A stretch of 64,000 bases of DNA. Source: Methylovulum miyakonense HT12 (GTDB taxonomy: Bacteria > Pseudomonadota > Gammaproteobacteria > Methylococcales > Methylomonadaceae). The notes beneath the pieces were generated by a model. The model had not been told where the DNA came from. It did not search any database and worked only from the letters and a program-made list of their open reading frames with translations. Each line of letters opens with the position of its first letter. Positions within the stretch are counted from its first letter, which is position 1. The position numbers and the translations under genes are program-made. This document shows, one piece after another, positions 1 through 64,000 of the stretch. Location: contig NZ_KB913025.1 in NCBI RefSeq assembly GCF_000384075.1, positions 2,744,450 through 2,808,449 of the forward strand. Direction: 5' to 3'.

Positions 1-3000
1 GTGAACGGGGTGAAGTCAGTCAGGCGGCCCAGTCCGTCATAGACATAGTTGTTGGCGTTGCTGACGGTGGTGTCGGTGAATCCCCCGTCGCCCAGTTGGG
101 TGACGTTGCCGATACGGTCATAGGCGAGCTTTTTGGTGCCGGTGTTGAGGGTGTAGCCGTCGATGCGCCCGTCGCTGTCATAATGGCGGCTGACGGCGGG
201 CGTGCCGGTGACGGTGCTGAGGGTGTAGCTTTTGACCCCGCCCCAGGGCTGGTAGGCGAAGGCGTCGAGCAGGGTGGTGAAAGTACCGGTTGGGCTTTGG
301 GCGTAGGCGAGCTGGCTGGGGCGTCCGGCAGGGTCATAACTGTAACCGACGGTGAAGCCGGAGGGGTAGGTCATCGTCGCCACGCGCCCGCTGATGGCAT
401 CATAGGTATAGCTGACGCTCAGGTTGCGGCTGGCCTGGGCGGTGCTGATGCTGTGGGTCTTGGTTTGTAGGCGGCCTTCGCCGTCGTATTGCCAGTCGGT
501 GCTGCCGCTGGGGTCGTCGACGTGGCTGAGTTGCCCGACGGCGTTTTTGGCAGGCGGGTTGGCGGTCAGGTCGGCGGTGTTCAGGTCATAGCGGTAGCTG
601 ATGGTGCTGTCCACGGTGGTGGCCTGGGCGGCACCGTTGGCATCGGCGAGGTAGGTGCTGTCCGTCAGCAACCTGTCCAAGGCGTCGTAAGTGTATTGGG
701 TCGTGGTGTTGCGGGCGTCAATGCGGGTCTTGAGGTTGCCGGCAGGGTCGAAGCCCGTGTTGTTGGTGACGCCGCGGTCTTGGCTGTTTTCCTGGCTTTG
801 GTTGCCGAGGCCGTTAGTGGTGAAGCCCGTGCCATTGGGGCGCGGGCTGGCGGTGCTGTTGGCGCGCGGGTCTTTGACTTGGGTGAGTTGCCCTAGGCCG
901 TCGTAGCCGTAGGTGGTCAAGTAACTCGTTACGCTATCTATAACGTTGGTCAACAAATCCATGCGATCCAACGCGTCGTAGCCGTTGAGGGTCTGTTGCT
1001 TGTTGGCGGCGGTGCCGTCGGGGTAGTCGGTGGTGGCGGTCAGGTTGCCGTTAGGGTCGTAGTTGTATTCGCTGACCAGTTGGTTGGCGGCGTTGAGCAG
1101 TTTCCACAACCGGCCCAGGTTGTCGAAGCGGCGGTTGACGCTGGTGTAGGTGATTTCGGATGCGCCGCTGCCGGTGACCGTGCGTTCTTTGGTGCGGTTG
1201 CCGAGGTTATCCAACACGTACTTGAGCTTTTCTCCGGCGGCGTTTTGGATGGTGTTGAGCCTATGCGCATCGTCATAGGTGTAGGTGGTGGTGCCCGTGG
1301 CGGGGCTGGTGACGGTGTTCAGCAAGGTGTTGGGGTAGTAGGCCAATTGGGTGCTGCGTCCCGCCGTGGTGACGGTCTGCAATTGCCCGCGCGGGGTGTA
1401 GGCCAGTTGGGTGACGACACCGTTGGCGGCGGTGATTTGGGTCGGGCGGCCGTGGGCGTCGTAGCTGTCGTAGGTGGTCACTTGCCCTAAGGCGTTGGTG
1501 GTGGTTTTCAGCATCCGGCGGTTGTTGACGTTGGTCTCCGTGTCGGTGTAATACCCGTATTGGCTCTTGTCCGACGCGTCGCTGACATTGTTGCGTGGGC
1601 CGTCAACCGACAGGGTTTGCCCGAAGGCGTTGTAGGTGTATAGCCATTTGCGGGTGCTGGCCGGGCTGGCGGCAAGGCCTAACGCTCCTGTGCCATCGTT
1701 GGTGGACTGGACGGTCTTGCTGCACAGCACGCCGTCGGCGACCGCGCCGTTTTTGCCGCATTGGGGGGCGTTGGCGTTGGTGCTGTCGCCCCACGCCCAG
1801 GTGGTCAGGCGTTCGGGTTCGGCCTTTTTTTCGGGGACACGGAAGCGGGGATGCCATTGGGTGGTGATTTTGCGTTCGGCGGTGTTGGCGGTGGGGGCTG
1901 AGCCTTGCACGTCGGTTGGGCATTGGCCGCCCGCCAACAGCGGGCTGCCTTTCGCGATGCCTTCGATGCGCACGGTTTCCAGGTTGCGGGCGGTGTCGTA
2001 GGCGTAGCAGGTGACATTGCCGTTGAAGTCGGTGCGCTGGATGATGTTGCCGTTGGTATCGTAGCGCAAGTTGCTGGCGGAAGTGGGGCAGCTGCTAGGA
2101 TTGGGCGTGGCGGCGGGTTGGCTTTGTGACGTGACCTTGGCAACACCTTGGATGATCTGGAAATTCATCGGTTGCCCTGGGTTGAGCAAGTTGCCTGAGG
2201 TGTCACGCAAGCCTTCCGAGATGGTGCTTGATGTGCCGCTGGTGTAGGCAATGTCAACCCGGTCGATGTTTTTGCTGACATCGCCGTGTTGCGAAGAAAC
2301 GGCGAGGCCTTGGGTGTCGTAGCTCCAAGTGGCGTAACGTTGGCCGTTTTCGTCGATGATGCCGGTCAGGGCATTATGGATGCCGACGACAGGATTAGAA
2401 AAAGCGGCAGGGACGTAACTGGGGTTGTTGTATTCGTAAGTGCGTATGACAGGATTTGTAGGGGTACTTTCAGGGTAAACCACGGTGGTGAGGTTGCCAT
2501 AAGCCTCCAAGGTGTTACCGTCCTTATCTAAGTCGTATTGGTATTGATAAACGCTTCCGCCAGGGACGGTCATTTGCGCCATGCGTAGTTTTTCGTCGTA
2601 CAGAAAAGTCAGCGTATGGTGGGTGATTTGGTCGGTGACGCTAAGGAGCTTGCCACTGACGGCAACGAGCGGTGCCGGAGCTTGCGCGGCGGCGGTATAG
2701 AGGGAGGACAAGGGCGTGTCTTTGGTGCTGTAGTCCAAGACTAGGTTGACACTGCCGCTACGGTTTTTCAGAGCCTGAAGTTTTCCGTCAGTCCTGTAGG
2801 TTTCAGCGTTGTCGTTGCGGTCGGTCAGCTTCCAGCCACTGAACACGTTGTTGGAATCCTTGAGGTATTCTAGCCTGTCGGTGATGTCGGGGTCGGGTGT
2901 CCACTTGTCGGTGGCTTGGCTGTATTTGAAAACCAGTCGCCTGCCGTCATACTTGGCAACCATCGCAGTTTGTCCATCCACAGGCGGAGTGATTTCCCAA

Positions 3001-3698
3001 GTTGACGAAGTAATGGAGCGGTCATAGTAATGCCGCCATTGTGCGCCAAGATTATTGCTGGTGTTGGCTACCCCGGCATGGCTGTGATAAGTCCGTTCAA
3101 ACCGCAAGCTATTGCTGTCTTCGTAATCCTTCTCTATCTGGACTTTGTCGCCGAGACTGGTGTTAATGGGGTTGCCTTTAAATGGGCTACCAGAGCAAAG
3201 TTCAGGCGGCGGGGTTTTGGTCGGCTGAGGTGCGGTAGTGGGTTGGAGAGGACAATAGTAGTCAGTGGGGCTATTTGGAGGGAGCTGTGGATTACCAGCA
3301 AATATGAAAATGGCACTGATACTAGGAAACACCGATCGAAAGCAAAAAGGACGTTCAACGACGGCTCCAAAGTCAGTATGAATATCGTTACTGCCATTTA
3401 TACAATTCCAAGTTCTAAGATTCCCACGATAAACCTGATTAGAAGCATCAAAATTTTTTGGAAAATACCCTACCAATATTGGGAAGCCTGGAGGTGGGTA
3501 GTTAATGTAGTAACCTGGACAGCCCTCGCTTGGAGTTGAAACGTAGCCTTTTGTTTGTCCGCTATAAAGTAAACGAATAGCTGGTTCATATTCTGTTGCT
3601 ATTGTTCGGGTCGGCATTAACAGGATAGTTATAAACAGTAAAAAGATTGCTTTGATGCAAGACACTTTGAAATACCCCAAAAAACTGTCATGTTTCAT
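1..3698 (-). CDS. Rhs/YD-repeat protein, N-terminal ~1230 aa (partial; continues beyond window start). Sec-type signal (MKHDSFLGYFKVSCIKAIFLLFITILLMPTRTIA), then dozens of YD repeats.
   Basis: Reverse-complement translation from ATG at 3698 gives one uninterrupted frame to position 1. It carries recurrent YD-repeat motifs (YDALDR, YGYDGLGQLTQV, YTYDALDRLL, YDGEGRLQTKT, YSYDPAGRP, YDRIGNVTQL). The plus-strand ORFs in the track here are short antisense artefacts. The ORF is not in the track because it has no stop inside the window. Confidence 0.8.
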   Translation of the reverse strand, partial: MKHDSFLGYFKVSCIKAIFLLFITILLMPTRTIATEYEPAIRLLYSGQTKGYVSTPSEGCPGYYINYPPPGFPILVGYFPKNFDASNQVYRGNLRTWNCINGSNDIHTDFGAVVERPFCFRSVFPSISAIFIFAGNPQLPPNSPTDYYCPLQPTTAPQPTKTPPPELCSGSPFKGNPINTSLGDKVQIEKDYEDSNSLRFERTYHSHAGVANTSNNLGAQWRHYYDRSITSSTWEITPPVDGQTAMVAKYDGRRLVFKYSQATDKWTPDPDITDRLEYLKDSNNVFSGWKLTDRNDNAETYRTDGKLQALKNRSGSVNLVLDYSTKDTPLSSLYTAAAQAPAPLVAVSGKLLSVTDQITHHTLTFLYDEKLRMAQMTVPGGSVYQYQYDLDKDGNTLEAYGNLTTVVYPESTPTNPVIRTYEYNNPSYVPAAFSNPVVGIHNALTGIIDENGQRYATWSYDTQGLAVSSQHGDVSKNIDRVDIAYTSGTSSTISEGLRDTSGNLLNPGQPMNFQIIQGVAKVTSQSQPAATPNPSSCPTSASNLRYDTNGNIIQRTDFNGNVTCYAYDTARNLETVRIEGIAKGSPLLAGGQCPTDVQGSAPTANTAERKITTQWHPRFRVPEKKAEPERLTTWAWGDSTNANAPQCGKNGAVADGVLCSKTVQSTNDGTGALGLAASPASTRKWLYTYNAFGQTLSVDGPRNNVSDASDKSQYGYYTDTETNVNNRRMLKTTTNALGQVTTYDSYDAHGRPTQITAANGVVTQLAYTPRGQLQTVTTAGRSTQLAYYPNTLLNTVTSPATGTTTYTYDDAHRLNTIQNAAGEKLKYVLDNLGNRTKERTVTGSGASEITYTSVNRRFDNLGRLWKLLNAANQLVSEYNYDPNGNLTATTDYPDGTAANKQQTLNGYDALDRMDLLTNVIDSVTSYLTTYGYDGLGQLTQVKDPRANSTASPRPNGTGFTTNGLGNQSQENSQDRGVTNNTGFDPAGNLKTRIDARNTTTQYTYDALDRLLTDSTYLADANGAAQATTVDSTISYRYDLNTADLTANPPAKNAVGQLSHVDDPSGSTDWQYDGEGRLQTKTHSISTAQASRNLSVSYTYDAISGRVATMTYPSGFTVGYSYDPAGRPSQLAYAQSPTGTFTTLLDAFAYQPWGGVKSYTLSTVTGTPAVSRHYDSDGRIDGYTLNTGTKKLAYDRIGNVTQLGDGGFTDTTVSNANNYVYDGLGRLTDFTPF

Positions 3699-3850
3699 TA
3701 AAATAACTGGCCTTTTTACTTTTAAAGGTGCACCTTGCATCAGAATTACTCCTAAAGGATTTGGCTAAAAATAACTTTCCAAAATCTGCCATGTCGGGAC
3801 GGCCTCCCAATGAACGGCTCCAGCTTACTTGATCTTTTTTGATTCATTTC

Positions 3851-4006
3851 AGCGAGGTAGCCCGTATGCAGCGATAGCGAAATACGGGGTCTCGAAACCG
3901 CACAATTCCCAATTTCAAACACCCATACCGAATGAACTTGATTAAATACGGCATGGGCGGAGTTGAAAAATCCCGTAATCCGCTTTGCTCCTTACGGGCT
4001 ACTCGC
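3851..4006. repeat. Copy A of a ~155-nt structured direct repeat. It has terminal inverted repeats (agcgagg-tagccc ... gggcta-ctcgct) and two internal 7-bp hairpins (cccgtat/atacggg and cccgtaa/ttacggg).
   Basis: ~90% identical to copy B at 4491-4643. It is non-coding (only short overlapping ORFs) and its termini are complementary. Confidence 0.7.
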
Positions 4007-4036
4007 TAAAAATAACTTTCCGAAATCAGCCATGTA
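4007..4036. repeat. 30-nt motif ctaaaaataactttccgaaatcagccatgt. It is duplicated at 3773-3802 (ctaaaaataactttccaaaatctgccatgt) and flanks copy A on both sides.
   Basis: Near-identical 30-mers seen directly. This suggests the repeat unit is larger or composite. Confidence 0.6.
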
Positions 4037-4490
4037 GCTCGTTGGGGTGACATTAGGAACCCCAAGGATTGATGCCCGCCCAATGCGTTGGAGTTGGTAC
4101 CTCACCTACGGGCTTTGCTGGGGCGAATGCCCCGTCCGACAGGAAAATCCGATACGCTGTCCGAGCTTTGAAGGCGGGAGTGAGTGGCGTTGTTGCCGCC
4201 CAACGCCTTGCCTGCTACCAGCAAAAGCCCTGGCCGGAAAACAAAATTGTCCGGAAGTATAGGTGAATGTTACCGCCGGAAATATTAACTATTACCTAGT
4301 TTGAAGCGGGATACTTCACACCTTCCGCCAAACGACTTTTACTTGATTGATATTAAAAGGGAAAATATCCAGACATTTTAGGCTTGCACGTAATTCCCCA
4401 CATAAAAACTCCGGTGGGGCGGCCATTTTCTGGGCGATTTGGGTAGCGGGCGGCGACAGTTCTGATCCCCGCTATCGGCCCCGTCATTAA

Positions 4491-4643
4491 AGCGAGGCAG
4501 CCCGTATGCAGCGATAGCGAAATACGGGGTCTCGAAACCGCACAATTCCCCATTTCAAACACCCGTACCGAATCCACTCGATTAAATACGGCATGGCGGA
4601 ATTGGAAAAACCCGTAATCCGCTTCGCTCCTTACGGGCTACTC
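4491..4643. repeat. Copy B of the ~155-nt structured repeat.
   Basis: Direct alignment to 3851-4006 with few substitutions. Both hairpins and the terminal complementarity are preserved. Confidence 0.7.
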
Positions 4644-4899
4644 CTCTGCCCTCTGCTCCCTGATTAATTAAAATGGGGGGCTTTTAAAAACAGGACGTTT
4701 AATGTGTCTTGAGCCATTATCATATCCCTTAAAATACACTATTATATTCAGGGTGGAGGATGTCCGATTGGGGTAAAAAGCACATTTACCGATGGGTTAA
4801 GTCCCGGATATTTAAATGTGGATCGGATGAGTCCAATTTAACCAAAGATGCGCAAAAACGCTAACTTGAAACCTATCAATACGGGATCACCTTAATAAA

Positions 4900-5928
4900 A
4901 TGAACCGATTAATGATGCGGATTTGGCTTGTACTGGCGGTTGCCTTGGTGATGGATGGTTGTAGCAACACTACGCCTACCGCCAAGCCTGATAATGTCCA
5001 AGCCTATAGGGTCGCCCCGCCTCGGACGGCCACGGCGCAAAATTTCTATAGGCCTACAGTCCGCTCCGGGGTATTCCACAAACCTGGCGAACTGGCTCCT
5101 GCAGTGGAATTCTGGCGCAAAACCTATGTGGAGTGGCGCCGCTCGGAAGTCGCATTTCATGATGACCGCTATCTGGATGTGGTCTACGAAGTGATGGTGT
5201 TGCCTGGCGATGTCGGAGAAAGCCTGACCCGGGAACAAAAAAATATGGTCAGGCAGCGCCGGGATTTTTGGAAAGCCCAATTGGCTGTCCTAGAGGGCAA
5301 ATTGCGTTACAACGCGCCGTTAACGGTTAATGACAAGCAAATGATTGCTAAATTGAAGAGTAACGGCAGGCAACTTAACAGCGTCCTGTACGGTGCCGCC
5401 GAACGGGTGCGCGCGCAACGCGGTACCCGCGAACGGTTCATGAAAGGGTTGGAGATCAGCCGCCGCTATGACCGGCAATTTAGAAAAATCTTCCGCGATG
5501 CAGGCTTGCCGGAAGATTTGGCCTTGTTGCCGCACGTCGAATCTTCGTTCCAACCGTCAGCAAGATCCTCCGCTGGGGCGGTCGGCATGTGGCAATTCAC
5601 CAAAGGTGCGGCGAAGACCTTCATGCCTGGCGGGAGGGTGGATTTGTGCCTGGATCCCGTTGCTTCAGCCAAAGGCGCGGCAAGTTACCTGAGTTATGCC
5701 TACGGCAAGTTGGGTGACTGGCCTACGGCAATCACTTCCTACAACCATGGTATCGGCGGTATGAGGCGGGCACAAACCCAAGTTGGCCGTGATTTTGTCC
5801 GTATCGTCAAAACCTATCAGAGCCCGGCGTTCGGCTTTGCTTCCCGCAACTATTACGCCCAATTTCTGGCGGCACGCGAAATAGCCGGCAACCCGATGCA
5901 GTATTCCAGTAATATGTCCGGCCAGTGA
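4900..5928 (+). CDS. Lytic transglycosylase (SLT domain) lipoprotein-like protein.
   Basis: N-terminal signal with Cys (LVMDGCS). SLT catalytic motif ESSF...SSAGAVGMWQF...SYNHGIGG, as in the family-1 lytic murein transglycosylase fold. Confidence 0.6.
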   Translation: MNRLMMRIWLVLAVALVMDGCSNTTPTAKPDNVQAYRVAPPRTATAQNFYRPTVRSGVFHKPGELAPAVEFWRKTYVEWRRSEVAFHDDRYLDVVYEVMVLPGDVGESLTREQKNMVRQRRDFWKAQLAVLEGKLRYNAPLTVNDKQMIAKLKSNGRQLNSVLYGAAERVRAQRGTRERFMKGLEISRRYDRQFRKIFRDAGLPEDLALLPHVESSFQPSARSSAGAVGMWQFTKGAAKTFMPGGRVDLCLDPVASAKGAASYLSYAYGKLGDWPTAITSYNHGIGGMRRAQTQVGRDFVRIVKTYQSPAFGFASRNYYAQFLAAREIAGNPMQYSSNMSGQ

Positions 5929-6003
5929 TGCCGTTTATCCTGCTGGCCGGTTAACGAAGCCGGGCTTGGCGTTTAGGGCTTGACTAAATTACGGCCCTTG
6001 CCG

Positions 6004-8025
6004 TTACAAGAAAAAAGTATCCGCCGAAATCGCCCCTAGTGGCGGCAATGCGGTATTGATGCCTAGGGAAATGACCAAATCCGTATTGGCTTGGAATCCG
6101 GCGGTATCGTCATTGACAATCAGGTAAGAAATCCCGCCGAAAGTTTGGACAATCGCCGCGCTATTGATTTCTAACGCTTGGTTTCCGGCAAGTTTGCCAT
6201 TGGCGTCAATGAATATGTTATCAACATCGGCTTTGTCCAAACCAAACGCGTCAATGTCTTTGGCGCGGGTAAAGTGGTCTGGCTGTCCGATTGCAGCGCC
6301 CGTTTTGGATAGCAAGTCGATTTTGTCGCCATTTACACCGAAAATGTCAATTTGGTCAGGGTTCGCCAGTAAAGATTCGCCAAACTGGAAGACGTAAATG
6401 TCATTGTTGTCGAATTGCGAAGCAAAAAAATCTTGCCCCGCACCCCCATTTAAGATGTCTTTACCGTTTAATCCACCATAAATTTCGTCATTACCGCTGC
6501 CACCATAGATAATGTCATTCCCGGCATTGCCATCACTATCTCCGTAGATAAAATCATTGCCACTGCCGCCATACAGGGTGTCATCACCGGAAAAGCCGTA
6601 AATGATGTCATCCCCTCCAGCACCATTGATGATATTGTTTAAGCCATTACCTGTGATGGTGTTGGCTAGGCTGTTTCCGGTGCCTTGGATGCCATTGTCT
6701 ATCAGGATCAGGTTTTCCAGATTGGCGCTTAAGGTATATTTGCTGGCTGACGATTTGACCAGTTCATGGTCGCTTAAAGAGGTTTCGATGATGACGTCAA
6801 AAGTCCGGTCAACAAGGTAAGTGTCATCGCCTGTGCCACCGTTAAGGGTATCCACGCCTTTGCCACCATTTAGGACATCACTGCCAGCATAGCCAGTCAG
6901 AATATTATTAGCGTCGTTACCCACTAATATATTATTTTGCGCATTGCCTGTACCGTTGATGGTAGCGGTACCTAACAAGGTCAGATTTTCAAGTAAACTT
7001 CCTAAAGTAAAGCTGACATAGGAATTCACTTGGTCATAACCCGTGCCTTCTATGATTTTATCGCCTAAATTGTCGACCACATAGACATCGCCACCATTTC
7101 CTCCGTTTAAAATGTCTTGGCCTGTGCCGCCATCAAGGTAATCAAAGCCTTCACCACCAATCAGACGGTCATTTTTGCTGCCGCCCAAGAGCGTGTCATC
7201 ATCAAGGCCACCATCCAACACCACCGAACCTAAGGTAAATTTGGACGCGTCCAACAGGTTCTCGCCGTTGCCTCCAGTCAATTGCGCTTGCTCAATGCCG
7301 ACCAGCACATCCACGCCATTCGCGATCAAGCGGTCATTGCTGAGGATGAATTCCCATAAATCCCCTGAATCGACAACTTTATCAAGCCCGCTACCACCAT
7401 TGAGAAGGTCGCTATTGTCGCCACCATACAAAACATCATTGCCGGCTCCGCCATAAATCGCATCATCGCCGCCGTTACCTTTCAGGGTGTCATTGCCTGC
7501 GTTACCGTAAAGGGTGTTTTCTTCGTTGCCACCTACGAGGGTATCGTTATTGTCTGTGCCAGTAATGACCTTGCCGGGCTGGCTAGGGGAGGGGATGGAA
7601 ATCCGTAAATTGTACAAGCCTGTGGCATTGGCAAAATCCCTTTCCGCACCTGCAACGCCGAATACATAAGTGCCCGCTTTCAAAGAAGTGAGTTCTAGTC
7701 GGTAGCTATATGGGTAGTTATTGAGCTGTGCGCTGACTTGAATTTCGGTGTAACTGTCGTTGGCGGCATCGTAGCTATAGAGGCGCATTTGATAAAACGC
7801 CTGGATTGCCACGACATCGGGCGAAGATAATTCGATATAACTGTTAAGCGGTGCGGGTTTGTCTAGTTCAAAACGATAAAAATCAATTTTGTCGTTAGAC
7901 GTTATGTCGCTCAGGTAGCTGATTGTACCAGCCGCTATGTTTGTCCCTTTTATCTTGCCTAAATCGTTTGCTAAAAGGAAGGTGTTGTTATTTTCTACAT
8001 CAATAATGCCTAAATTGTTTGCCAT
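6004..8025 (-). CDS. RTX-type calcium-binding repeat protein. It has an N-terminal PPC-like domain and is a likely type I secretion substrate.
   Basis: Many GGxGxDxL/I nonapeptide repeats (GNAGNDTLKGNGGDDAIYGGAGNDVLYGGDNSD...). The N-terminal part has a DKIDFYRF...G pattern resembling the pre-peptidase C-terminal domain. There is no N-terminal signal peptide. Confidence 0.7.
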   Translation of the reverse strand: MANNLGIIDVENNNTFLLANDLGKIKGTNIAAGTISYLSDITSNDKIDFYRFELDKPAPLNSYIELSSPDVVAIQAFYQMRLYSYDAANDSYTEIQVSAQLNNYPYSYRLELTSLKAGTYVFGVAGAERDFANATGLYNLRISIPSPSQPGKVITGTDNNDTLVGGNEENTLYGNAGNDTLKGNGGDDAIYGGAGNDVLYGGDNSDLLNGGSGLDKVVDSGDLWEFILSNDRLIANGVDVLVGIEQAQLTGGNGENLLDASKFTLGSVVLDGGLDDDTLLGGSKNDRLIGGEGFDYLDGGTGQDILNGGNGGDVYVVDNLGDKIIEGTGYDQVNSYVSFTLGSLLENLTLLGTATINGTGNAQNNILVGNDANNILTGYAGSDVLNGGKGVDTLNGGTGDDTYLVDRTFDVIIETSLSDHELVKSSASKYTLSANLENLILIDNGIQGTGNSLANTITGNGLNNIINGAGGDDIIYGFSGDDTLYGGSGNDFIYGDSDGNAGNDIIYGGSGNDEIYGGLNGKDILNGGAGQDFFASQFDNNDIYVFQFGESLLANPDQIDIFGVNGDKIDLLSKTGAAIGQPDHFTRAKDIDAFGLDKADVDNIFIDANGKLAGNQALEINSAAIVQTFGGISYLIVNDDTAGFQANTDLVISLGINTALPPLGAISADTFFL

Positions 8026-8096
8026 GATGGTTGCCCTATAAAAGATTGAAAAAGAAACCAGTCTAATGGGGGGATGTATACCAATTCACTAAGTAA

Positions 8097-8939
8097 TTAC
8101 ACAAAAGTAACCCGGTATTCATCGCCGAATTTTGAAAGGATGTCCAATACGGCCTGTTTCAATGTCCCGTAACTGGCATAGCACGATAGGGGCAGCCATT
8201 CATACTTGATCTTGCGCCAGACGATTTCGATCAGGTTAAGCTCAGGGCTATAGGGCGGCAGATAATGCAACACGACACCTTGCGCCATCCAGTCGTCGCG
8301 GCGTGCCAAAAAGGCACGGCTGGTGTGCATGGAAGCGTTGTCAATAATGACGACGCACGGTTTTTTATGGACGGCGTAGCCGTCGCCATAGTGTGCGGCA
8401 AACAGGTCGAAGGCCCCGGCCACCTGTTCTGTTTTGACGCGCCCTTCAACGGTGTGGAAAAAAGACCGGCTGTCCCGGGAAACAAACCCCAGGACATTGA
8501 GGCGCTGGCTATGGAAACAGGGGATTTCCAACGTCCGGCCTTTGGGTTGCCAGGCGTAAGGCACGGAGGACGCGGTGCTGAAGCCTGACTCGTCAAAATA
8601 GTACAGGCTGATTTTGTCTTCATCGGCCCATTGTTTCATGACGGTTTGGATGGCTTTGGCCTTGGCAAAGCCATTGGCACAACGCCTTCCTTTTACGGAG
8701 CGCCTGCACCGCCGCCATGAATAACCGGTTTTTTTAAAATGCGCCTTAACGTCCCGGTCGCCGACTTTTTCCGGGTCCGGGCCTCCAGAAGGGCTTGGGC
8801 CTGCTTGATTTGGCGCGGTTCTTCGTCCAATTGTGCCCGGAACAGTGCGATTTCTTCCGGCGTGTAAATCGGTGGCCGCCCGGAGCGCGGCAAATCCCCA
8901 AGCCCGCCGACGCCTTGCGCGTTGAAGCGGTCGATCCAC
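8097..8939 (-). CDS. IS630-family transposase orfB (DDE catalytic domain), expressed by -1 frameshift from orfA.
   Basis: DESGF...VIIDNASMHTS...PPYSPELNLIE motifs of the Tc1/IS630 DDE domain. The reading frame is -1 relative to orfA at the A7 run. Confidence 0.7.
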   Translation of the reverse strand: MDRPLQRARRRRAWGFAALRAATDLHAGRNRTVPGTIGRRTAPNQAGPSPSGGPDPEKVGDRDVKAHFKKTGYSWRRCRRSVKGRRCANGFAKAKAIQTVMKQWADEDKISLYYFDESGFSTASSVPYAWQPKGRTLEIPCFHSQRLNVLGFVSRDSRSFFHTVEGRVKTEQVAGAFDLFAAHYGDGYAVHKKPCVVIIDNASMHTSRAFLARRDDWMAQGVVLHYLPPYSPELNLIEIVWRKIKYEWLPLSCYASYGTLKQAVLDILSKFGDEYRVTFV

Positions 8940-9124
8940 TGGCTGATAGGGTCACGGTCAACCTGGAAAATGGCTTGTAGCTGGTTTATCGTATGCCCGC
9001 TGCCGCTCAGCAACAAGGCGTGGGCGCGTCTTCGCACCTTAAAGTTTGGGTGGGTCTTGTAAAGCGCATCCAACTCTTGCTTGTCTGTGTCGCTGAGTGG
9101 CCGGACAAATTTTAAACGTGGCAT
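8693..9124 (-). CDS. IS630-family transposase orfA (HTH/winged-helix, RSGRPP motif).
   Basis: 143 aa ending ...RILKKPVIH over the A7 run. Typical IS630 N-terminal DNA-binding part. Confidence 0.7.
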   Translation of the reverse strand: MPRLKFVRPLSDTDKQELDALYKTHPNFKVRRRAHALLLSGSGHTINQLQAIFQVDRDPISQWIDRFNAQGVGGLGDLPRSGRPPIYTPEEIALFRAQLDEEPRQIKQAQALLEARTRKKSATGTLRRILKKPVIHGGGAGAP

Positions 9125-9348
9125 GGGGGCGGTGGCTCAAAAAGCTTATATTTTATACCATAAAACTTATGTCAAATTACTTACAACGCATATCGGGGCA
9201 TAACGGAGGAAGCCATTGAGGTGTAGTGCTTAAGGAATTGCTCCTGTTTAAACTGTGAAATTGCTTGGCTGAGCAATTCGCTAGTATATTAAAATCAATG
9301 CCTAAGGGCTGTGATTTATTACCGGAACACGCTGATTATTGAGTTTGC

Positions 9349-10857
9349 TCAGCCCTCATAAACATCATCCTGCATAATCAAAAACAATACCCAAGAAAAT
9401 TCCCCGGTGCTGATTTTTGATCCGCAATAGCCGCATTCGGCGGTTTGTCCCATATTATCGGCGGGTGCGCCGCATTGGGGGCAACTGGTCAAGCTATACG
9501 GTGCAGTGTGGGCGGCTTTGCCTGTGCGGCGGACGAATGTCCAGTATTCGCTGTAACTGCGGCGGTTGCGTTTGGAACCGCCGATGATTTTACCGTTAGC
9601 ATCTTCGGTGTAATCAAAACACGAAGCAAAAATCCTCACCGTGATCGCTTGGTAATATTTATCCAGCTCGATTTTGGCGGGCACGATTTGGCTGATGTTG
9701 ATGTCGTCCAAACGGTTATGCCAATCGTGTTCGGCGTATAAAGCCAGCCAAAATGAATTGGCTTCATACAAACGATCTGACAACAAATGCCGCACGCCTT
9801 GCCAATCGCGCTGGCTCCAATGTTCGTAAATGCTCAGGAAATAGGCTTTTACTATGTCATCGGCAAAGGGTTGCCAAAAACTGTTCCAATCGGGTAAGGA
9901 TTGTTGTTGGATGTAACTTTGCATTTGTTCCGCCAAGCCGTCTTGCTTGATGGTTATGAGTTGCGTGCCTTGTTCCTCGGCATAAGACACCAAATCGCTA
10001 GCCGCTAAGGCAGTCGTCCGCAGTACCACGCGCTTGCTTAAATACCATTGTTTTTCACCTTTATTGATGACCGTGCCGCAATGACCGCATTCGCCGGAAT
10101 CAGTGAAGTGCGCGGGTGCGCCACACTGTGGGCAACATAAGGTTTGCATTTTGTCCGGTTCGGCGGACAGCAAGCCTTTTTGCCGATAAAACAGCCAGCG
10201 CTCGGTGACGGTGTAGCGTGTGGCTTTATCTTGCTGATGCAGGGTGTAATTGGCATCAATGACTAAACTGATGCTTTCAGTCTCTGTGCCTTGGGTACTG
10301 ATGCTTTCCCAGCGGATGCCGTTAATGACGATCTCGTTAACCGTCCACGGCGCGGCTTTTTCAAAATGCTGTTGTAGTTCGGTGCTGAGGAAAGGACTGA
10401 GATAGCTAAATTCAGGATGGGTGGAGTAGCTGTAAAACTTGGTGTAGAGCGAGTGGACAAAATCGATGAATAAAATGCCCGAAAAGTTGGGGTCGCTTTG
10501 TTTGAGCAAGTCCAGTTCATTTTTGAGGGAACTTTGCTGCCGTGATCTGTTAATTGCCGTAGGTGCGGCGACAAAGGGTTGCGGGGCGGTTTTATTTTTC
10601 AGGATGATAATTATGATGATCAGTATGATAAGAAAAAATACTAATCCCGCAGGGTTAGTGTTTACAGAAACACCGTTGTTGTAACCGGAAGAAAAGGATG
10701 GGTTATAAGAAAACGAACCGTAAGATGGTGAGCTATAAGAACCGGAAGAGGAACTATGCCCCGAACTGGAATGCCCACCGCCAGGCCGTGCTTCTGTAAC
10801 GTTAAAACAGGTCATAAGACCCAGCAATAACAGCCAAATCAACAGCATCGCTCTCAT
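9349..10857 (-). CDS. Membrane-anchored protein with a tandem [Tim44-like domain + C4 zinc ribbon] x2 architecture (YdjG-like zinc-ribbon protein?).
   Basis: Signal/TM region, G/S-rich low-complexity stretch, hydrophobic helix (FFLIILIIIIIIL), and two repeated ~180-aa modules each ending in CPQCGAP...GECGHCG / CPQCGAP...AECGYCG. Domain assignment from memory, not searched. Confidence 0.4.
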   Translation of the reverse strand: MRAMLLIWLLLLGLMTCFNVTEARPGGGHSSSGHSSSSGSYSSPSYGSFSYNPSFSSGYNNGVSVNTNPAGLVFFLIILIIIIIILKNKTAPQPFVAAPTAINRSRQQSSLKNELDLLKQSDPNFSGILFIDFVHSLYTKFYSYSTHPEFSYLSPFLSTELQQHFEKAAPWTVNEIVINGIRWESISTQGTETESISLVIDANYTLHQQDKATRYTVTERWLFYRQKGLLSAEPDKMQTLCCPQCGAPAHFTDSGECGHCGTVINKGEKQWYLSKRVVLRTTALAASDLVSYAEEQGTQLITIKQDGLAEQMQSYIQQQSLPDWNSFWQPFADDIVKAYFLSIYEHWSQRDWQGVRHLLSDRLYEANSFWLALYAEHDWHNRLDDINISQIVPAKIELDKYYQAITVRIFASCFDYTEDANGKIIGGSKRNRRSYSEYWTFVRRTGKAAHTAPYSLTSCPQCGAPADNMGQTAECGYCGSKISTGEFSWVLFLIMQDDVYEG

Positions 10858-11477
10858 AAATCCACATCCAAATCATCAGGCAATTCGTTAATGTCATTTG
10901 CAATCGGCGGCAAATGACGGCTAAACACAGGCTGGCTTTTTTCCAGTTGGGTAATTAACGCATCTAAAGGCTTACGTTCGTGAAAAATACCTTGAAAATC
11001 AGCGTGTAAAGTTTTCCATTCCGAAACGGGCAAGGCCATTTCCGCGCCTTTGTCTGCCAGTAAAACCACCCGTTTTTCTAACCACGACACATAAACCAAC
11101 ACCCCAATTTTAGCTTGGGTATGCTGGATGCCACCTTTTTGAAAAATCGCCCGCGCCATGGTCACGACGCTTTTTTCCAAACGTGCTTTTTTAATGCTTA
11201 AGCGTGTCAGCAATGGGAAATGGGCAAGCGCAAAACCGGACAAAAATGCGGCGATCGGTGTGGCATACACGATGTCATCACTAAAATATTCGGGTGCGAA
11301 CATGACGTAGGTAAAGCCCAACCACGCACCAAAAACGCCCCAAACCCAAGCAATGTCACGGTAATCCGCCGAGCGCGGACGCAACACCACGACCATTTCA
11401 ATGTGGGAGTTTTTTTCAATGTGCTTAATGGTTTCCCAAAGCTGCGTTTGCAATTCTGTTGTTAAGGCTTTTTTCAT
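10854..11477 (-). CDS. Small membrane protein (two TM helices), co-operonic with the zinc-ribbon protein. Possibly YdjH/TPM-like.
   Basis: 4-bp overlap with the downstream gene. Hydrophobic segments IAWVWGVFGAWLGFTYVMF and PIAAFLSGFALAHFPLL. Confidence 0.35.
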   Translation of the reverse strand: MKKALTTELQTQLWETIKHIEKNSHIEMVVVLRPRSADYRDIAWVWGVFGAWLGFTYVMFAPEYFSDDIVYATPIAAFLSGFALAHFPLLTRLSIKKARLEKSVVTMARAIFQKGGIQHTQAKIGVLVYVSWLEKRVVLLADKGAEMALPVSEWKTLHADFQGIFHERKPLDALITQLEKSQPVFSRHLPPIANDINELPDDLDVDL

Positions 11478-11533
11478 AGGTCTTTAGCACCGTAGGCTAT
11501 AATCACAATTTTACGCACGAGAGGAATTCAATA

Positions 11534-12553
11534 ATGGGACTTTTTGACGGTTTAAAACGCCAATTACGGTCGGTGATCGAATGGGAAAATCCAGCTCCAA
11601 ACGCCTTGTTTGAACAATGGACCGACAATGGCGATGAAATCAAAAACGCTTCAACCTTAATCGTCGGCCCAGGCCAAGGCTGTATTTTTGTATACCAAGG
11701 CAAAGTGCAGGCGGTTTACCAAGACGAAGGTTCGGTCAATCTCAAAACCGATAATATCCCATTTTGGACGACCATCACCAAATTCATGCAGTTTTTTGAA
11801 AGCGAGCATAAGGTCGGCATTTATTTTTTCCGCAAGACCGTCATCCTCGACCAAAAATGGGGAACAACATCGTTAATCAAATACTTAGACCCTACTTACA
11901 AGTTTCCGGTGGGCCTCAGGGCGTTCGGTAATTATAGTTACCGGATCAAAGAAGCGGGGAGTTTTTTCGTCAATGTCGTGGGTAGCCATGGGCTGTTCAC
12001 TACCGAAACCATGCGCAGCGTTATCGTCTCCCGTTTAAATCAACCGCTGGCGGATTTTCTTGCCACCAGCCATTTCGGCTATCTCGATATTGATGCCAAC
12101 CGTGAGGAAATCGCCGAAAGCGTGCGCGAAAAAATGGCGGCGATTTTTGCCGATTTGGGTTTTGAAATCACCGATTTTAGAATCGAAGGTACGGATTTTG
12201 ATGAAGAGACCTTAAAACGCATCAACCGCATCGCCGACATGACCGCCGAAGCCCAAGCCGCGCAAGCCGTGGGTTTGGATTATGCCAAAATACAGCAACT
12301 GGAAGCCTTGCGCGAAGCGGCGCGTAACGAGGGCGGCGGTGCCGGGATGGGCATGGGTTTAGGGGCGGGCATCAGTTTCGGGCAGAACATCGCCCAGGCC
12401 ATGAACAGCAATGCTGCCGGGACTGTCACCGGCAATAACCCGGTGGTTGATCCGGCGGAGAAATTGGCGCAATTGAAAAAGCTGTTTGAGGCGGAGTTGA
12501 TCTCGGCTGATGAATATGCGGCTAAGAAAAAAGCGATACTCGATGCCTTTTAA
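11534..12553 (+). CDS. SPFH/band-7 family protein (YdjI/COG4260-like) with C-terminal SHOCT domain.
   Basis: N-terminus MGLFDGLKRQLRSVIEWENP...LIVGPGQGCIFVYQGK is typical of the Band_7_1 SPFH family. C-terminus EKLAQLKKLFEAELISADEYAAKKKAILDAF is a SHOCT-like motif. Good RBS (gagaggaa) upstream. Confidence 0.55.
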   Translation: MGLFDGLKRQLRSVIEWENPAPNALFEQWTDNGDEIKNASTLIVGPGQGCIFVYQGKVQAVYQDEGSVNLKTDNIPFWTTITKFMQFFESEHKVGIYFFRKTVILDQKWGTTSLIKYLDPTYKFPVGLRAFGNYSYRIKEAGSFFVNVVGSHGLFTTETMRSVIVSRLNQPLADFLATSHFGYLDIDANREEIAESVREKMAAIFADLGFEITDFRIEGTDFDEETLKRINRIADMTAEAQAAQAVGLDYAKIQQLEALREAARNEGGGAGMGMGLGAGISFGQNIAQAMNSNAAGTVTGNNPVVDPAEKLAQLKKLFEAELISADEYAAKKKAILDAF

Positions 12554-12592
12554 TTGCATGAGGGGGAGACTGGCGCTTGGGCTTGTTGCCCG

Positions 12593-13516
12593 TTAGCCAA
12601 CCATGATCCGGTTACGCCCGGACGCCTTGGCCTTGTAGAGCGCGGTGTCGGCGCGGCGTAAGAATTCGGTGCCTTGTTGGCCTGCCACAAGTTCAGCGAC
12701 ACCAATGCTGACTGTGATTGGATCCCGAAACACTTCCAACTGGCAGCCGCCCATTGCCCCCTTAATCCGTTCCGCAATGGCAGTGGCTTGTTCAAGAGGG
12801 GTATGTGGCATCAGGATGATGAATTCTTCGCCACCAAACCGAATCACCGTGTCTGTCACCCGTGTTTGCTGGCGTAACAGTTTGCCAAACCTTATGAGCA
12901 CTTCGTCCCCGGTATCATGTCCCCATGTGTCGTTGACTTTCTTAAAGTGGTCCAGGTCGGCCATGAGTGCGCAAAACTTCTCGCCAGTGCGTTCGGCGCG
13001 GCTGATTTCGACAGGCAGCACTTGTTCCAATTGCCGGCGATTGCCGACGCCTGTGAGTTGGTCGGTCAATGACAAGGCAAGGATTTCCGCCTCGCGTTGC
13101 TGTAGCTTCAGATTGGTCTGGGCAAGCCGGAACTGGGCGTCGGCGTAGTCGCGGTTGAGCGCGAGCAGGGTACCATAGAGACGTTCCAACTCTTCGATGT
13201 CATATTCAGCAAGCAAGCGCAGCTCCGAGTTTACCCGCCAAATGCGGGTGCGCAGGGTGCGTGCGTGCGTCATATAATCGCCTAGGGTCAAGAGTCCGTG
13301 GTAAATCCGCCCTTCCGTATCCGCCTCCATACTGACGAGCAAGGCAAAATCCGGTTGGATGAAGAATTGGGCCACCCGTTTGCCTGCCGGTTGCTCCCCC
13401 TCCATATTGATGAGCCGCAGGAATCCGGCATTTGCTTTTACCAGTGTGCCGTCATCACGGATGGTGGCCACTGCGATGGTGAGCAACCCTTTTAGCTCAG
13501 GTCCGATCCACTTCAT
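12593..13516 (-). CDS. Diguanylate cyclase (GGDEF, GGEEF active site) with N-terminal PAS-like sensor and coiled coil.
   Basis: RRQLEQ...MADLDHFKKVNDTWGHDTGDEVL...RFGGEEFIIL motifs. Confidence 0.8.
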   Translation of the reverse strand: MKWIGPELKGLLTIAVATIRDDGTLVKANAGFLRLINMEGEQPAGKRVAQFFIQPDFALLVSMEADTEGRIYHGLLTLGDYMTHARTLRTRIWRVNSELRLLAEYDIEELERLYGTLLALNRDYADAQFRLAQTNLKLQQREAEILALSLTDQLTGVGNRRQLEQVLPVEISRAERTGEKFCALMADLDHFKKVNDTWGHDTGDEVLIRFGKLLRQQTRVTDTVIRFGGEEFIILMPHTPLEQATAIAERIKGAMGGCQLEVFRDPITVSIGVAELVAGQQGTEFLRRADTALYKAKASGRNRIMVG

Positions 13517-13522
13517 ATTGGG

Positions 13523-14584
13523 TTAACCAATGATCCGGTTGGCATGGATGAGCGCGGCCTGGGCATCCTTGCCGCAAGCATCGGCGCCTAACGTTTTGGC
13601 CAATTTCTCAAAACGGTTGATGGCAAGCCCTCCGACCATTACGAAGGGCCTTGCGTCGCCCGGTTGTTGGCGAAGTTGTGTGATGGTTTCTTTAACTGCG
13701 TGTAGGTGGTGGGCAAGCGCCACCGACAGGCCTACCACGTCAGGTTTCCACTCCTTTGCCTCCTGGACCAGTGTTAGGGAGGGTACATTTTCGCCAAGAT
13801 AGTGCACATCCCAGCCCCCAAGCAGGAACGCATCAGCGACCATGCGCAATCCGACAGCATGATAGTTGCCTTCGACACAGGCCAGTAACACCCGTTTGCC
13901 AGTTTGCCCTGACTGTGTTGACCGTAGCAGCCCGGTTGTCATCACGGACTGCGCAATTGCCGTCGCCATGTGCTCTTTGGCGACTGACACCAGGTTTGAT
14001 TGCCATTTTTCGCCAATATGGTAAAGCGCGGCTTGGATAATGTGCAGTTCGATGTCAATGAGGTTATGCCCGTCGTCGATACAACAGTTTACTATTGCTA
14101 ATGCCCCTTTCTGGTTGCCGTCGAGCAACGCCGCCTCAAATGCCGCTGTTTCGGGCCACGGTTTAGGGGGCTGGGGAGGAGCCGGTTTGGCCCCTCTGGA
14201 CGCTAAATAAGTGTCCCGTGCCGCCAATAGCGCGGTATTGACCACTTTGGCGTCCGCTGCTTCCATGTGTCCAGAAAAGAAATCCGCCAGATATTCTAAT
14301 GACTCGGCAATGTGGGCAACTGGAATTGCCCGCACCGACAGCATATTGTCCAGCCAAACCAGGTAATCCACCAGAGGCTGCAATAGCCCGAATTCAAGTG
14401 CCGGACGAAGAAATTCGAGGTGTAACTTAATCTCCTCATGGCAAGCCTGACGGCCACAGGCCCAAAGTTGTCCATAAATCGCCATGTGCGCTTGATAAAA
14501 CCGGCCCGCGACCGTGTCCGCCGCGTCCGCCTGCAGCGCATGGAACCGCTCCAATCCTTTCTTCTCCAATGTTGTCAACAACAT
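13523..14584 (-). CDS. CarH-like cobalamin-binding photoreceptor-type module without a DNA-binding domain. It has an N-terminal unknown domain, a B12-binding_2 helical bundle and a Rossmann B12-binding domain.
   Basis: Wx9EH motif (WQSNLVSVAKEH) as in the CarH AdoCbl light sensor. ExxH-type lower-ligand region VEGNYHAVGLRMVAD aligns with CarH GEQHEIGARMVAD. 6-bp gap to the downstream GGDEF gene. Confidence 0.6.
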   Translation of the reverse strand: MLLTTLEKKGLERFHALQADAADTVAGRFYQAHMAIYGQLWACGRQACHEEIKLHLEFLRPALEFGLLQPLVDYLVWLDNMLSVRAIPVAHIAESLEYLADFFSGHMEAADAKVVNTALLAARDTYLASRGAKPAPPQPPKPWPETAAFEAALLDGNQKGALAIVNCCIDDGHNLIDIELHIIQAALYHIGEKWQSNLVSVAKEHMATAIAQSVMTTGLLRSTQSGQTGKRVLLACVEGNYHAVGLRMVADAFLLGGWDVHYLGENVPSLTLVQEAKEWKPDVVGLSVALAHHLHAVKETITQLRQQPGDARPFVMVGGLAINRFEKLAKTLGADACGKDAQAALIHANRIIG

Positions 14585-14635
14585 AGCTCAATCCTTCAAT
14601 GTCCTAATCCGTAGTTTGTGGCTAAATGGCAAGTG

Positions 14636-14690
14636 GTTATCCGAAAATTTTTTAACATGAAAATATGGGGGGGGCTTTAAGTTTCGGATA
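14636..14690. promoter_or_regulatory. Perfect 10-bp inverted repeat (ttatccgaaa ... tttcggataa) 45 bp apart. It lies in the divergent promoter region between the B12-binding gene and the TetR gene.
   Basis: Seen directly at 14636-14645 and 14681-14690. Candidate operator. Confidence 0.3.
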
Positions 14691-14885
14691 AGCAAAACCA
14701 ATAGGCACTAGCCAACATCAGGTTCCATATATTAGCAAATGTCGATTAATAGTGTGCAGAATTTACCGCCATGCCTGTAAGGTTATGGTAAGCCGGGGCA
14801 TCCGCAACCGGGTAGATTTTAGCTGACGTAAGGCTCATGATAACGGCATAATGGCAGGAACTGAAGTTCACCTATTTAGGAAGCC

Positions 14886-15488
14886 ATGCCACAACCCAAA
14901 CCCACACAAAAACAAATCAATAAAGAAAATTTATTAAGCCAAGGTGTCACCTTGCTGACCCATAAGGGTTATCACGGTACGGGCCTGAAGGAAATTTTGG
15001 ATGCCGTGCAAATCCCCAAGGGCTCGTTTTATAACTATTTCGGTAGCAAGGAAAATTTTGCCGCTGAAGTCACGCAGCATTATATCGCCCCGTTCATCAA
15101 GCAACTGGACGCCCATTTACAAAACCCGGATGGTGATGCGCTGGGCGCGATCAAACGCTATTTTGGCGAATTGATCAATGAATTGGAACAGACCGATTTT
15201 AAAGGCGGTTGCTTGTTGGGGAATTTGATGGGCGAAATCGGCGACACCAGCGAAGTGGTCAGGGCTTCCTTGCAACAGGCGGTCAACCAATACCGTGATT
15301 TGTTGCAGGCGGGCCTGGCTAAAGCCCAACAGGAAGGTACCGTGCGGACCGACAAATCCGCCGGGGAAATGGCGGATTTATTGGTCAATACCTGGCAGGG
15401 CGTATTGTTGCGTATGAAAATTGACAAATCCTCTGTGCCGCTTAAGCAATGCTGCACAAATTTATTGGATGAATATTTCAGGAATTGA
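14886..15488 (+). CDS. TetR/AcrR family transcriptional regulator.
   Basis: N-terminal HTH GVTLLTHKGYHGTGLKEILDAVQIPKGSFYNYFGSKE. Confidence 0.8.
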   Translation: MPQPKPTQKQINKENLLSQGVTLLTHKGYHGTGLKEILDAVQIPKGSFYNYFGSKENFAAEVTQHYIAPFIKQLDAHLQNPDGDALGAIKRYFGELINELEQTDFKGGCLLGNLMGEIGDTSEVVRASLQQAVNQYRDLLQAGLAKAQQEGTVRTDKSAGEMADLLVNTWQGVLLRMKIDKSSVPLKQCCTNLLDEYFRN

Positions 15489-15545
15489 TGCTACTATGTT
15501 TTTTCGAGACGACTGGTCATTTTTTATTATACGAGGAGACACATC

Positions 15546-15821
15546 ATGCCAAAATACATTATCGAACGTGACATTCCGGGGGCAGGCGCTTTGACGGCGG
15601 CAGATCTGCAAGGCATTTCCCAAAAGTCCTGCGGCGTCCTTAGCGACATGGGCCCCAAGATCCAGTGGGTGGAAAGTTATGTGACCAATGATAAGGTCTA
15701 TTGCGTTTACATCGCGCCTGATGAGGCGACTGTGAAAGAACATGCGGAAAAAGGTGGCTTCCCGGCAAACCGCATTTCTGAAATTAAAACCATGATTGAC
15801 CCGACTACCGCCGAAGCGTAA
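15546..15821 (+). CDS. DUF4242-like small protein.
   Basis: ~90 aa starting MPKYIIERDIPGAG with W..SYV..D..YCVY.AP pattern remembered for DUF4242. Not searched. Confidence 0.4.
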   Translation: MPKYIIERDIPGAGALTAADLQGISQKSCGVLSDMGPKIQWVESYVTNDKVYCVYIAPDEATVKEHAEKGGFPANRISEIKTMIDPTTAEA

Positions 15822-15890
15822 TTGCCACAACCGCGGCACAGGTAAGGCATCCGTGCCGCGGTTGGCCAATCTCCACCTTAAATCCATGAG

Positions 15891-17066
15891 TTGACAATGA
15901 AAACAAAAAATACTCTGAAATCCCTGCTGGTAGGTGTGGCATTGTTGTCGCCGCTGGCGCACGCCGAAATCCTGGCGATGCTCAATTATGAAAGCAAACC
16001 CAACGTTACCCCGCGCCGCGAAGGCATAGCCATCATTGACGTAGACCCAAGTTCGGCTAACTTCAGCAAAATAATCACCGATATTCCGCTGCCGCCGGAT
16101 TTGGTCGGGCACCATATTTTTTACAATAAAGACGCCAGCAAGGCTTATTTCACTTCTTTAGGCAGCAACCCGCTGCAAGTCATGGATATGAAAAAATATC
16201 CTTACCGCCTCAAGACGGTGGATGTGCCGGACTGTAAAGTGGCAGAGGATGTGGCGTTTTCGAAAGACCAAAAAACCTGGTATTTGACTTGCATGGGTTC
16301 CAGCAATGTCATCGTCGGCGATGCGCAAGCCGACAGAGCCGTCAGTACCATTGCCGCGCCAGAAACGGCGGGCGCGCACGCGTTTATCAGCTATCCGCAT
16401 GGCATTGGTTTGCAGGATGACATTGACCGTATCGTTGTGACCAGCACCGTACGCCCATCGGATTTGGGTGCGCCGGGCGAGACGGTTTCTGTCATCGAAG
16501 CCAGCAGCGGCAAAGTGTTGTCCACCCACAAACTTTCTGACAAACCATCGCCTTCCGGGGTTTCGCCCGTTGAGGCCGTATTCCTGCCGGGCGCAAATCC
16601 GGCCACCGTGTATGTCAACAATATGTTCGGCGGCACGATTTGGGCGGGCGTTTGGGATAAGGACGGCAAGGAATTTAAATTCCACGAAATCTATGATTTT
16701 AACCTGATCAAACAAGGTGTGCCGTTGGAGATTTATTTCAACCACGACCATAACCGCATGTTTGTGACCACCGCCAATCCGGGGGCGTTGAATGTGTTCG
16801 ACATTAGCAAACCCACGCAACCGAAGTTGCTAAAGTCCATCCCCACCGCGGGCGGTGCGCACCATGTCGTGTTTTCGCCGGATGAACATTATGCGTTTGT
16901 GCAGAACAGCTTTTTGAATTTGCCTAAAATGGATGACGGCTCAATTACGGTGGTTGATTTGGTCAAGATGGAAAAGAAAGCGTCCATTGATACCTTGAAG
17001 AACCAGGGGTTTAACCCTAACTGCATCGTGATGCTGCCGGAATGGCACCATGATGATGCACATTAA
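15891..17066 (+). CDS. Secreted hypothetical protein, probably beta-propeller-like.
   Basis: Signal peptide (LLVGVALLSPLAHA). No motif I can name with certainty. Confidence 0.3.
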   Translation: MTMKTKNTLKSLLVGVALLSPLAHAEILAMLNYESKPNVTPRREGIAIIDVDPSSANFSKIITDIPLPPDLVGHHIFYNKDASKAYFTSLGSNPLQVMDMKKYPYRLKTVDVPDCKVAEDVAFSKDQKTWYLTCMGSSNVIVGDAQADRAVSTIAAPETAGAHAFISYPHGIGLQDDIDRIVVTSTVRPSDLGAPGETVSVIEASSGKVLSTHKLSDKPSPSGVSPVEAVFLPGANPATVYVNNMFGGTIWAGVWDKDGKEFKFHEIYDFNLIKQGVPLEIYFNHDHNRMFVTTANPGALNVFDISKPTQPKLLKSIPTAGGAHHVVFSPDEHYAFVQNSFLNLPKMDDGSITVVDLVKMEKKASIDTLKNQGFNPNCIVMLPEWHHDDAH

Positions 17067-17084
17067 AACCATCCGGTTTTAAGC

Positions 17085-17116
17085 AAAAAAGGCCGCATGA
17101 TGCGGCCTTTTTTGTT
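17085..17116. terminator. Bidirectional intrinsic terminator: ggccgcatgatgcggcc stem with A-run before and T-run after.
   Basis: aaaaaaggccgcatgatgcggcctttttt between the convergent genes ending at 17066 (+) and 17141 (-). Confidence 0.75.
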
Positions 17117-17140
17117 ACCAAAGAGGAGAGGGCTTGTCAA

Positions 17141-18511
17141 TTAGCCGCGGTCATTCTTGTCTAGGGCAAAGGGTGCTACGGTTTGTGGTGTCAAGTTAGG
17201 CAGGTCGGCATCTTCAAAAGTGAAGACGAAAAACTGGTTAGGGTTAGCGACCCCGCCTACAGAAGGTAAAAAGTCATTGTCATTGGCGATGAACAACGTG
17301 TGTTTGGTCACGCCATTAACAACCAGGTCAGGGCCAAAGGCAATCCCTTCAATTTTTGCCGGGATTTCTGTCGCGCTAATGCCATTTGCCACCAATTCAG
17401 CGACGACATCCAAGAAGGGTGATGCGGATTTGGTCACTAACGGAGTGGTTGCGTCGATAGTGGCTACGCCGCTGACGTCGGTTGCGCCAGCCAGGTCGAT
17501 TTTATACAGTTTTTTGACAACCGCTGCCGAGCCGTCACCTAAGCCTTTACCATCACGTTCATCAACCAAAAATTCGTGGTCGTTAATCGCTACGATGTCG
17601 CTGGCGCCGGAACCATCGGTCAATTTATAGGCATATTCATGCATTGTGCCGCTAGCAATATCAATGGTGACAATGCGCAGGTATTTTTTGGTGTCTTGGA
17701 GCAAGTTGGCTTGCATGATACCGACTAAGGTTGTGCCGTCAGGGGTGATCGCCAAGCCTTCCATGCCTTTGTTGGCAGTTCTGCCGGACGTGTTTGCGGC
17801 AATTTCACCGTCCGGGCCTGATTCGTAGGAACGGGGGTTGGCAACAGCGAAGCGGTTAGGCAACTTGAATGTTTTCATCAACCGTCCGCTTGTCCGGTTA
17901 AATTGATAAATATAGGGGCCGTATTCGTCAGAAATAAAGACGCTTTTGCCGTCTTTTGCCACGCGCACGGCTTCTGGGTCGAGACGGGCATTGAAAGGGT
18001 TGGTGGATTTACGGGTCGGATTAAAGTTGTCTGAACGGCCAGTGTAGTAATATTTGCTGGTGGTGTTTAATGCTGGCGCACCATTAAGTGCGTAGGTCAG
18101 GGGTTGGCCATTCGACAACAGCGTGGTGGCGGTCAGTTGCGGGGACAAGATGTAAGGCATCGAACCCACAGCCAGTGCATCGTAACTTGGGTTGACGGCT
18201 AAAGCCAAGTTAAAGGTATGGAAACGGTTGATGTATGAGGTGGTGTCGTCAAGGACCGGATTGTAAGCGACTGCATTAGGGCCACGGTCAGGAAGGGCAA
18301 TGAAGGTGTTGCCGCCCGCATAAGCCAGGCCAGAACCGACGCCGCCTAAAATGTTCCCGGCCACGCCGTTTTCAAGCGCAGTGGCGGTTCTGGGTGAAAG
18401 GTCTTGGTAGCCGCCATCGACTTTTCCGACGGCGACCAAATCAACATTTGCTTGCGCCAGAGGGGCACAGGCCAATAAAGGGATTAAAAAAGGCAATATT
18501 TTTTTTGTCAT
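17141..18511 (-). CDS. Secreted phytase-like ('esterase-like activity of phytase' family) protein.
   Basis: Signal peptide. Overall resemblance to phytase-like beta-propeller proteins (ALPDRGPN region). Weak, from memory. Confidence 0.35.
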   Translation of the reverse strand: MTKKILPFLIPLLACAPLAQANVDLVAVGKVDGGYQDLSPRTATALENGVAGNILGGVGSGLAYAGGNTFIALPDRGPNAVAYNPVLDDTTSYINRFHTFNLALAVNPSYDALAVGSMPYILSPQLTATTLLSNGQPLTYALNGAPALNTTSKYYYTGRSDNFNPTRKSTNPFNARLDPEAVRVAKDGKSVFISDEYGPYIYQFNRTSGRLMKTFKLPNRFAVANPRSYESGPDGEIAANTSGRTANKGMEGLAITPDGTTLVGIMQANLLQDTKKYLRIVTIDIASGTMHEYAYKLTDGSGASDIVAINDHEFLVDERDGKGLGDGSAAVVKKLYKIDLAGATDVSGVATIDATTPLVTKSASPFLDVVAELVANGISATEIPAKIEGIAFGPDLVVNGVTKHTLFIANDNDFLPSVGGVANPNQFFVFTFEDADLPNLTPQTVAPFALDKNDRG

Positions 18512-18782
18512 GATGATAGTCTCAATAGTTAGTTGCTAAAGCTTTGCGATAAAGCCTGAGGATTGTGACTAACTGTTGTTACTGTTTTATTAATTCTTGC
18601 CGATTGCTCCGGTTGACATTAACTTTTAGGCGCAAGGGCTTTGCGTTAGCGTCCCTTTATGGAAAACCGAGGGCCTTAGGCTTGTCCGGTTTGCTGGAAT
18701 GAAGCGAATGAAGCTTGTTGTGTGTGGCGAAGGAGGGAGATCCTGCACCCAACAGGCTGTCGGGTGCAGGGGAGGGGATGGG

Positions 18783-20240
18783 TTAGGGCGTCAGGCCTTG
18801 GCCGACGACAATCACTTTTAGGGCATTGGTACCGCCTTTTACGCCAGTCAAGTCACCTTTGGTAATGATGAATTTGTCTTCGTCTTTGGCAATATTCCAT
18901 TTCCGCAACTCTTTCACGATGCTGCGGTTGACTTCGGCATGGTCCTGGGTTTCATCAAGCTTGAAATAGATAGGGAATACGCCACGGAACATCGTGGCTT
19001 TACCTAACGTTTCTTCCACACTGCTGAAGGCGAAAATAGGGATGCCCGAGCTGATCCGCGACATCCATAAGGGTGTCGAACCTGATTCGGTCAATGCCAC
19101 GATACCTTTTATTTTGGTATGGTTGGCCATGTACATGGCCGACATGGCGATGGCTTCATCAACGCGTTCAAATTGGATGTTGATGCGATGGTCTGATACC
19201 CGGACGCTAGGCTGCTTTTCGGCTTCGATACAAATGCGGTGCATGGCTTCCACCGCTTTGACCGGATGTTTACCTGATGCGGTCTCTGCTGAGAGCATAA
19301 TCACGTCAGTGCCATCATAAACGGCGTTGGCGACGTCAAACACTTCCGCACGGGTAGGAATCGGGTTTTCAATCATGGATTCCATCATTTGCGTCGCCGT
19401 AATGGCCACACGGTTCAACTCGCGGGTACGTTTAATCAGTTTTTTCTGGATGGCCGGCAGATTGGCATCGCCAATTTCCACACCCAAATCACCACGCGCC
19501 ACCATCACGGCATCGGATGCCAAGATGATTTCGTCCATGACCGGATCGACAATGGCTTCGGCACGCTCAACTTTCGAAACAATGCCTGCATAGCAACCTT
19601 CCGCTTCCAGCAAACGGCGTGCCTCATTCAAGTCTTCGGCGCAACGGGGGAAAGACACGGCGACATAATCGCATTTGATTTTGCCAATAGTGACGATGTC
19701 TTCCTTGTCTTTTTCAGTCAAGGCCGCTGCCGAAAGGCCGCCGCCCATCAGGTTAATGCCTTTGTTGTTGGACAGGTCACCGCCCACCACAACTGTGCAG
19801 TTGACGCGCATGTTTTCAACATTGACCACGTCCAGCACGATACGGCCATCATCCAATAACAAACGGCTGCCGGGGACGACTTCTAAGGCCAAGGGTTCGT
19901 AAGTGATACCGACTTGGGTGTTGTCGCCCAACAACGGGTCAAAGTTGATGTCGAGGGCAAAATCTTGGCCTTCTTTTAAAAACACTTTGGTGTCCTTAAA
20001 GCGGGCGATACGGATTTTAGGCCCTTGCAAATCAGCCAGGATGCCCACCCGCCGGCCAGTCTTTTTGCTCATTTCCCGGATGGCTTCGGCCCTTGCGATA
20101 TGGTCTTCGGCGGAACCATGGGAAAAGTTCATGCGGACAACATCAACCCCGGCCGCAAACAGACCTTCAAGCACACCAGGCTTATCAGTCGCAGGCCCTA
20201 ATGTGGCTAGAATTTTGGTTCTTCTTAACATTGGTATCAT
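18783..20240 (-). CDS. pyk: Pyruvate kinase.
   Basis: [10 protein letters not shown]...[10 protein letters not shown] and the downstream conserved PK motifs. Overlaps the gap stop by 4 nt (ATGA). Confidence 0.9.
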
Positions 20241-21250
20241 TCCGCATTAACTAAAGCGATTGACGTATCTAACATACGGTTTGAGAAGCCCCACTCGTTA
20301 TCGTACCAAGACAATACCTTGACAAATGTGCCATCGACGACTTTAGTCAATGGTTCTTCGTAGATGGAAGAAGCAGGGTTGTGGTTGAAATCAATGGAGA
20401 CTAACGGTTTATGGTTAATGGCTAAGATGCCTTTCAGATAACCTTCGGAAGCGGTTTTTAAAATTTCATCAATTTCCGCTTTGCTGGTGCTTCTTGCTGC
20501 AGTAAATGACAAATCAACCACGGACACGTTGATAGTGGGGACACGCATCGCGAAACCGTCCAATTTACCTTTCAATTCTGGCAATACCAAACCTACTGCG
20601 GCCGCAGCACCCGTTTTAGTCGGGATCATGGATTGCGTGGCGGAACGGGCACGGCGCAAATCGCTGTGGTAAACGTCAGTCAAGACTTGGTCGTTAGTGT
20701 AAGAATGGATAGTGGTCATCAAACCGTGGACAACACCGATGGCATCGTTCAAAGGTTTGACCAAAGGGGCCAAACAGTTGGTGGTGCAAGACGCGTTGGA
20801 AATGACGGTGTCTGTGGCTTTCAGGGTTTTATGGTTGACACCGTAAACGATGGTCGCATCAACGTCATCGCCGCCTGGGGCTGAGATAATGACTTTCTTC
20901 GCGCCCGCCGTGATGTGCGCAGAGGCTTTGGCTTTGCTGGTGAACAGGCCGGTACATTCGTGGACGACATCAATGTCCAGGTCGCCCCAAGGTAATTTGG
21001 AAGGGTCGCGCTCCGAGAAAACTTTGATTTTATCGCCATTGATAACCATGAATTCGCCATCAACACTGACATCAAAAGGAAATTTGCCATGCACAGAATC
21101 ATATTGGGTCAAATGTGCGTTGGTGTTGGCATCGCCTAAGTCATTGATGGCGACGATTTGAATTTCATCAGTACGGCCCGCTTCGTATAAGGCACGGACG
21201 ATATTACGTCCAATACGGCCATAACCATTGATAGCAACTTTAATTGGCAT
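20237..21250 (-). CDS. gap: Glyceraldehyde-3-phosphate dehydrogenase.
   Basis: [15 protein letters not shown]...[10 protein letters not shown]. True start at 21250 with a GGAGAAAATCA RBS. The track's longer ORF (to 21319) is a 5' over-extension. Confidence 0.9.
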
Positions 21251-21419
21251 TGATTTTCTCCAGGGAGTAATGGGACAAAAATTACACGAATGTGTAGAAA
21301 TATTTGGAAAACGCAACAACTATACCAAAATAGTGGGTGCTTAGTCTATTGGTCATCTGGCAAGTTAACCGCTGCCATCTCTTGGTTTGTGCCGCTGGGC
21401 CTTGCCCAAGCCTAAAGGC

Positions 21420-23516
21420 TTATAGCGTCAAGGCATCATCCGCAAGCGGCAGGGTGATGGTGAATGTCGTTCCGCTACCGGGCTTGCTATCGACGACGCA
21501 AGTGCCTGAGTGCTTGATGATATAGTCACGGGCTTCATAAACGCCGATTCCCATGCCGGCATTGCCTTTGGTGGTGTCAAATGGCTTGAACAAGCGCTCG
21601 GCAATGAACTTTTTCTCCATGCCACAACCAGTGTCTAAGATTTTAATCATGGCGTGTTGTTGGTTTTTGCCTAATTCCAGTTTGACAGTGCCATTATCGG
21701 GGGTCGCATCTTGGGCATTTTGCACGAGATGCCCCAGGATCGCGGTTATTTTTTCTTTTTCAGCCATGACAAAAATATCAGTGTCAATGGATTTTATAAA
21801 TTGTAATGCCGGTTTATTACCGGCTTGTTGAATGACCAAATCAGCGGCTATTTCAGCGAGGTTGATCCGGATATTTTGGTCAGGGGTGCCATTGCCTTGT
21901 TTGAGTTGGACGATCAAATGGTCCATTTTATTGACGACATTTTTCAGCGTAGTGATGGCGTCATCAATAAATTCAGGGTTGCTTTTGTGTTTTTCGGCGT
22001 TTTTGACAATAAGGGCGATTTGCGCAATCAGATTTTTCAAATCATGGACTAAATACGCGGATATACGGTTATACGCCTCGAACTGCCTTGATTGCGACAG
22101 CGCGTCACTGGCCCGTTTCAAGGCCAGGGCATTGGCGAGTTGTTTGCCGACGGTTTTTAGCAAGTCATGGTCTTCCCAATTAAGCGCCCGTGGCGCCCTC
22201 GCTTGGGTCAACACCACAAAAGCTTCCAGGTCATTTTGCAAAAACAAGGGGATGATCAGCCAGACTTTTTTCTCTGCCGGGGACCAGTACGATAAATCTA
22301 TATGATTGTAGAAACCGGGATCCTTTAAGAACTGGTACAAGTCTATCACCCATTGTTTATCTGTCATGAACTGCACCATTTCGTGGTTGGCGGCGATGTC
22401 CTCAGAGGCTTCAAAGCCTAAGTTCCTGGCTTCGGCAAGATAATAATTCCCCTGGTCATCTTTTAGCCATAAGCCCCCGCCTGAGCTGTCGATCAAATCC
22501 GCCATGGTTTTAATGATGGCTTCTGACAGATCACTTAAAGAATTCAGTTTCGCGACTGTTTTGCTGAGTTTTAGCCACTCCTCACGGTAATCGTAACGGT
22601 AGCTGAAGATATGCTTGTTAAAAATGACTTTTGCCTGGGCCCTGATTTTTCCGGAGGCAAAGAGCACCAGCAAAATGACGATCGCCAGAAAAATGAATAA
22701 AATTTCGGCCACTTCCCCCCAACTGCCACCAAAGTCACGGATATAAAATCCCGCCAACGACATCAATATCAGATACAAACCCGTCCCCATCAAGACGGTG
22801 CTGTGGAAAACCACCGTCCTCGATAGAGCGATGCCGGACATGTTAGTGGTTTGCAGGCGATACATCGACACGGCCAGCAATGGCGTGACCAATGCGTTAA
22901 TGATGCCTCTTGAGCCCCACAGCGGATAATCGAGTTTGGTGAACAGGAGGGATTTGCTATAGACGATAAAATCGATGGTGAATAATGACCCTAAACCGAT
23001 ACAAAGGAATTTGATCACCCAGCGCAGTTCTGGGGCCGCACTTCTATACAGGTCTTCAATCAGGGCCAGGCCGATGATGGAAAACACCAAGTGGGAAAGC
23101 AGGCGCACATGAACTTTTTCGCCAATAATGTGAAGGACGTGACCGCGTAAATCGTCTGATATTTCAAAGCTGAACAGGAACAGCATGAATACGCCCAGAA
23201 CATAAGCGAAGCTGGATTGGTAGAGGAGCTTATAGCTATGGTTGTAGCGTTGCCGTGAAATAAGGGTGCCTAATACGAAAAACCAGGCGGCATCCCGTAA
23301 AGTTTCATAGCCTAAGCTGTCGGGAATTGATAGGTCATCGGAAAACCAGCGGTATTGGATGGTGCAAATATAAGCCGCCCACAGCAAAGAGAATGCGACA
23401 GCAATAAAAAAAGGGAAGGTGATGGTGTTTTTTTTAATGCCAATCGCCGCCAGCAGCAATAGCAGGAAATAAGCTATTGCCGCGATCAAGTAACTATAAA
23501 AAACAAACCCTTCCAT
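21420..23516 (-). CDS. Sensor histidine kinase with large N-terminal polytopic domain, GAF domain, HisKA and HATPase. PrsK-like (PEP-CTERM/exosortase system kinase) architecture.
   Basis: ~10 predicted TM helices in the first 300 aa, then HDLKNLIAQ H-box and a G-box GMGIGVYEARDY. Assignment to PrsK is from memory of the TIGR02916 architecture. Confidence 0.5.
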   Translation of the reverse strand: MEGFVFYSYLIAAIAYFLLLLLAAIGIKKNTITFPFFIAVAFSLLWAAYICTIQYRWFSDDLSIPDSLGYETLRDAAWFFVLGTLISRQRYNHSYKLLYQSSFAYVLGVFMLFLFSFEISDDLRGHVLHIIGEKVHVRLLSHLVFSIIGLALIEDLYRSAAPELRWVIKFLCIGLGSLFTIDFIVYSKSLLFTKLDYPLWGSRGIINALVTPLLAVSMYRLQTTNMSGIALSRTVVFHSTVLMGTGLYLILMSLAGFYIRDFGGSWGEVAEILFIFLAIVILLVLFASGKIRAQAKVIFNKHIFSYRYDYREEWLKLSKTVAKLNSLSDLSEAIIKTMADLIDSSGGGLWLKDDQGNYYLAEARNLGFEASEDIAANHEMVQFMTDKQWVIDLYQFLKDPGFYNHIDLSYWSPAEKKVWLIIPLFLQNDLEAFVVLTQARAPRALNWEDHDLLKTVGKQLANALALKRASDALSQSRQFEAYNRISAYLVHDLKNLIAQIALIVKNAEKHKSNPEFIDDAITTLKNVVNKMDHLIVQLKQGNGTPDQNIRINLAEIAADLVIQQAGNKPALQFIKSIDTDIFVMAEKEKITAILGHLVQNAQDATPDNGTVKLELGKNQQHAMIKILDTGCGMEKKFIAERLFKPFDTTKGNAGMGIGVYEARDYIIKHSGTCVVDSKPGSGTTFTITLPLADDALTL

Positions 23517-23559
23517 CTATGTGCCGCCCATGCTGGCTAAATTGAATGATGTGCTTGCC

Positions 23560-24924
23560 TTATCCATTAATGCGCCTGGGGTCAAATGCCTGCTGCACGG
23601 TGTCGGCCAATAAATTGGCCGCAAGCACCAGGGCTAGCATAAAAATAAAGGCGGCCGAGAGCGACCACCACACCATCGGTTCACGCGCCATTTCCAACCG
23701 TGCGCCATTGATCATGTTGCCCCAGCTATAAGTCGTCGGGTCCACGCCGATATTGATGTATGACAATACGGCTTCCGCCAGCACCAGCGAACTGAAGTCC
23801 AGCACTACAGAAATAAGGACGATGTGCATGACGTTGGGCAGGATGTGGCGGATTAGAATAGTGGCGGGTTTTACGCCTAGCGCATAAGCGGCCTGTACGT
23901 ATTCCATCTCCCGCAGTTTTAAGGTTTCTGCACGCAAGAGGCGGCATAATCCCGTCCAACTGGTGACGCCTAAAATCATGCATAAAAATAACAGCCGCAT
24001 ATCGGCACGGACGACGATGCTGGTAAACGCTTCTTCATGGTTGGCCATATAGACCTGCACCATCAAAATGGAAGCGGCGATCAACAGGACACTGGGGATG
24101 GAGTTGAGGGTGGTGTAGGCATATTGGATCAGGTCATCAATCCAACCGCGGAAAAATCCGGCGAGAATGCCAAAGATGATCGCCAGGGGTAGCATGATTA
24201 GCGTTGTCAATGTGCCGATGATTAGCCCCGTCCGTATACTTTTTATGGCCTGATAAAGCACGTCTTCACCCACTTTATCGGTGCCCAGCACATGGTAGTA
24301 TTGCGACACATAGCATAGGGCATAAGCGGTGCAAAATAGCGCCAATACCGTCAACGATACCGCTTGGGCCGCGCCATGGGCGGGTAGGTTTTTTCCCCCC
24401 AGTTTCAGTCCACCCCAAAACAGCAGCGCAATTAAACCTGACCAGCCTAAGCCCTGGGCCAAGCCAGTGATGGTTTTTTGTACGGCATCGGCGGTATGTT
24501 GCTTGGGGTCATCCACATGCCGCCCGCCGAACACCAAACGCGGGTATCCCCAAGACACCGCCCCGTCCGCTGTGGCCATCATTTCCTTGCTATAAAGTGT
24601 TAGTGCGAAAGGCGCCGAGTAGGTTTTTTCACCGTGTTCCCGTAGCGGGGTGGCCCAAATATCCAAGAGGCTGATGATTTCATGGCTAGCCTCCGCACCC
24701 TGTATCCCTTTGCCGGAAGCCTGATAGTGGATGGAATCCAGCAGGCCAATGCCAACAAAAAACAGCAGCACGGTCAGTGACACCATACCTGTTTTATTTT
24801 GCCCTATCTGTTGCAGGGGGCGGCGGATGTGTTCCTTGCCGTGCAAGTAAACGGCACAGGCCAGCACCATGAAACATAGCAAAAAGACCAGGGCATCAGT
24901 CCATAAAATAATCATCAAGACCAC
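23560..24924 (-). CDS. ABC transporter permease (peptide/opine Dpp-YejE-type inner membrane component). No cognate ATPase or SBP adjacent.
   Basis: BPD_transp_1-type signature region ...LYQAIKSIRTGLIIGTLTTLIMLPLAIIFGILAGFF...SIPSVLL. 43-bp gap to the kinase gene downstream. Confidence 0.6.
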   Translation of the reverse strand: MVLMIILWTDALVFLLCFMVLACAVYLHGKEHIRRPLQQIGQNKTGMVSLTVLLFFVGIGLLDSIHYQASGKGIQGAEASHEIISLLDIWATPLREHGEKTYSAPFALTLYSKEMMATADGAVSWGYPRLVFGGRHVDDPKQHTADAVQKTITGLAQGLGWSGLIALLFWGGLKLGGKNLPAHGAAQAVSLTVLALFCTAYALCYVSQYYHVLGTDKVGEDVLYQAIKSIRTGLIIGTLTTLIMLPLAIIFGILAGFFRGWIDDLIQYAYTTLNSIPSVLLIAASILMVQVYMANHEEAFTSIVVRADMRLLFLCMILGVTSWTGLCRLLRAETLKLREMEYVQAAYALGVKPATILIRHILPNVMHIVLISVVLDFSSLVLAEAVLSYINIGVDPTTYSWGNMINGARLEMAREPMVWWSLSAAFIFMLALVLAANLLADTVQQAFDPRRING

Positions 24925-25101
24925 CTTGTGTTTGGCATACGTAGATTACAGGCCAAGTTGGTTTGGGCAGTGGGAAGTGCCGCCTGGGTGGCGCCCCTTT
25001 CGGCCCATCACAACCGGATAGGAATAAGTTACCACAAGACCGGATGGGAAGGCCAAAACCTAGTGGATATAAAATCCGTGTTTTTATTGCCGCCTATAGG
25101 C

Positions 25102-25860
25102 TTATTTTTCTTTATAACCGTCATTGATCTGGCAACCATCAAGCGTGCAAATCGGCGGGTTTTTACAATTGATGCCCGCCTCGTTAAGGGCTTTTTGCAT
25201 GGTTTCGATTTGCTTGTCGAGATCGTTGATGTGGTCAAGCATACGGTTGATCGCCAATGCCACCGGATCGGGCATATCGGCGCTTGCCCCGTAGGCATTG
25301 AAATTGACCGGGCGGCCCGTTTCAACAGGTTCAGGCTTGCTCGCTTTTTGTCCACCAATGATATGCGCCGGGATCCCGACCACGGTCGTCCCCGCAGGGA
25401 CTGGTTTTAGCACCACCGAATTGGAACCTACGCGCGCACCGTCGCCAATGTCGATGGGGCCCAGGACTTTTGCGCCTGCGCCTATGACCACGCCATTATG
25501 CAGGGTAGGGTGGCGTTTGCCTTTTTTCCAAGTGGTCCCGCCCAAGGTCACGCCATGGTAGAGCGTGCAATCATCACCAATCACGGCCGTTTCGCCTATC
25601 ACCACCCCCATGCCGTGGTCGATGAAAAAGCGGCGGCCAATTTCCGCGCCCGGATGGATTTCAATGCCCGTCCACCAACGGCTGACATAGGCGATAAAGC
25701 GTGCCAGCCATCTGAATCCGGCTTTCCAGCACCAATGGCTGAGACGGTGGATAATCACGGCATGGACGCCAGGATAGGTGGTGATGACCTCAAACCAAGT
25801 TTGTGCGGCAGGGTCACGGGCAAACACGCACGCAACATCTTCTTTTAATCGGGTGAACAT
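25102..25860 (-). CDS. cysE: Serine O-acetyltransferase.
   Basis: MFTRLKEDV... N-terminus and hexapeptide-repeat C-terminal half ([28 protein letters not shown]). Start at 25860 with an AAGGA RBS. The track's 300-aa ORF is over-extended. Confidence 0.85.
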
Positions 25861-25861
25861 A

Positions 25862-26590
25862 TTAGTCCTTATGTTGATGGTCTTGGGACATACGTAAAAT
25901 GCCCCGGAGTATGTCCAATTCTTTAGTGTCCAGTTGGATACGGTTATAAATGCGGCGCAAGCGGCGCATAATCGAGCGGGACCTGTCGCCGCGCATAAAG
26001 CCAATGTCTATCAAGGCTTCATGTAAATGCTGATAAAACGACTCCATTTGCATGGCGGTCGCTAAAGGGGAATCACCTTGGTCGCCAATACGGGTGTTGT
26101 CGGCCATATCCGCCGCAACAAACAACTCATAACAAACCACCTGCACCGCTGCGGCAATATTTAGGGAGCTGTAATGCTCGTTGCAAGGGATGTGCAGCAA
26201 ATAATGGCATAAATCCAGTTCATGGTTTTTCAGTCCGGAGTTTTCACGCCCGAAAATAATGGCGATTTGTTGGTGTGGATTTTCGATGACGGTTTTTTCC
26301 GCACATTGCCTGGGGTTGAGTTCCGGCCAACTGATCGTCCTGCGTCTGGCGCTGGTGCCGATGACCAACTGGCAATCGGCAATCGCTTCTTGCACCGTCG
26401 GATAGACCGTGGCGGCGGCGAGGATGTCATCCGCCCCTGAAGCGCGGGCGGTCGCCTCGTTACTAGGGAATATTTTGGGGGCGACCAGAGCCAAGCGGGT
26501 CATGTCCATGTTTTTCATGGCCCTTGCCACCCCACCGATATTACCCGGATGGGTGGTTTCGACCAGGACAATTTTAATATGCGAAAGCAA
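25862..26590 (-). CDS. trmJ: tRNA (cytidine/uridine-2'-O)-methyltransferase TrmJ (SpoU family).
   Basis: [24 protein letters not shown] aligns with E. coli TrmJ [24 protein letters not shown]. Probable TTG start near 26590 (the track ORF is extended). Divergent from suhB, as in E. coli. Confidence 0.75.
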
Positions 26591-26770
26591 CGTTAATCCT
26601 GCGTTGATAGGCTGGCAACGATAAAAGGCCAATCCAGAGTCCCAAAATTGCCAAGCATTTTCAAGATTGGAAAAAGGAGGCGCTTTAAAATAGCAAGCCG
26701 AAAAAAGCCTTAAGTTTACCAAAAGATTTGCTACCATACCCTGTTTTATCTGCCCATTAGAAACTGACCT

Positions 26771-27565
26771 ATGCAACCTATGTTAAACATCGCCGTCCGG
26801 GCGGCAAGAAGCGCGGGCGACTTGATTCTTCGTTCATCCGATAATATCGGCCAACTCCGCATTGATCAAAAAGGTAAAAACGATTACGCCAGTGAAGTTG
26901 ACCGCATGGCGGAGCGGGAAATCATCAATATCATCAGGGCAGCCTATCCAGGCCATGCGATTTTGGCCGAAGAAAGCGGCGAGCATCAGGGTAATGATTT
27001 TGTCTGGGTTATTGACCCGCTAGATGGCACGACCAACTTTTTGCACGGTTTCCCGCAATATGCCGTTTCCATCGCCTTGAAACACAAAGGCCGGTTAGAG
27101 GTTGGCGTAATTTATGACCCTCTGCGCGATGAGCTGTTCACCGCCAAACGGGGCGGCGGGGCGACATTGAATAACCGCCGTTTACGGGTCACCCAGCCAT
27201 TAGGCCTGAAAGGCGCGTTGCTTGGCACGGGTTTCCCGTTTAAGACCGACCAACACCTTAAAGCGTATTTGAACATGTTCAGCTCACTGACCATGGAATG
27301 TGCCGGGATACGCCGCGCAGGTTCCGCCGCTTTGGATTTGGCTTATGTGGCGGCCGGCCGCTTGGATGGCTTCTGGGAAATCGGCGTGATGGAATGGGAT
27401 ATTGCGGCGGGCGTTTTGTTGATTAAGGAAGCAGGCGGGGTGGTGACTGATTTTTCATTTAATGACAATTACTTGCAGTCTGGTAATTTAATTGCGGGTA
27501 GCCCCAAAATGCATCAGTTGATGTACCAGCTAATTGAGCCGCATGTGACGGAGAGCTTGAAGTAA
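26771..27565 (+). CDS. suhB: Inositol monophosphatase family protein SuhB.
   Basis: MLNIAVRAARSAG...AEESGE...VIDPLDGTTNF motifs. Confidence 0.85.
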   Translation: MQPMLNIAVRAARSAGDLILRSSDNIGQLRIDQKGKNDYASEVDRMAEREIINIIRAAYPGHAILAEESGEHQGNDFVWVIDPLDGTTNFLHGFPQYAVSIALKHKGRLEVGVIYDPLRDELFTAKRGGGATLNNRRLRVTQPLGLKGALLGTGFPFKTDQHLKAYLNMFSSLTMECAGIRRAGSAALDLAYVAAGRLDGFWEIGVMEWDIAAGVLLIKEAGGVVTDFSFNDNYLQSGNLIAGSPKMHQLMYQLIEPHVTESLK

Positions 27566-27930
27566 GTTTCGCTTCAATAGTTCAAAAAAATAGAAAATAA
27601 AATGTGATATAATTCACAAAAAATAAAATAACCCGCTCTAAGCAGCGTAGCAAATATATTGCGGCCTGTTTTTTTGTAGATGAGGCTATTTCGGATAAGC
27701 CCTTACGATATATAAAGTTTCCCATCCCAACCGGGGCATAGACAAGCCAGATACCTATGGCTTTATGTTAAGGGCAGAAGAATACAGAGGTTTTAATTAA
27801 TCTATACTACAACCAGTTTATAAAATAAGCCGTCATTGGGGGTAAAATTGCCCACCAAATTTATAATTTTTATCCGCTTAAGAAGGCAAACAAATTATCC
27901 TGGGATCATTGAATATATTAGGCAGGGCAA

Positions 27931-29049
27931 ATGATAGTTAGTCATTTAACAATCAGGTTAGTTGATTTTAGCGAATCTGAAACGGAGTATTTTTCTGCCA
28001 TCCTGTCCTTAGCCGAAGCGCGTCTGCAACAGACGTGGTCTATTGTCACGACTGAAAATGCGGATTTTTTTGTTTTAACTGAAAAACACCTAAAAGAATC
28101 CCTTCTTCCTGGTATTCCGGTGACGCGTTGTTTCTTTTATGACAGTGGCAGCACTGCCGACAACAACCATATCCTGGTTGACCATACAAAAATTCCGCGT
28201 TTACGTTCTTTAGTCGAGGTGCTTAACAAAGCCGTGGGCAGCCAGCCACCCGAAACCGCCGAAACCGCCGAAACCGCCGAAACCGCCGAAACCGCCGAAA
28301 CCGCCGAAACCGCCGAAACCGCCGAAACCGCCGAAGTTGGGCACATTGATAAAGTTCCCGAAGACGTAAATGAAATTTCTGACGTCCCCCCATCCCAGCA
28401 AGCTGCCTATATCCGGATAGAAGCGTCCCCTCCCGCAACTTCGGAAGAGGAAGCTATCGGCCCCGCTGTTTTTTCTCCGGAGCATGGGCTTTTAAAAGCG
28501 GTCCTGGACTGCAAATCCGTCCCTGTATTGATCCGGGTTAATGATGTGGGTGTGTACCTTGACCCTGTTAAGGGATCCTATTATTGCCCTTTAACGTTGG
28601 AGCAGCTTATACCTTGTTTTGACCGTGACCCAATACGCATTAAACCGATTACCCAGCCTGAACTACGGCAGGTTGTCAGCAACACGAAGTTGTCCCCTAA
28701 GCCACTGAGCAATCTGATTTGGTATGCCGCTTTTAAGGCATCCCAAGGCCGATTGCTGCTAGGCACAAGTCCTGAAGATGTTGTGCATTTGATACGTTGG
28801 CCTGATTTGGGTCTGCCCGGATGCGGCAATTACGTCAAACTGGCCGCTTTCATGCACAGCAACACCATAAAGTTGTCGGACATCCCTTCGGCAACCCAAT
28901 ATCCTGTCGAAGCTGTTTATGATTTTTATAATGCGTGCCACTTGGTTGGGCTGATCGAAAAAGCGGCGGCGATTGAACTCCACGAAAAACAGATAGATTT
29001 GGAACATCAGAACTTGCTGAGAAAAATCAGAAACCGTCTAAAATTCTGA
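27931..29049 (+). CDS. Hypothetical protein with internal (ETA)9 perfect tandem repeat. First gene of the GTPase/Roadblock/phosphatase cluster.
   Basis: No recognisable domain. Lower-GC, AT-rich 365-bp upstream region. Confidence 0.5.
   Translation: MIVSHLTIRLVDFSESETEYFSAILSLAEARLQQTWSIVTTENADFFVLTEKHLKESLLPGIPVTRCFFYDSGSTADNNHILVDHTKIPRLRSLVEVLNKAVGSQPPETAETAETAETAETAETAETAETAETAEVGHIDKVPEDVNEISDVPPSQQAAYIRIEASPPATSEEEAIGPAVFSPEHGLLKAVLDCKSVPVLIRVNDVGVYLDPVKGSYYCPLTLEQLIPCFDRDPIRIKPITQPELRQVVSNTKLSPKPLSNLIWYAAFKASQGRLLLGTSPEDVVHLIRWPDLGLPGCGNYVKLAAFMHSNTIKLSDIPSATQYPVEAVYDFYNACHLVGLIEKAAAIELHEKQIDLEHQNLLRKIRNRLKF
28252..28332 (+). repeat. Perfect 9-bp tandem repeat (gaaaccgcc) x9, in-frame, encoding ETAETAETA...
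   Basis: Counted directly: nine identical units. Confidence 0.95.
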
Positions 29050-29065
29050 AATAGGGGCTGACGTA

Positions 29066-29605
29066 ATGACTGGATTTATCCAAACCAAAATAGTGTTTAC
29101 GGGTTGTGTCGGTGCGGGAAAAACCACGGCGATCACCACCATCAGCGAAAAAACGCCCGTCTCCACTGAAGTAAAGCCATCCGAAGCCAGCGTCATCAAA
29201 CGTAAAGCCACAACGACAGTGGCGATGGATTATGGCGAGCTAACCTTAGAAGGTGGTGGGGTGCTTTATCTTTATGGGACGCCCGGGCAACGCCGCTTTG
29301 ATTTTATGACCGATATTTTGACCAAAGGCGCGTTGGGCCTGATTGTCCTCATTGACAATACCCATGAAAACCCGTTGGATGAAATGGATTATTACTTAAA
29401 TTTAAACTACCGTTTTTTGCTTAAAAGTCCGGCGGTCATTGGCATTACCCATTATGACGAAACCATGCAACCTAGCGTTGATGATTATTACTCGGCCTTG
29501 GCTGAGCGGGGTGACCCTTGGCCAGTGATCCATGTCGATGCGCGTAGTTTGGAGGATGTAAGGCTGTTACTGAATACTTTGCTGGCTATACTTGAGTATG
29601 GCTAG
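29066..29605 (+). CDS. Small Ras-like GTPase (MglA-like / COG2229 family).
   Basis: P-loop GCVGAGKTT, switch/G3 YGTPGQ, 179 aa. Confidence 0.7.
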   Translation: MTGFIQTKIVFTGCVGAGKTTAITTISEKTPVSTEVKPSEASVIKRKATTTVAMDYGELTLEGGGVLYLYGTPGQRRFDFMTDILTKGALGLIVLIDNTHENPLDEMDYYLNLNYRFLLKSPAVIGITHYDETMQPSVDDYYSALAERGDPWPVIHVDARSLEDVRLLLNTLLAILEYG

Positions 29606-29674
29606 TAGTATTTCCCATATCATTAATTTTTAATGATAATTTATGTTGTATTTTATTTTTAGGAGACGTTAGTC

Positions 29675-30082
29675 ATGGCGAAATTAGATGATATTTTACA
29701 AAGTGTTTTATCTGACGTGGAGGGTGCGCTGGGTTGTGCCGTGGTTGATTTGGAAACCGGACTACTGATTGCGGTCGCGCACAATGTGCCTTATTTCACC
29801 TCTTCTTACCTGGATGCGGTTGCGGCTGCGGCGGTGGATATGTTGCGCGGCAAAAACGTGCGGGCGGTCGAATCGCTGTTGACTACCCAGCGCGGCAAAA
29901 AAGTGGAGAAAATGATCAAGGAAGTGCAAATGACCACCGAACAGACCTTGCATTTCATGGCGACTATCCCTGAGAAGCCTGATGCTTTGGTGGTATTGAT
30001 CACCAACAGGAAAACCAACTTAGGCATGGGCTGGGCTGCGGTACGCAGAAACATGCCGTTGATTGCTCCGCTATGCCCTTAA
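29675..30082 (+). CDS. Roadblock/LC7 domain protein (MglB-like).
   Basis: 135 aa. MAKLDDILQSVLSDVEGALGCAVVDLETGLLIAV is the typical Roadblock/LC7 N-terminal pattern. Confidence 0.65.
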   Translation: MAKLDDILQSVLSDVEGALGCAVVDLETGLLIAVAHNVPYFTSSYLDAVAAAAVDMLRGKNVRAVESLLTTQRGKKVEKMIKEVQMTTEQTLHFMATIPEKPDALVVLITNRKTNLGMGWAAVRRNMPLIAPLCP

Positions 30083-30179
30083 TCCAGTAGCGTTGAGCCG
30101 TGCGGGGTACGGGGTGTGGAAATGTCTGCCCGTATCCGGCACGGCTTATGCCACCGGCTAAATGACAACTTTGTAAACT

Positions 30180-31745
30180 ATGTGGACGGTTGAAATTATC
30201 GGGGCCGTTGATGGGCGATCCCACTATGAGCTGCCTTACATCACCGGGCTTTTAGCAACGGATTTGCAGGCATTGGCTGTAGGTACCGCGTTTGTTGGCC
30301 GGCCTGGCACGCTTATCTACACGAACGCTTCCGATGTTATCAAAGTGCGTTCCGATTTGGAATTGACTGCCAGTCAAGCGCGGGCTTGGATGTGGCGGAC
30401 ATTACAAAAAGAACGGCAATTGGCAGTGCACCACCCTTTCAAAACCTGGCTGCTGATAACCGGGCAGGATGCCACCAGTCTCGTTGCGAGCATTTGCCCC
30501 CGGCTTGAACCTTTGCATATGGCCTTAAAATCGGCCAGCGAACGGCAACGTAACCTCGTTTTGCTCACTGCCGTATTTGAACTTTATTTGACGGTAGCCA
30601 AAACGGCTGGCGAGAAACTTGATGAAGGCCTGTCAAATTTTGCCGTGTCCGCAGAAGGGCAAGTTTATTATCTGGATGATGAGTATTATGCGTGGGACGG
30701 TTTTGTCGCCTTTTCGATTATGTTAGGGGTTTTTATCCGTAGTTTTATTTGGTTTGATGCCGCGTTTATTGAAGAGTTGGGCCGTAATTTGGTTAGGCTG
30801 CTGCGGGGAGTTTTTCAGGACAGCGAATGCCAGCATGTGATCGCAGGGCAATTGCAATCCATGTTTATGCCAAATGAACAAAAAGAACACTTGCTACAAC
30901 GTTTAATCAAAGTATTACAGCATCCGTCTGATGCTAAACCAACGTCCACAAGCACCTCCCTGTTATCAACGGCCGTTGCCCCCAAAGCAGCCAAACGTCA
31001 GGCTAGCGGGCGTTATCTAGCGCTTTTGGCCGACATCCATGCCAATTACCCGGCGCTCACTTGTGTGCTGGATTACCTCAAGGCCGAGCATATTAACGAA
31101 GGGATCGTGTTGGGCGATATTGTGGGTTACGGGCCTGAACCCCAAGCGTGTATTGAGCGCTTACAGGATTGCGGTTTCCAGGCCATAAAAGGCAACCACG
31201 ATTACGGTGTTGCGACTGGCGACACGGCTAAAGGTTTTTCCCGGGAGGCTAAAATGGCCATAGACTGGACGATTGGCCAGCTATCGGCTGACTATCGCCA
31301 GTGGTTAAATGATTTGCCGCTGTCTATCCAACAGGAAGATTGGTATGCGGTGCATGGGGCGCCTATGGACCCTGATTATTTTTATGCCTATGTGTATGCC
31401 ATGACTTATCAGGATAATCTTGACTATATGCAGCAAAATGGCATGGGTTTATGCTTTCATGGGCATTCGCACATACCGGGCATTTTTGCCCGCCGCAAGT
31501 ATAATGATGTACAAAAAACCGGCCAAATAATCAGTTTGGCGGCTTATCAGCAGGCCTTGGTTTGTCCAGGCTCGGTCGGGCAACCGCGTAATGGCCACAC
31601 CGACACGCAATTCGCCATTTATGACAAGGAGTTGCGGCGGGTGTCTTTTATGCAATTGCCTTATGATTATCAGTCGGTCATTGCCAAAATGCGCCAATGC
31701 CATTTACCCGAAGCGTTCGCCCTACGCATGTTACATGGCCGATAA
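30180..31745 (+). CDS. Two-domain protein: N-terminal ~270 aa unknown domain plus C-terminal calcineurin-like (PPP/ApaH-type) metallophosphoesterase.
   Basis: Phosphoesterase motifs LLADIHANYPAL (GDxHG), GDIVGYGPEP (GDxVDRG-like), GNHD, HGHSH. Confidence 0.65.
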   Translation: MWTVEIIGAVDGRSHYELPYITGLLATDLQALAVGTAFVGRPGTLIYTNASDVIKVRSDLELTASQARAWMWRTLQKERQLAVHHPFKTWLLITGQDATSLVASICPRLEPLHMALKSASERQRNLVLLTAVFELYLTVAKTAGEKLDEGLSNFAVSAEGQVYYLDDEYYAWDGFVAFSIMLGVFIRSFIWFDAAFIEELGRNLVRLLRGVFQDSECQHVIAGQLQSMFMPNEQKEHLLQRLIKVLQHPSDAKPTSTSTSLLSTAVAPKAAKRQASGRYLALLADIHANYPALTCVLDYLKAEHINEGIVLGDIVGYGPEPQACIERLQDCGFQAIKGNHDYGVATGDTAKGFSREAKMAIDWTIGQLSADYRQWLNDLPLSIQQEDWYAVHGAPMDPDYFYAYVYAMTYQDNLDYMQQNGMGLCFHGHSHIPGIFARRKYNDVQKTGQIISLAAYQQALVCPGSVGQPRNGHTDTQFAIYDKELRRVSFMQLPYDYQSVIAKMRQCHLPEAFALRMLHGR

Positions 31746-31932
31746 CGGCTAGCTTTGGCATTCCGGTAGTGGTTGGACAGGAGCTCTTTGGAAACTAACC
31801 TTCCTTAGGCCGGACCCGCCGCCTGCCTAAAGGCCAGCCTTCGTAAGCGTGGATTGCCGGAACCCACCTTTTTACAGTAAGGACGTGCCCGAAGGACAGC
31901 GGCCATCCAGCCTCCACAAATCCCCGCCACCT

Positions 31933-34041
31933 TTAAATCTTGCGTTTGACGTCAATGACATTCGACAAGCAGCCTATTTTTTTCAGGACCTTGCTTAATT
32001 GGTCGGTGTTCTTGATTTGGATGGTCAGGTTGAGTAGGGCGGAAAAATCGGCTTGGGTTTCCATCGCCGCATTGGCAATATAGATCTTCTCTTCGGCCAA
32101 AAGCTGGGACACTTCATTCAGCAGGTGTTGGGTGCTAAAGGCCTTTATGACGATCGGCACGAAATGGCTGCTGGTTTGTTTCCCCCATGCCACGCCAATC
32201 AAACGGCTTTGTTTTTCATGCCCCATATTAATGATGTTAGGGCAGTTTTTGTTATGGACGATGATGCCTTTTTTCAAGGAAATGAAACCGATGATGTCAT
32301 CGCCGGGGACAGGGCTACAGCAGCTGGCGAATGTGGTCTTGATTTGGTTGATGCCATCCACGGACACTTCCGTCTTGTCCGCCGGTTTTGCCGCCGTTTT
32401 TTTCACTTTCGCCGTTTCCAGCTCAGGAATTTTGAAAAATGCGGCAAGTTGGCGGGTATTGATGTCACCCCGGCCAATGAACTCCAGCAATTGGTCGGTA
32501 TTGGGTTGGTGGAAATACTTGGCAAGCTCGGTCAAATTGGGCGTTTTGATGCCCAGCCGTAGGCTTTCCTTATCGAGTATGGATTTTCCGGCGGCAATAT
32601 TTTGCGTTTCTTGCTGGTTTTTAAACCAGCTTTTGACTTTGCTGATGGCGTTGGATGATTTTAGGTAGCCCAGGTTAGGGTCTATCCAATTGCGGTTCGG
32701 CCCGCCTTCCTTGACGGTGAGGATTTCCACTTGCTCGCCAGATTTCAGGATATAGGTCAAGGGGGCGATACGCCCGTTGACTTTCGCGCCACGGCAACGG
32801 TGGCCTATTTCACTGTGTATCGCATAGGCGAAATCCAGCGGCGTGGAACCTTTCACCAAATCAATGAGCTTGCCTTTGGGTGTCAGCACATAGACGCGGT
32901 CATGGAACAGCTCATTACGGAAGTGTTCGCTCAGGGTTTCGTCGTCGTCTTTTTCCTCCAGCAATTTGCGCAACGAACTGATGCTTTTTTCGACGGCCGC
33001 GTCATGTTTGCCGCCTTCTTTATATGACCAATGCGCGGCAACGCCAAATTCGGCAAAATCGTGCATTTCTTGGGTGCGGATCTGCACTTCGATGCGCTTT
33101 CCGTCAGGGTCGATGATGACCGTATGCAAGGATTGGTAGCCGTTTTCCTTGGGGTTGGCGATGTAGTCGTCAAATTCTTTGGGGATGGTCTGCCACAGGC
33201 TATGGACGATGCCCAAGGTGGTGTAGCAAGCGCCCAGGTTATCGACAATCACGCGTACCGCCAAAAGGTCATAGAGCTCTTCTATGCCCAGTTGCTTGCG
33301 CTGCATTTTTTTCCAGATGCTGTAAATATGCTTGGGGCGGCCATAAATCGTCGCGCTGATGTTTTCGGCGGCGAGCGTCTTTTTTAGCAGCTCGATAAAG
33401 CGTTTGATGCAGTCTTCCCGTTCCGTGCGTTTGTCGTTCAGCGATTTGGCAATATGCAGATAGGATTGTGGCTTGAGATAACGGAAGGCCATATCCTCCA
33501 GCTCCCATTTGAGCTGGTGTATGCCCATACGGTTGGCAATAGGGGCATAAATGTCCAAGGTTTCTTGGGCGATGAAACGGCGCATTTCGTAAGATTCTTT
33601 AGGCAACACGCCCAAGCGTTTGATCCGGTAAGCCAGCTTGATCAGCACCGCCCGCACATCTTGGGTCATCGACAATAGCATCCGGCGCAGGATTTCCGAC
33701 TGGTTGGGCTGGTCGGTCATGTCCAACGAATAAATGGCGATGGTGTTGAGCCAGTTGACATCTTTGACCAGCGCCTCCACGGTTTCGCCAAACTGTTCTT
33801 TGATGTGTGGCAACAGTTTGAGCGGGGTCAGGCGCGGGTCGCTCAGGATCGCGGCCAGGATGGTGTTTAAATCGACATGGAAATCCATGAGGATGGTCGC
33901 CACTTCATAGCCTTTAGGGCGGTAATAACGCGGGTCATCGACAAGTTGCCCCACTATCGCCATGGCCTTGTCAATTTGTAGGCGGTCTGGTTCGGAAAAG
34001 TTGCCGGATAGGAGTTTTTCGGGGGTGAAATTTTTTTTCAT
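31933..34041 (-). CDS. relA: GTP pyrophosphokinase, RelA-type (p)ppGpp synthetase. The HD hydrolase motif appears degenerate.
   Basis: RRMLLSMTQDVRAVLIKLAYRI and YGRPKHIYSIWKKMQRKQL...NGYQSLHT closely match E. coli RelA. The position of the SpoT HD motif reads ILSD. Confidence 0.75.
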   Translation of the reverse strand: MKKNFTPEKLLSGNFSEPDRLQIDKAMAIVGQLVDDPRYYRPKGYEVATILMDFHVDLNTILAAILSDPRLTPLKLLPHIKEQFGETVEALVKDVNWLNTIAIYSLDMTDQPNQSEILRRMLLSMTQDVRAVLIKLAYRIKRLGVLPKESYEMRRFIAQETLDIYAPIANRMGIHQLKWELEDMAFRYLKPQSYLHIAKSLNDKRTEREDCIKRFIELLKKTLAAENISATIYGRPKHIYSIWKKMQRKQLGIEELYDLLAVRVIVDNLGACYTTLGIVHSLWQTIPKEFDDYIANPKENGYQSLHTVIIDPDGKRIEVQIRTQEMHDFAEFGVAAHWSYKEGGKHDAAVEKSISSLRKLLEEKDDDETLSEHFRNELFHDRVYVLTPKGKLIDLVKGSTPLDFAYAIHSEIGHRCRGAKVNGRIAPLTYILKSGEQVEILTVKEGGPNRNWIDPNLGYLKSSNAISKVKSWFKNQQETQNIAAGKSILDKESLRLGIKTPNLTELAKYFHQPNTDQLLEFIGRGDINTRQLAAFFKIPELETAKVKKTAAKPADKTEVSVDGINQIKTTFASCCSPVPGDDIIGFISLKKGIIVHNKNCPNIINMGHEKQSRLIGVAWGKQTSSHFVPIVIKAFSTQHLLNEVSQLLAEEKIYIANAAMETQADFSALLNLTIQIKNTDQLSKVLKKIGCLSNVIDVKRKI

Positions 34042-34283
34042 CAGATGCTGGTCACCGATTGATAAACCTTGGGGTAAATGCCTGTTGCCGTTTCTATTGC
34101 CGTCAGGTCTGGCGGGCTTCTAAAACCTGCCTGAGGGCGTTTGGGTTTACAGATAAGCTATAAACATGCCACCCATTTCGCTTGGGCTAGGGTAACCGGA
34201 CCTAACCGCTTTCATTAAGCAACCGTACAATGCCATAATAGCCGGGTTTTTCGATGCCCCAACAAACTGTAGGAAGACCGACT

Positions 34284-36098
34284 ATGAGTTCCATTTACGG
34301 TTGGCTATCCGCCACCGAGACGCCCGCTTCGGCCCGGCTGGTTGATGCCCAACGTGACGCCACCCGTGGCCTGATGGCGGGTTCGCCACAGGTTGCCCGC
34401 CATTATAAAGCCGCTGGCCTGGGCGGTCATGGCCTAATTGCCGCACCGGGCATTTATCAGGATGGTGCGTTGTTGGTGATTGTTGACGGGTCACCGCAAT
34501 GGCAAGACCCGGTTTTGGCTACTATGGCACAATCCCATGGCGATGCCTATGCCCTTGCGCAAGGTTTTCTAAGGCAAGGCCGCAAGGTGCTGGGGCAAAT
34601 GGCTGGCGCGTTTGCCGTTGGTGTGCTGCAGGCCGACCAGCATTACGCATTGCTGGCGGTGGATAGGATGGGTCTACGGCCGCTCGCTTTTTACCGGCAA
34701 GACAATTTGTTGGTTTTTGGTAGCCAACTGGAGCAATTGTTGGCCCATCCTGATGTGCGGCCGGAAATCTCCCGGCAGTCCCTCTTCGATTATTTGTATT
34801 TCCACATGGTCCCTAGCCCTGGCAGCATCTATGAAGGGATAACAAAACTACAGCCCGGCGAATTTTTGGAAGTCGGCCACAACCAAGCCACTAACGGCTA
34901 TTATTGGCAAAGGCGTTATCAGGACAGCACCGCCAGTCAGCAAGATTTGCTCGCCCAGCTTCATGGCGAACTGGAACAGGCAACAAAACAGTGCGCCCCC
35001 GACCCAAAAACCGGCGCGTTTTTAAGTGGTGGTTTGGATAGCAGCACCGTGGTCGGCGTGTTCCAAAAATTGTCCGCGCAACCTGTTGACACGTTTAGCA
35101 TCGGCTTTGCCGCCGAGGGCTATGACGAAATGGACTACGCCCGCATCACCGCCAGGCATTTTAACGCCAACTTGCATGAGTATTATGTCACGCCCGCCGA
35201 TGTCCTGGACGCGATCCCCTTGCTTGCGCAAACGTACGATGAACCGTTTGGCAATGCCTCGGCCGTGCCCGCTTATTACTGTGCAAAACTCGCCCGCGAA
35301 CACGGCATGACCCGGTTATTGGCTGGCGATGGCGGCGACGAGATTTTTGCGGGCAACGCCCGTTATGCCAAACAAAAAATTTTCGACCTGTACCGGCATG
35401 TGCCGGGGTTCGCCAAAGCCATGCTGGAGCCGGTAGCGGCTAGCTTACCGCCGTTACGTAAGGTGAAAAGCTATATCGAACAGGCCAAAATCCCCATGCC
35501 ACAACGTTTGGAAACGTATAACTTTCTGCACAGGGCCCCTCTGGAGGATATTTTTGCGCAAGACTTTCTGTCCCAGATTGACAGCGGGGCTCCCCTGGCC
35601 CAATTGCAAGCCACATACCAGCGCACCGGGGGCGATGATCTGGTCAAAAAAATGCTGTTTTTGGATAACAAATTCACGCTTGCCGATAATGATTTAAGGA
35701 AAGTCAACCGGATGTGCGATCTGGCGGGGGTCACGGTGCAATACCCTATGTTGCAGGAAAACCTAGTGGCTTTTGCCGCTTCAGTCCCTTCAAAATGGCT
35801 GATGCAAGGGTTTGAATTACGCTCTTTTTACCGTCAGGCGATGCAAGGTTTTTTGGCGAAAGAAACCTTGGCAAAAAGCAAACAGGGTTTTGGCTTGCCT
35901 TTCGGGGTCTGGATGGGCGCCGATAAAAACCTAAAAGAATTCGCCGAGGCGAATTTGCAAGGTGTGGCTAAGCGGGGTTTTTTGAATCCTGCTTACATTA
36001 AAAACCTTATCCATCTGCACCAGGATAGCCACGCCTCTTATTATGGCGTTATGATTTGGTTGTTGGTTATGTTGGAACAGTGGTTGTTGGTGCATTGA
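34284..36098 (+). CDS. Asparagine synthetase (glutamine-hydrolysing) family protein, exosortase-system-associated amidotransferase-like. The N-terminal Cys nucleophile is not evident.
   Basis: PP-loop SGGLDSS. The N-terminus MSSIYGWLS has Ser where AsnB has Cys2. Start chosen at the ATG with an AGGAAG RBS (34284); the track start is 34254. Confidence 0.6.
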   Translation: MSSIYGWLSATETPASARLVDAQRDATRGLMAGSPQVARHYKAAGLGGHGLIAAPGIYQDGALLVIVDGSPQWQDPVLATMAQSHGDAYALAQGFLRQGRKVLGQMAGAFAVGVLQADQHYALLAVDRMGLRPLAFYRQDNLLVFGSQLEQLLAHPDVRPEISRQSLFDYLYFHMVPSPGSIYEGITKLQPGEFLEVGHNQATNGYYWQRRYQDSTASQQDLLAQLHGELEQATKQCAPDPKTGAFLSGGLDSSTVVGVFQKLSAQPVDTFSIGFAAEGYDEMDYARITARHFNANLHEYYVTPADVLDAIPLLAQTYDEPFGNASAVPAYYCAKLAREHGMTRLLAGDGGDEIFAGNARYAKQKIFDLYRHVPGFAKAMLEPVAASLPPLRKVKSYIEQAKIPMPQRLETYNFLHRAPLEDIFAQDFLSQIDSGAPLAQLQATYQRTGGDDLVKKMLFLDNKFTLADNDLRKVNRMCDLAGVTVQYPMLQENLVAFAASVPSKWLMQGFELRSFYRQAMQGFLAKETLAKSKQGFGLPFGVWMGADKNLKEFAEANLQGVAKRGFLNPAYIKNLIHLHQDSHASYYGVMIWLLVMLEQWLLVH

Positions 36099-36128
36099 AA
36101 ATGAAACGGCGCAGAGGATGGGTGATAA

Positions 36129-37484
36129 GTGGGTGAGAAGAACGTTTTATTGATCATTGAAGATGACCATGGTTTGCAAACCCAATTAAAATGGGGGTTT
36201 GAACGTTACCAGACGGTCATTGCCGGCAACAGGAATGACGCGATAGTGGCGTTAAGGCGTTTTATGCCCGCAGTCATCACTCTGGATCTGGGGTTGCCGC
36301 CCGATCCTGCCAATGCCAGCGAGGGCCTTGCAACCTTGAAGGAAATCCTGCAATTGGCGCCTGCCAGTAAGGTGATTGTCGTGACCGGAAATGATGACCG
36401 CGACAATGCCGTCAGGGCGGTTGCCATGGGGGCGTATGATTTTTATCAGAAACCGATTGATTTGGATATTTTAAACCTGATTGTTGAGCGGGCTTTCCAG
36501 TTTGCCAGCTTGCAGAAAGCGTATGCCCAACTGCAGCATAAATCGCAGGAGCCTTTGGAGGGCATTATCGCTTCCTGCAAGAAGATGCAGGATTTGACGC
36601 GTATGGTGGAAAAAGTCGCCCCCACCAATGCGACAACCTTGCTGTTAGGTGAAAGCGGCACCGGCAAGGAGGTGCTCGCCAGGGCTATCCACGGCCTAAG
36701 CCACCGTGCAAGCAAGCCGTTTGTTGCCGTAAACTGTGCGGCGATCCCGGAAAACTTATTGGAAAGCGAGTTGTTCGGCTATGAAAAGGGCGCGTTTACC
36801 GGAGCCGCCCAACAAACCAAGGGCAAGATCGAATACGCCGATAAAGGCACGTTCTTTCTTGATGAGATTGGCGATTTGCCCGTTGGTTTGCAGTCGAAAT
36901 TATTGCGCTTTCTTCAGGAACGGAGCATAGAACGCATCGGCGGGCGCAAGGAAATTCCCGTTGATGTCCGTATCATTTGCGCAACCCATCAAAACTTGCA
37001 GGCCTTGATCGACGAAGGCCGGTTCAGAAGCGATTTGTACTATCGCGTCAGCGAAATCACGCTGAGTATCCCGCCCTTGCGGGAGCGTGATGGGGATGCG
37101 ATAACCATTGCCAATGTCTTGTTGAAACGCTTCAGCGAGGCCAATAATAAAATCCTGAAAGGCTTTAGCCCGGAGGCCGTGCAGGCGATAGAAAACTACC
37201 CGTGGCCCGGCAATATCCGCGAGCTGGAAAATAAAATCAAACGGGCCGTGATCATGGCGGACGATGCCGTCATTGATTTTGATGACCTTGAATTAGGTGA
37301 ACTTGGCGATGAAACCATGCCGTTTAATCTTAAAGCGGTCCGGGAAGCTGCCGAGACCACGGCTATCAAGAGGGCATTGGCCATCTCCCATAACAATATT
37401 TCTAATGCGGCAAAGCTTTTAGGTGTGACCCGCCCTACGTTGTACACCCTGTTTGAAAAGTATGGGATTAAGGTTAGCGATTAA
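36129..37484 (+). CDS. Sigma-54-dependent response regulator, PrsR-like (PEP-CTERM-box regulator).
   Basis: Receiver domain + AAA+ sigma54-interaction domain (GESGTGKE, GAFTGA) + C-terminal Fis-type HTH. LDLGLPPD is reminiscent of the PrsR family. Confidence 0.6.
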   Translation: MGEKNVLLIIEDDHGLQTQLKWGFERYQTVIAGNRNDAIVALRRFMPAVITLDLGLPPDPANASEGLATLKEILQLAPASKVIVVTGNDDRDNAVRAVAMGAYDFYQKPIDLDILNLIVERAFQFASLQKAYAQLQHKSQEPLEGIIASCKKMQDLTRMVEKVAPTNATTLLLGESGTGKEVLARAIHGLSHRASKPFVAVNCAAIPENLLESELFGYEKGAFTGAAQQTKGKIEYADKGTFFLDEIGDLPVGLQSKLLRFLQERSIERIGGRKEIPVDVRIICATHQNLQALIDEGRFRSDLYYRVSEITLSIPPLRERDGDAITIANVLLKRFSEANNKILKGFSPEAVQAIENYPWPGNIRELENKIKRAVIMADDAVIDFDDLELGELGDETMPFNLKAVREAAETTAIKRALAISHNNISNAAKLLGVTRPTLYTLFEKYGIKVSD

Positions 37485-37585
37485 AATTGGCCATGAGTAT
37501 GGAAAAGCACCCGCATCAACTGATGCCAGTAAGGTGTAGTTGGCATATAATGCCGCGTTTATCTTTATCCCACTAGGAAGTTACT

Positions 37586-38149
37586 ATGAAAAAAATTGCT
37601 TTATTAAGTTTATCCGCCATGTTCATGTTTACAGCGGTTGCCTATGCCCATGGCCCTGTCCGCCAAAAAGCTGAAGAAGAGGTGACCATCAACGCGCCCG
37701 CGGAAAAAGTATGGGGCATCATTAAAAACTACGACGATATGTCTTGGTTGCCAGGTGTCAAAAGCACCACCGCCGATAAAGGCAACAATAAAGGCTCAAT
37801 CCGTGTTTTGACTTTGAAAGATGGCGGAACCATCACCGAAGAGCTGAAAAAATATGACGATAAGAAAATGACTTATGCGTACAAAATCACCGATATGAGC
37901 GTTGCGAAAACGATCACCCATTCAGGGGCGGAAGAAAAAGTGCCGGTATTGCCGGTAGACAACTATGCGGCCAGCATTGAAGTCGAAGATAAAGGCGGTT
38001 CTGCCTTGGTGTCTTGGAAAGCCGGCTATTACCGTGCCTATATGAACAACAATCCCCCAGAAGAAATGAACGAAGAAGCGGCCAACACGGCAGTCACGGC
38101 CATTTTGAAAGGCGGTTTGGCGAACCTGAAAACCTTGGCTGAGAAATAA
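37586..38149 (+). CDS. Secreted SRPBCC (START/Bet v1-like) domain protein, MxaD-like.
   Basis: Signal peptide + ~160 aa. Weak family assignment from memory. Confidence 0.35.
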   Translation: MKKIALLSLSAMFMFTAVAYAHGPVRQKAEEEVTINAPAEKVWGIIKNYDDMSWLPGVKSTTADKGNNKGSIRVLTLKDGGTITEELKKYDDKKMTYAYKITDMSVAKTITHSGAEEKVPVLPVDNYAASIEVEDKGGSALVSWKAGYYRAYMNNNPPEEMNEEAANTAVTAILKGGLANLKTLAEK

Positions 38150-38160
38150 GGTTTATTTCA

Positions 38161-39114
38161 GTGCCGATTAAACTTTTTAAGGCGGTGGCCTGCGCCACCG
38201 CTTTTTTTACATCCGCGCTGCTTGCCGCACCGTTGGCTTATGTCAGCAACCAATTAAGCGGCAGTGTTTCCATTATTGACACCGGGCTTGGCGAAGTTGC
38301 GGCAACCGTTACCGTGCCCGGTAAACCTGCGGGTGTCGCCCTTGCCCCTGATGGCAAACATTGTTATGTCAGCACCCCGGAAACGCATGGGTTCGCGGTG
38401 ATTGATACCCAAACGCGCACTTTGGTCGCCCAAGTCAAGGTCAGTGACGGGGCTTTAGGGATTGCCGCTAGCCCTGATGGCCGACGCATCTATGTGGCCG
38501 ATTGGTATAACAACACGGTTGCCGTCGTCGATGCCGGAAATTATCAAGTCCTGCAGACCATTGCCGTGGGGCAATCGCCATCGGGTTTGGCCGTAAGCCC
38601 CGATAACCGTTGGCTGTATGTGGCTAACCGGCTGGGCAATTCAGTTAGCAAGATTGACCTCAAAAATTGGACGGTCAAGCAAACCACGCCAGTTGGCAGC
38701 CATCCGTTTGGTTTGACGGTGGATAGCCGGGGCGAGAGGGTGTATGTCGCTAATGTGCAAAGCGATGATGTCACTGTCCTTGACACAAAATTGATGCAGG
38801 CACTGGCTACGGTCAAGGTCGGTATGCTGCCTTATGCCGTGGCTTTAGCCCTCAACGATAGCCGCTTGTTGGTGACTAACCAGGATGACAATTCGGTTTC
38901 GGTGATTGATACGGAAACCTTAAAAGCTATAGGCCTGATTGGTGTCGGTGAAAAGCCTGAGGGTATCAGCACGCATCCTGATGACCGCCATGTTTATGTC
39001 GCCAATTGGTTCGACAGCAATGTTTCGGTGCTTGATGCCAAAACCCTGCGGGTTATCAAGACCATTAAGACAGGCGAGGGCAGCCGTGCCTTTGGGCAGT
39101 TTATCAGCAAATAA
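38161..39114 (+). CDS. YVTN-family beta-propeller repeat protein (secreted).
   Basis: Repeated ~40-aa units with YV(S/A)N...VSVID pattern: AYVSNQLSGSVSIID, CYVSTPETHGFAVID, IYVADWYNNTVAVVD, LYVANRLGNSVSKID, VYVANVQSDDVTVLD, LLVTNQDDNSVSVID, VYVANWFDSNVSVLD. Confidence 0.7.
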   Translation: MPIKLFKAVACATAFFTSALLAAPLAYVSNQLSGSVSIIDTGLGEVAATVTVPGKPAGVALAPDGKHCYVSTPETHGFAVIDTQTRTLVAQVKVSDGALGIAASPDGRRIYVADWYNNTVAVVDAGNYQVLQTIAVGQSPSGLAVSPDNRWLYVANRLGNSVSKIDLKNWTVKQTTPVGSHPFGLTVDSRGERVYVANVQSDDVTVLDTKLMQALATVKVGMLPYAVALALNDSRLLVTNQDDNSVSVIDTETLKAIGLIGVGEKPEGISTHPDDRHVYVANWFDSNVSVLDAKTLRVIKTIKTGEGSRAFGQFISK

Positions 39115-39153
39115 TATCAGTGTGTTGCACTGATATGATAGACTTCAAATTAT

Positions 39154-39462
39154 TTGTTAATGGTTGGGGAAGAAATGGCTGAAACAGTAGATGAATTGAC
39201 GGTTAGTTATCAGGATGGCGGTATTGAAACCGTTAAGGAACTGGATAAAAAAGTCCTGACCAAAGGCGCTTGGGCAACCGTGATGTATCGCTACCAGGAT
39301 TGGAACCGTGCCAAGGAAGAATACGGGCCGGATAAATATACGATCCGCCGTTACCAAAAACGCAATGGCGAATATCAGCAAAAGTCCAAATTCAATATTT
39401 CTAGCAAAGACCAGGCAAAAAGCATTATTGCCGCGTTGGAAGAATGGATGGATAAGGATTAG
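39154..39462 (+). CDS. Small hypothetical protein (~100 aa).
   Basis: ORF only. Alternative start MAETVDEL at ~39175. Confidence 0.3.
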   Translation: MLMVGEEMAETVDELTVSYQDGGIETVKELDKKVLTKGAWATVMYRYQDWNRAKEEYGPDKYTIRRYQKRNGEYQQKSKFNISSKDQAKSIIAALEEWMDKD

Positions 39463-39463
39463 A

Positions 39464-39643
39464 GACTGTGAAAGTATTGCAAAATGCTCTAAGAATTAAT
39501 GATTGTCCACAAAAAACACGAAACATACGAAACAATTAAATAATAGATTTCAATAACTTATATTTAATCTAGTTTTACACTTTCGTGTTTTTTCATGATT
39601 TTCGTGGACATAAAATAATTTTTTCACAGTCTCATTAGCCAAT
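39464..39643. mobile_element. MITE-like ~180-bp AT-rich element with 12-13-bp perfect terminal inverted repeats (gagactgtgaaa / tttcacagtctc), flanked by ATTA on both sides.
   Basis: Seen directly. Nested internal inverted repeats (tgtccacaaaaaacacgaaa / ttcgtgttttttc...cgtggaca). Confidence 0.5.
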
Positions 39644-39704
39644 TGCTTGACACAGATAACGTCCCTTGAAGGGAGGTTATCTGTGATGCCCCAAGTAGGT
39701 TGTT

Positions 39705-40277
39705 TTATTTGCCAGCCGCCGTCGCCCCAGGCACTTCAATTAAACGGCCAGATTTCACATCGTAAATGTAGCCATAGACAGGAATGTCCGAAGGCACTAA
39801 AGGATGGGATTTGATACGCACAACATCTTCCAGCACGCTTTGCGCTTGGTCTTTAATAGTCAACCAATCAATATATTTGCCTTCGGCGGAGCCTGGGCCT
39901 TCACAGCAATCATGCCAACCATGTTCATCAATGGAGGCGGTTTTTAGGCTAGACGCCAGCAAATCGCGCATGATGTCATCGGTGAAGGTTTCCATGCCGC
40001 AATCGGTATGATGGATAACAAACCATTCGCGGGTGCCCAGCAGTTTGTAAGAAATGACCAGTGAGCGTATGGCGTCATCACTGGCCCGGCCGCCCGCATT
40101 GCGGATGACATGGGCATCGCCTTCTGACAAGCCCGCATATTTGGCAGGATCGAGGCGGGCATCCATACAGGTCAGGATAGCAAAATGCCGCCCTGGAGGC
40201 ATAGGCAGGTCACCTTTGTCAAAACTGGCGGCATATTCCCGGTTAGCCATCAATACTTCATTCAAAACTTTGTTCAT
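39705..40277 (-). CDS. Beta-class carbonic anhydrase.
   Basis: CMDARLD ... HTDCGM zinc-ligand motifs. Confidence 0.8.
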
Positions 40278-40452
40278 GGTTCTTCCTCATGGTCTGGTTA
40301 TTTATTATTATGGGTTATAAAGTGGCCGCTTATCTCTTTAGTGTTGTTTATAGTTCCAATTAAATAAGCAAGGATTAATGTACCATAAAAAACGCCCTTG
40401 AAAATGGCCCGGAATAAAAACGGCTTTTTAAACGGCTTGCTAACAAAACATC

Positions 40453-41940
40453 ATGCAGACACTTCCCATAACCCTTTACACGACCAAACAAATCCAGGAA
40501 CTTGAAGACCGGGCGATATACCAGTGCGGTATTTCGGGATTTGAATTAATGGGCAAAGCCGGGTACGAAGTTTTCAAACGCCTGCAAGACAAATGGCGGG
40601 ATTCCAAATATATCGCCGTTTTTTGTGGTTCCGGCAATAATGCCGGCGATGGTTATATCGTCGCCTGCTTGGCTTTGTCCGAAGGTTTTAATGTCCACGT
40701 TTATACGATGGTGAATCCTGAAGGCCTCAAGGGTGATGCTTTGAAGGCCTACCAGAAGTACATCGCCATGAACGGTACGGTCATGCCGTTTAATGTTGGC
40801 TTATCAGTGCGGGCGGATGTCATCGTCGATGCCTTGTTTGGCACAGGCTTGGACAGGCCGGTGTTGGGGGATTATTTAAGCGCCATTAGGATCATCAACA
40901 AGAGCCAAGCGAACGTAATTTCTGTAGACATACCCTCAGGGCTGAATGCCGATACCGGCAGGGTGATGGGCGAAGCGGTCAAAGCAAACTGCACCGTGAC
41001 TTTTATAGCCCTTAAGCAAGGTTTGTTTACAGGGGACGCCGCCGATTATTGCGGTGAAATATTTTATTCGGCGCTGACCGTGCCTGCTGATATTTTTCAG
41101 GAAGTGCCGTCAACCGTTTACCGTGTCATGCCCAGGCATTTTCCCCGCCGCAAGCGTGGCATGCATAAAGGTGACAATGGCCATGTCCTGATAATCGGGG
41201 GGGAGCTGGGTTTTTCTGGGGCGGTGATGTTGGCCGGTGAGGCGGCGTTACGGGTAGGTGCGGGGTTGGTCAGTGTGGCCACCCGCAGGGCGCATACGGG
41301 CCTGATGACCGTCAACCGGCCTGAGCTGATGTGCCATGGGGTGGACAATTCCGACCAGCTTACCGTATTGCTGGAAAAAGCCAATGTGATTGTCATTGGC
41401 CCGGGCTTAGGGCAAAGCGATTGGGCAAAGGATTTGTTGCTGGCGGTTATTGATTCCAGAAAATTGTCGATTATTGATGCGGACGCCTTGAATATTCTGT
41501 CAAAAATACCCGCCGCGCATAATAACTTGGTGCTGTCCCCTTATAGGAGCATCTTGACCCCGCATGTCGGGGAGGCCGCCCGTTTAATGAGCCTGTCCAC
41601 TACGAAAATACAGCAAGACCGGTTTGCAGTGGTCAAATTGATCCAGAAAAAATACGGCGGGATTGCCATCCTTAAAGGCTCCGGGACGTTAATCGCCTCG
41701 GAAGAGGATATCGCCGTTTCCGGCACTGGCAACCCGGGCATGGCGTCAGGCGGTATGGGGGATGCGCTTTCCGGGGTGATAGCGGGTTTGCTGGCGCAAG
41801 GCTTTCCGCTAAAAGATGCCGCCCAACAAGGCGTTTATATCCATGGGCAGGCGGCCGACCTTGCTGTGGAACAGGACGGCGAACGGGGCTTGTTGGCGAG
41901 TGACCTGATGCCTTATTTAAGGCGTTTGGTCAATCAATGA
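40453..41940 (+). CDS. nnr: Bifunctional NAD(P)H-hydrate repair enzyme Nnr (YjeF_N epimerase + carbohydrate-kinase-like dehydratase).
   Basis: GSGNNAGDGYIVA (YjeF_N) and C-terminal GDNGHVLIIGG...GSGTL...GMASGGMGDALSG. Confidence 0.85.
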   Translation: MQTLPITLYTTKQIQELEDRAIYQCGISGFELMGKAGYEVFKRLQDKWRDSKYIAVFCGSGNNAGDGYIVACLALSEGFNVHVYTMVNPEGLKGDALKAYQKYIAMNGTVMPFNVGLSVRADVIVDALFGTGLDRPVLGDYLSAIRIINKSQANVISVDIPSGLNADTGRVMGEAVKANCTVTFIALKQGLFTGDAADYCGEIFYSALTVPADIFQEVPSTVYRVMPRHFPRRKRGMHKGDNGHVLIIGGELGFSGAVMLAGEAALRVGAGLVSVATRRAHTGLMTVNRPELMCHGVDNSDQLTVLLEKANVIVIGPGLGQSDWAKDLLLAVIDSRKLSIIDADALNILSKIPAAHNNLVLSPYRSILTPHVGEAARLMSLSTTKIQQDRFAVVKLIQKKYGGIAILKGSGTLIASEEDIAVSGTGNPGMASGGMGDALSGVIAGLLAQGFPLKDAAQQGVYIHGQAADLAVEQDGERGLLASDLMPYLRRLVNQ

Positions 41941-42362
41941 TGCAGCGTTTTTTACCCGACACCGAAGCGACGGAACAATTCGGCGCTGAATTATGGCCGT
42001 TATTGCCCTGCCCATCCCTGGTTTTTTTGTATGGTGATCTGGGTGCGGGCAAGACCACGTTAGTGAGGGCCTATCTTCGTGCCAGTGGCTTTGCCGGTGC
42101 GGTCAAAAGCCCTACTTATACGTTGGTTGAGGAATACACTATCAATGGCCGGAAAGTATTCCATTTTGATTTATACCGTCTTGCCGAACCGGAAGAATTG
42201 GAATGGATAGGCATACGTGATTATCTTTCTCAGGATAGCGTTTGTTTTATTGAATGGCCGGACAAGGGGGAGGGTTTTTTACCGGCGCCTGATTTCACCA
42301 TTTCCTTAAGCGCCGAAGGTGGCGGGCGGCGGCTGGCCCTAGAGCCTGAGGTAAATAGATAA
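41937..42362 (+). CDS. tsaE: tRNA threonylcarbamoyladenosine biosynthesis protein TsaE.
   Basis: LYGDLGAGKTTLVRA P-loop. Overlaps the nnr stop by 4 nt. yjeF-yjeE synteny. Confidence 0.8.
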   Translation: MMQRFLPDTEATEQFGAELWPLLPCPSLVFLYGDLGAGKTTLVRAYLRASGFAGAVKSPTYTLVEEYTINGRKVFHFDLYRLAEPEELEWIGIRDYLSQDSVCFIEWPDKGEGFLPAPDFTISLSAEGGGRRLALEPEVNR

Positions 42363-42434
42363 AAATTTACCGGCTTATATATACATAAAGGGCTACTCAT
42401 ATATAATCTCAATTCGGATATTATTTTTTCGGCC

Positions 42435-43640
42435 TTGTCTATGAAAAATTACCATAAAAAATTGTGCATACTGGCCTTGCAGTGTTTTTCTGCCGTTGCT
42501 TTTGCAGAGCAAATTCAAATTAATTCATTGGCTTATGATAAGCAACAAGGGCGGCTGTCATTTGCTGTCACGGCTTCCCCAAAGCACCGGGTTTTTGTCA
42601 TGGAAAACCCATCGCGGTTGGTTATAGACATTAAGGATGCCAGTTTAACAGGGGCCTTGCGCCAACCGCCCTCCACGCATCCTTTATTTGCCAAGCTCAG
42701 GTTGGCCACCCAAAATGCCGCAGGTTTAAGGTTGGTGATGGATTTGAAAAAACCGGTCAGCCCTGAAAAATTCACATTAATGTCCAATAATAGTGACGAA
42801 CACCGTTTGGTTGTCGGCCTTACCAGCAAAACCACTCCGGTAGGGCCCATTAAAAACGCATCATTGCAAACGGCAAAAAAAGCCAACACAACCAAACCGC
42901 CTGAATTGAAAGCCGTCGCCAACAAAGGCCGCGACATTATCATTGCCATTGATGCGGGACATGGCGGTAACGACCCCGGTGCACACGGCCCGCGTGGCAC
43001 GGAAGAAAAAATCGTCACGTTTGCCATTGCGCAAAAGCTTGCCGCATTAGTCAATGCCCAGCCTGGCATGCGGGCGGTGATGATCCGTAAAGACGATTAT
43101 TACGTGGGCCTGCGTGACCGGATGCAAATTGCCCGGGCTGCAAAAGCGGATTTGTTCATTTCCATACACGCTGATGCCTTTAATGACACGTCAGTACGGG
43201 GGGCTTCGGTTTTTACCTTATCGACTAAGGGTGCATCTAGCGAGGCGATCCGTTGGCTGGAAAAATCGGAAAATGCAGCGGAATTGGTGGGCGGTGTCAA
43301 TTTGAGCGACAAAGAAGATATGCTGGCTTCGGTGCTGTTGGATCTGTCACAATCCGCCACATTGTCAGCAAGCCAACAAGTGGCGGACAGTGTCCTAAAA
43401 CATTTTGACGGCATTAGCCAATTGCACCGTGATTCTGTACAAAAAGCGGGGTTTATTGTGTTGAAGTCCCCGGATATCCCTTCCATTTTGGTGGAAACCG
43501 CTTTCATCTCCAATCCCTTGGAAGAACAAAACTTGCTCAGCACACGTTACCAGACACAAATGGCCAAGGCCATATTCAAAGGCGTCTATCACTACTTTAA
43601 AGAATCCGCACCTGTGGATAGCCGCATGGCGGCACTCTAA
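42435..43640 (+). CDS. N-acetylmuramoyl-L-alanine amidase (AmiB/AmiC-type: AMIN domain + Amidase_3).
   Basis: Signal peptide, AMIN-like N-domain, catalytic IIAIDAGHGGNDPGAHG. Position between tsaE and mutL as for E. coli amiB. Confidence 0.8.
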   Translation: MSMKNYHKKLCILALQCFSAVAFAEQIQINSLAYDKQQGRLSFAVTASPKHRVFVMENPSRLVIDIKDASLTGALRQPPSTHPLFAKLRLATQNAAGLRLVMDLKKPVSPEKFTLMSNNSDEHRLVVGLTSKTTPVGPIKNASLQTAKKANTTKPPELKAVANKGRDIIIAIDAGHGGNDPGAHGPRGTEEKIVTFAIAQKLAALVNAQPGMRAVMIRKDDYYVGLRDRMQIARAAKADLFISIHADAFNDTSVRGASVFTLSTKGASSEAIRWLEKSENAAELVGGVNLSDKEDMLASVLLDLSQSATLSASQQVADSVLKHFDGISQLHRDSVQKAGFIVLKSPDIPSILVETAFISNPLEEQNLLSTRYQTQMAKAIFKGVYHYFKESAPVDSRMAAL

Positions 43641-43962
43641 GCATGGGTAGTGGTTATCAGGCAACTGCTAGGCTTGGGGCCGTCATTTTGCATGGATTGC
43701 CCGTGGTTAGGCCGCGGAGCATCCAGCAGGCAGGGCGTAAGCTTTTCCAGGGACAGTTTCTATCAATCACTACCTAATCATCATTGGTTTGCCTGTTATA
43801 GCCCGGCAAACTTTTTCCTCAAAAAATTTACAACCTGCATCTCGGCATTTATATCCGTTTTTAAATCCTGTGAGTCGTTGTGAATGCCCTTCAAAAATCG
43901 GCCAATAATGCACAGGGTGCATAGCTTTCCGGCAAAATGGCTGTAACCCTAGTTTAATTTTA

Positions 43963-45759
43963 ATGCGTATACATTCCCTCCCCACCCAACTGGTTAACCA
44001 AATTGCCGCAGGCGAGGTGGTTGAAAGGCCGTCATCCGTGGTCAAAGAACTGGTTGAAAACAGCTTTGATGCCGGGGCGACCCACGTCCATATCGACATA
44101 GAGCAAGGCGGTATGCGCCTGATTAAAATCCGCGATGACGGTTGCGGGATTGTCAAAGAGGATTTGCCATTGGCGTTGTCGCGCCACGCCACCAGCAAAA
44201 TCGCCACCTTAGAAGATTTGGAACAAGTCGCCAGCATGGGCTTTCGCGGCGAGGCGCTTCCTAGCATCAGTTCCGTATCCCGATTGACGCTGGTTTCCAG
44301 GATCCCCGGCTCGGATTGTGCCTGGCGTGTCAATGCCGATGGTTCAGAAGCAAACTATACCCCACAACCTGACCCACACCCGCCAGGCACGACAATCGAA
44401 GTGCGTGATTTGTTTTACAACACCCCCGCCAGGCGCAAGTTTTTAAAAACCGAAAAAACCGAATTCACGCACATCGAAACCCTATTGCAGCGTATGGCCT
44501 TAAGCCGCTTCGACATCGGCTTCACCTTGCAACACAACCAAAAAGAAATTTTCAAACTAAGGCCCGCGCAAAACGAGGCGCAACAATTGCAACGCATTGC
44601 CGCTATCTGCGGCAGCGCCTTTGTCGATAACGCCGTAAAAATTGATATGGCCGCCTCCGGTTTGCAATTGACGGGCTGGGTGGGTTTGCCGACGTTTTCG
44701 CGCAGCCAGCAGGACATGCAATTTTTCTATGTCAACAACCGTTTGGTTAAGGACAAACTGGTCGCCCATGCTGTCAGGCAAGCCTACCAGGATGTGCTGT
44801 TCCACGGCCGGCATCCGGTGTTTGTCCTGTATTTGGCGCTAGACCCGACCTTGGTCGATGTCAATGCCCATCCGGCAAAACTGGAAGTCCGTTTTAGGGA
44901 AGGGCGGTTGGTGCATGATTTCCTGTTCAGTGCCTTGCACCGCAGTTTGGCAAATTTACGCCCGGGATTCCAAGAAATTGCCGCCACCCGGCTGGATTTG
45001 CCAACAGCTGCAACCGCAACGGCGGAACCTACCCCCGCACCCAATGCGTACCCATTTAGGCCACCCCAGCAAGGCACCGTGCCGTTGCAAGTCGAAGAAC
45101 AAATCCGCCAATATGCCAAACTTGCGCCTGAGACTTTGGTGGCTGTCCACGCGGATACTGGAGCATCAACGGATTACCCTCCGCTAGGCTATGCCATCGC
45201 CCATTTGCACAATATTTTTATCCTTGCCGAAACCCGCACGGGCATTATTTTGGTTGACGCCCATGCCGCGCACGAACGGGTCACTTACGAACGCCTGAAG
45301 CAACAATACCAGCAAGGCACGGTTGTCAGCCAACCGTTGCTGTTGCCGATCAAAATCACCGTCAGCCCTGCCGAAGCGGAATTGGCGGAGCATTCACAGG
45401 CGGTATTCACCGCCTTGGGTTTTGAACTGGACAGGTTCGGCCCGGAAACCTTGGTGTTGCGTTCAGTCCCCGCCTTATTGCGCAACACCGATGTGGAAAC
45501 CTTGCTGCGTGATGTGTTGGCGGATGTCTCCGAACACGGCATGAGCCAGCGGGTGCAGGAACATATCCAGGAATTGTTGGCGACCATGGCCTGCCATGGC
45601 TCCATCCGCGCCCAACGCCGCTTGACTATTGATGAAATGAACGCCTTATTGCGGGATATGGAAAAAACCGAACGCAGCGGGCAATGTAACCATGGCCGCC
45701 CGACATGGATTGCGTTATCCACAGGTGATCTGGACAGGTTCTTTTTGCGTGGGCAGTAG
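43963..45759 (+). CDS. mutL: DNA mismatch repair protein MutL.
   Basis: MRIHSLPTQLVNQIAAGEVVERPSSVVKELVENSFDAGAT. Confidence 0.9.
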   Translation: MRIHSLPTQLVNQIAAGEVVERPSSVVKELVENSFDAGATHVHIDIEQGGMRLIKIRDDGCGIVKEDLPLALSRHATSKIATLEDLEQVASMGFRGEALPSISSVSRLTLVSRIPGSDCAWRVNADGSEANYTPQPDPHPPGTTIEVRDLFYNTPARRKFLKTEKTEFTHIETLLQRMALSRFDIGFTLQHNQKEIFKLRPAQNEAQQLQRIAAICGSAFVDNAVKIDMAASGLQLTGWVGLPTFSRSQQDMQFFYVNNRLVKDKLVAHAVRQAYQDVLFHGRHPVFVLYLALDPTLVDVNAHPAKLEVRFREGRLVHDFLFSALHRSLANLRPGFQEIAATRLDLPTAATATAEPTPAPNAYPFRPPQQGTVPLQVEEQIRQYAKLAPETLVAVHADTGASTDYPPLGYAIAHLHNIFILAETRTGIILVDAHAAHERVTYERLKQQYQQGTVVSQPLLLPIKITVSPAEAELAEHSQAVFTALGFELDRFGPETLVLRSVPALLRNTDVETLLRDVLADVSEHGMSQRVQEHIQELLATMACHGSIRAQRRLTIDEMNALLRDMEKTERSGQCNHGRPTWIALSTGDLDRFFLRGQ

Positions 45760-45979
45760 TGGTTCTGGATGTAGGTTTTCCAGGGCGTGGATTGGCGGCT
45801 TGTTAGCTAGAAAGCTGCCGCCATAAGCAATTTCAATGCGGTTAGGTGTCCGGCATATCTAATACCTGCCGCCTTGCCTTGTGCCGCCTAATTGAACCTC
45901 TTACGACGCTTTTAAAACACGATCTAAGTCGGTTTCAGGTTTTTTCATATTTTTGGGCTAACATTAGGTACAGCATTTT

Positions 45980-46918
45980 ATGAATCCAAATCCCCCCGCC
46001 ATTTTCTTGATGGGGCCAACCGCGTCGGGCAAAACCGCCTTAGCCGTGCAATTGGCCCGACAACTTAATGGTGAGATCATCAGCGTCGATTCCGCATTAG
46101 TTTTCAAAGGCATGGACATAGGCACCGCGAAGCCGGCCGTAGCTGAACGCGGCGGCATCCCGCATCACCTTATCGACATCCTAGACCCGTCCGAAGCGTT
46201 CTCGACGGGGCAATTCCGCACCCTAGCTTTGGCGATCATGGCGGATATTACCCGGCGCGGAAAATTGCCGATATTGGTCGGTGGCACGATGTTGTATTTT
46301 AATGCCTTAAGCAAGGGCTTGGCGCAATTGCCGGAAGCCGACCTTGCTATCAGGGCGCGGCTAGACCAGGAATTGGCGGAATTTGGCAATGAAATGCTGC
46401 ATCAACGCTTGGCGGCGGTAGACCCGAAAGCCGCCGCCAGAATCCACCCTAATGACCCGCAACGGGTGCAACGGGCGTTGGAAGTGTATGAGCTGAGCGG
46501 CCAACCGTTATCGGATTTGTTTGCTGATACCCCGCAAATTTTGCCATACCATGTCAGTAAATTGATAGTCGCCCCCTCAGACCGCGCTATTTTGCACACA
46601 AAAATTGCCCAACGTTTCCGGCAAATGTTGGCCCAGGGTTTTCTGGAAGAAGTCCAGGCACTATACTTGCGGGGTGACTTGGATGGGACGCTACCGGCCA
46701 TCCGTGCCGTGGGTTACCGGCAAGCATGGGAGTATCTGCAAGGCCAAACAGATTTGGCAACCATGACTGAAAAAGCCATAGCCGCAACACGGCAATTGGC
46801 GAAACGGCAATTTACCTGGCTACGGAAAGAGACCGAAGCCTTGCAGTTTGAATCGGGTGACCCGGAATTATTGGCCAAAGCATTGGCGGGTATTGCACAC
46901 CGTCTTAATCAGGATTAA
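45980..46918 (+). CDS. miaA: tRNA dimethylallyltransferase.
   Basis: [16 protein letters not shown]...[19 protein letters not shown]. Confidence 0.9.
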
Positions 46919-47117
46919 TTGCGCTTGTGCATTACGGGCATCGAAAATGGTTGCGCCGGCCAAGCGGGCGGAACACTTTAGCGGTGTAGGGGCTAAATAT
47001 TTGCTACACTGGCTTTGCTGGCGAGGCGTGGTCAACTGGATTATCCGTGGAAATGCCGCCCAATGCCTGCGCAGGGACATTTTCAAGATTTAACGGTGAT
47101 ATAAGCCTAAAGATACT

Positions 47118-48362
47118 ATGAAAACCATCCGTTCATTAACCACAATGCTCCTTTTTTGGGTTGCCATTACCGCGTTTGCTAAAGATTCCTATCCGGATTT
47201 TACCGTCACGGGATTTGGCACACTGGGCGCCAGCGGCACGGACACTAGCCAGCTCAGTTTTCGGGGCACCACTAAAGAAACGCCGGGCGTGACGGATAGC
47301 TGGGGCTTTGACAGCGATTCCCGCTTGGGGCTGCAGCTAGATGCGGCCATCAACAGCTCATGGCACGCGACGGTGCAATGGGTTGCGCGAAATACGACGG
47401 GTGATTTTTTAGAGCAAAACCTGGAGTGGGCTTTTCTACGTTGGCGGCCTGCGGATAACCTGGACATCCGGGCAGGGCGCTTGGGTTTCGATACTTTTAT
47501 GCTGTCGGAATACCGTAACGTCGGATATGCCTATTTATGGATGCGCCCCCCCCATGAATTTTACGGGGGGTTGCCCATCTACCATTTTGATGGCGCGGAC
47601 ATTGCCAAGAAATTCACGGTTGGCGAAGGCATAATGACCATCAAGGCATTCGGTGGCCACAGTTTCATACAAATCCCCATCCCTAACTCTTCTGTCATAG
47701 CCGACCGAAGCTTGTCCATTGCCGGCGGCAAATTGGCGTATGAAGTCGGGAACTGGAATGTCCGCATGAGTTACAGCTATTTGCTGAATAACCTTGAACT
47801 GGCGCCATTGCAACCAGTATTGGACGGACTTAATAACGCGGCGGTCAACACCGTCTGGCCCAGTGCGCAATCCCTTAGCCAACAAATCTCCACCAAGAAT
47901 AAGGCCTTCCATTACAGTTCCATCGGCTTGGCTTATGATGACGGTGTCTGGCTGACGCAACTGGAAGCCTCTTATATCGATACAGACCTGATCACCTATC
48001 CCAGCGTGGCGAATGGCTATTTCAGCCTGGGCAGGCGCTTTGGAAAACTGACCTTGTACTCGCTGTTCGGCATCTCGGAAACGCTGAATAACCGGGTTAA
48101 ATTTTCCAATCCTTTGGCGCCTGTCCCGGCGGTGGCTGCGCTACAAAATTCCATTGGCCGCCTATCCAATCTTATAGGCGTGGATGAGAAGTCAATTTCA
48201 TTAGGCCTACGCTGGGATATCCACGAGCATATCGCCCTTAAGACACAATGGAGCCATTACTGGCTGGGCGACAATGGCACGGCATTATGGCTGGCGCCTG
48301 CGTCCGGCCCGACGCCCGACATGGTCAACGTCTGGTCAGTCGGTATGGACTTCGTGTTTTGA
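47118..48362 (+). CDS. Outer-membrane beta-barrel protein (putative porin-like).
   Basis: Signal peptide. Alternating amphipathic strands rich in aromatic residues. C-terminal ...VGMDFVF (terminal Phe). Confidence 0.45.
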   Translation: MKTIRSLTTMLLFWVAITAFAKDSYPDFTVTGFGTLGASGTDTSQLSFRGTTKETPGVTDSWGFDSDSRLGLQLDAAINSSWHATVQWVARNTTGDFLEQNLEWAFLRWRPADNLDIRAGRLGFDTFMLSEYRNVGYAYLWMRPPHEFYGGLPIYHFDGADIAKKFTVGEGIMTIKAFGGHSFIQIPIPNSSVIADRSLSIAGGKLAYEVGNWNVRMSYSYLLNNLELAPLQPVLDGLNNAAVNTVWPSAQSLSQQISTKNKAFHYSSIGLAYDDGVWLTQLEASYIDTDLITYPSVANGYFSLGRRFGKLTLYSLFGISETLNNRVKFSNPLAPVPAVAALQNSIGRLSNLIGVDEKSISLGLRWDIHEHIALKTQWSHYWLGDNGTALWLAPASGPTPDMVNVWSVGMDFVF

Positions 48363-48795
48363 CATGAAAAAGTTTCTCATCCCCTTCTTTTCGCTCCTTT
48401 CGGCCATGGCTATGCCAGTGGCCCAAGCCGATGTGGCGGTCATCGCCCATATTAAAAGCAACTTTAGTAGCCTTACAGCCAAGCAAGTACAAGATATTTT
48501 TATGGGCCGCACGCGCATCTTCCCCAATGGCAAATTCGCCCTGCCCATAGACCAATCTTCCCCCCTGCGTGCCGAATTTTACGAAGAACTAACCGGGCGC
48601 CCCGTCGAACAGATCAATGCCTACTGGGCGAGAATCATGTTCACCGGTCAAGCCTCGCCGCCGCAACGGCTGCCTGATGATGAGGCGGTATTGCAAACAG
48701 TCCGGGAAAATGAAGGCGCCATCGGGTATATCGACAAAACACGCGTGGATGGCACTATCCGCGTCTTGCTATTGGTGCAGCCGTGGAAACCGTGA
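48363..48795 (+). CDS. Small periplasmic substrate-binding-protein-like protein (~144 aa).
   Basis: Start at MKKFLIPFF with signal peptide (track ORF over-extended from 48274). Resembles a truncated phosphate/phosphonate-binding PBP fold (AVIAHIKSNFSSLTAKQVQDIFMGR). Overlaps the next gene. Confidence 0.4.
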
Positions 48796-50408
48796 AAAAA
48801 CACTACCTTCACCATAAACTGGCGAAGACAGTTTTTTGGGTTGCATTGCTGTTTTCGGCAATCACGTCGGTGCTTTTTTTCATTACCGAACTCAACCGGT
48901 CCAATGAAAAGACCCTGGTCATGCTCAACCAACTGCTTGACACGGTGGAGAGCACCGCCGCCATCGCCGCCTATTCCAATAACAGCACTATCGGCGAGGA
49001 TGTGCTCAAGGGCCTGTTGCGTAATGACATTGTCCATGAGGCCCGTTTGAGCAGTACCCAAGGCCTGCAACTGGCCAAGGCAAAAGACACCGAGGTGCCT
49101 TGGCAAGCCGGGGTTGTCCGCACGTTGCACTCGCCTTTTGGCGAGGCGGAAGTGATTGGTAGCCTGGCCATTACCCCTGAAGCGCAATACAACCTTTTGG
49201 AAGCCCGGCACAGCGCCTTGCTCAGTGGGCTGAATTCATCTGTGCTGATCGGCCTAACCGCCTTGATCGTGTTGTTGATCGTACGGTCATCCCTCTCGCT
49301 TCCATTAATGAAGGTGTCCAATACCTTGCACGCCATCAGGGTGGGGGAGCAGGAGCGTTTGGGGCCATTGCCGCGTAACCACGATGACGAACTGGGACAA
49401 CTGGTGGAAGACATCAATAGGCTGTTGGAAACATTGCAGGAAAAATTTTCCGCAGAGCATGGGTTACGTGAGGAAATCGAGGTTATTGAGCGCCAGTTGC
49501 GCAACATTTTTGAAACGACGAGCGCCGGCATTTTCTTGCTGGATGCCACGGGAAGGTTGTTGACTGTAAACCCGGCCTTGGGGAAGGTCATCGCATTGCC
49601 CCATTTATCGCCTAAAGAGTTGCTTGGGCAGAATTTCCCTGAACTGGTTTTCGCCGAGCCGGAACTCATGCGGGAACTCATGGCTATAGCCGCCAGTAGG
49701 AACTTGTCAGTCGTTCAGGATTTGCGTTTAAAAAAGCGTGGGGACGTCTCAAATAACTGGGTCCACTGCATACTTTCACGGCAAACGGATGCTTTGCATG
49801 GTGTCTGTTTCGAAGGTGTCGTTTACGACATCACCGACCGCATTGTGGCCGAGGCCAGCATCCGGCACGAGGCTGACCATGATTCACTGACGGCTTTGTT
49901 CAACAGGCCCGCCGCCGAGCGGCTGCTGGCACAACTAATCGGCACCCGCACAGGTGCAGAAACCCCGCTGGCTTTATTTATGTTAGATTTGGATTTCTTC
50001 AAGGAGATCAACGATACCTATGGCCATGATGCGGGCGATTATGTTTTGGTTGAAGTTGCCGCGCGGCTTAAGAATTGTGTGCGTGCCAGCGATATTGCCG
50101 CGAGGCTGGGTGGTGATGAGTTCCTGATTATCCTTGTGGATGGTGTGTCCGCCGACTATGCCCGGCAGATTGCCAAGGATATTTGCATTGCGGTCAGTAT
50201 GCCCATCAGGATCAGCCCTACCGTGGTGGTGCGGCTTGGGGCCAGCATCGGCATAGCTATCAATGGAGGCCAGGAACAGGCCATAGAACAATTGTACAAG
50301 GTTGCCGATCAAGCCATGTACGAGGTCAAGCGTCAGGGCAGGCATGGTTTTGCCATGTCCCTGGCAGATGGCAACATTGTGGTCGAAAAAATCCCCATCA
50401 ATGGATAA
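48783..50408 (+). CDS. Membrane diguanylate cyclase: periplasmic sensor region, HAMP, PAS, GGDEF (GGDEF active site).
   Basis: Two TM segments bracketing a ~250-aa periplasmic region. LFMLDLDFFKEINDTYGHDAGD...RLGGDEFLIIL. Confidence 0.8.
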   Translation: METVKKHYLHHKLAKTVFWVALLFSAITSVLFFITELNRSNEKTLVMLNQLLDTVESTAAIAAYSNNSTIGEDVLKGLLRNDIVHEARLSSTQGLQLAKAKDTEVPWQAGVVRTLHSPFGEAEVIGSLAITPEAQYNLLEARHSALLSGLNSSVLIGLTALIVLLIVRSSLSLPLMKVSNTLHAIRVGEQERLGPLPRNHDDELGQLVEDINRLLETLQEKFSAEHGLREEIEVIERQLRNIFETTSAGIFLLDATGRLLTVNPALGKVIALPHLSPKELLGQNFPELVFAEPELMRELMAIAASRNLSVVQDLRLKKRGDVSNNWVHCILSRQTDALHGVCFEGVVYDITDRIVAEASIRHEADHDSLTALFNRPAAERLLAQLIGTRTGAETPLALFMLDLDFFKEINDTYGHDAGDYVLVEVAARLKNCVRASDIAARLGGDEFLIILVDGVSADYARQIAKDICIAVSMPIRISPTVVVRLGASIGIAINGGQEQAIEQLYKVADQAMYEVKRQGRHGFAMSLADGNIVVEKIPING

Positions 50409-50585
50409 GGGGGCGGCCTGCTATTGCCCACCCATTATTGGCAAAAGCGTACGGCTTTTAGGTGAGGTAATGCGATGCCCCTTGTATTCTTAACGTCAGC
50501 TAAATGGCTGTAGGATCATTAAACATATAATAAAAACAATGCCATAGGATAAGTTAAAGTGATCGTGGTTTCAGTCAAATTTGTG

Positions 50586-51875
50586 TTATGGCGCCAAATC
50601 GGCCGATAGGCAATGTTCAGCCAATGCCGTGATTTTGGCATTGCGGGTTTGGTTTTCTAAAGATTCGCCGTTGTTGATGACGCACCCTACACGAAGATAA
50701 TTGGGCGTATATCCAAATACTCGTTGCTTGCCTTCCCCATAGGGCTCGCTGTAGGCTTCCCATAATACCGGAAAAACCTGCCCCAAATTAGCCTTGGCAA
50801 ATTGTTGTTTCATTGAGTTTGCCAGTTCATGAAGTTGCTGGCTACGCTGTTTTTTGACTTCGTTAGCGATTTGGTTAGGTAAACTGGCCGCTTTAGTGCC
50901 TTCCCGTTTCGAATAAGTGAAAATATGGATATGCCCGAACCCAACCCGCTTGATAAAAGCGAGGCTCTCTTGCCATTCCTGTTCGGTTTCTCCCGGGAAA
51001 CCGACGATGATGTCGGTGGTGATATTGAAGTGCGGGATTTTTGCGCGTAATTGTTGGACGATCCCGGCAAATTCTTCGGTTTTGCAGCGCCGCGCCATAC
51101 GCCGTAAGACGCTGTCGGAACCGCTTTGCAAGGGCAAGTGCAGGTGCGGCATGATGCGGGGATTCTGGAACAGTTCGAAAAAACCCTCGGTAAATTCCCA
51201 AGGTTCCAATGAGCCTAAGCGCAACCTAGGGATGGCCGTCCGGGCCATGATGGCTTGCACCAAAGCCACCAAATTAAGCCCTAAATCACTGCCATAACCG
51301 CCTAAATGGACGCCTGTCAGAATGACCTCGGTAATGCCTTGGGCGTACAGCGCATTGATTTCATCGACTACGGCCTGCACTGTGCGGCTGGATTCTTCCC
51401 CCCTGGCGACGGTGACGATACAAAACGTGCACCGGTAACGGCAGCCATCCTGGACTTTGACAAAGGCGCGTTGCCGGCCACGGGTGAACAGGGAGATTTC
51501 GCCCGGTTCGGTGGACATGGCGGGCATGGTGCCCATGTCCAATTCGTCCAGGGCCTTTTCCACCAGTTGGCCTTTGTCCTGGTTGCTGACCACCAGATCA
51601 ACGCCCATTAATGCGGCGGCTTCGTCAGGGTTCAAGGTCGCATAACAGCCGCTGACCACGAGTTTTGCCTGGGGGTTGTCGCGGTGGATACGGCGGATCA
51701 GATTGCGGGATTTACGCGCGGCGTCTTGGGTTACGGCGCATGAATTGATGACCACCAGATTGGCGGCTTCGGCTTGGCGGGTGATTTGATGGCCTGATTT
51801 TTGGAAGGCCTGCGCCCAGGTTTCCAGTTCCGCTTCGTTCAGGCGGCAGCCCAGGGTCTTAAGATGTACTAACAT
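50586..51875 (-). CDS. Radical-SAM methylthiotransferase of the MiaB family, MtaB-like.
   Basis: N-terminal KTLGCRLNEAE UPF0004 cysteine, radical SAM CRYRCTFC, ~429 aa. Confidence 0.6.
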   Translation of the reverse strand: MLVHLKTLGCRLNEAELETWAQAFQKSGHQITRQAEAANLVVINSCAVTQDAARKSRNLIRRIHRDNPQAKLVVSGCYATLNPDEAAALMGVDLVVSNQDKGQLVEKALDELDMGTMPAMSTEPGEISLFTRGRQRAFVKVQDGCRYRCTFCIVTVARGEESSRTVQAVVDEINALYAQGITEVILTGVHLGGYGSDLGLNLVALVQAIMARTAIPRLRLGSLEPWEFTEGFFELFQNPRIMPHLHLPLQSGSDSVLRRMARRCKTEEFAGIVQQLRAKIPHFNITTDIIVGFPGETEQEWQESLAFIKRVGFGHIHIFTYSKREGTKAASLPNQIANEVKKQRSQQLHELANSMKQQFAKANLGQVFPVLWEAYSEPYGEGKQRVFGYTPNYLRVGCVINNGESLENQTRNAKITALAEHCLSADLAP

Positions 51876-51969
51876 GAATTATTAAAAGCTGATAAACAAT
51901 AAAAGCGGCGAAATGGTTATGGTTGGCCGGACGGTGGTTATAATAGGTGCAAACTAGCCTGAGTATTTT

Positions 51970-52419
51970 ATGCCAAAAAAGCCTTTCCATATTCCGCTGG
52001 CTTTCCAAAACCGGATCCTCGGTTTTTTCCATAGCCAAATTGAACAGCAAAAGCGGATTTTGCAGCATGTCCGTCGCGGGTTGCCTGAAAATCTGGCAAA
52101 ACATGCCTGCCATTGTCTGATCAGCGGGAATTCCCTGGTGGTCTATACCGATTCGGCGATGTGGGCTTCGCAATTGCGTTTTTATACCCAGGCCATGCTG
52201 GCGAATATTGAGCCGCTAACACGTGGGGGCGTACAAAAAGTGCAGATAAAAATCATGACCGTGAACACTGGGGCGGTTTCACAACCTGTGTTTAAAGCCA
52301 AGATCCCCTCGGCCGCGACCCTGGATATGATGCAGAAACAAAGCCTCAGCATTCGTGACGGGGAATTGCGGTTGGCGTTGCAGCGGTTGAATTCAACGTT
52401 AAAAAAGCTTGCCGGTTAA
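51970..52419 (+). CDS. DUF721/DciA-like small protein.
   Basis: ~150 aa. Weak resemblance from memory. Confidence 0.3.
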   Translation: MPKKPFHIPLAFQNRILGFFHSQIEQQKRILQHVRRGLPENLAKHACHCLISGNSLVVYTDSAMWASQLRFYTQAMLANIEPLTRGGVQKVQIKIMTVNTGAVSQPVFKAKIPSAATLDMMQKQSLSIRDGELRLALQRLNSTLKKLAG

Positions 52420-52478
52420 GGTTGGCAAATAACGGTAACCGGAAGCCAGAAGCTCCCGGTTATGAAGGGCATGAAAGC

Positions 52479-53792
52479 TTATCGGGTTTTCATGATGCTG
52501 ATGCCTTTTAATAAATTCAAGGCTTCGGAGAGCGCATAATCTTTCACGTCCAAATCCTCTTTCTCTTTATTATCAGGTAGGCCTGCCCCATTGGTTTTAC
52601 CTTTGTTATTTTGTAGATGCCCGGACAAATCCGCTTCTTTCACGGGCGTGAATTCTGACTTATCGAGCGTTTCCAATTTCACCCTGGCCAATGATATGTC
52701 TGGCTCGATGCCTTCAGCTTGGATGGAGCGTCCGGATGGCGTGAAATAGCGCGCGGTCGTCAGTTTGATGGCGGCCCCGTTGGTTGTCGGTAAAATGGTT
52801 TGCACGGAACCTTTGCCGAAAGACTTTTCGCCCATGATGATTGCGCGCTTTTGGTCTTGCAAGGCTCCGGCGACAATCTCGGAGGCCGATGCCGAGCCCG
52901 AGTTAATCAGGACGACGATGGGGGCGCCATCAATCAAATCATCCGGGGCGGCGTTAAAGCGCATTTCCGAGTTCTCAATACGGCCTTCGGTATAGACAAT
53001 CAGGCCATTGGTCAAAAAGGCGTCACTGACTTTTACGGCCGCATCTAAGACGCCGCCAGGATTGTTCCTCAAGTCCAGCACTAAGCCTTTCAAATTGCCG
53101 CCGTTGTCTTTTTTCAGGGCAGTAATTGATTCGGCAAGGTTGTCGCCGGTGCCGGATTGGAAACTGCTGATACGCACATAGCCGTAGCCTTTTTCCAATA
53201 TTTTGTTTTTGACGCTTTTGACTTTGATGATGTCGCGGGCGATATTAAATTTGAGCGGCGCTTCCGCCCCTTCACGCACCACCGTCAGGAGGATCTTGCT
53301 GCCGGGTTCACCCCGCATGGTTTTGACGGCATCAGCCAAGCTCATCCCTTTTACGGGTTTGTCGTCCAGTTTGACAATCAGGTCACCGGCTTTTAAACCC
53401 GCTTTTTGCGCCGGGGTGTCGTCGATAGGGGAAACCACTTTGATGAAACCGTTTTCCATGGTGACTTCTATGCCCAAGCCGCCAAATTGGCCGGTGGTGC
53501 CTTCTTTCAATTCCTGGTATTCATCGGCGACCAGATAGGCGGAGTGGGGGTCTAACCCGCTTAACATGCCGCGGATCGCATCTTCGAGCAGTTTTTTGTC
53601 CGATACGGGTTCGACATAATCACGTTTGATGCGCCCGAAAATTTCGGTGAAAGTCCGTAAATCTTCAAAAGGTAAAGTATCCGATACCGGTTCAAGGCCT
53701 TCTTTATCTGCAAAGACACTGCCACAGTTACCTACAACAACACCCAATATGATGCCTAGCGACAAGATAAATACATTTTTCTTTTTTAGCAT
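52479..53792 (-). CDS. ctpA: Carboxyl-terminal processing protease (S41, PDZ-containing).
   Basis: Signal peptide, PDZ, S41 motifs VVLINSGSASASEIVAGALQD...GEKSFGKGSVQ. Confidence 0.85.
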   Translation of the reverse strand: MLKKKNVFILSLGIILGVVVGNCGSVFADKEGLEPVSDTLPFEDLRTFTEIFGRIKRDYVEPVSDKKLLEDAIRGMLSGLDPHSAYLVADEYQELKEGTTGQFGGLGIEVTMENGFIKVVSPIDDTPAQKAGLKAGDLIVKLDDKPVKGMSLADAVKTMRGEPGSKILLTVVREGAEAPLKFNIARDIIKVKSVKNKILEKGYGYVRISSFQSGTGDNLAESITALKKDNGGNLKGLVLDLRNNPGGVLDAAVKVSDAFLTNGLIVYTEGRIENSEMRFNAAPDDLIDGAPIVVLINSGSASASEIVAGALQDQKRAIIMGEKSFGKGSVQTILPTTNGAAIKLTTARYFTPSGRSIQAEGIEPDISLARVKLETLDKSEFTPVKEADLSGHLQNNKGKTNGAGLPDNKEKEDLDVKDYALSEALNLLKGISIMKTR

Positions 53793-53874
53793 GTGTCTTA
53801 AAACTCCAAATCCTCTATTGGTCTACACTCATTAATTTGAGCGATAATTTTGATACTCTTTTTAACGCGGTGGT

Positions 53875-55059
53875 TTAATCGCTGCGGCACCATTGCAATG
53901 GACTAACGGGGACAGCTTTCTTACGTATGCCGAAAAACAAGCCGGGGCGGCTGCGCCCGCCACTTTGCCCGACGGTAGCGATGACGTCGCCGGCTTTTAC
54001 CGTGTCATTCACCTGTTTGTCCAGGCTTTGGTTAAAAGCATACAAGCTCATATAGCCATCACCGTGATCAATGATGATCAGGTACCCGTAGCTGCGCATC
54101 CAATCGGCAAAAGTCACTTTGCCGCCCGCGACCGCATGGACTTCAACCCCTTCTTTTGCTTCAATCAACACACCGTTTTGTGCATTTTCGGTTTGCGTAT
54201 CGCTGAAATTCCGTACCAGTTTGCCTTGTACCGGCCAGCGCAACTTCCCTTTTAAGCTATCAAAACTGCCTTGCAAATCGTTAAATTCATTGCGGGGAGG
54301 TTCCTGCCCGTCCGGCGCGGGCGTTTCAACAGGTGCGGCATTGGCGCTAATGCCTAGTTCCTGGGGCAAATTGGCAATTAGGTTTCTCAGTTTATTTTCG
54401 CTTTCGGATAAATAACGCTGCTGTTCTTCATAAGAAGTGGCTAGGGTGTCCGCCAACAATGCGTTACGTTGTTTCCTGACTTCGTTAAGGGCGGTTTGTT
54501 GCAATTTTTTTTCCTTAAGGTCCTGCTCAAGCAACTCCGTTTCGGTTTGGCGTTGTTTATCCAGCTGTTCCAAGTCTTGGATAGACTGCTCCAATTGCCT
54601 GATCTTTGCCAAACGCGCTTTATTGATATAGCTGTAATATATCATCATCCGGCTAGATAAGGCTGGATCTTGCTGGTTAAGGAGCAATTTCAACTCTTCC
54701 TGTTGCCCCATTTGGTAGGCGGCTTTAACTTGGCCTGCCAATTCCTTCCTTTCTTTTGCTATCATCCTTTGGTTGGCAAGAATATCAAGCTCTATCCTAT
54801 CTATGTTCCGGCGCTTGTTTTCAATTTGCCGGAGCAATGACCGTAATAGGGATGCGGTTTCCCCATAACGTTTTTCAACGTCTGCCAATAATTGCTCTAA
54901 ATTGTCCTGGGGCAGGGTAGGAGAGGTATCCTGGCTGCTTGGCTGGATACTGTCCTGATCGTCACTGGCCTCATGAACTGGGTCAGCCCATTGGTCAATG
55001 GCTTGCGCATTGTGTAGCCAAGCCCCGAACAATAAAGAAAAAAAAAGCGTCTTTTCCAT
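53875..55059 (-). CDS. envC: Murein hydrolase activator EnvC-like (coiled coil + LytM/M23 domain).
   Basis: Long Q/E/L-rich coiled coil, then C-terminal M23 fold VEVHAVAGGKVTFADWMRSYGYLIIIDHGDGYMSLY. Confidence 0.7.
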   Translation of the reverse strand: MEKTLFFSLLFGAWLHNAQAIDQWADPVHEASDDQDSIQPSSQDTSPTLPQDNLEQLLADVEKRYGETASLLRSLLRQIENKRRNIDRIELDILANQRMIAKERKELAGQVKAAYQMGQQEELKLLLNQQDPALSSRMMIYYSYINKARLAKIRQLEQSIQDLEQLDKQRQTETELLEQDLKEKKLQQTALNEVRKQRNALLADTLATSYEEQQRYLSESENKLRNLIANLPQELGISANAAPVETPAPDGQEPPRNEFNDLQGSFDSLKGKLRWPVQGKLVRNFSDTQTENAQNGVLIEAKEGVEVHAVAGGKVTFADWMRSYGYLIIIDHGDGYMSLYAFNQSLDKQVNDTVKAGDVIATVGQSGGRSRPGLFFGIRKKAVPVSPLQWCRSD

Positions 55060-55528
55060 TCTCCGGTCAGGCGGCTTTAAGCAAGGGTTCGCCCGTCATT
55101 TCAACGGTTTGTCCGGCACCTAAAAAGGCTGGCTGTGGTGTTGCCAATAGCTGTTGCGGGGCATGGCGGACACCACCGTTGGCATCCGTCATGACGGTGG
55201 CATTATTTTTCTGTTCAGGGGATTGGCCAAGCCTATCAAGGATCTTTAACACTAAAGGCTCCGGTCGATTTAACATGCTTTATTTATCTCAGGACATAAA
55301 AAAATAAAATCGGCTAACCCATGGACAATGCCTGCTTAACTTGCCTGTTGGCATTATCAGTTACCCAAAATGTAAAAAAGTAAGGTATCATTTTGCAAAA
55401 TTTGCAGCTATTGTAATCCATTGGGCTGCGAAACTTGACAAAATAACAACTGCTCGATGTTTGTTATATTAATACACGTTGCTTGCTATTGGTTAATAAT
55501 TCTGTACCAATGATCAATCAATGATTTC

Positions 55529-55888
55529 TTGGTTTTTATAAGGAATCATAACCCTTCGACATTAAATACTTGTATGGACGCTAAAATAGAAGACATTTTA
55601 TACGATGAAAATGACATAGCCAAAGCGGCACGGTGTCTAAAAGCGATGTCCCATCCGTTAAGGCTAAAGATATTGTGCCTTTTGGGGAAGAATTCAATTA
55701 GTGTGCAAGATATCGTTGAGCAAGTTGGCACGAGCCAAAGCAATATTTCACAACATTTGTCAATACTCAGGGAAAAGAACATCCTGGGTTCAAAAAAAGA
55801 GGCCAACCGCGTTTATTACTACATTGATGATGAGCGTATGATATTGCTAATTGAAATGATGCGGGATGTATTTTGTTCTAAACATTGA
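55529..55888 (+). CDS. ArsR/SmtB family transcriptional regulator.
   Basis: MSHPLRLKILCLL...QDIVEQVGTSQSNISQHLSILRE. Likely start at MDAKIEDIL (~55574). Confidence 0.75.
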   Translation: MVFIRNHNPSTLNTCMDAKIEDILYDENDIAKAARCLKAMSHPLRLKILCLLGKNSISVQDIVEQVGTSQSNISQHLSILREKNILGSKKEANRVYYYIDDERMILLIEMMRDVFCSKH

Positions 55889-55941
55889 TCTGAGCCCCAT
55901 TTACCACACTTAAACAATCCACCTAAAAACCACGAAACCTC

Positions 55942-56388
55942 ATGGACCGTTATATAGAATTTGCCTTAAACCATTATATATTATCGCTTGCCCTAATTAT
56001 CGTAACTTATTTGTTAGTACAAGATTTCTTCGAGTCCGCCTTTAAAAAATTCACGGTGATCTCCCCTTTGCTGGCGGTCAACAAGATGAATAATGAGGAC
56101 ACTGTCATTATTGATGTGCGTGAGCCTTTGGAGTTTACGGAAAGCCACATTGAAAATGCCATGAACACGCCTTTAAGCAAGCTGCCGGAACAATTGGCCA
56201 GCCTCGAAACTTACAAGAAAACCCCGATATTGATAGCCTGCCAAACCGGAACCCGTTCTGCGACCGCAGGCAAGCTTTTGACTAAAGCTGGCTTTGAACA
56301 AGTGTTTGTGATCACTGGCGGCATGGCCGCATGGGAAGGCGATTACAAGCTGCCTGTAAAAATTAGCAAAAACAAAAAGAAAGCCTAG
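55942..56388 (+). CDS. Membrane-anchored rhodanese-domain sulfurtransferase (YibN-like).
   Basis: N-terminal TM helix. Rhodanese active-site loop LIACQTGTRS. Confidence 0.75.
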   Translation: MDRYIEFALNHYILSLALIIVTYLLVQDFFESAFKKFTVISPLLAVNKMNNEDTVIIDVREPLEFTESHIENAMNTPLSKLPEQLASLETYKKTPILIACQTGTRSATAGKLLTKAGFEQVFVITGGMAAWEGDYKLPVKISKNKKKA

Positions 56389-56424
56389 CAACCCTATTTT
56401 TTCACCCACCAAACCACCTTAATT

Positions 56425-56892
56425 ATGGCCGAAGACAATAACACCTTAGAAAAACAGTTCTCCATCCAAAAAATTTACACAAAAGACTTGTCTTTTGAAA
56501 CCCCCAATACCCCTGCTGTTTTTACCGCAAAATGGGAACCTGCCGTTGATTTTAATCTGGCGACCAATGTTTCTACGCTGGAACAAAACCTTTTTGAGGT
56601 TACCCTTAAGGTCACTATCACGGTCAAATGCGCTGACGTGACCGCTTATTTGGTTGAAGTTAACCAGGCCGGAATTTTTGCCCTGGGCGGTTTCAGCGAT
56701 CAGGAAATGGGGCCGATGATGGGTAGTTTTTGCCCTAACATCCTTTTCCCTTATGCTCGTGAAGCCATTTCAGACCTCGTTACCCGTGGCGGTTTCCCGC
56801 AATTGCTGTTAGCCCCGGTAAATTTTGATGCCTTATACGCCCAACATTTACAGCAGTTGCAACAAGCACCTGGCACAGGCACTATCAACTAA
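56425..56892 (+). CDS. secB: Protein-export chaperone SecB.
   Basis: FSIQKIYTKDLSFETPN...LFPYAREAISDLVTRGGFP. Confidence 0.9.
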   Translation: MAEDNNTLEKQFSIQKIYTKDLSFETPNTPAVFTAKWEPAVDFNLATNVSTLEQNLFEVTLKVTITVKCADVTAYLVEVNQAGIFALGGFSDQEMGPMMGSFCPNILFPYAREAISDLVTRGGFPQLLLAPVNFDALYAQHLQQLQQAPGTGTIN

Positions 56893-56897
56893 GCTTA

Positions 56898-57929
56898 ATG
56901 GATAAACGTATAGCCATCCTGGGTGCGGGATCCTGGGGAACCGCACTGGCTATTCTAGCCGCTAGAAATGGTTGCGAAACCTTGTTATGGGGGCATAATG
57001 CCGCACATATGGCGGCATTAGCCCATGACAGGCAAAACCAACGCTACTTGCCTGGCCAACGTTTCCCTGAGCCGCTTGCCGTAACTTCGCAATTAACTGA
57101 TGCCGCCAATTTCAGTAATGTACTGATGGTCTGCGTCCCCAGCCACGCGTTCAAAACCACGCTGCTTAAAATAAAACCTTATCTGCCCGATAACGTAAAA
57201 ATCGCTTGGGCAACTAAAGGCTTTAATGCCGATAACGGTTCGCTGTTGCATGAAACCGTTGCCGAAGTTTTTTCCCGTGCCACGCCTGCCGCCATTATTT
57301 CAGGCCCTTCGTTTGCCAGTGAAGTTGCGGCAGACTTGCCTACAGCCATCACCATAGCCTCTTTTCAAGCGGATTTTGCCAACCAACTTGCTGATATTTT
57401 CCATAGCGGCCGCTTCCGCACTTACACCAGTTCCGATTTGATTGGTGTGGAAGTCGGTGGCGCGGTAAAAAATGTCTTGGCAATCGCAGCAGGCATCGCT
57501 GACGGTTTGGGCTTTGGCGCGAATACCCGGGCCGCTTTGATTACCCGGGGTCTTACGGAAATCATGCGCTTAGGGATTGAATTGGGCGGCAGGCAAGAAA
57601 CGCTGATGGGCTTGGCCGGGCTAGGTGATCTGGTGCTGACCTGTACTGATGACCAGTCCAGAAATAGGCGTTTTGGGTTGGCGTTAGGAAAAGGCAAAAG
57701 CATAGCGCGTGCTTTCGGGGAAATAGGTCAGGAAATCGAAGGTTTCTCCGCCGCCAAACAAACGTATTTGCTGGCAAAAAAATACGCAATTGATATGCCG
57801 ATCACCGAACAAACTTACAAGGTGCTCTACGAAGGCCTTGACCCGCTCATTGCCGTACAAAACTTATTGTCCCGTGAAGTGAAACCAGAAACGACGATGG
57901 TGTGGGAACGGCCATCGGTGGCGCTTTAA
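56898..57929 (+). CDS. gpsA: NAD(P)H-dependent glycerol-3-phosphate dehydrogenase.
   Basis: IAILGAGSWGTALA... rhodanese-secB-gpsA synteny as in E. coli. Confidence 0.9.
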   Translation: MDKRIAILGAGSWGTALAILAARNGCETLLWGHNAAHMAALAHDRQNQRYLPGQRFPEPLAVTSQLTDAANFSNVLMVCVPSHAFKTTLLKIKPYLPDNVKIAWATKGFNADNGSLLHETVAEVFSRATPAAIISGPSFASEVAADLPTAITIASFQADFANQLADIFHSGRFRTYTSSDLIGVEVGGAVKNVLAIAAGIADGLGFGANTRAALITRGLTEIMRLGIELGGRQETLMGLAGLGDLVLTCTDDQSRNRRFGLALGKGKSIARAFGEIGQEIEGFSAAKQTYLLAKKYAIDMPITEQTYKVLYEGLDPLIAVQNLLSREVKPETTMVWERPSVAL

Positions 57930-58404
57930 TGGCCTACATCGACCTTATGTAGGTACAGGCCATTCCGGTTTTTTCCTTAGCCGTTGCGTAGGGATATGCC
58001 CGGTGTGCCCGATTTCATCAGCTGGGGGGCTTTTGCCCATCCAGATAGGTAAGGCCTTTATGAGGTTCCCTGCCATCACCCATGCCCTTTTGGACCAATC
58101 CTAGAGCCTTTCCAGGTGGCGCCAACGCCAAAACTAGGCCCGGCCACTTCACCGGGCCAAAATATAAAATCCAGAGGAATGCCGGGCATGTGATGCCAGG
58201 CTGTTGGGCTCAAGGCTTAGATAAGCAGGTGGCGATGGTGGTTGGTTTAAGGGATAGCCGTTGGCTCCCCGCTCGAGACACTTGCCGGACGATTTTCTGG
58301 GCTATGCCGATGTATGGCAGCGGCTTTAACCGCGCCACTTAATCATAGTCTTAATCAATTAACATCATAAAAACAATCAATTTTATTTATAGGTAATTCG
58401 CTCG

Positions 58405-58484
58405 TATAGTTATTACCAAGCCGGACGACAAGCCTTTGGGGCGATTCGCAAATACCCAAAGGCACGGCTTGACCAATAACTATA
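58405..58484 (+). promoter_or_regulatory. Long nested hairpin in the 5' leader of the small secreted protein gene. Outer 19-bp arms tatagttattaccaagccg / cggcttgaccaataactata, inner stem gcctttggg / cccaaaggc.
   Basis: Seen directly. Ends 12 nt before the aggag RBS of the ORF starting at 58500. Confidence 0.5.
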
Positions 58485-58499
58485 ATTAGGAGAATTATC

Positions 58500-58826
58500 A
58501 TGAAAACCAAGATAAAAATGACCGCTGCCGTCATCGCGGTCATGGCTATTGCCACCATGGCAACCGCAAACGCTGATACCCAGGCTTCCGGCACTTTGAT
58601 TTACGACAACAGTGCGGCAGTTTACACCATCCATAATGCGCCCAATCCGATTGCGGCGCGGACAATTGCGAATGCCGAGATTATTTACGTGAACACTGGC
58701 TACGGGCCCGCCATATATAGCTACCCTGGCAATGTGCCGCACCAATCCCATGAGGTGGTGATTGAATACGTTGACCAAGCTTATGGGCCTGCGATATACA
58801 GCTACCCTAGCTACCGTGTTAAATGA
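58500..58826 (+). CDS. Small secreted protein with internal repeats (GYGPAIYSYPG / AYGPAIYSYPS).
   Basis: Strong RBS (aggagaattatcATG). Signal peptide MKTKIKMTAAVIAVMAIATMATANA. Two near-identical 11-aa repeats. Confidence 0.55.
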   Translation: MKTKIKMTAAVIAVMAIATMATANADTQASGTLIYDNSAAVYTIHNAPNPIAARTIANAEIIYVNTGYGPAIYSYPGNVPHQSHEVVIEYVDQAYGPAIYSYPSYRVK

Positions 58827-59009
58827 GCATGGCTTACGCCCCGAAGCCGCTATAGGCTTAAGGGCACGTTACGGAACGGGTAACAAACCCGTTCCGGCCG
58901 CCATAACTTTGAAAATGTTAAAGGTTACAGGCGGCGGCTTACTAAACAAGTTGTTGTGCATATGCCCGTATCCCCAAACTTTCTTCCAACCGTTGTCCAG
59001 GAAAATCCA

Positions 59010-60470
59010 ATGAAACCGATTTTGTCGCGCCCGGCTAAAGTCCGTGCGATGCTGTTCTTGGGGCTTTTGTTTATGGCCATCGGGATTCTTGGCGGAACGA
59101 TTTGGCGTAATTTCCATCATTTTGAAAGCGTCTTGTCCTATGTGGATTATTCCCACCGCATCCAAAAAATATCAGTTGGCCTGCACCAGTCGATCATCGG
59201 TTATTTAATCGAAAACAATGATAACCTACAGCCAGTTGCCTTATCGAAAACCTTGGAGGAAATGGAAGAGCTGATGGAAGATAAGCGCTACTTGTCGGAT
59301 ATCACGAAAGCCAATCTGGCTGAATTGCGGACTATGCTTAAAGGGGTTGCCGAACTTGACCAACAGGAAAAGAACGGGCGCCTGTCAAAAGCCTTAAAGA
59401 TTATGGACGAAACTTTGGAATACGAAGCCTTGCAACGGGAAAAATCCTTGGAAGACATCAATTTCAATACCCAAAATGAATTGTATATCGCCCTGGCGAC
59501 ATTCACACTGATTTTGGTGGGGGCGATCGGTTTTTTGTATTCGCGCATCCTCCATCCTCTGAATGACTTGAGCAAATTATTGGAACGCTTGACGGAAGAA
59601 AACTTCACCCCGATCACGACGGCCCATCTTGACCCCTTGTTGTTGCCAGTGTTTAACAGCTATAACGTGATGGTCATACATTTGGCGGAACTGGAAGAAG
59701 CCAAGCGTTTGTATGCCCAGTCCCTACAGCATGAAGTCAGGCTGGCGACCCAAGCCCTGTTGGAGCAGCAATACAGTTTGGCACGCGCCGAACGTTTGGC
59801 CGCTATCGGTGAAGTTGCCGCCGAATTGGCCCATGAAATACGCAATCCCTTGGCGGGCATCCAAATGGCCTTTAACAACTTGCGGCGGGAAATTGACGAC
59901 CAGCAGCAAGGCGAGCGCATCGACCTGATCAATTCGGAATTGAAACGTCTTGCGGTGTTGCTGAGCGATATGCTCAACCAAAGCAAACACACCCCGGAAA
60001 TCGCCAGTTATTTTGATATGTCGGCATTGATCCGCGACCTGACGGCTTTAACGCGTTACCAAATCCCCGAATGCATCCAACTGGAAATCAATACCCCTGA
60101 GGTGTTGAACGTCCATTTGCCGGAAAGCGAAACCCGCCAGATGTTGTTAAATTTGTTGTTAAATGCGGCAGACGCCTTGGATAACCAACCGGGGTTTATA
60201 CGTATAAATGTTTATATAGGTAACCGGGGCAGGGGCTTGGGTATTGATGTGATAGACAATGGCCCGGGATTCAACCAAGACATGCTGGATTACGGTATCC
60301 GCCCGTTCCGCACCAGCCGCCAGCGCGGCACGGGTTTGGGGCTGGCGATGGTGCAACGCTTTGTGAAAAATCTGGAGGGCACGATTAAACTGCGCAACCA
60401 ACGGCCGCATGGGGCTTGCGTCACTGTATTACTACCTGACATTTGTATTGCTGGAGAACATGATGATTGA
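59010..60470 (+). CDS. Sensor histidine kinase (two TM, HAMP, HisKA, HATPase_c), NtrB/AtoS-like.
   Basis: H-box AAELAHEIRNPLAGI. N/G boxes LNLLLNAADAL...DNGPGF...GTGLGLAMV. Start chosen at the ATG with an AGGAAA RBS (59010). Confidence 0.75.
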   Translation: MKPILSRPAKVRAMLFLGLLFMAIGILGGTIWRNFHHFESVLSYVDYSHRIQKISVGLHQSIIGYLIENNDNLQPVALSKTLEEMEELMEDKRYLSDITKANLAELRTMLKGVAELDQQEKNGRLSKALKIMDETLEYEALQREKSLEDINFNTQNELYIALATFTLILVGAIGFLYSRILHPLNDLSKLLERLTEENFTPITTAHLDPLLLPVFNSYNVMVIHLAELEEAKRLYAQSLQHEVRLATQALLEQQYSLARAERLAAIGEVAAELAHEIRNPLAGIQMAFNNLRREIDDQQQGERIDLINSELKRLAVLLSDMLNQSKHTPEIASYFDMSALIRDLTALTRYQIPECIQLEINTPEVLNVHLPESETRQMLLNLLLNAADALDNQPGFIRINVYIGNRGRGLGIDVIDNGPGFNQDMLDYGIRPFRTSRQRGTGLGLAMVQRFVKNLEGTIKLRNQRPHGACVTVLLPDICIAGEHDD

Positions 60471-61851
60471 AACCTTGCTTATCATTGAAGATGAAAAATT
60501 ACTGGGCTCGGAATTGTCGCGCCACTATCGCCAATTAGGCTGGGATGTGGCATTAGTCAGCACCATACGCGAAGCTAAAGCACTATTGATGCAAAAAAAC
60601 CTCGAACCGTTGTTGATCCTGTCGGATATGAATTTGCCCGATGGCAACGCGCTTGATTTCATGGAAACGGTTAAGAAACATGCCGGCTATGCCGAATGGC
60701 TGTTTTTGACGGGCTATGGCAGCGTACCGGATTCTGTCCGCGCCTTGCGCTTGGGGGCTTATGATTTCCTGGAAAAACCCTGCGATTTGGAACGCCTTGA
60801 CTTAGTGGTTGCCAGCGCCGCACGCAGCGCGTCCATACAACGCCGAGTTGTTGACCAGACCCGGCAAGGTTACCGTAAATATTCCCCGGACGCTTATGTG
60901 GGGCATAGCCAACAGGCAAATGGCATCCGCCAGATGTTAGGCAAACTGAACCAAGTGCCGTTCAGCGCCTTGATCATTGGCGGCGAAAGCGGCACCGGCA
61001 AAGGCTTGGCGGCGCGTATCCTCCATTACGGCGGTTCACGGGCGCAGCAACCGATGATAGAGGTCAATTGCGCCGCCTTGCCACGGGAATTGTTGGAATC
61101 GGAACTGTTCGGCCACGAGCCTGGCGCATTCACTGGCGCGTCTGGCCGTCATCGTGGCCTGTTGGAACAAGCCGATGGCGGCACCTTGTTTATGGATGAA
61201 ATCGGCGAAATGCCCTTGGACTTGCAGGCCAAGCTATTGAAAGTCATCGAAGACCACAAAGTCCGGCGATTAGGCGGGGAGAAAGAAATCAGCGTTGATG
61301 TCCAGATCGTTGCCGCCAGTAACCGCGACTTGGAACAAATGTCCCAAGACGGCGGCTTCCGCAGCGATTTATACCACCGCTTGAGCGTGTTCCGGATCAT
61401 TTTGCCGCCATTACGGGAAGCGGTCGAAGACCTGGATGAATTGGTGCCGATTTTTGTCGCCGAGTACAATGCCAAGGCGGGCAAACAGGTGAGGGATATT
61501 CCTGATGAGGTTTGGCGGAAATTAAAGGCCTATCATTGGCCTGGCAACGTCAGGGAGTTGCGTAATGTCATCGAACGTTGCGTGTTGTTCGCCGATGGCC
61601 CGGTGTTCCCCGGCCAATGGCTGCAATTGCCCGGCCAGCCAACTAGCAAACCCATCAACAATGTGTCTGGGGACTCGTTGAATTTGCCTTTAGACGGCAG
61701 TATGGCCTTGGACGACATGGAGCGGTTTATCATCAAAACCGTATTGGAACGGGTGGACAATAACCTGACGGCCGCCGCCAGGGCCTTAGGCGCAACCCGT
61801 GAAACCTTGCGTTATCGGGTAAGGAAGTACAATTTGAAAATGGTTGATTAA
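60460..61851 (+). CDS. Sigma-54-dependent response regulator (NtrC family).
   Basis: Receiver (LILSDMNLPDGNA), AAA+ GESGTGKG, GAFTGA, C-terminal HTH. Start MMIETLL overlaps the kinase stop. Confidence 0.8.
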   Translation: MMIETLLIIEDEKLLGSELSRHYRQLGWDVALVSTIREAKALLMQKNLEPLLILSDMNLPDGNALDFMETVKKHAGYAEWLFLTGYGSVPDSVRALRLGAYDFLEKPCDLERLDLVVASAARSASIQRRVVDQTRQGYRKYSPDAYVGHSQQANGIRQMLGKLNQVPFSALIIGGESGTGKGLAARILHYGGSRAQQPMIEVNCAALPRELLESELFGHEPGAFTGASGRHRGLLEQADGGTLFMDEIGEMPLDLQAKLLKVIEDHKVRRLGGEKEISVDVQIVAASNRDLEQMSQDGGFRSDLYHRLSVFRIILPPLREAVEDLDELVPIFVAEYNAKAGKQVRDIPDEVWRKLKAYHWPGNVRELRNVIERCVLFADGPVFPGQWLQLPGQPTSKPINNVSGDSLNLPLDGSMALDDMERFIIKTVLERVDNNLTAAARALGATRETLRYRVRKYNLKMVD

Positions 61852-61888
61852 TGTGCCGGGAATGGTCTAGTACTCAGTCATTATTGTT

Positions 61889-62392
61889 ATGTCGAGTTAC
61901 GGCCCCCATATGATGAGTTTATTCATTACCCCATGGAACTGGCAATTGGCGAAAAAATACATTGTACGACTGACAGAAGAAGAACGTACTGATTTGGAAA
62001 GTTTGATTCATAAAGGCAAAGTGGCTGCCCATAAAAGGCTTCACGCAGAAATCCTGCTCAAGACAGATAGTAGTGAATGGGGCGACCCGTGGCTGGATAG
62101 TCAAATCAGTGAAGCCTTTGGCATTTCCACACGCACCGTTGAACGAGTCCGGGAACGATGGGTTCAAGAAGGCTTGGAGTCCGCCTTAAACCGGGCTAAA
62201 CCGATCCGGGTTAAAAGCCGTGTCATTGACGGCGAAAAGGAAGCGCATCTGCTCGCGTTAGCCTGTGGTGATGCCCCTGATGGACGCAGTCGCTGGACAC
62301 TGAGATTGCTTGGGCAGCACATGGTTGAACTGGGCCATGTGGAAAGCGTATCCCACGAAACTATCCGGCAAACACTAAAAAAAATGAGTTGA
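61889..62392 (+). CDS. IS630-family transposase orfA (HTH).
   Basis: Ends TLKKMS* over the A8 slippery run. Confidence 0.7.
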   Translation: MSSYGPHMMSLFITPWNWQLAKKYIVRLTEEERTDLESLIHKGKVAAHKRLHAEILLKTDSSEWGDPWLDSQISEAFGISTRTVERVRERWVQEGLESALNRAKPIRVKSRVIDGEKEAHLLALACGDAPDGRSRWTLRLLGQHMVELGHVESVSHETIRQTLKKMS

Positions 62393-63081
62393 AACCTTGG
62401 CAGAATAAAGAATGGTGTATCCCGGCTAAAGAGAATGCGGAATTTGTCTGCGCTATGGAAGATGTACTGGCTGTTTACAAACGCTCGTATGATGACACTC
62501 ATCCGCTGGTTTGTATGGACGAAAGCAGCAAGCAACACATTAAGGAAACACGTCAGCCGATACCGGCAAAACCAGGCACCGTCGAAAAGTATGACACGGA
62601 GTATGAACGTAATGGGGTGAGTAATCTGTTCCTATTTTTTGAACCGTTAGAGGGGAAACGGCATGTGGTGGTAACGGATCAACGGACGGCGGTGGATTGG
62701 GCGCATCAAATCCGCAACCTGGCTGATGTCGAGTACCCTCGTGCTGAGCGCATCACACTGGTTATGGATAATTTGAACACCCACACGGGAGCATCGCTGT
62801 ATAAGGCGTTCGCCCCTGAGGAAGCGCGAAGAATTCTGGATAAATTGGAAATCCACTACACGCCCAAACATGGCAGTTGGTTAAATATGGCGGAAATAGA
62901 ATTGAGCATCTTGTCCCGCCAATGTCTGGATCGGCGCATTCCGGACCAAGAAACATTAAGGATGGAAATCGCAGCTTGGCAAGAACAAAGAAATGCTATT
63001 GCTCAGCCTATGGAATGGCGATTTACCAGTGAAGATGCCCGGGTAAAATTGAAAAAACTTTACCCGACAATAAAAAAATGA
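62389..63081 (+). CDS. IS630-family transposase orfB (DDE domain), -1 frame.
   Basis: DESSKQ...VVTDQRTAVDW...VMDNLNTHT...TPKHGSWLNMAE DDE/D motifs. Confidence 0.7.
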   Translation: MKPWQNKEWCIPAKENAEFVCAMEDVLAVYKRSYDDTHPLVCMDESSKQHIKETRQPIPAKPGTVEKYDTEYERNGVSNLFLFFEPLEGKRHVVVTDQRTAVDWAHQIRNLADVEYPRAERITLVMDNLNTHTGASLYKAFAPEEARRILDKLEIHYTPKHGSWLNMAEIELSILSRQCLDRRIPDQETLRMEIAAWQEQRNAIAQPMEWRFTSEDARVKLKKLYPTIKK

Positions 63082-63087
63082 CTGAGT

Positions 63088-63242
63088 ACTAGTGCTCAAT
63101 CATTGATTTTTTGTCGGGTCAGTCTAAACCCGTAGGGGCGGACGGTTGTCCGCCTTTTTTATGGCCTGTGCCAACATCCGGAGCGATCAGGCGAGCAACC
63201 GCTCGCCCCTACGAAAATAATACTGATAATTCAACATTGACT
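63088..63242. mobile_element. 155-bp MITE derived from the adjacent IS630-family element. TIRs ctagtgctcaatca / tgactgagcactag. It shares CTAG with the IS right end.
   Basis: Termini are 13/14 inverse-complementary to each other and 13/14 identical to the IS TIR. Internal hairpins but no ORF. Confidence 0.55.
63137..63161 (+). terminator. Intrinsic terminator ggcggac-ggtt-gtccgcc + TTTTTTAT, carried inside the MITE.
   Basis: Perfect 7-bp GC-rich stem followed by T6. Confidence 0.7.
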
Positions 63243-63384
63243 GAGCACTAGGGCCAATGCGGTTGGCTTCCGGCACAAGTGCTGGCCAGGAAGACAAAGC
63301 CAGTTGCCCGCTTCGGCCCAGCCCAGCCCGGCGATGGCCGAAGCCAACCGCTTGTGGGGCTAGGCCGGCAAACGTTTCAAAAAG

Positions 63385-64000
63385 TTAACAAACCCCGTTG
63401 TTGGCATCGGGCTTACATTGCCGGGGCCGGATCCCTTCGCTTAGGCTATCCAGTTTTGTCCTTATCGCCTTGCCCACCCATAATTGTGGCAACGAAGGGG
63501 TAAGGTCTGCGCTCTTCTCACGTTGTTCAATAGCGGTGCGGGCTTGTTCCAAGGCTGAAATGATGGAGTGTTCATGGGGGAGCTGGTCTTTAAACACCGC
63601 TTCGCCAAAATAAGTAAATTCCGATTTTGTGCCGCAACCAAAAGAGGTTTTGTCGGCTGCGGCGGCGGTCGCAACCAAGGTTTGGTCGTTTGTCAAAGCC
63701 CCGATAAAACCGCCCGAGTAACACGCCGAGATGAGGATAACCCGCCATTTGATGCCTGCGTCATCCAGCATTGTGCGCAATTTTTCGGGGGTGATGCCGT
63801 TCAAGGCCAACGGCCAAAATGAAACCGACAATTCGTGGTCTTCCGAGCCGTGGCTGGTCAAATAGACCATCAGCACGTCTTCGTTTTTATCCATCAACTT
63901 ACCGATGTATTTCAGCGTAGCGGCGAGATTGGTTCCGTTAGCCAGCGGCACAGTGTCGCGCGTGGACAAGTGGTTGACCAGGTTGATGGAATGGCCTAGG
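63385..64000 (-). CDS. Peptidase C13 (legumain/caspase-like) family protein, partial (N-terminus beyond window end).
   Basis: His/Cys dyad context LTSHGSEDH ... ILISACYSGGF. Confidence 0.5.
   Translation of the reverse strand, partial: LGHSINLVNHLSTRDTVPLANGTNLAATLKYIGKLMDKNEDVLMVYLTSHGSEDHELSVSFWPLALNGITPEKLRTMLDDAGIKWRVILISACYSGGFIGALTNDQTLVATAAAADKTSFGCGTKSEFTYFGEAVFKDQLPHEHSIISALEQARTAIEQREKSADLTPSLPQLWVGKAIRTKLDSLSEGIRPRQCKPDANNGVC

What the first reader, a model, noticed from the sequence alone, without database searches (positions are those of the whole stretch)
3700..4900. Duplicated ~155-nt structured element (plus a duplicated 30-nt flank) in the 1.2-kb non-coding zone upstream of the Rhs gene
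Two ~90%-identical copies sit at 3851-4006 and 4491-4643. Each has complementary termini (agcgaggtagccc / gggctactcgct) and two internal 7-bp hairpins (cccgtat..atacggg; cccgtaa..ttacggg). The substitutions between copies mostly preserve pairing. A 30-nt motif (ctaaaaataactttcc...) occurs on both sides of copy A.

This could be either a family of small structured RNAs or a TIR-bearing miniature element.
Basis: seen in the sequence. Interest (0 to 1): 0.6.

Follow-up and report, generated by a model that had tools for sequence, protein, structure and literature searches.

The report
REPIN mobile-element copies, methanotroph genome
The two ~155-nt repeats are copies of a REPIN, a small non-autonomous mobile element built from two inverted "GTAG + hairpin" REP sequences and copied by a RAYT tyrosine transposase; this is a known kind of bacterial repeat, here seen as a new family in methane-oxidising Methylococcaceae.

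Summary
Two direct copies (3851-4006 and 4491-4645, 92% identical) lie in the 1.2-kb non-coding zone between a minus-strand Rhs gene and an SLT transglycosylase gene. A 31-nt flank motif is duplicated at 3764-3794 and 4005-4035.

Each copy is a head-to-head pair of REP units: GTAG, a 7-bp stem, a 13-14-nt loop, with an ~82-nt conserved spacer between them. That is a REPIN.

- **Spread:** the 32-nt REP unit and full ~155-nt doublets occur in many unrelated contexts in Methylovulum and other Methylococcales assemblies.
- **Transposase:** in a metagenome contig 98% identical to this window, a RAYT gene sits directly between copies of this REPIN. It matches NCBIfam REP_Tyr_transpos at 189 bits, is 48% identical to E. 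coli RayT, and hits PDB 4ER8. A Methylovulum MAG shows the same arrangement.
- **Structure:** across 18 copies the local REP hairpins are 99% paired, with T:A/A:T swaps. The alternative end-to-end pairing is mismatched at those columns in 10 of 18.
- **Negatives:** no Rfam family, no target-site duplications, no coding signal.
- **Open point:** the whole ~790-nt block (REPIN, 484-nt spacer, REPIN) recurs in one unrelated metagenomic context. This is either a composite copied as a unit or an assembly chimera.

Verdict: a new member of a known kind, of low to moderate interest.

The parts
3851..4006 (.). REPIN copy A: a head-to-head doublet of two inverted REP units with an ~82-nt conserved spacer. 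Termini are AGCGAGGTAG... and ...CTACTCGCT.
   Evidence: rod-like fold, z -6.8/-8.4. It is 96.6-98.7% identical to copies in other contexts (L022 10998-11153; L029 10926-11000).
3857..3888 (+). Left REP unit of copy A, type 1: GTAG + CCCGTAT + 14-nt loop GCAGCGATAGCGAA + ATACGGG.
   Evidence: The identical 32-mer is found in Methylovulum MAGs and metagenomes.
3972..4002 (-). Right REP unit of copy A, type 2, read on the minus strand: GTAG + CCCGTAA + 13-nt loop + TTACGGG.
4491..4645 (.). REPIN copy B, 92% identical to A. Its right terminus is partly diverged (CTACTCCT).
4497..4528 (+). Left REP unit of copy B, with GCAG instead of GTAG. It is probably no longer a RAYT substrate. The orthologous copy in L025 has lost the tetranucleotide through a 10-nt deletion.
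   Evidence: In E. coli, changing any base of GTAG abolishes binding and cleavage (PMC3479197). Applying this here is inference by analogy.
4611..4641 (-). Right REP unit of copy B, type 2, with an intact GTAG on the minus strand.
4005..4035 (+). 31-nt flank motif, right-hand instance, directly abutting copy A.
3739..3794 (+). Left-hand instance of the flank motif (3764-3794), preceded by a degenerate match to the right end of the element (3739-3763). This is read as a relic of a tandem 'REPIN + flank' duplication.
   Evidence: 3739-3794 vs 3978-4035, 78% over 58 nt, E 1.6e-6. Tandem REPIN clusters that include flanking sequence are described in PMC3116915.
4007..4490 (.). 484-nt non-coding spacer between the two copies. 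It is part of a ~790-nt block (3850-4639) that recurs in L027.
   Evidence: 93.6% to L027, 89.7% to ortholog L025; no fold signal; no RAYT remnant; no Pfam match; no protein homologue.

Best explanation
The two repeats are copies of a REPIN, a REP doublet forming a hairpin. In Di Nocera's terms it is a head-to-head heterodimer of GTAG-type REPs. This REPIN family belongs to Methylococcaceae methanotrophs.

Anatomy: each end is a REP unit made of the tetranucleotide GTAG followed by a 7-bp stem and a 13-14-nt loop. The two units are inverted and separated by an ~82-nt spacer that is conserved within the family.

Mechanism, inferred from the E. coli TnpA_REP/RayT work: the element encodes nothing. 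A single-copy HUH/Y1 tyrosine transposase (RAYT), encoded elsewhere in the genome and itself flanked by these REPINs, binds the REP hairpin in single-stranded DNA. It uses GTAG as a guide, cleaves at a CT dinucleotide and rejoins strands. This copies or excises REPINs and builds clusters.

At this locus:
- The two copies are old residents of a variable intergenic zone.
- Copy A looks intact.
- Copy B has a mutated GTAG and is probably decaying.
- The duplicated 31-nt flank is a trace of a tandem 'REPIN + flank' duplication.

Shown here: the anatomy, dispersal to many contexts, the RAYT association in relatives, and conservation of the local hairpins. Inferred: the catalytic mechanism, present-day activity, and presence of the RAYT in this window's own genome.
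For: 1. REP anatomy. All four ends are G(T/C)AG + 7-bp stem + 13-14-nt loop.

2. Dispersal.
- A 23-nt REP pattern hit 15 loci in Methylovulum, Methylotuvimicrobium, Methylococcales/'Chromatiales', Legionella, Methylophilaceae and Bradyrhizobium. The units occur singly or as inverted pairs with spacers of about 10 to 160 nt.
- Full ~155-nt doublets at 72-99% identity occur in more than 20 places with unrelated flanks.
- One is a tandem cluster of 4-5 copies with 221-243-nt spacing in L022.

3. Cognate transposase.
- Contig Ga0082335_1000514 contains the ortholog of window 277-5675 at 98.3% identity (L025).
- On that contig, L023 3162-3695(-) encodes a 177-aa protein. It is 47.6% identical to E. 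coli RayT (E 2.6e-49), matches NCBIfam REP_Tyr_transpos at 189 bits against a cut-off of 80, matches Pfam Y1_Tnp, and hits PDB 4ER8 TnpA_REP at E 2.3e-47 with the HUH and Tyr motifs aligned.
- It is flanked by a half REPIN (3045-3139), full REPINs (3726-3879 and 3957-4108) and a further half.
- The same arrangement, with the REPIN about 40 nt from the RAYT start, is in Methylovulum MAG loci L018 and L014.

4. Structure.
- In 18 copies the two local hairpins are 99.2% paired.
- The innermost stem pair of each hairpin switches T:A to A:T in 8 cells and is never broken there (0/500 shuffles reach the covariation score).
- The end-to-end alternative for the same columns is unpaired in 10 of 18 copies and does not beat shuffles.

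5. Literature. Head-to-head GTAG dimers with conserved 20-100-bp spacers, heterodimers, clusters and RAYT-flanking arrangements are the described norm (PMC3733652; PMC3116915).
Against: - No RAYT gene is present in the 64-kb window itself. Its presence in this genome is inferred from a 98%-identical metagenome contig.
- Only 4 REP units occur in 64 kb, so high copy number in this genome is not shown.
- Both copies sit at the same positions in the two orthologous contigs (L020, L025), so there is no evidence of recent movement at this locus.
- No true empty site was recovered. More distant SLT orthologs have different upstream genes.
- The loops (13-14 nt) are at the large end of the range described for REPs.
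- The Pfam Y1_Tnp score of the RAYT only just passes (23.4 vs 23), although the NCBIfam and PDB matches are strong.
Confidence: 0.9

Rival explanations
1. A classical MITE: a deletion derivative of a DDE insertion sequence (for example one of the IS630-family elements in the window), moved by cut-and-paste through its terminal inverted repeats.
For: The element has inverted ends and is about 155 nt, a typical MITE size. Two IS630-family transposase genes (DDE_3 + HTH) lie in the window at 8097-9124(-) and 61889-63081(+).
Against: There are no target-site duplications at 18 copies; IS630-type elements duplicate TA. The conserved module is a 32-nt GTAG-hairpin unit that also occurs singly, and as pairs with spacers of about 10 to 160 nt, in other taxa. 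That is REP behaviour, not TIR behaviour. The gene found flanked by the element is a Y1/HUH RAYT, not a DDE enzyme. The two IS630 copies share no DNA similarity with each other, and BLAST of the element against the window found no significant match outside the two copies.
Confidence: 0.03
2. A family of small structured RNAs, or cis-regulatory RNA elements, that act on the divergent Rhs and SLT transcripts. The DNA repeat would be secondary.
For: The predicted folds are strong (z -5 to -8). REPs in other bacteria are known to act in transcripts as stabilisers, terminators or translation modulators (PMC3733652). This could be an exapted, additional role.
Against: There is no Rfam match, even at E<=10. 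Both strands fold about equally well, as expected for a DNA palindrome. Only the two local hairpins are conserved and covary. Copies occur in either orientation and in varied contexts, including tandem clusters and RAYT flanks. No promoter-like or terminator-like site is associated with the copies. The differences between the two copies are not compensatory.
Confidence: 0.05
3. The real unit is the ~790-nt block 3850-4639 (REPIN, 484-nt cargo, REPIN), a composite element copied as a whole. The two 155-nt repeats would be its direct terminal repeats.
For: L027 9556-10350 carries the whole block at 93% identity, between a penicillin-amidase gene and an unrelated ORF. Homology ends exactly at the outer REPIN ends. 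The cargo is closer to L027 (93.6%) than to the true ortholog L025 (89.7%). L027 shares the second REP family with the window, so it comes from a related organism.
Against: There is only one extra instance, on an 11-kb metagenome contig, and assembly chimeras at 155-nt repeats are common. All other REPIN copies (more than 20) occur without the cargo. The cargo has no recognisable gene, RAYT remnant or structure. This does not contradict the REPIN reading; it would be an addition to it.
Confidence: 0.2
4. Remains of a degraded protein-coding gene, or of a decayed RAYT gene between its flanking REPINs.
For: RAYT genes are about 530 nt and are flanked by REPINs. The spacer here is 484 nt and is flanked by REPINs.
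Against: tblastn with the related RAYT, and blastn with its gene, give only noise against 3699-4899. The ORFs have no Pfam hits even at E<=1. The 71-aa ORF has no homologue among 5.8 billion proteins. Indels against the ortholog are 4, 1, 11 and 1 nt.
Confidence: 0.02

Closest known systems
REPINs (REP doublets forming hairpins) with their RAYT transposases, as defined in Pseudomonas fluorescens SBW25 (Bertels & Rainey 2011, PMC3116915)
   Same: Two inverted REP units with a conserved spacer form one long hairpin. Copies are dispersed in extragenic space. Tandem clusters include flanking sequence. A REPIN cluster lies next to the RAYT gene. Singlets and half copies occur as decay products.
   Different: This doublet is longer: about 155 nt with an ~82-nt spacer, against the 71- and 110-bp doublet lengths used for SBW25. 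The REP loops are large (13-14 nt). The two REPs of most copies are of different subtypes (heterodimer). The host lineage is Methylococcaceae. Excision has not been demonstrated here.
E. coli REP/BIME elements and TnpA_REP (RayT/YafM; PDB 4ER8; PMC3479197)
   Same: Both have a GTAG tetranucleotide 5' of an imperfect hairpin. Two REP subtypes combine in inverted pairs, like the y/z REPs of BIMEs. The associated transposase is 48% identical to RayT and conserves the HUH and catalytic Tyr motifs.
   Different: The stem, loop and spacer sequences differ. The E. coli REP stem is longer and has internal mismatches. Binding of IHF or gyrase, and other BIME functions, are not testable here.
GTAG-tagged REP super-family, HH heterodimers (Di Nocera et al. 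2013, PMC3733652)
   Same: The GTAG tag lies outside the stem. Stem length falls within 5-13 bp and loop length within 2-20 bp. Head-to-head dimers have conserved 20-100-bp spacers. Homo- and heterodimers, clusters and REPtrons (RAYT + REPs) all occur.
   Different: No term beginning with 'Methyl' occurs in the main text of that paper, so no Methylo-named genus is mentioned there. Assignment to one of its numbered GTAG families was not made.
IS200/IS605 non-autonomous derivatives (PATEs)
   Same: Mobilisation by an HUH/Y1 enzyme that recognises subterminal hairpins in single-stranded DNA.
   Different: PATEs keep distinct left and right IS ends in one orientation and derive from tnpA/tnpB elements. 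Here both ends are the same REP module in inverted orientation, and the enzyme belongs to the RAYT clade (NCBIfam equivalog).

Membership tests
GTAG-type REP sequence | Short (20-40 nt) imperfect palindrome with a conserved GTAG tetranucleotide at the 5' foot, outside the stem | tested here: met
   Three of the four units in the window carry GTAG + 7-bp stem + 13-14-nt loop (31-32 nt). The fourth has GCAG. Of the 36 units in the 18-copy alignment, 30 have GTAG/CTAC; the six exceptions are GCAG (2), CAAG (2), TAAG (1) and CTTG (1).
GTAG-type REP sequence | Hairpin maintained by selection (stem pairs conserved or compensated) | tested here: met
   The local stems are 99.2% paired in 18 copies. 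The innermost pair switches T:A to A:T in 8 cells with none broken. 0 of 500 shuffles reach the covariation score, and slid controls give 23-44% pairing. Caveat: the other 12 pairs are almost invariant and say nothing either way.
GTAG-type REP sequence | Extragenic and repeated many times per genome | tested here: inconclusive
   The position is extragenic in the window. There are only 4 units in this 64-kb window. About 19 units occur in 22 kb sampled from the 98%-identical contig (L022, L023, L025), and several contigs per Methylovulum or 'Chromatiales' MAG carry units. A whole-genome count for this organism was not possible.
REPIN | Two REPs in inverted orientation, a short conserved distance apart, able to form one hairpin; the doublet, not the single REP, is the conserved replicating unit | tested here: met
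   The whole ~155-nt doublet, including the spacer, is alignable across 18+ copies at 72-99% identity. It folds rod-like with z -5 to -8. Types 1-2', 1-1' and 2-2' all occur.
REPIN-RAYT system | A RAYT (REP-associated tyrosine transposase, HUH/Y1) gene flanked by the same REPs/REPINs in the genome | tested here: met
   This is met in relatives, not in the window itself. L023 RAYT 3162-3695(-) is flanked by REPIN copies, and lies on the contig that carries the 98%-identical ortholog of this locus. L018 and L014 in a Methylovulum MAG show the same. No RAYT is present within the 64-kb window.
REPIN-RAYT system | Mobility: excision or new insertions, and RAYT-dependent cleavage at GTAG/CT in single-stranded DNA | not testable with these tools
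   The only evidence is indirect: near-identical copies (96.6-98.7% to copy A) in other contexts (L022 10998-11153, L029 10926-11000). Both copies are fixed in the two orthologous contigs.
DDE-type MITE | Terminal inverted repeats matching an IS, plus target-site duplications | tested here: not met
   The flanks of 18 copies show no direct repeats. BLAST of the element against the window found no significant match outside the two copies, and the two IS630-family regions share no DNA similarity with each other.
Described RNA family (Rfam 15) | Match to a covariance model at or near the gathering score | tested here: not met
   There were 0 matches at gathering scores in the whole window. At E<=10 in 3600-5000 there were only two chance-level hits (mir-9461, H19_2), both outside the repeats.

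The most novel reading that the evidence does not exclude
Two REPINs in direct orientation can carry intervening DNA. The ~790-nt block 3850-4639 (REPIN, 484-nt non-coding cargo, REPIN) would then be a composite unit copied to a second, unrelated locus (L027) by the RAYT system or by REPIN-guided recombination. That would make REPIN pairs behave like the ends of a composite transposon.
Probability: 0.15. Interest if true: 0.55.

Novelty: new member of a known kind. Interest (0 to 1): 0.25.

Why it matters
- **Annotation:** the result explains an odd-looking structured duplication as a standard class of bacterial selfish or commensal DNA. This keeps it from being annotated as a novel RNA.
- **Taxonomic reach:** it adds a REPIN-RAYT system in Methylococcaceae methanotrophs. 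The family has two REP subtypes and an unusually long, conserved spacer, and could serve as a strain-typing or population marker in these uncultured lineages.
- **Open question:** if the ~790-nt composite is real, REPIN-RAYT systems, usually regarded as moving only themselves, would be able to relocate intervening DNA.

Tried and rejected
- **Rfam:** at gathering scores on the whole window, and at E<=10 on 3600-5000, nothing relevant was found.
- **PLSDB plasmids:** BLAST of the unit in distant mode gave no match.
- **Exact-protein look-up of the SLT gene:** not on record.
- **First RAYT motif scan:** a regex on six-frame translations of the first 19 loci and the window found nothing because the pattern was too strict. 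tblastn with E. coli RayT then found the RAYTs.
- **Spacer as a RAYT relic or a coding region:** rejected.
- **Spacer as a structured RNA:** z -0.7 on both strands.
- **Whole-rod pairing as the conserved structure:** rejected in favour of the two local hairpins.
- **Search for an empty site in SLT orthologs at ~80% identity (L031-L035):** the upstream genes differ and no REPs are present, so these loci give no clean pre-insertion site.
- **IS630-derived MITE:** rejected.
- **Promoter and terminator scan of the zone:** one weak promoter-like site at 4717-4745 outside the repeats, and no terminators.
Full report
**1. Observation**

Window 3699-4899 is non-coding. It lies between an Rhs gene on the minus strand (ATG at 3698, open to the window edge) and an SLT-domain lipoprotein gene at 4900-5928 on the plus strand.

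- Two direct copies are present: 3844-4004 and 4484-4643, 92% identical with one 1-nt indel. Measured from the conserved AGCGAGG terminus they run 3851-4006 and 4491-4645.
- They are the only two copies in the 64-kb window. No shuffle of the window gave any match to their end motifs.
- The 31-nt motif GCTAAAAATAACTTTCC.. is at 3764-3794 and 4005-4035. The similarity runs further left: 3739-3794 matches 3978-4035 at 78%. The left instance is therefore a decayed right end of the element plus its flank.
- Each copy folds into a long rod on either strand, z -5.2 to -8.4.
- The claim that substitutions between the copies preserve pairing fails. None of the 13 differences is compensatory.

**2. Anatomy**

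Each end of each copy is the same module: the tetranucleotide GTAG, then a 7-bp stem and a 13-14-nt loop.

- Left ends (type 1): GTAG CCCGTAT GCAGCGATAGCGAA ATACGGG.
- Right ends, read on the minus strand (type 2): GTAG CCCGTAA GGAGC(A/G)AAGCGGA TTACGGG.
- The two modules are inverted, with GTAG outside, and are separated by about 82 nt.
- Copy B's left module has GCAG instead of GTAG.

This is the architecture of REP sequences paired head-to-head, that is, a REPIN (PMC3116915; PMC3733652).

**3. Related sequences**

Genome scan. A 23-nt degenerate REP pattern scanned over one genome per species returned 19 loci.
- Four, from Clostridia-type MAGs (L001, L005, L008, L017), have no REP unit. L001 and L005, the two read, show no hairpin context, so these four look like chance matches.
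- The other 15 come from Methylovulum MAGs, Methylotuvimicrobium sp. KM1, Methylococcales and 'Chromatiales' MAGs, Legionella and Methylophilaceae MAGs, and Bradyrhizobium WSM1743.
- Outside Methylovulum only the 32-nt module is shared. It occurs singly or as inverted pairs with spacers of about 10 to 160 nt, sometimes with a REP of a different sequence as partner.
- In Methylovulum the whole ~155-nt doublet, spacer included, is conserved at 72-78% in unrelated flanking contexts.

Metagenome scan. The 32-mer returned 10 loci.
- L025 and L020 are the orthologous locus: window 277-5675 at 98.3% and window 1-5034 at 97.9%. Both copies are in place in each.
- The 98-kb contig that carries L025 also carries L022 and L023.
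- L022 has a tandem cluster of 4-5 doublets with 221-243-nt spacing, plus further copies.
- Copies 96.6% and 98.7% identical to copy A sit in other contexts: L022 10998-11153 and L029 10926-11000.

Host. The closest named relatives of the SLT protein are Methylobacter, Methylosoma and Methylovulum, at 74-78% identity. The host is therefore a Methylococcaceae-type methanotroph without a close reference genome.

**4. The transposase**

E. coli rayT was taken from MG1655 and used in tblastn against all fetched DNA.
- It found a full-length homologue at L023 3162-3695(-): 177 aa, 47.6% identity, E 2.6e-49.
- It found a second at L018 1462-1857, and the first 22 codons of another at the edge of L014. 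L018 and L014 are both from Methylovulum MAG bin_110.
- The L023 protein matches NCBIfam REP_Tyr_transpos (equivalog) at 189 bits against a cut-off of 80.
- It matches Pfam Y1_Tnp.
- It hits PDB 4ER8 TnpA_REP at E 2.3e-47. The HUH motif (LPDHLHTLW) and the catalytic tyrosine region (VDYIHWNPVKHG) are aligned.

The gene is bracketed by the element: a half copy at 3045-3139, full copies at 3726-3879 and 3957-4108, and a further half at about 4116-4200. The nearest REP lies 36-40 nt from the RAYT start codon in L023, L018 and L014. This is the REPtron, or 'REPIN cluster next to RAYT', arrangement described for Pseudomonas and E. coli. No RAYT lies in the window itself.

**5. Which structure is conserved**

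I aligned 18 copies (A3).
- RNAalifold predicts the end-to-end rod, but its pairs are almost invariant and so uninformative.
- The informative columns are the innermost stem positions. Within each REP they are always Watson-Crick, T:A or A:T, in 36 of 36 units.
- The competing end-to-end pairing of the same columns is T:T or A:A in 10 of 18 copies.
- Formal counts for the local hairpins: 99.2% paired, 8 two-sided changes, and 0 of 500 shuffles reaching the covariation score.
- Formal counts for the end-to-end alternative: 91.2% paired, with 98 of 500 shuffles reaching the score.

The selected unit is therefore the REP hairpin with its GTAG foot. That is what a RAYT recognises in single-stranded DNA in E. 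coli, where changing any GTAG base abolishes binding and cleavage, and cleavage occurs at a CT dinucleotide (PMC3479197).

**6. Rivals**

- *DDE-type MITE.* No target-site duplications at 18 copies. The conserved module behaves as a REP, and the associated gene is a Y1 enzyme. The window's two IS630-family elements share no DNA similarity with each other, and BLAST of the element against the window found no significant match outside the two copies.
- *Small-RNA family.* No Rfam match. The element folds on both strands, occurs in either orientation and in clusters, and has no associated promoter or terminator. An exapted RNA-level role cannot be excluded.
- *Degraded gene or RAYT relic in the 484-nt spacer.* No similarity, no Pfam match, no homologue for its 71-aa ORF, and indels that are not multiples of three.

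**7. Unexplained**

The whole block 3850-4639 (REPIN A, 484-nt spacer, REPIN B) is present at 93% identity in L027 9556-10350(-).
- There it lies next to a penicillin-amidase gene and an ABC-transporter gene.
- Homology stops exactly at the outer REPIN ends.
- The spacer is closer to L027 (93.6%) than to the true ortholog L025 (89.7%).
- L027 also carries the window's second REP family, so it comes from a related organism.

Either a REPIN-bounded composite was copied as a unit, or the 11-kb metagenome contig is a chimera joined at the repeats.

**8. State of the two copies**

- Copy A has both GTAG feet and both stems intact.
- Copy B's left foot is GCAG. In L025 the tetranucleotide has been deleted altogether. 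By analogy with E. coli this end is probably dead.
- Both copies are fixed in the three near-identical sequences available.
- SLT orthologs at ~80% identity have other upstream genes and no REPs in about 68 kb. This shows only that the region is variable.

**9. Verdict**

This is a real feature, correctly spotted. It is a REPIN (GTAG-REP head-to-head heterodimer) family with a cognate RAYT in Methylococcaceae: a new member of a well-described kind. Interest is low to moderate. The only part that could be new is the possible composite.

Noticed in passing
window 63130-63215 (also L027 421-501): A second, different REP doublet: GTAGGGGCGGACGGTTGTCCGCC (63132, +) and its inverted partner GTAGGGGCGAGCGGTTGCTCGCC (63212, -). 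Each has a 7-bp stem and a 4-nt loop, with a ~35-nt spacer between them. It lies just after an IS630-family transposase gene and is flanked by near-repeats TGACTGAGTACTAGTGC / TGACTGAGCACTAGGGC. The same REP type occurs as a doublet in L027.
   Followed up: partly
window 3850-4639 vs L027 9556-10350: The ~790-nt block (REPIN, 484-nt spacer, REPIN) recurs at 93% identity in an unrelated gene context, with homology ending at the outer REPIN ends. It is either a composite unit or an assembly chimera.
   Followed up: partly
L023 3951-3966 and 4098-4118; L009 ~2955-2975; L029 ~10460-10480; L027 ~9700-9715: REPIN termini often carry short tandem duplications of the 7-8-nt end unit, for example CTACTCGCTACTCGCTACTCG and AGCGAGTAGCGAGTAG. 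The unit is bounded by CT dinucleotides, which are the cleavage site of E. coli TnpA_REP. This may be a footprint of RAYT cleavage and rejoining, but that is speculative.
   Followed up: no
window 8097-9124 (-) and 61889-63081 (+): Two IS630-family transposase genes. In each, an HTH_32/HTH_29 N-terminal ORF and a DDE_3 ORF overlap in different frames, so each is either frameshifted or a pseudogene. The two share no DNA similarity with each other.
   Followed up: partly
window 1-3698 (-): The Rhs gene core is 61-65% G+C, against 42-50% in the neighbouring DNA. SLT orthologs in relatives have entirely different upstream genes. The Rhs gene and the REPIN zone therefore lie in a variable, probably acquired, segment.
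   Followed up: no
L012 (Bradyrhizobium WSM1743), L015 (Legionella MAG), L016 (Methylophilaceae MAG), L006 (Methylotuvimicrobium KM1): The 32-nt REP unit is nearly identical (0-2 mismatches) across alpha-, beta- and gammaproteobacterial assemblies. Its pairing partner and spacer differ between them. This suggests either horizontal spread of the RAYT/REP system or strong constraint from RAYT recognition.
   Followed up: no
window 6004-8025 (-): A 673-aa protein with nine RTX calcium-binding nonapeptide repeat stretches lies just downstream of the SLT gene.
   Followed up: no

Follow-up and report, generated by a model that had tools for sequence, protein, structure and literature searches.

The window analysed here is a stretch of 64,000 nucleotides from Methylovulum miyakonense HT12. 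It carries four co-directional open reading frames, p1 to p4, all of them present on the forward strand as a preliminary description of the sequence had proposed (Table 1). The four genes are separated in turn by 16, 69 and 97 nt and are preceded by a leader whose AT-richness, likewise part of that description, was confirmed against flanks with a GC content of about 0.50. In most of the gammaproteobacterial orthologous loci checked, the 400 nt located 5' of p1 are similarly AT-rich (GC 0.28-0.48), the exceptions being Thioalkalivibrio (0.62) and, in another phylum, Nitrospira (0.52-0.54). An Rfam search of the leader returned no family of note, and sigma-70-like sites showed no excess over shuffled sequence. 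A sigma-54-like TGG-N8-TTGC at 27837-27851 was rejected as a chance match because it is absent from 31 orthologous leaders. When all four proteins were searched against Pfam, p2 and the C-terminal half of p4 scored above threshold, and p1 and p3 had no match.

Table 1. Features of the four-gene locus and its leader, in window coordinates.
Feature	Position	Strand	Description
AT-rich intergenic leader of p1	27566..27930	+	GC 0.35-0.39; promoter region presumed
p1 ORF	27931-29049	+	372 aa; 'DUF' protein of Group 3 MglA systems
p1 N-terminal receiver-fold domain	27931..28245	+	residues 1-105; pseudo-receiver in this lineage
9-bp perfect tandem repeat CCGAAACCG x 9.6	28250..28335	+	encodes (ETA)9; TRF 100% matches
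p1 conserved C-terminal domain	28477..29046	+	residues 183-372; pLDDT about 90
p2 ORF	29066-29605	+	179 aa; MglA-family small GTPase
p3 ORF	29675-30082	+	135 aa; divergent Roadblock-superfamily (MglC-like) protein
p4 ORF	30180-31745	+	521 aa; predicted kinase-like domain and metallophosphoesterase
p4 N-terminal domain	30180..30932	+	residues 1-251; predicted protein-kinase-like fold, sequence-orphan family
p4 disordered interdomain linker	30933..31004	+	residues 252-275; pLDDT <50
p4 C-terminal calcineurin-superfamily metallophosphoesterase	31005..31745	+	residues 276-521; 3rqz/1nnw/SapH-like

The p2 protein belongs to the MglA family of small GTPases and is of the Group 2-5 type; its gene context assigns it to Group 3. 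It is matched by Pfam ATP_bind_1 (E=3.8e-12; 47 bits, cut-off 27), and the Ras/MglA-like motifs pointed out earlier are indeed present, with GCVGAGKTT as G1 and YGTPGQ as G3, in a single-domain protein whose length lies within the 240 aa or less of the family. The G2 region, KATTTVAMD, contains TTT without an arginine finger, and the consensus of the family reads TTVAmdYGe...lYGTPGQrRf. The signature of Groups 2-5 MglA proteins is a GTPGQ G3 motif together with a Thr that replaces the intrinsic Arg beside the G2 threonine (PMC4316618). Sec4 and MglA headed the PDB sequence matches to p2 (E about 1e-3), and its identity to Neisseria and actinobacterial homologues is about equal, at 39-42%.

The p1 protein is the DUF of the Group 3 MglA system. 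It had been taken for a domain-less, scaffold-like protein with an (ETA)9 repeat; the length, the repeat and the lack of a Pfam match all held, but the AF2 model (mean pLDDT 78.5) resolves a receiver-fold N-terminal domain and a conserved C-terminal domain joined by a variable linker. The N-terminus has the CheY-like fold of a response-regulator receiver domain, and Thr50 occupies the site of the phospho-acceptor Asp that closes beta3. In close homologues from Methylococcales this site is taken by L, K, P, S or N, and the Asp is mostly retained in convergent-type and Nitrospira p1 homologues. The (ETA)9 tract sits within the disordered and poorly conserved linker (residues about 106-177, pLDDT <50 in the AF2 model), which varies in length and composition across 31 homologues. 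Two independent short-read contigs, L001 and L003, both terminate within the array. Further downstream, the C-terminal domain contains a winged-helix-like three-helix segment, a conserved basic C-terminal helix and the invariant residues W264, G273, P291 and F332-Y333-N334; wHTH families matched this domain below threshold only, and a Foldseek search of it against the PDB gave nothing significant. The p1 HMM also matched the ORFs immediately 5' of the N. gonorrhoeae Group 3 GTPase (E=4.5e-7).

Profile comparisons support the placement of p3 in the Roadblock superfamily, at that level only. The original assignment to Roadblock/LC7 therefore survives in part: the Pfam Roadblock model (Robl_LC7, PF03259) gave nothing with p3 at any E<=1 and matched only one of 45 family members (E=0.25), and the p3 family profile (A6) had MglC (7ct3) as its best PDB match at E=3.8e-6, followed by five matches that were all MglB or Roadblock chains (E=0.13-1.3). 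The hhalign comparison of the p3 family with the canonical Roadblock family extended over the full length (120 columns, E=8e-4), with a probability of only 24%. p3 is strongly conserved, with a mean identity of 68% to the window protein over 63 homologues that include Nitrospira. Its invariant D25 and G29 lie three residues apart, so there is no adjacent Asp-Gly pair of the kind conserved in MglBs that go with Group 2-5 MglA (PMC4316618). The canonical Roadblock paralogue of other loci has such a pair (D33-G34), and its family in related loci matches LAMTOR2 at about 1e-4. Many related loci include a canonical MglB, which this window lacks, the divergent MglC-like gene being its only Roadblock gene.

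The arrangement p1-p2-p3 is the "Group 3 MglA system" already catalogued in 2014 by Wuichet & Søgaard-Andersen. These systems, organized as DUF>MglA>MglB(>MglB), are found in beta- and gammaproteobacteria, and the supplement has Methylococcales entries of this organization, one from Methylomonas methanica (179 aa) and one from Methylomicrobium alcaliphilum (PMC4316618), which refutes the idea that the GTPase system itself was undescribed. The gene order p1>p2>p3 is the same; p2 is like the Group 3 GTPase (~175-188 aa, GTPGQ, no arginine finger), and p1 is like the Group 3 DUF, with its receiver-like N-domain, variable linker and winged-helix-like C-region (PMC4316618). Unlike the Group 3 description, the locus has the MglC-like Roadblock protein in place of a canonical MglB, and it adds p4, whereas that description has no fourth component and the word 'phosphatase' appears nowhere in it (PMC4316618). 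The only experiment for any Group 3 system concerns an orphan mglB of Snodgrassella, which gave a colonisation and motility phenotype (PMC11112851).

The fourth protein joins two domains. Residues 280-482 of p4 pass both Pfam Metallophos_2 and Metallophos with conserved metal-ligand motifs, and the metal ligands are all invariant among homologues. The C-terminal half is thus calcineurin-like, as first described, but we rejected its designation as a PPP-family Ser/Thr phosphatase: its motifs (LADIHAN, GDIVGYGP, GNHD) depart from the PPP signature (GDxHG, GDxVDRG, GNHE), and it stays below the cut-offs of the NCBIfam bacterial PPP models PRK11439 (17.9 bits; cut-off 326) and PRK09968 (12.9 bits; cut-off 332). 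The N-terminal domain, said to match nothing recognisable, is still an orphan by sequence, since no kinase Pfam family matched the 45 p4 members at E<=1 and its profile retrieved no PDB entry at E<=10. Its predicted structure, by contrast, is protein-kinase-like, being bilobal with a beta3 Lys, an alphaC Glu, an Asp-x4-Asn and a Mg-binding Asp ~13 residues on. None of these catalytic residues varies among 45 homologues that were collected independently, and K55 and E78 are invariant in 76 sequences gathered with search patterns in which neither residue took part. The kinase-like assignment is a prediction based on this modelled structure and on motif spacing. The p4 model has a mean pLDDT of 88.7 and a pTM of 0.53, with the relative orientation of the two domains undefined. 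In structural comparison the N-domain came closest to minimal kinase-like folds of the Bud32/RIO/WaaP type and the C-terminal domain to 3rqz/SapH-type metallophosphoesterases, and the catalytic residues follow the order and spacing expected. By sequence, the p4 N-domain belongs to no Pfam kinase family. Neither a fusion of these two fold types nor the linkage of such a fusion to a GTPase cassette was found in the literature searched.

A survey of gene neighbourhoods bore out the proposal of a conserved, linked module and indicates that p4 is an accessory to the GTPase cassette. At least one module partner lies within 7 kb of p4 in 61 of 80 p4 loci, p3 is no more than 1 kb away in 54, and p1, p2 and p3 are present together in 32. 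Conversely, when p1 served as the anchor, p4 sequence lay downstream in all three look-ups. The clades of the p4 tree track the type of neighbourhood. Since p4 is missing from the Group 3 loci of Neisseria and Ralstonia, it is not core to the Group 3 system. The novelty lies in the conserved coupling between this kinase-like/phosphoesterase protein and the cassette; p4 is apparently undescribed, and no published account of its link to the Group 3 cassette was found in the literature searched.

Building on the gene order, the domain identities, the intact catalytic residues and the conserved genomic linkage, we propose that a Group 3 MglA-type GTPase cassette has been extended by a dedicated bifunctional enzyme, a reading that we consider probable by a small measure. 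In this model p2 would be a GTP/GDP switch and p3, probably dimeric, would serve as its regulatory platform, acting as a GAP or as a GAP co-factor. p1 would be an adaptor in which a flexible linker connects a pseudo-receiver to a winged-helix-like C-domain. p4 would dock on the p3/p2 complex, where its kinase-like and metallophosphoesterase domains could write and erase one phosphate mark on a component of the module, with p1 as the prime candidate, or on a downstream target. The nucleotide state of p2 would set the balance between the kinase and phosphatase activities of p4, and the GTPase cycle would thereby become a phosphorylation state. Since the conserved p4 joins a kinase-like domain to a phosphatase, the GTPase switch may control a phosphorylation step. 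We infer the physical contacts, both enzymatic activities of p4, its substrate and the direction of signalling, which makes p4 an output of the module and not an input.

Group 3 MglA systems are found in many proteobacteria, including Neisseria, Xanthomonas, Stenotrophomonas and Acinetobacter, and are still without a known output, for which p4, with two predicted opposing catalytic domains that are both intact, offers a testable handle. Its N-domain would also add a kinase-like family that is invisible to sequence searches. A broader claim, which we hold as tentative and somewhat doubtful, is that p4 founds a hitherto unrecognised family of GTPase-coupled bifunctional kinase/phosphatases that MglC-like Roadblock proteins recruit and MglA-type GTPases switch, most of its members coming from methanotrophs, large sulfur bacteria and Nitrospira, which live at oxic-anoxic interfaces. 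Bacteria would then have a counterpart to the eukaryotic arrangement in which a Roadblock scaffold and a small GTPase control a kinase. In Ragulator (LAMTOR2/3, MP1-p14), Roadblock-fold dimers are platforms that join Rags with kinases (MEK/ERK, mTORC1). The likeness to our locus is one of logic only and implies no orthology; by this analogy, the platform-kinase pairing of eukaryotic Ragulator/MAPK scaffolds may extend to bacteria. Should p4 be inactive or unconnected, the locus would be another instance of a catalogued cassette.

The same cassette could instead direct p4 at a small molecule, such as a nucleotide or dinucleotide polyphosphate, a sugar or a lipid head group, in which case the GTPase module would control a metabolite or second-messenger pool. 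The closest folds of p4 are the sugar kinase WaaP, the atypical ATPase/kinase Bud32 and the Ap4A hydrolase/phosphodiesterase SapH, and its substrate could therefore be of this kind. However, fold neighbours at 10-30% identity cannot settle the class of substrate, and no metabolic genes are conserved beside p4, its conserved partners all being signalling proteins, so we regard this alternative as rather unlikely. The N-domain might also be a non-catalytic, nucleotide-binding docking pseudokinase that tethers the phosphoesterase, then the sole catalytic part, to the Roadblock/GTPase complex. Bud32, RIO and other minimal kinase-like folds often work as ATPases or switches, and the domain has no detectable sequence kinship to active kinase families. 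Pseudokinases, though, usually lose the Lys, Glu, Asp and Asn catalytic residues, whose invariance among p4 homologues makes this explanation clearly unlikely.

We give little credence to a wholly undescribed four-gene system akin to the Myxococcus MglA/MglB switch or the Streptomyces conservon. The pairing of a GTPase with a Roadblock protein is real, and the Group 3 mgl locus of Snodgrassella has been linked to spreading that depends on type IV pili (PMC11112851), but p1-p2-p3 falls within the Group 3 catalogue. The Myxococcus xanthus MglA/MglB/MglC/RomR module likewise has a small Ras-like GTPase and regulators of Roadblock fold, together with a protein that carries a receiver domain and a disordered linker; MglC is the best solved relative of p3, and RomR resembles p1 in layout alone. 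In contrast to p2, Myxococcus MglA has the intrinsic arginine finger and the TVPGQ motif of Group 1; its polarity genes are not clustered with their partners (PMC4316618), whereas p1 to p4 adjoin, and the polarity module has no known kinase/phosphatase component comparable to p4. The conservon likewise consists of four genes (CvnA-D) and shares a Roadblock protein (CvnB) and an ATP_bind_1-type GTPase (CvnD), p2 being ~39-42% identical to actinobacterial 'ATP/GTP-binding proteins'. Unlike the conservon, the p1-p4 cassette has no membrane histidine-kinase-like CvnA and no DUF742 CvnC (among 31 p1 homologues, DUF742 gave a single match, with E=0.13), and its fourth gene encodes a soluble predicted kinase-like/phosphoesterase fusion. 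Defence systems include small NTPases with attached effector enzymes, a layout compatible with an anti-phage or other mobile conflict system. This explanation is hardly credible: PADLOC was empty save for one weak P-loop match of p2 (VakA, E=0.0057, 24 residues), no mobile-element genes lie beside the locus, its base composition equals that of the flanks, a search of 72,556 plasmid records yielded no full-length p4, and the cassette is widely conserved across Methylococcales. The extension of the Group 3 cassette by p4 would, finally, be illusory if p4 were a mere neighbour, functionally untied to the GTPase. In 19 of the 80 loci p4 has no partner nearby (with 5 kb or more to either side in 10 of these), and some Group 3 loci lack p4. 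We nevertheless find this very improbable, since the adjacency persists through rearrangement, in colinear and convergent arrangements and as p1>p3>p4 in Marinobacterium, where the GTPase gene is missing. It also spans two phyla (Gammaproteobacteria and Nitrospira) and differing flanks, the genes outside p1-p4 varying even among Methylovulum species, and in a second lineage of p4 paralogues the neighbours are once more p3-like genes and MglA-like GTPase fusions.

The four co-directional ORFs placed in this region by the preliminary description are all present (table below), with intergenic gaps of 16, 69 and 97 nt between p1/p2, p2/p3 and p3/p4. The leader preceding p1 is AT-rich, as had been noted, with a GC content of 0.35-0.39 compared to ~0.50 in its surroundings, and the (ETA)9 stretch of p1 is indeed encoded by a perfect 9-bp tandem repeat of 9.6 copies. 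An Rfam search of the leader returned noise only and no RNA element. A sigma-54-like TGG-N8-TTGC match lies in the leader, but a sigma-54 promoter was rejected: the match is missing from 31 orthologous leaders, the background is 0.035 per 550 nt, and we treated it as a chance match. The genes around the module are of housekeeping type, with, on the 5' side, an inositol-monophosphatase-like gene and, on the opposite strand, cysE-like and trmJ-like genes (identified by eye), and a convergent relA 3' of p4 (Pfam annotation). Beyond the convergent relA, the identical contig L001 carries, according to Pfam, an asparagine-synthase-family gene and a sigma-54-dependent response regulator; none of the three is kept beside the module in other genomes. 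PADLOC gave nothing apart from a single weak P-loop match of p2 to VakA (E = 0.0057), and a defence system was discarded on this basis.

Coordinates of the module, its leader and related features in the window and in other loci (L numbers)
Feature	Locus	Coordinates	Strand	Size
Leader	window	27566-27930		
TGG-N8-TTGC match	window	27837-27851		
p1	window	27931-29049	+	372 aa ORF
9-bp array in p1	window	28250-28335		
p2	window	29066-29605	+	179 aa ORF
p3	window	29675-30082	+	135 aa ORF
p4	window	30180-31745	+	521 aa ORF
Genes beyond module	window	31933-37484		
Assembly ends inside array	L001; L003	1-30; 1-35		
Canonical Roadblock gene (L007, L009: with longer p2 paralogue), other Methylovulum	L007; L009; L010	3554-4731; 6058-7126; 6164-6523	-; -; -	
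Longer p1 paralogue	L015; L014; L018; L020; L021; L062	11520-12845; 11490-12719; 11580-12770; 11533-12825; 2316-3479; 11571-12782		387-441 aa
Nitrospira receiver-GTPase fusion	L058; L059; L066; L079	7981-8982; 7934-8956; 7916-8956; 1489-2496		
c8, long forms	L023; L030; L079	8022-9938; 2838-4484; 6901-8535		
c8, long forms	L032; L044	7526-9679; 185-3082	-; -	
c8, short forms	L026; L045	9258-9977; 7095-7808		
Decayed module copies	L086; L091; L092	9534-11460; 9666-10977; 3858-5530		
Two-globin protein	L022; L058; L079	8224-9186; 12772-13788; 9880-10869		
Two-globin protein	L082; L089	11565-12479; 7414-8310	-; -	
Two-globin protein	six more loci			

The assignment of p2 as a Ras-like GTPase was borne out by Pfam ATP_bind_1 (E = 3.8e-12), a family that also takes in the CvnD-type GTPases of conservons; among solved proteins, Sec4 and MglA came closest to p2 in sequence (~1e-3). 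Prokaryotic MglA homologues have been divided into five groups (Wuichet & Søgaard-Andersen 2014, PMC4316618). In that study, GTPGQ in G3 and a threonine replacing the Group 1 arginine finger are common to Groups 2-5. Group 3 is almost confined to beta- and gammaproteobacteria, and in its unknown protein a variable linker lies between two conserved terminal regions, which Phyre2 predicted to be receiver-like (N-terminal) and winged-helix-like (C-terminal). Methylomonas methanica (179 aa GTPase) and Methylomicrobium alcaliphilum both have DUF>MglA>MglB>MglB entries in the supplement. p2 carries the motifs YGTPGQ and TTT. We conclude that p1-p3 are an already known Group 3 MglA system. The preliminary description had called the whole arrangement undescribed; this does not hold for p1-p3 but may hold for p4, as open-access papers and preprints yielded no account of a p4-type protein or of a tie between such a protein and MglA modules. 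The only related experimental hint to a role comes from Snodgrassella, a carrier of a Group 3 locus, whose orphan mglB has a type IV pilus and colonisation phenotype (PMC11112851).

The calcineurin-like character of the C-terminal half of p4 was confirmed, as residues 280-482 passed Metallophos_2 and Metallophos and the best solved relative was 3rqz (E = 9.3e-35). The protein is not of the PPP type, as had been proposed: it has DIHAN, GDIVGYGP and GNHD instead of PPP motifs, and curated PPP models scored far below threshold. The N-terminal domain proved as unrecognisable by sequence as claimed, with no match of Pfam kinase families to 45 p4 members and nothing found in the PDB by its profile, but its predicted structure is kinase-like (AF2 model of p4, pLDDT 88.7, with residues 252-275 as a disordered linker). 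p4 is 100% identical to an NCBI protein of Methylovulum miyakonense, the source of the window, and Methylococcales and other taxa have many full-length homologues. Across 45 of these, the N-terminal half shows strong conservation and K55, E78, D148, N153 and D166/D167 are invariant, with a spacing that fits a protein-kinase catalytic core. All metal ligands, K55 and E78 are also invariant in 76 genomic homologues. In that set D148, N153 and D166/D167 had been part of the search patterns, which accounts for some of their invariance; the set of 45 is free of this bias. As modelled, p4 is thus a fusion of a predicted kinase-like domain and a phosphoesterase.

The claim that p3 is a Roadblock/LC7 protein failed in Pfam (no match at E<=1) but stood at the profile level. 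A narrow p3-family profile matched MglC at E = 7.9e-4, and a broader profile, built from exhaustive-search matches, at E = 3.8e-6, its five other matches all being MglB/Roadblock chains. The p3 family also aligned over its full length with c5, the canonical Roadblock family of related loci (hhalign, E = 8e-4, low probability), which itself matches 7f8m and CvnB5 (1e-20 to 1e-10). In many loci c5 lies between p2 and p3; it is absent from the window, which therefore holds only the MglC-like second 'MglB'. Mean identity to the window protein is 68% for p3 (63 homologues), 56% for p2, 45% for p4 and 26% for p1, which makes p3 unusually conserved.

Elsewhere, the p3-type domain occurs as the C-terminal module of response regulators with a receiver and DUF4388, which we take to be the PATAN domain, and as the N-terminal module of ankyrin-repeat proteins (P0153, P0156, P0162, P0165, P0227, P0236). 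These fusions suggest that the domain is a portable interaction module. The four-gene module of three other Methylovulum genomes has a canonical Roadblock gene at its side, which at L007 and L009 is paired with a longer second p2 paralogue (249-253 aa); at L010 the contig stops just past the Roadblock gene. No such pair was found within the 64-kb window.

p1 matched nothing in Pfam at E<=1, and a profile search for a deeper alignment returned 20 proteins only, its low-complexity linker probably having dominated the word filter. Its C-terminal helix is conserved and basic; a membrane-targeting amphipathic helix was unsupported, the hydrophobic moment not exceeding that of shuffles (mean z = 0.49). 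The repeats of the 9-bp array are 100% matches, and every independent short-read assembly of the locus (two SRA runs, JGI metagenome) stops inside it, which together suggest that the copy number is heterogeneous or that the p1 linker is prone to slippage and varies in length in frame. Some Methylococcaceae carry a second, longer p1 paralogue directly 3' of p4; the window lacks it and has the convergent relA in this place. In Nitrospira the GTPase is joined directly to the receiver-like N-domain of p1, and not to its C-domain as first thought; the acceptor-position Asp is kept and the C-domain is missing. This fusion ties the receiver-like domain to the GTPase and parallels a 444-aa Xanthomonas entry (PMC4316618 supplement).

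Linkage of p4 to the module was surveyed with one genome per species. The scan gave 179 loci with p4 relatives, 80 of which were retained and their ORFs searched with iterated HMMs; they come from Methylococcales, Thiotrichaceae, Beggiatoa, Thiomargarita, Marithrix, Marinobacterium, Marinobacter, Thioalkalivibrio, Competibacteraceae and Nitrospira. The expected conserved linkage was found, in several arrangements, with at least one partner near p4 in 61/80 loci: p3 within 1 kb in 54, p1 and p2 within 7 kb in 44 and 34, respectively, and all three together in 32. The remaining 19 p4 genes are partnerless; for 10 of these, mostly from large sulfur bacteria, the sequence extends 5 kb or more in both directions. 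The window's arrangement, p1>p2>(c5>)p3>p4 (type A), recurs in Methylococcales, Pontibacterium, other gammaproteobacteria and Nitrospira. In type B, p1>p2>c5>p3 is convergent with p4 (Thiotrichaceae, Marithrix, Thioalkalivibrio, Competibacteraceae, Marinobacter); type C, p1>p3>p4, is without p2 (nine Marinobacterium loci); type D is p3>(p3')>c8>p4 (a second paralogue lineage of Methylococcales); and in type E c8 is divergent from p4 (Thiomargarita, Beggiatoa, Thioploca). In the p4 tree, clades correspond to these types, and Methylovulum species differ in the genes bordering the module. Look-ups anchored on p1 found p4 sequence downstream in 3/3 cases, one intact and two decayed. By contrast, p4 is missing from the loci of N. 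gonorrhoeae and Ralstonia, and no full-length copy was found in a plasmid collection; only some of these modules thus have p4 as an accessory. A phosphoesterase beside 'GTP-binding proteins' on a Dolichospermum plasmid is unrelated: its cluster also has FolE and a ThrRS paralogue and is thus presumably a zinc-starvation cluster with COG0523-type proteins.

We infer the contacts among p1-p4, the activities and substrate of p4 and the direction of signalling as follows: p2 would be the nucleotide switch, p3 a Roadblock-type regulator, p1 an adaptor and p4 an enzyme with two opposing activities, kinase and phosphatase, both intact. The GTPase state of p2, read via p3, would set the kinase/phosphatase balance of p4, which would act either on a component of the module or on a target downstream of it. 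The main alternative is that p4 acts on a small molecule, as suggested by WaaP and SapH among its fold neighbours.

A second gene family, c8, lies beside p4 paralogues. Its long forms start with a Group 1-like MglA/Arf-like GTPase domain (GRT, VPGQ) followed by a ~240-aa domain; the 237-aa forms consist of the latter alone, and our initial count of all c8 neighbours as GTPases was wrong. By eye the ~240-aa domain has a kinase-catalytic-loop-like stretch; its homology to the p4 N-domain was unsupported (hhalign, E = 0.076, probability 0.7%). Decayed module copies also occur. In one Thiotrichaceae lineage p4 is split, and p3 is gone together with half of the canonical Roadblock gene; a Methylococcales-like contig has a frameshifted p3 and a p4 reduced to its kinase-like half. 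In an N. gonorrhoeae record, frameshifts that may be real or a sequencing artefact break the p1- and p2-like genes. Since most p4 carriers live at oxic-anoxic interfaces, a link of p4 modules to O2/NO sensing is conceivable. In 11 loci, belonging to Nitrospira, Pontibacterium, Methyloprofundus and other gammaproteobacteria, a two-globin protein (Globin + Bac_globin) is encoded no more than 10 kb from p4; the window does not have it.
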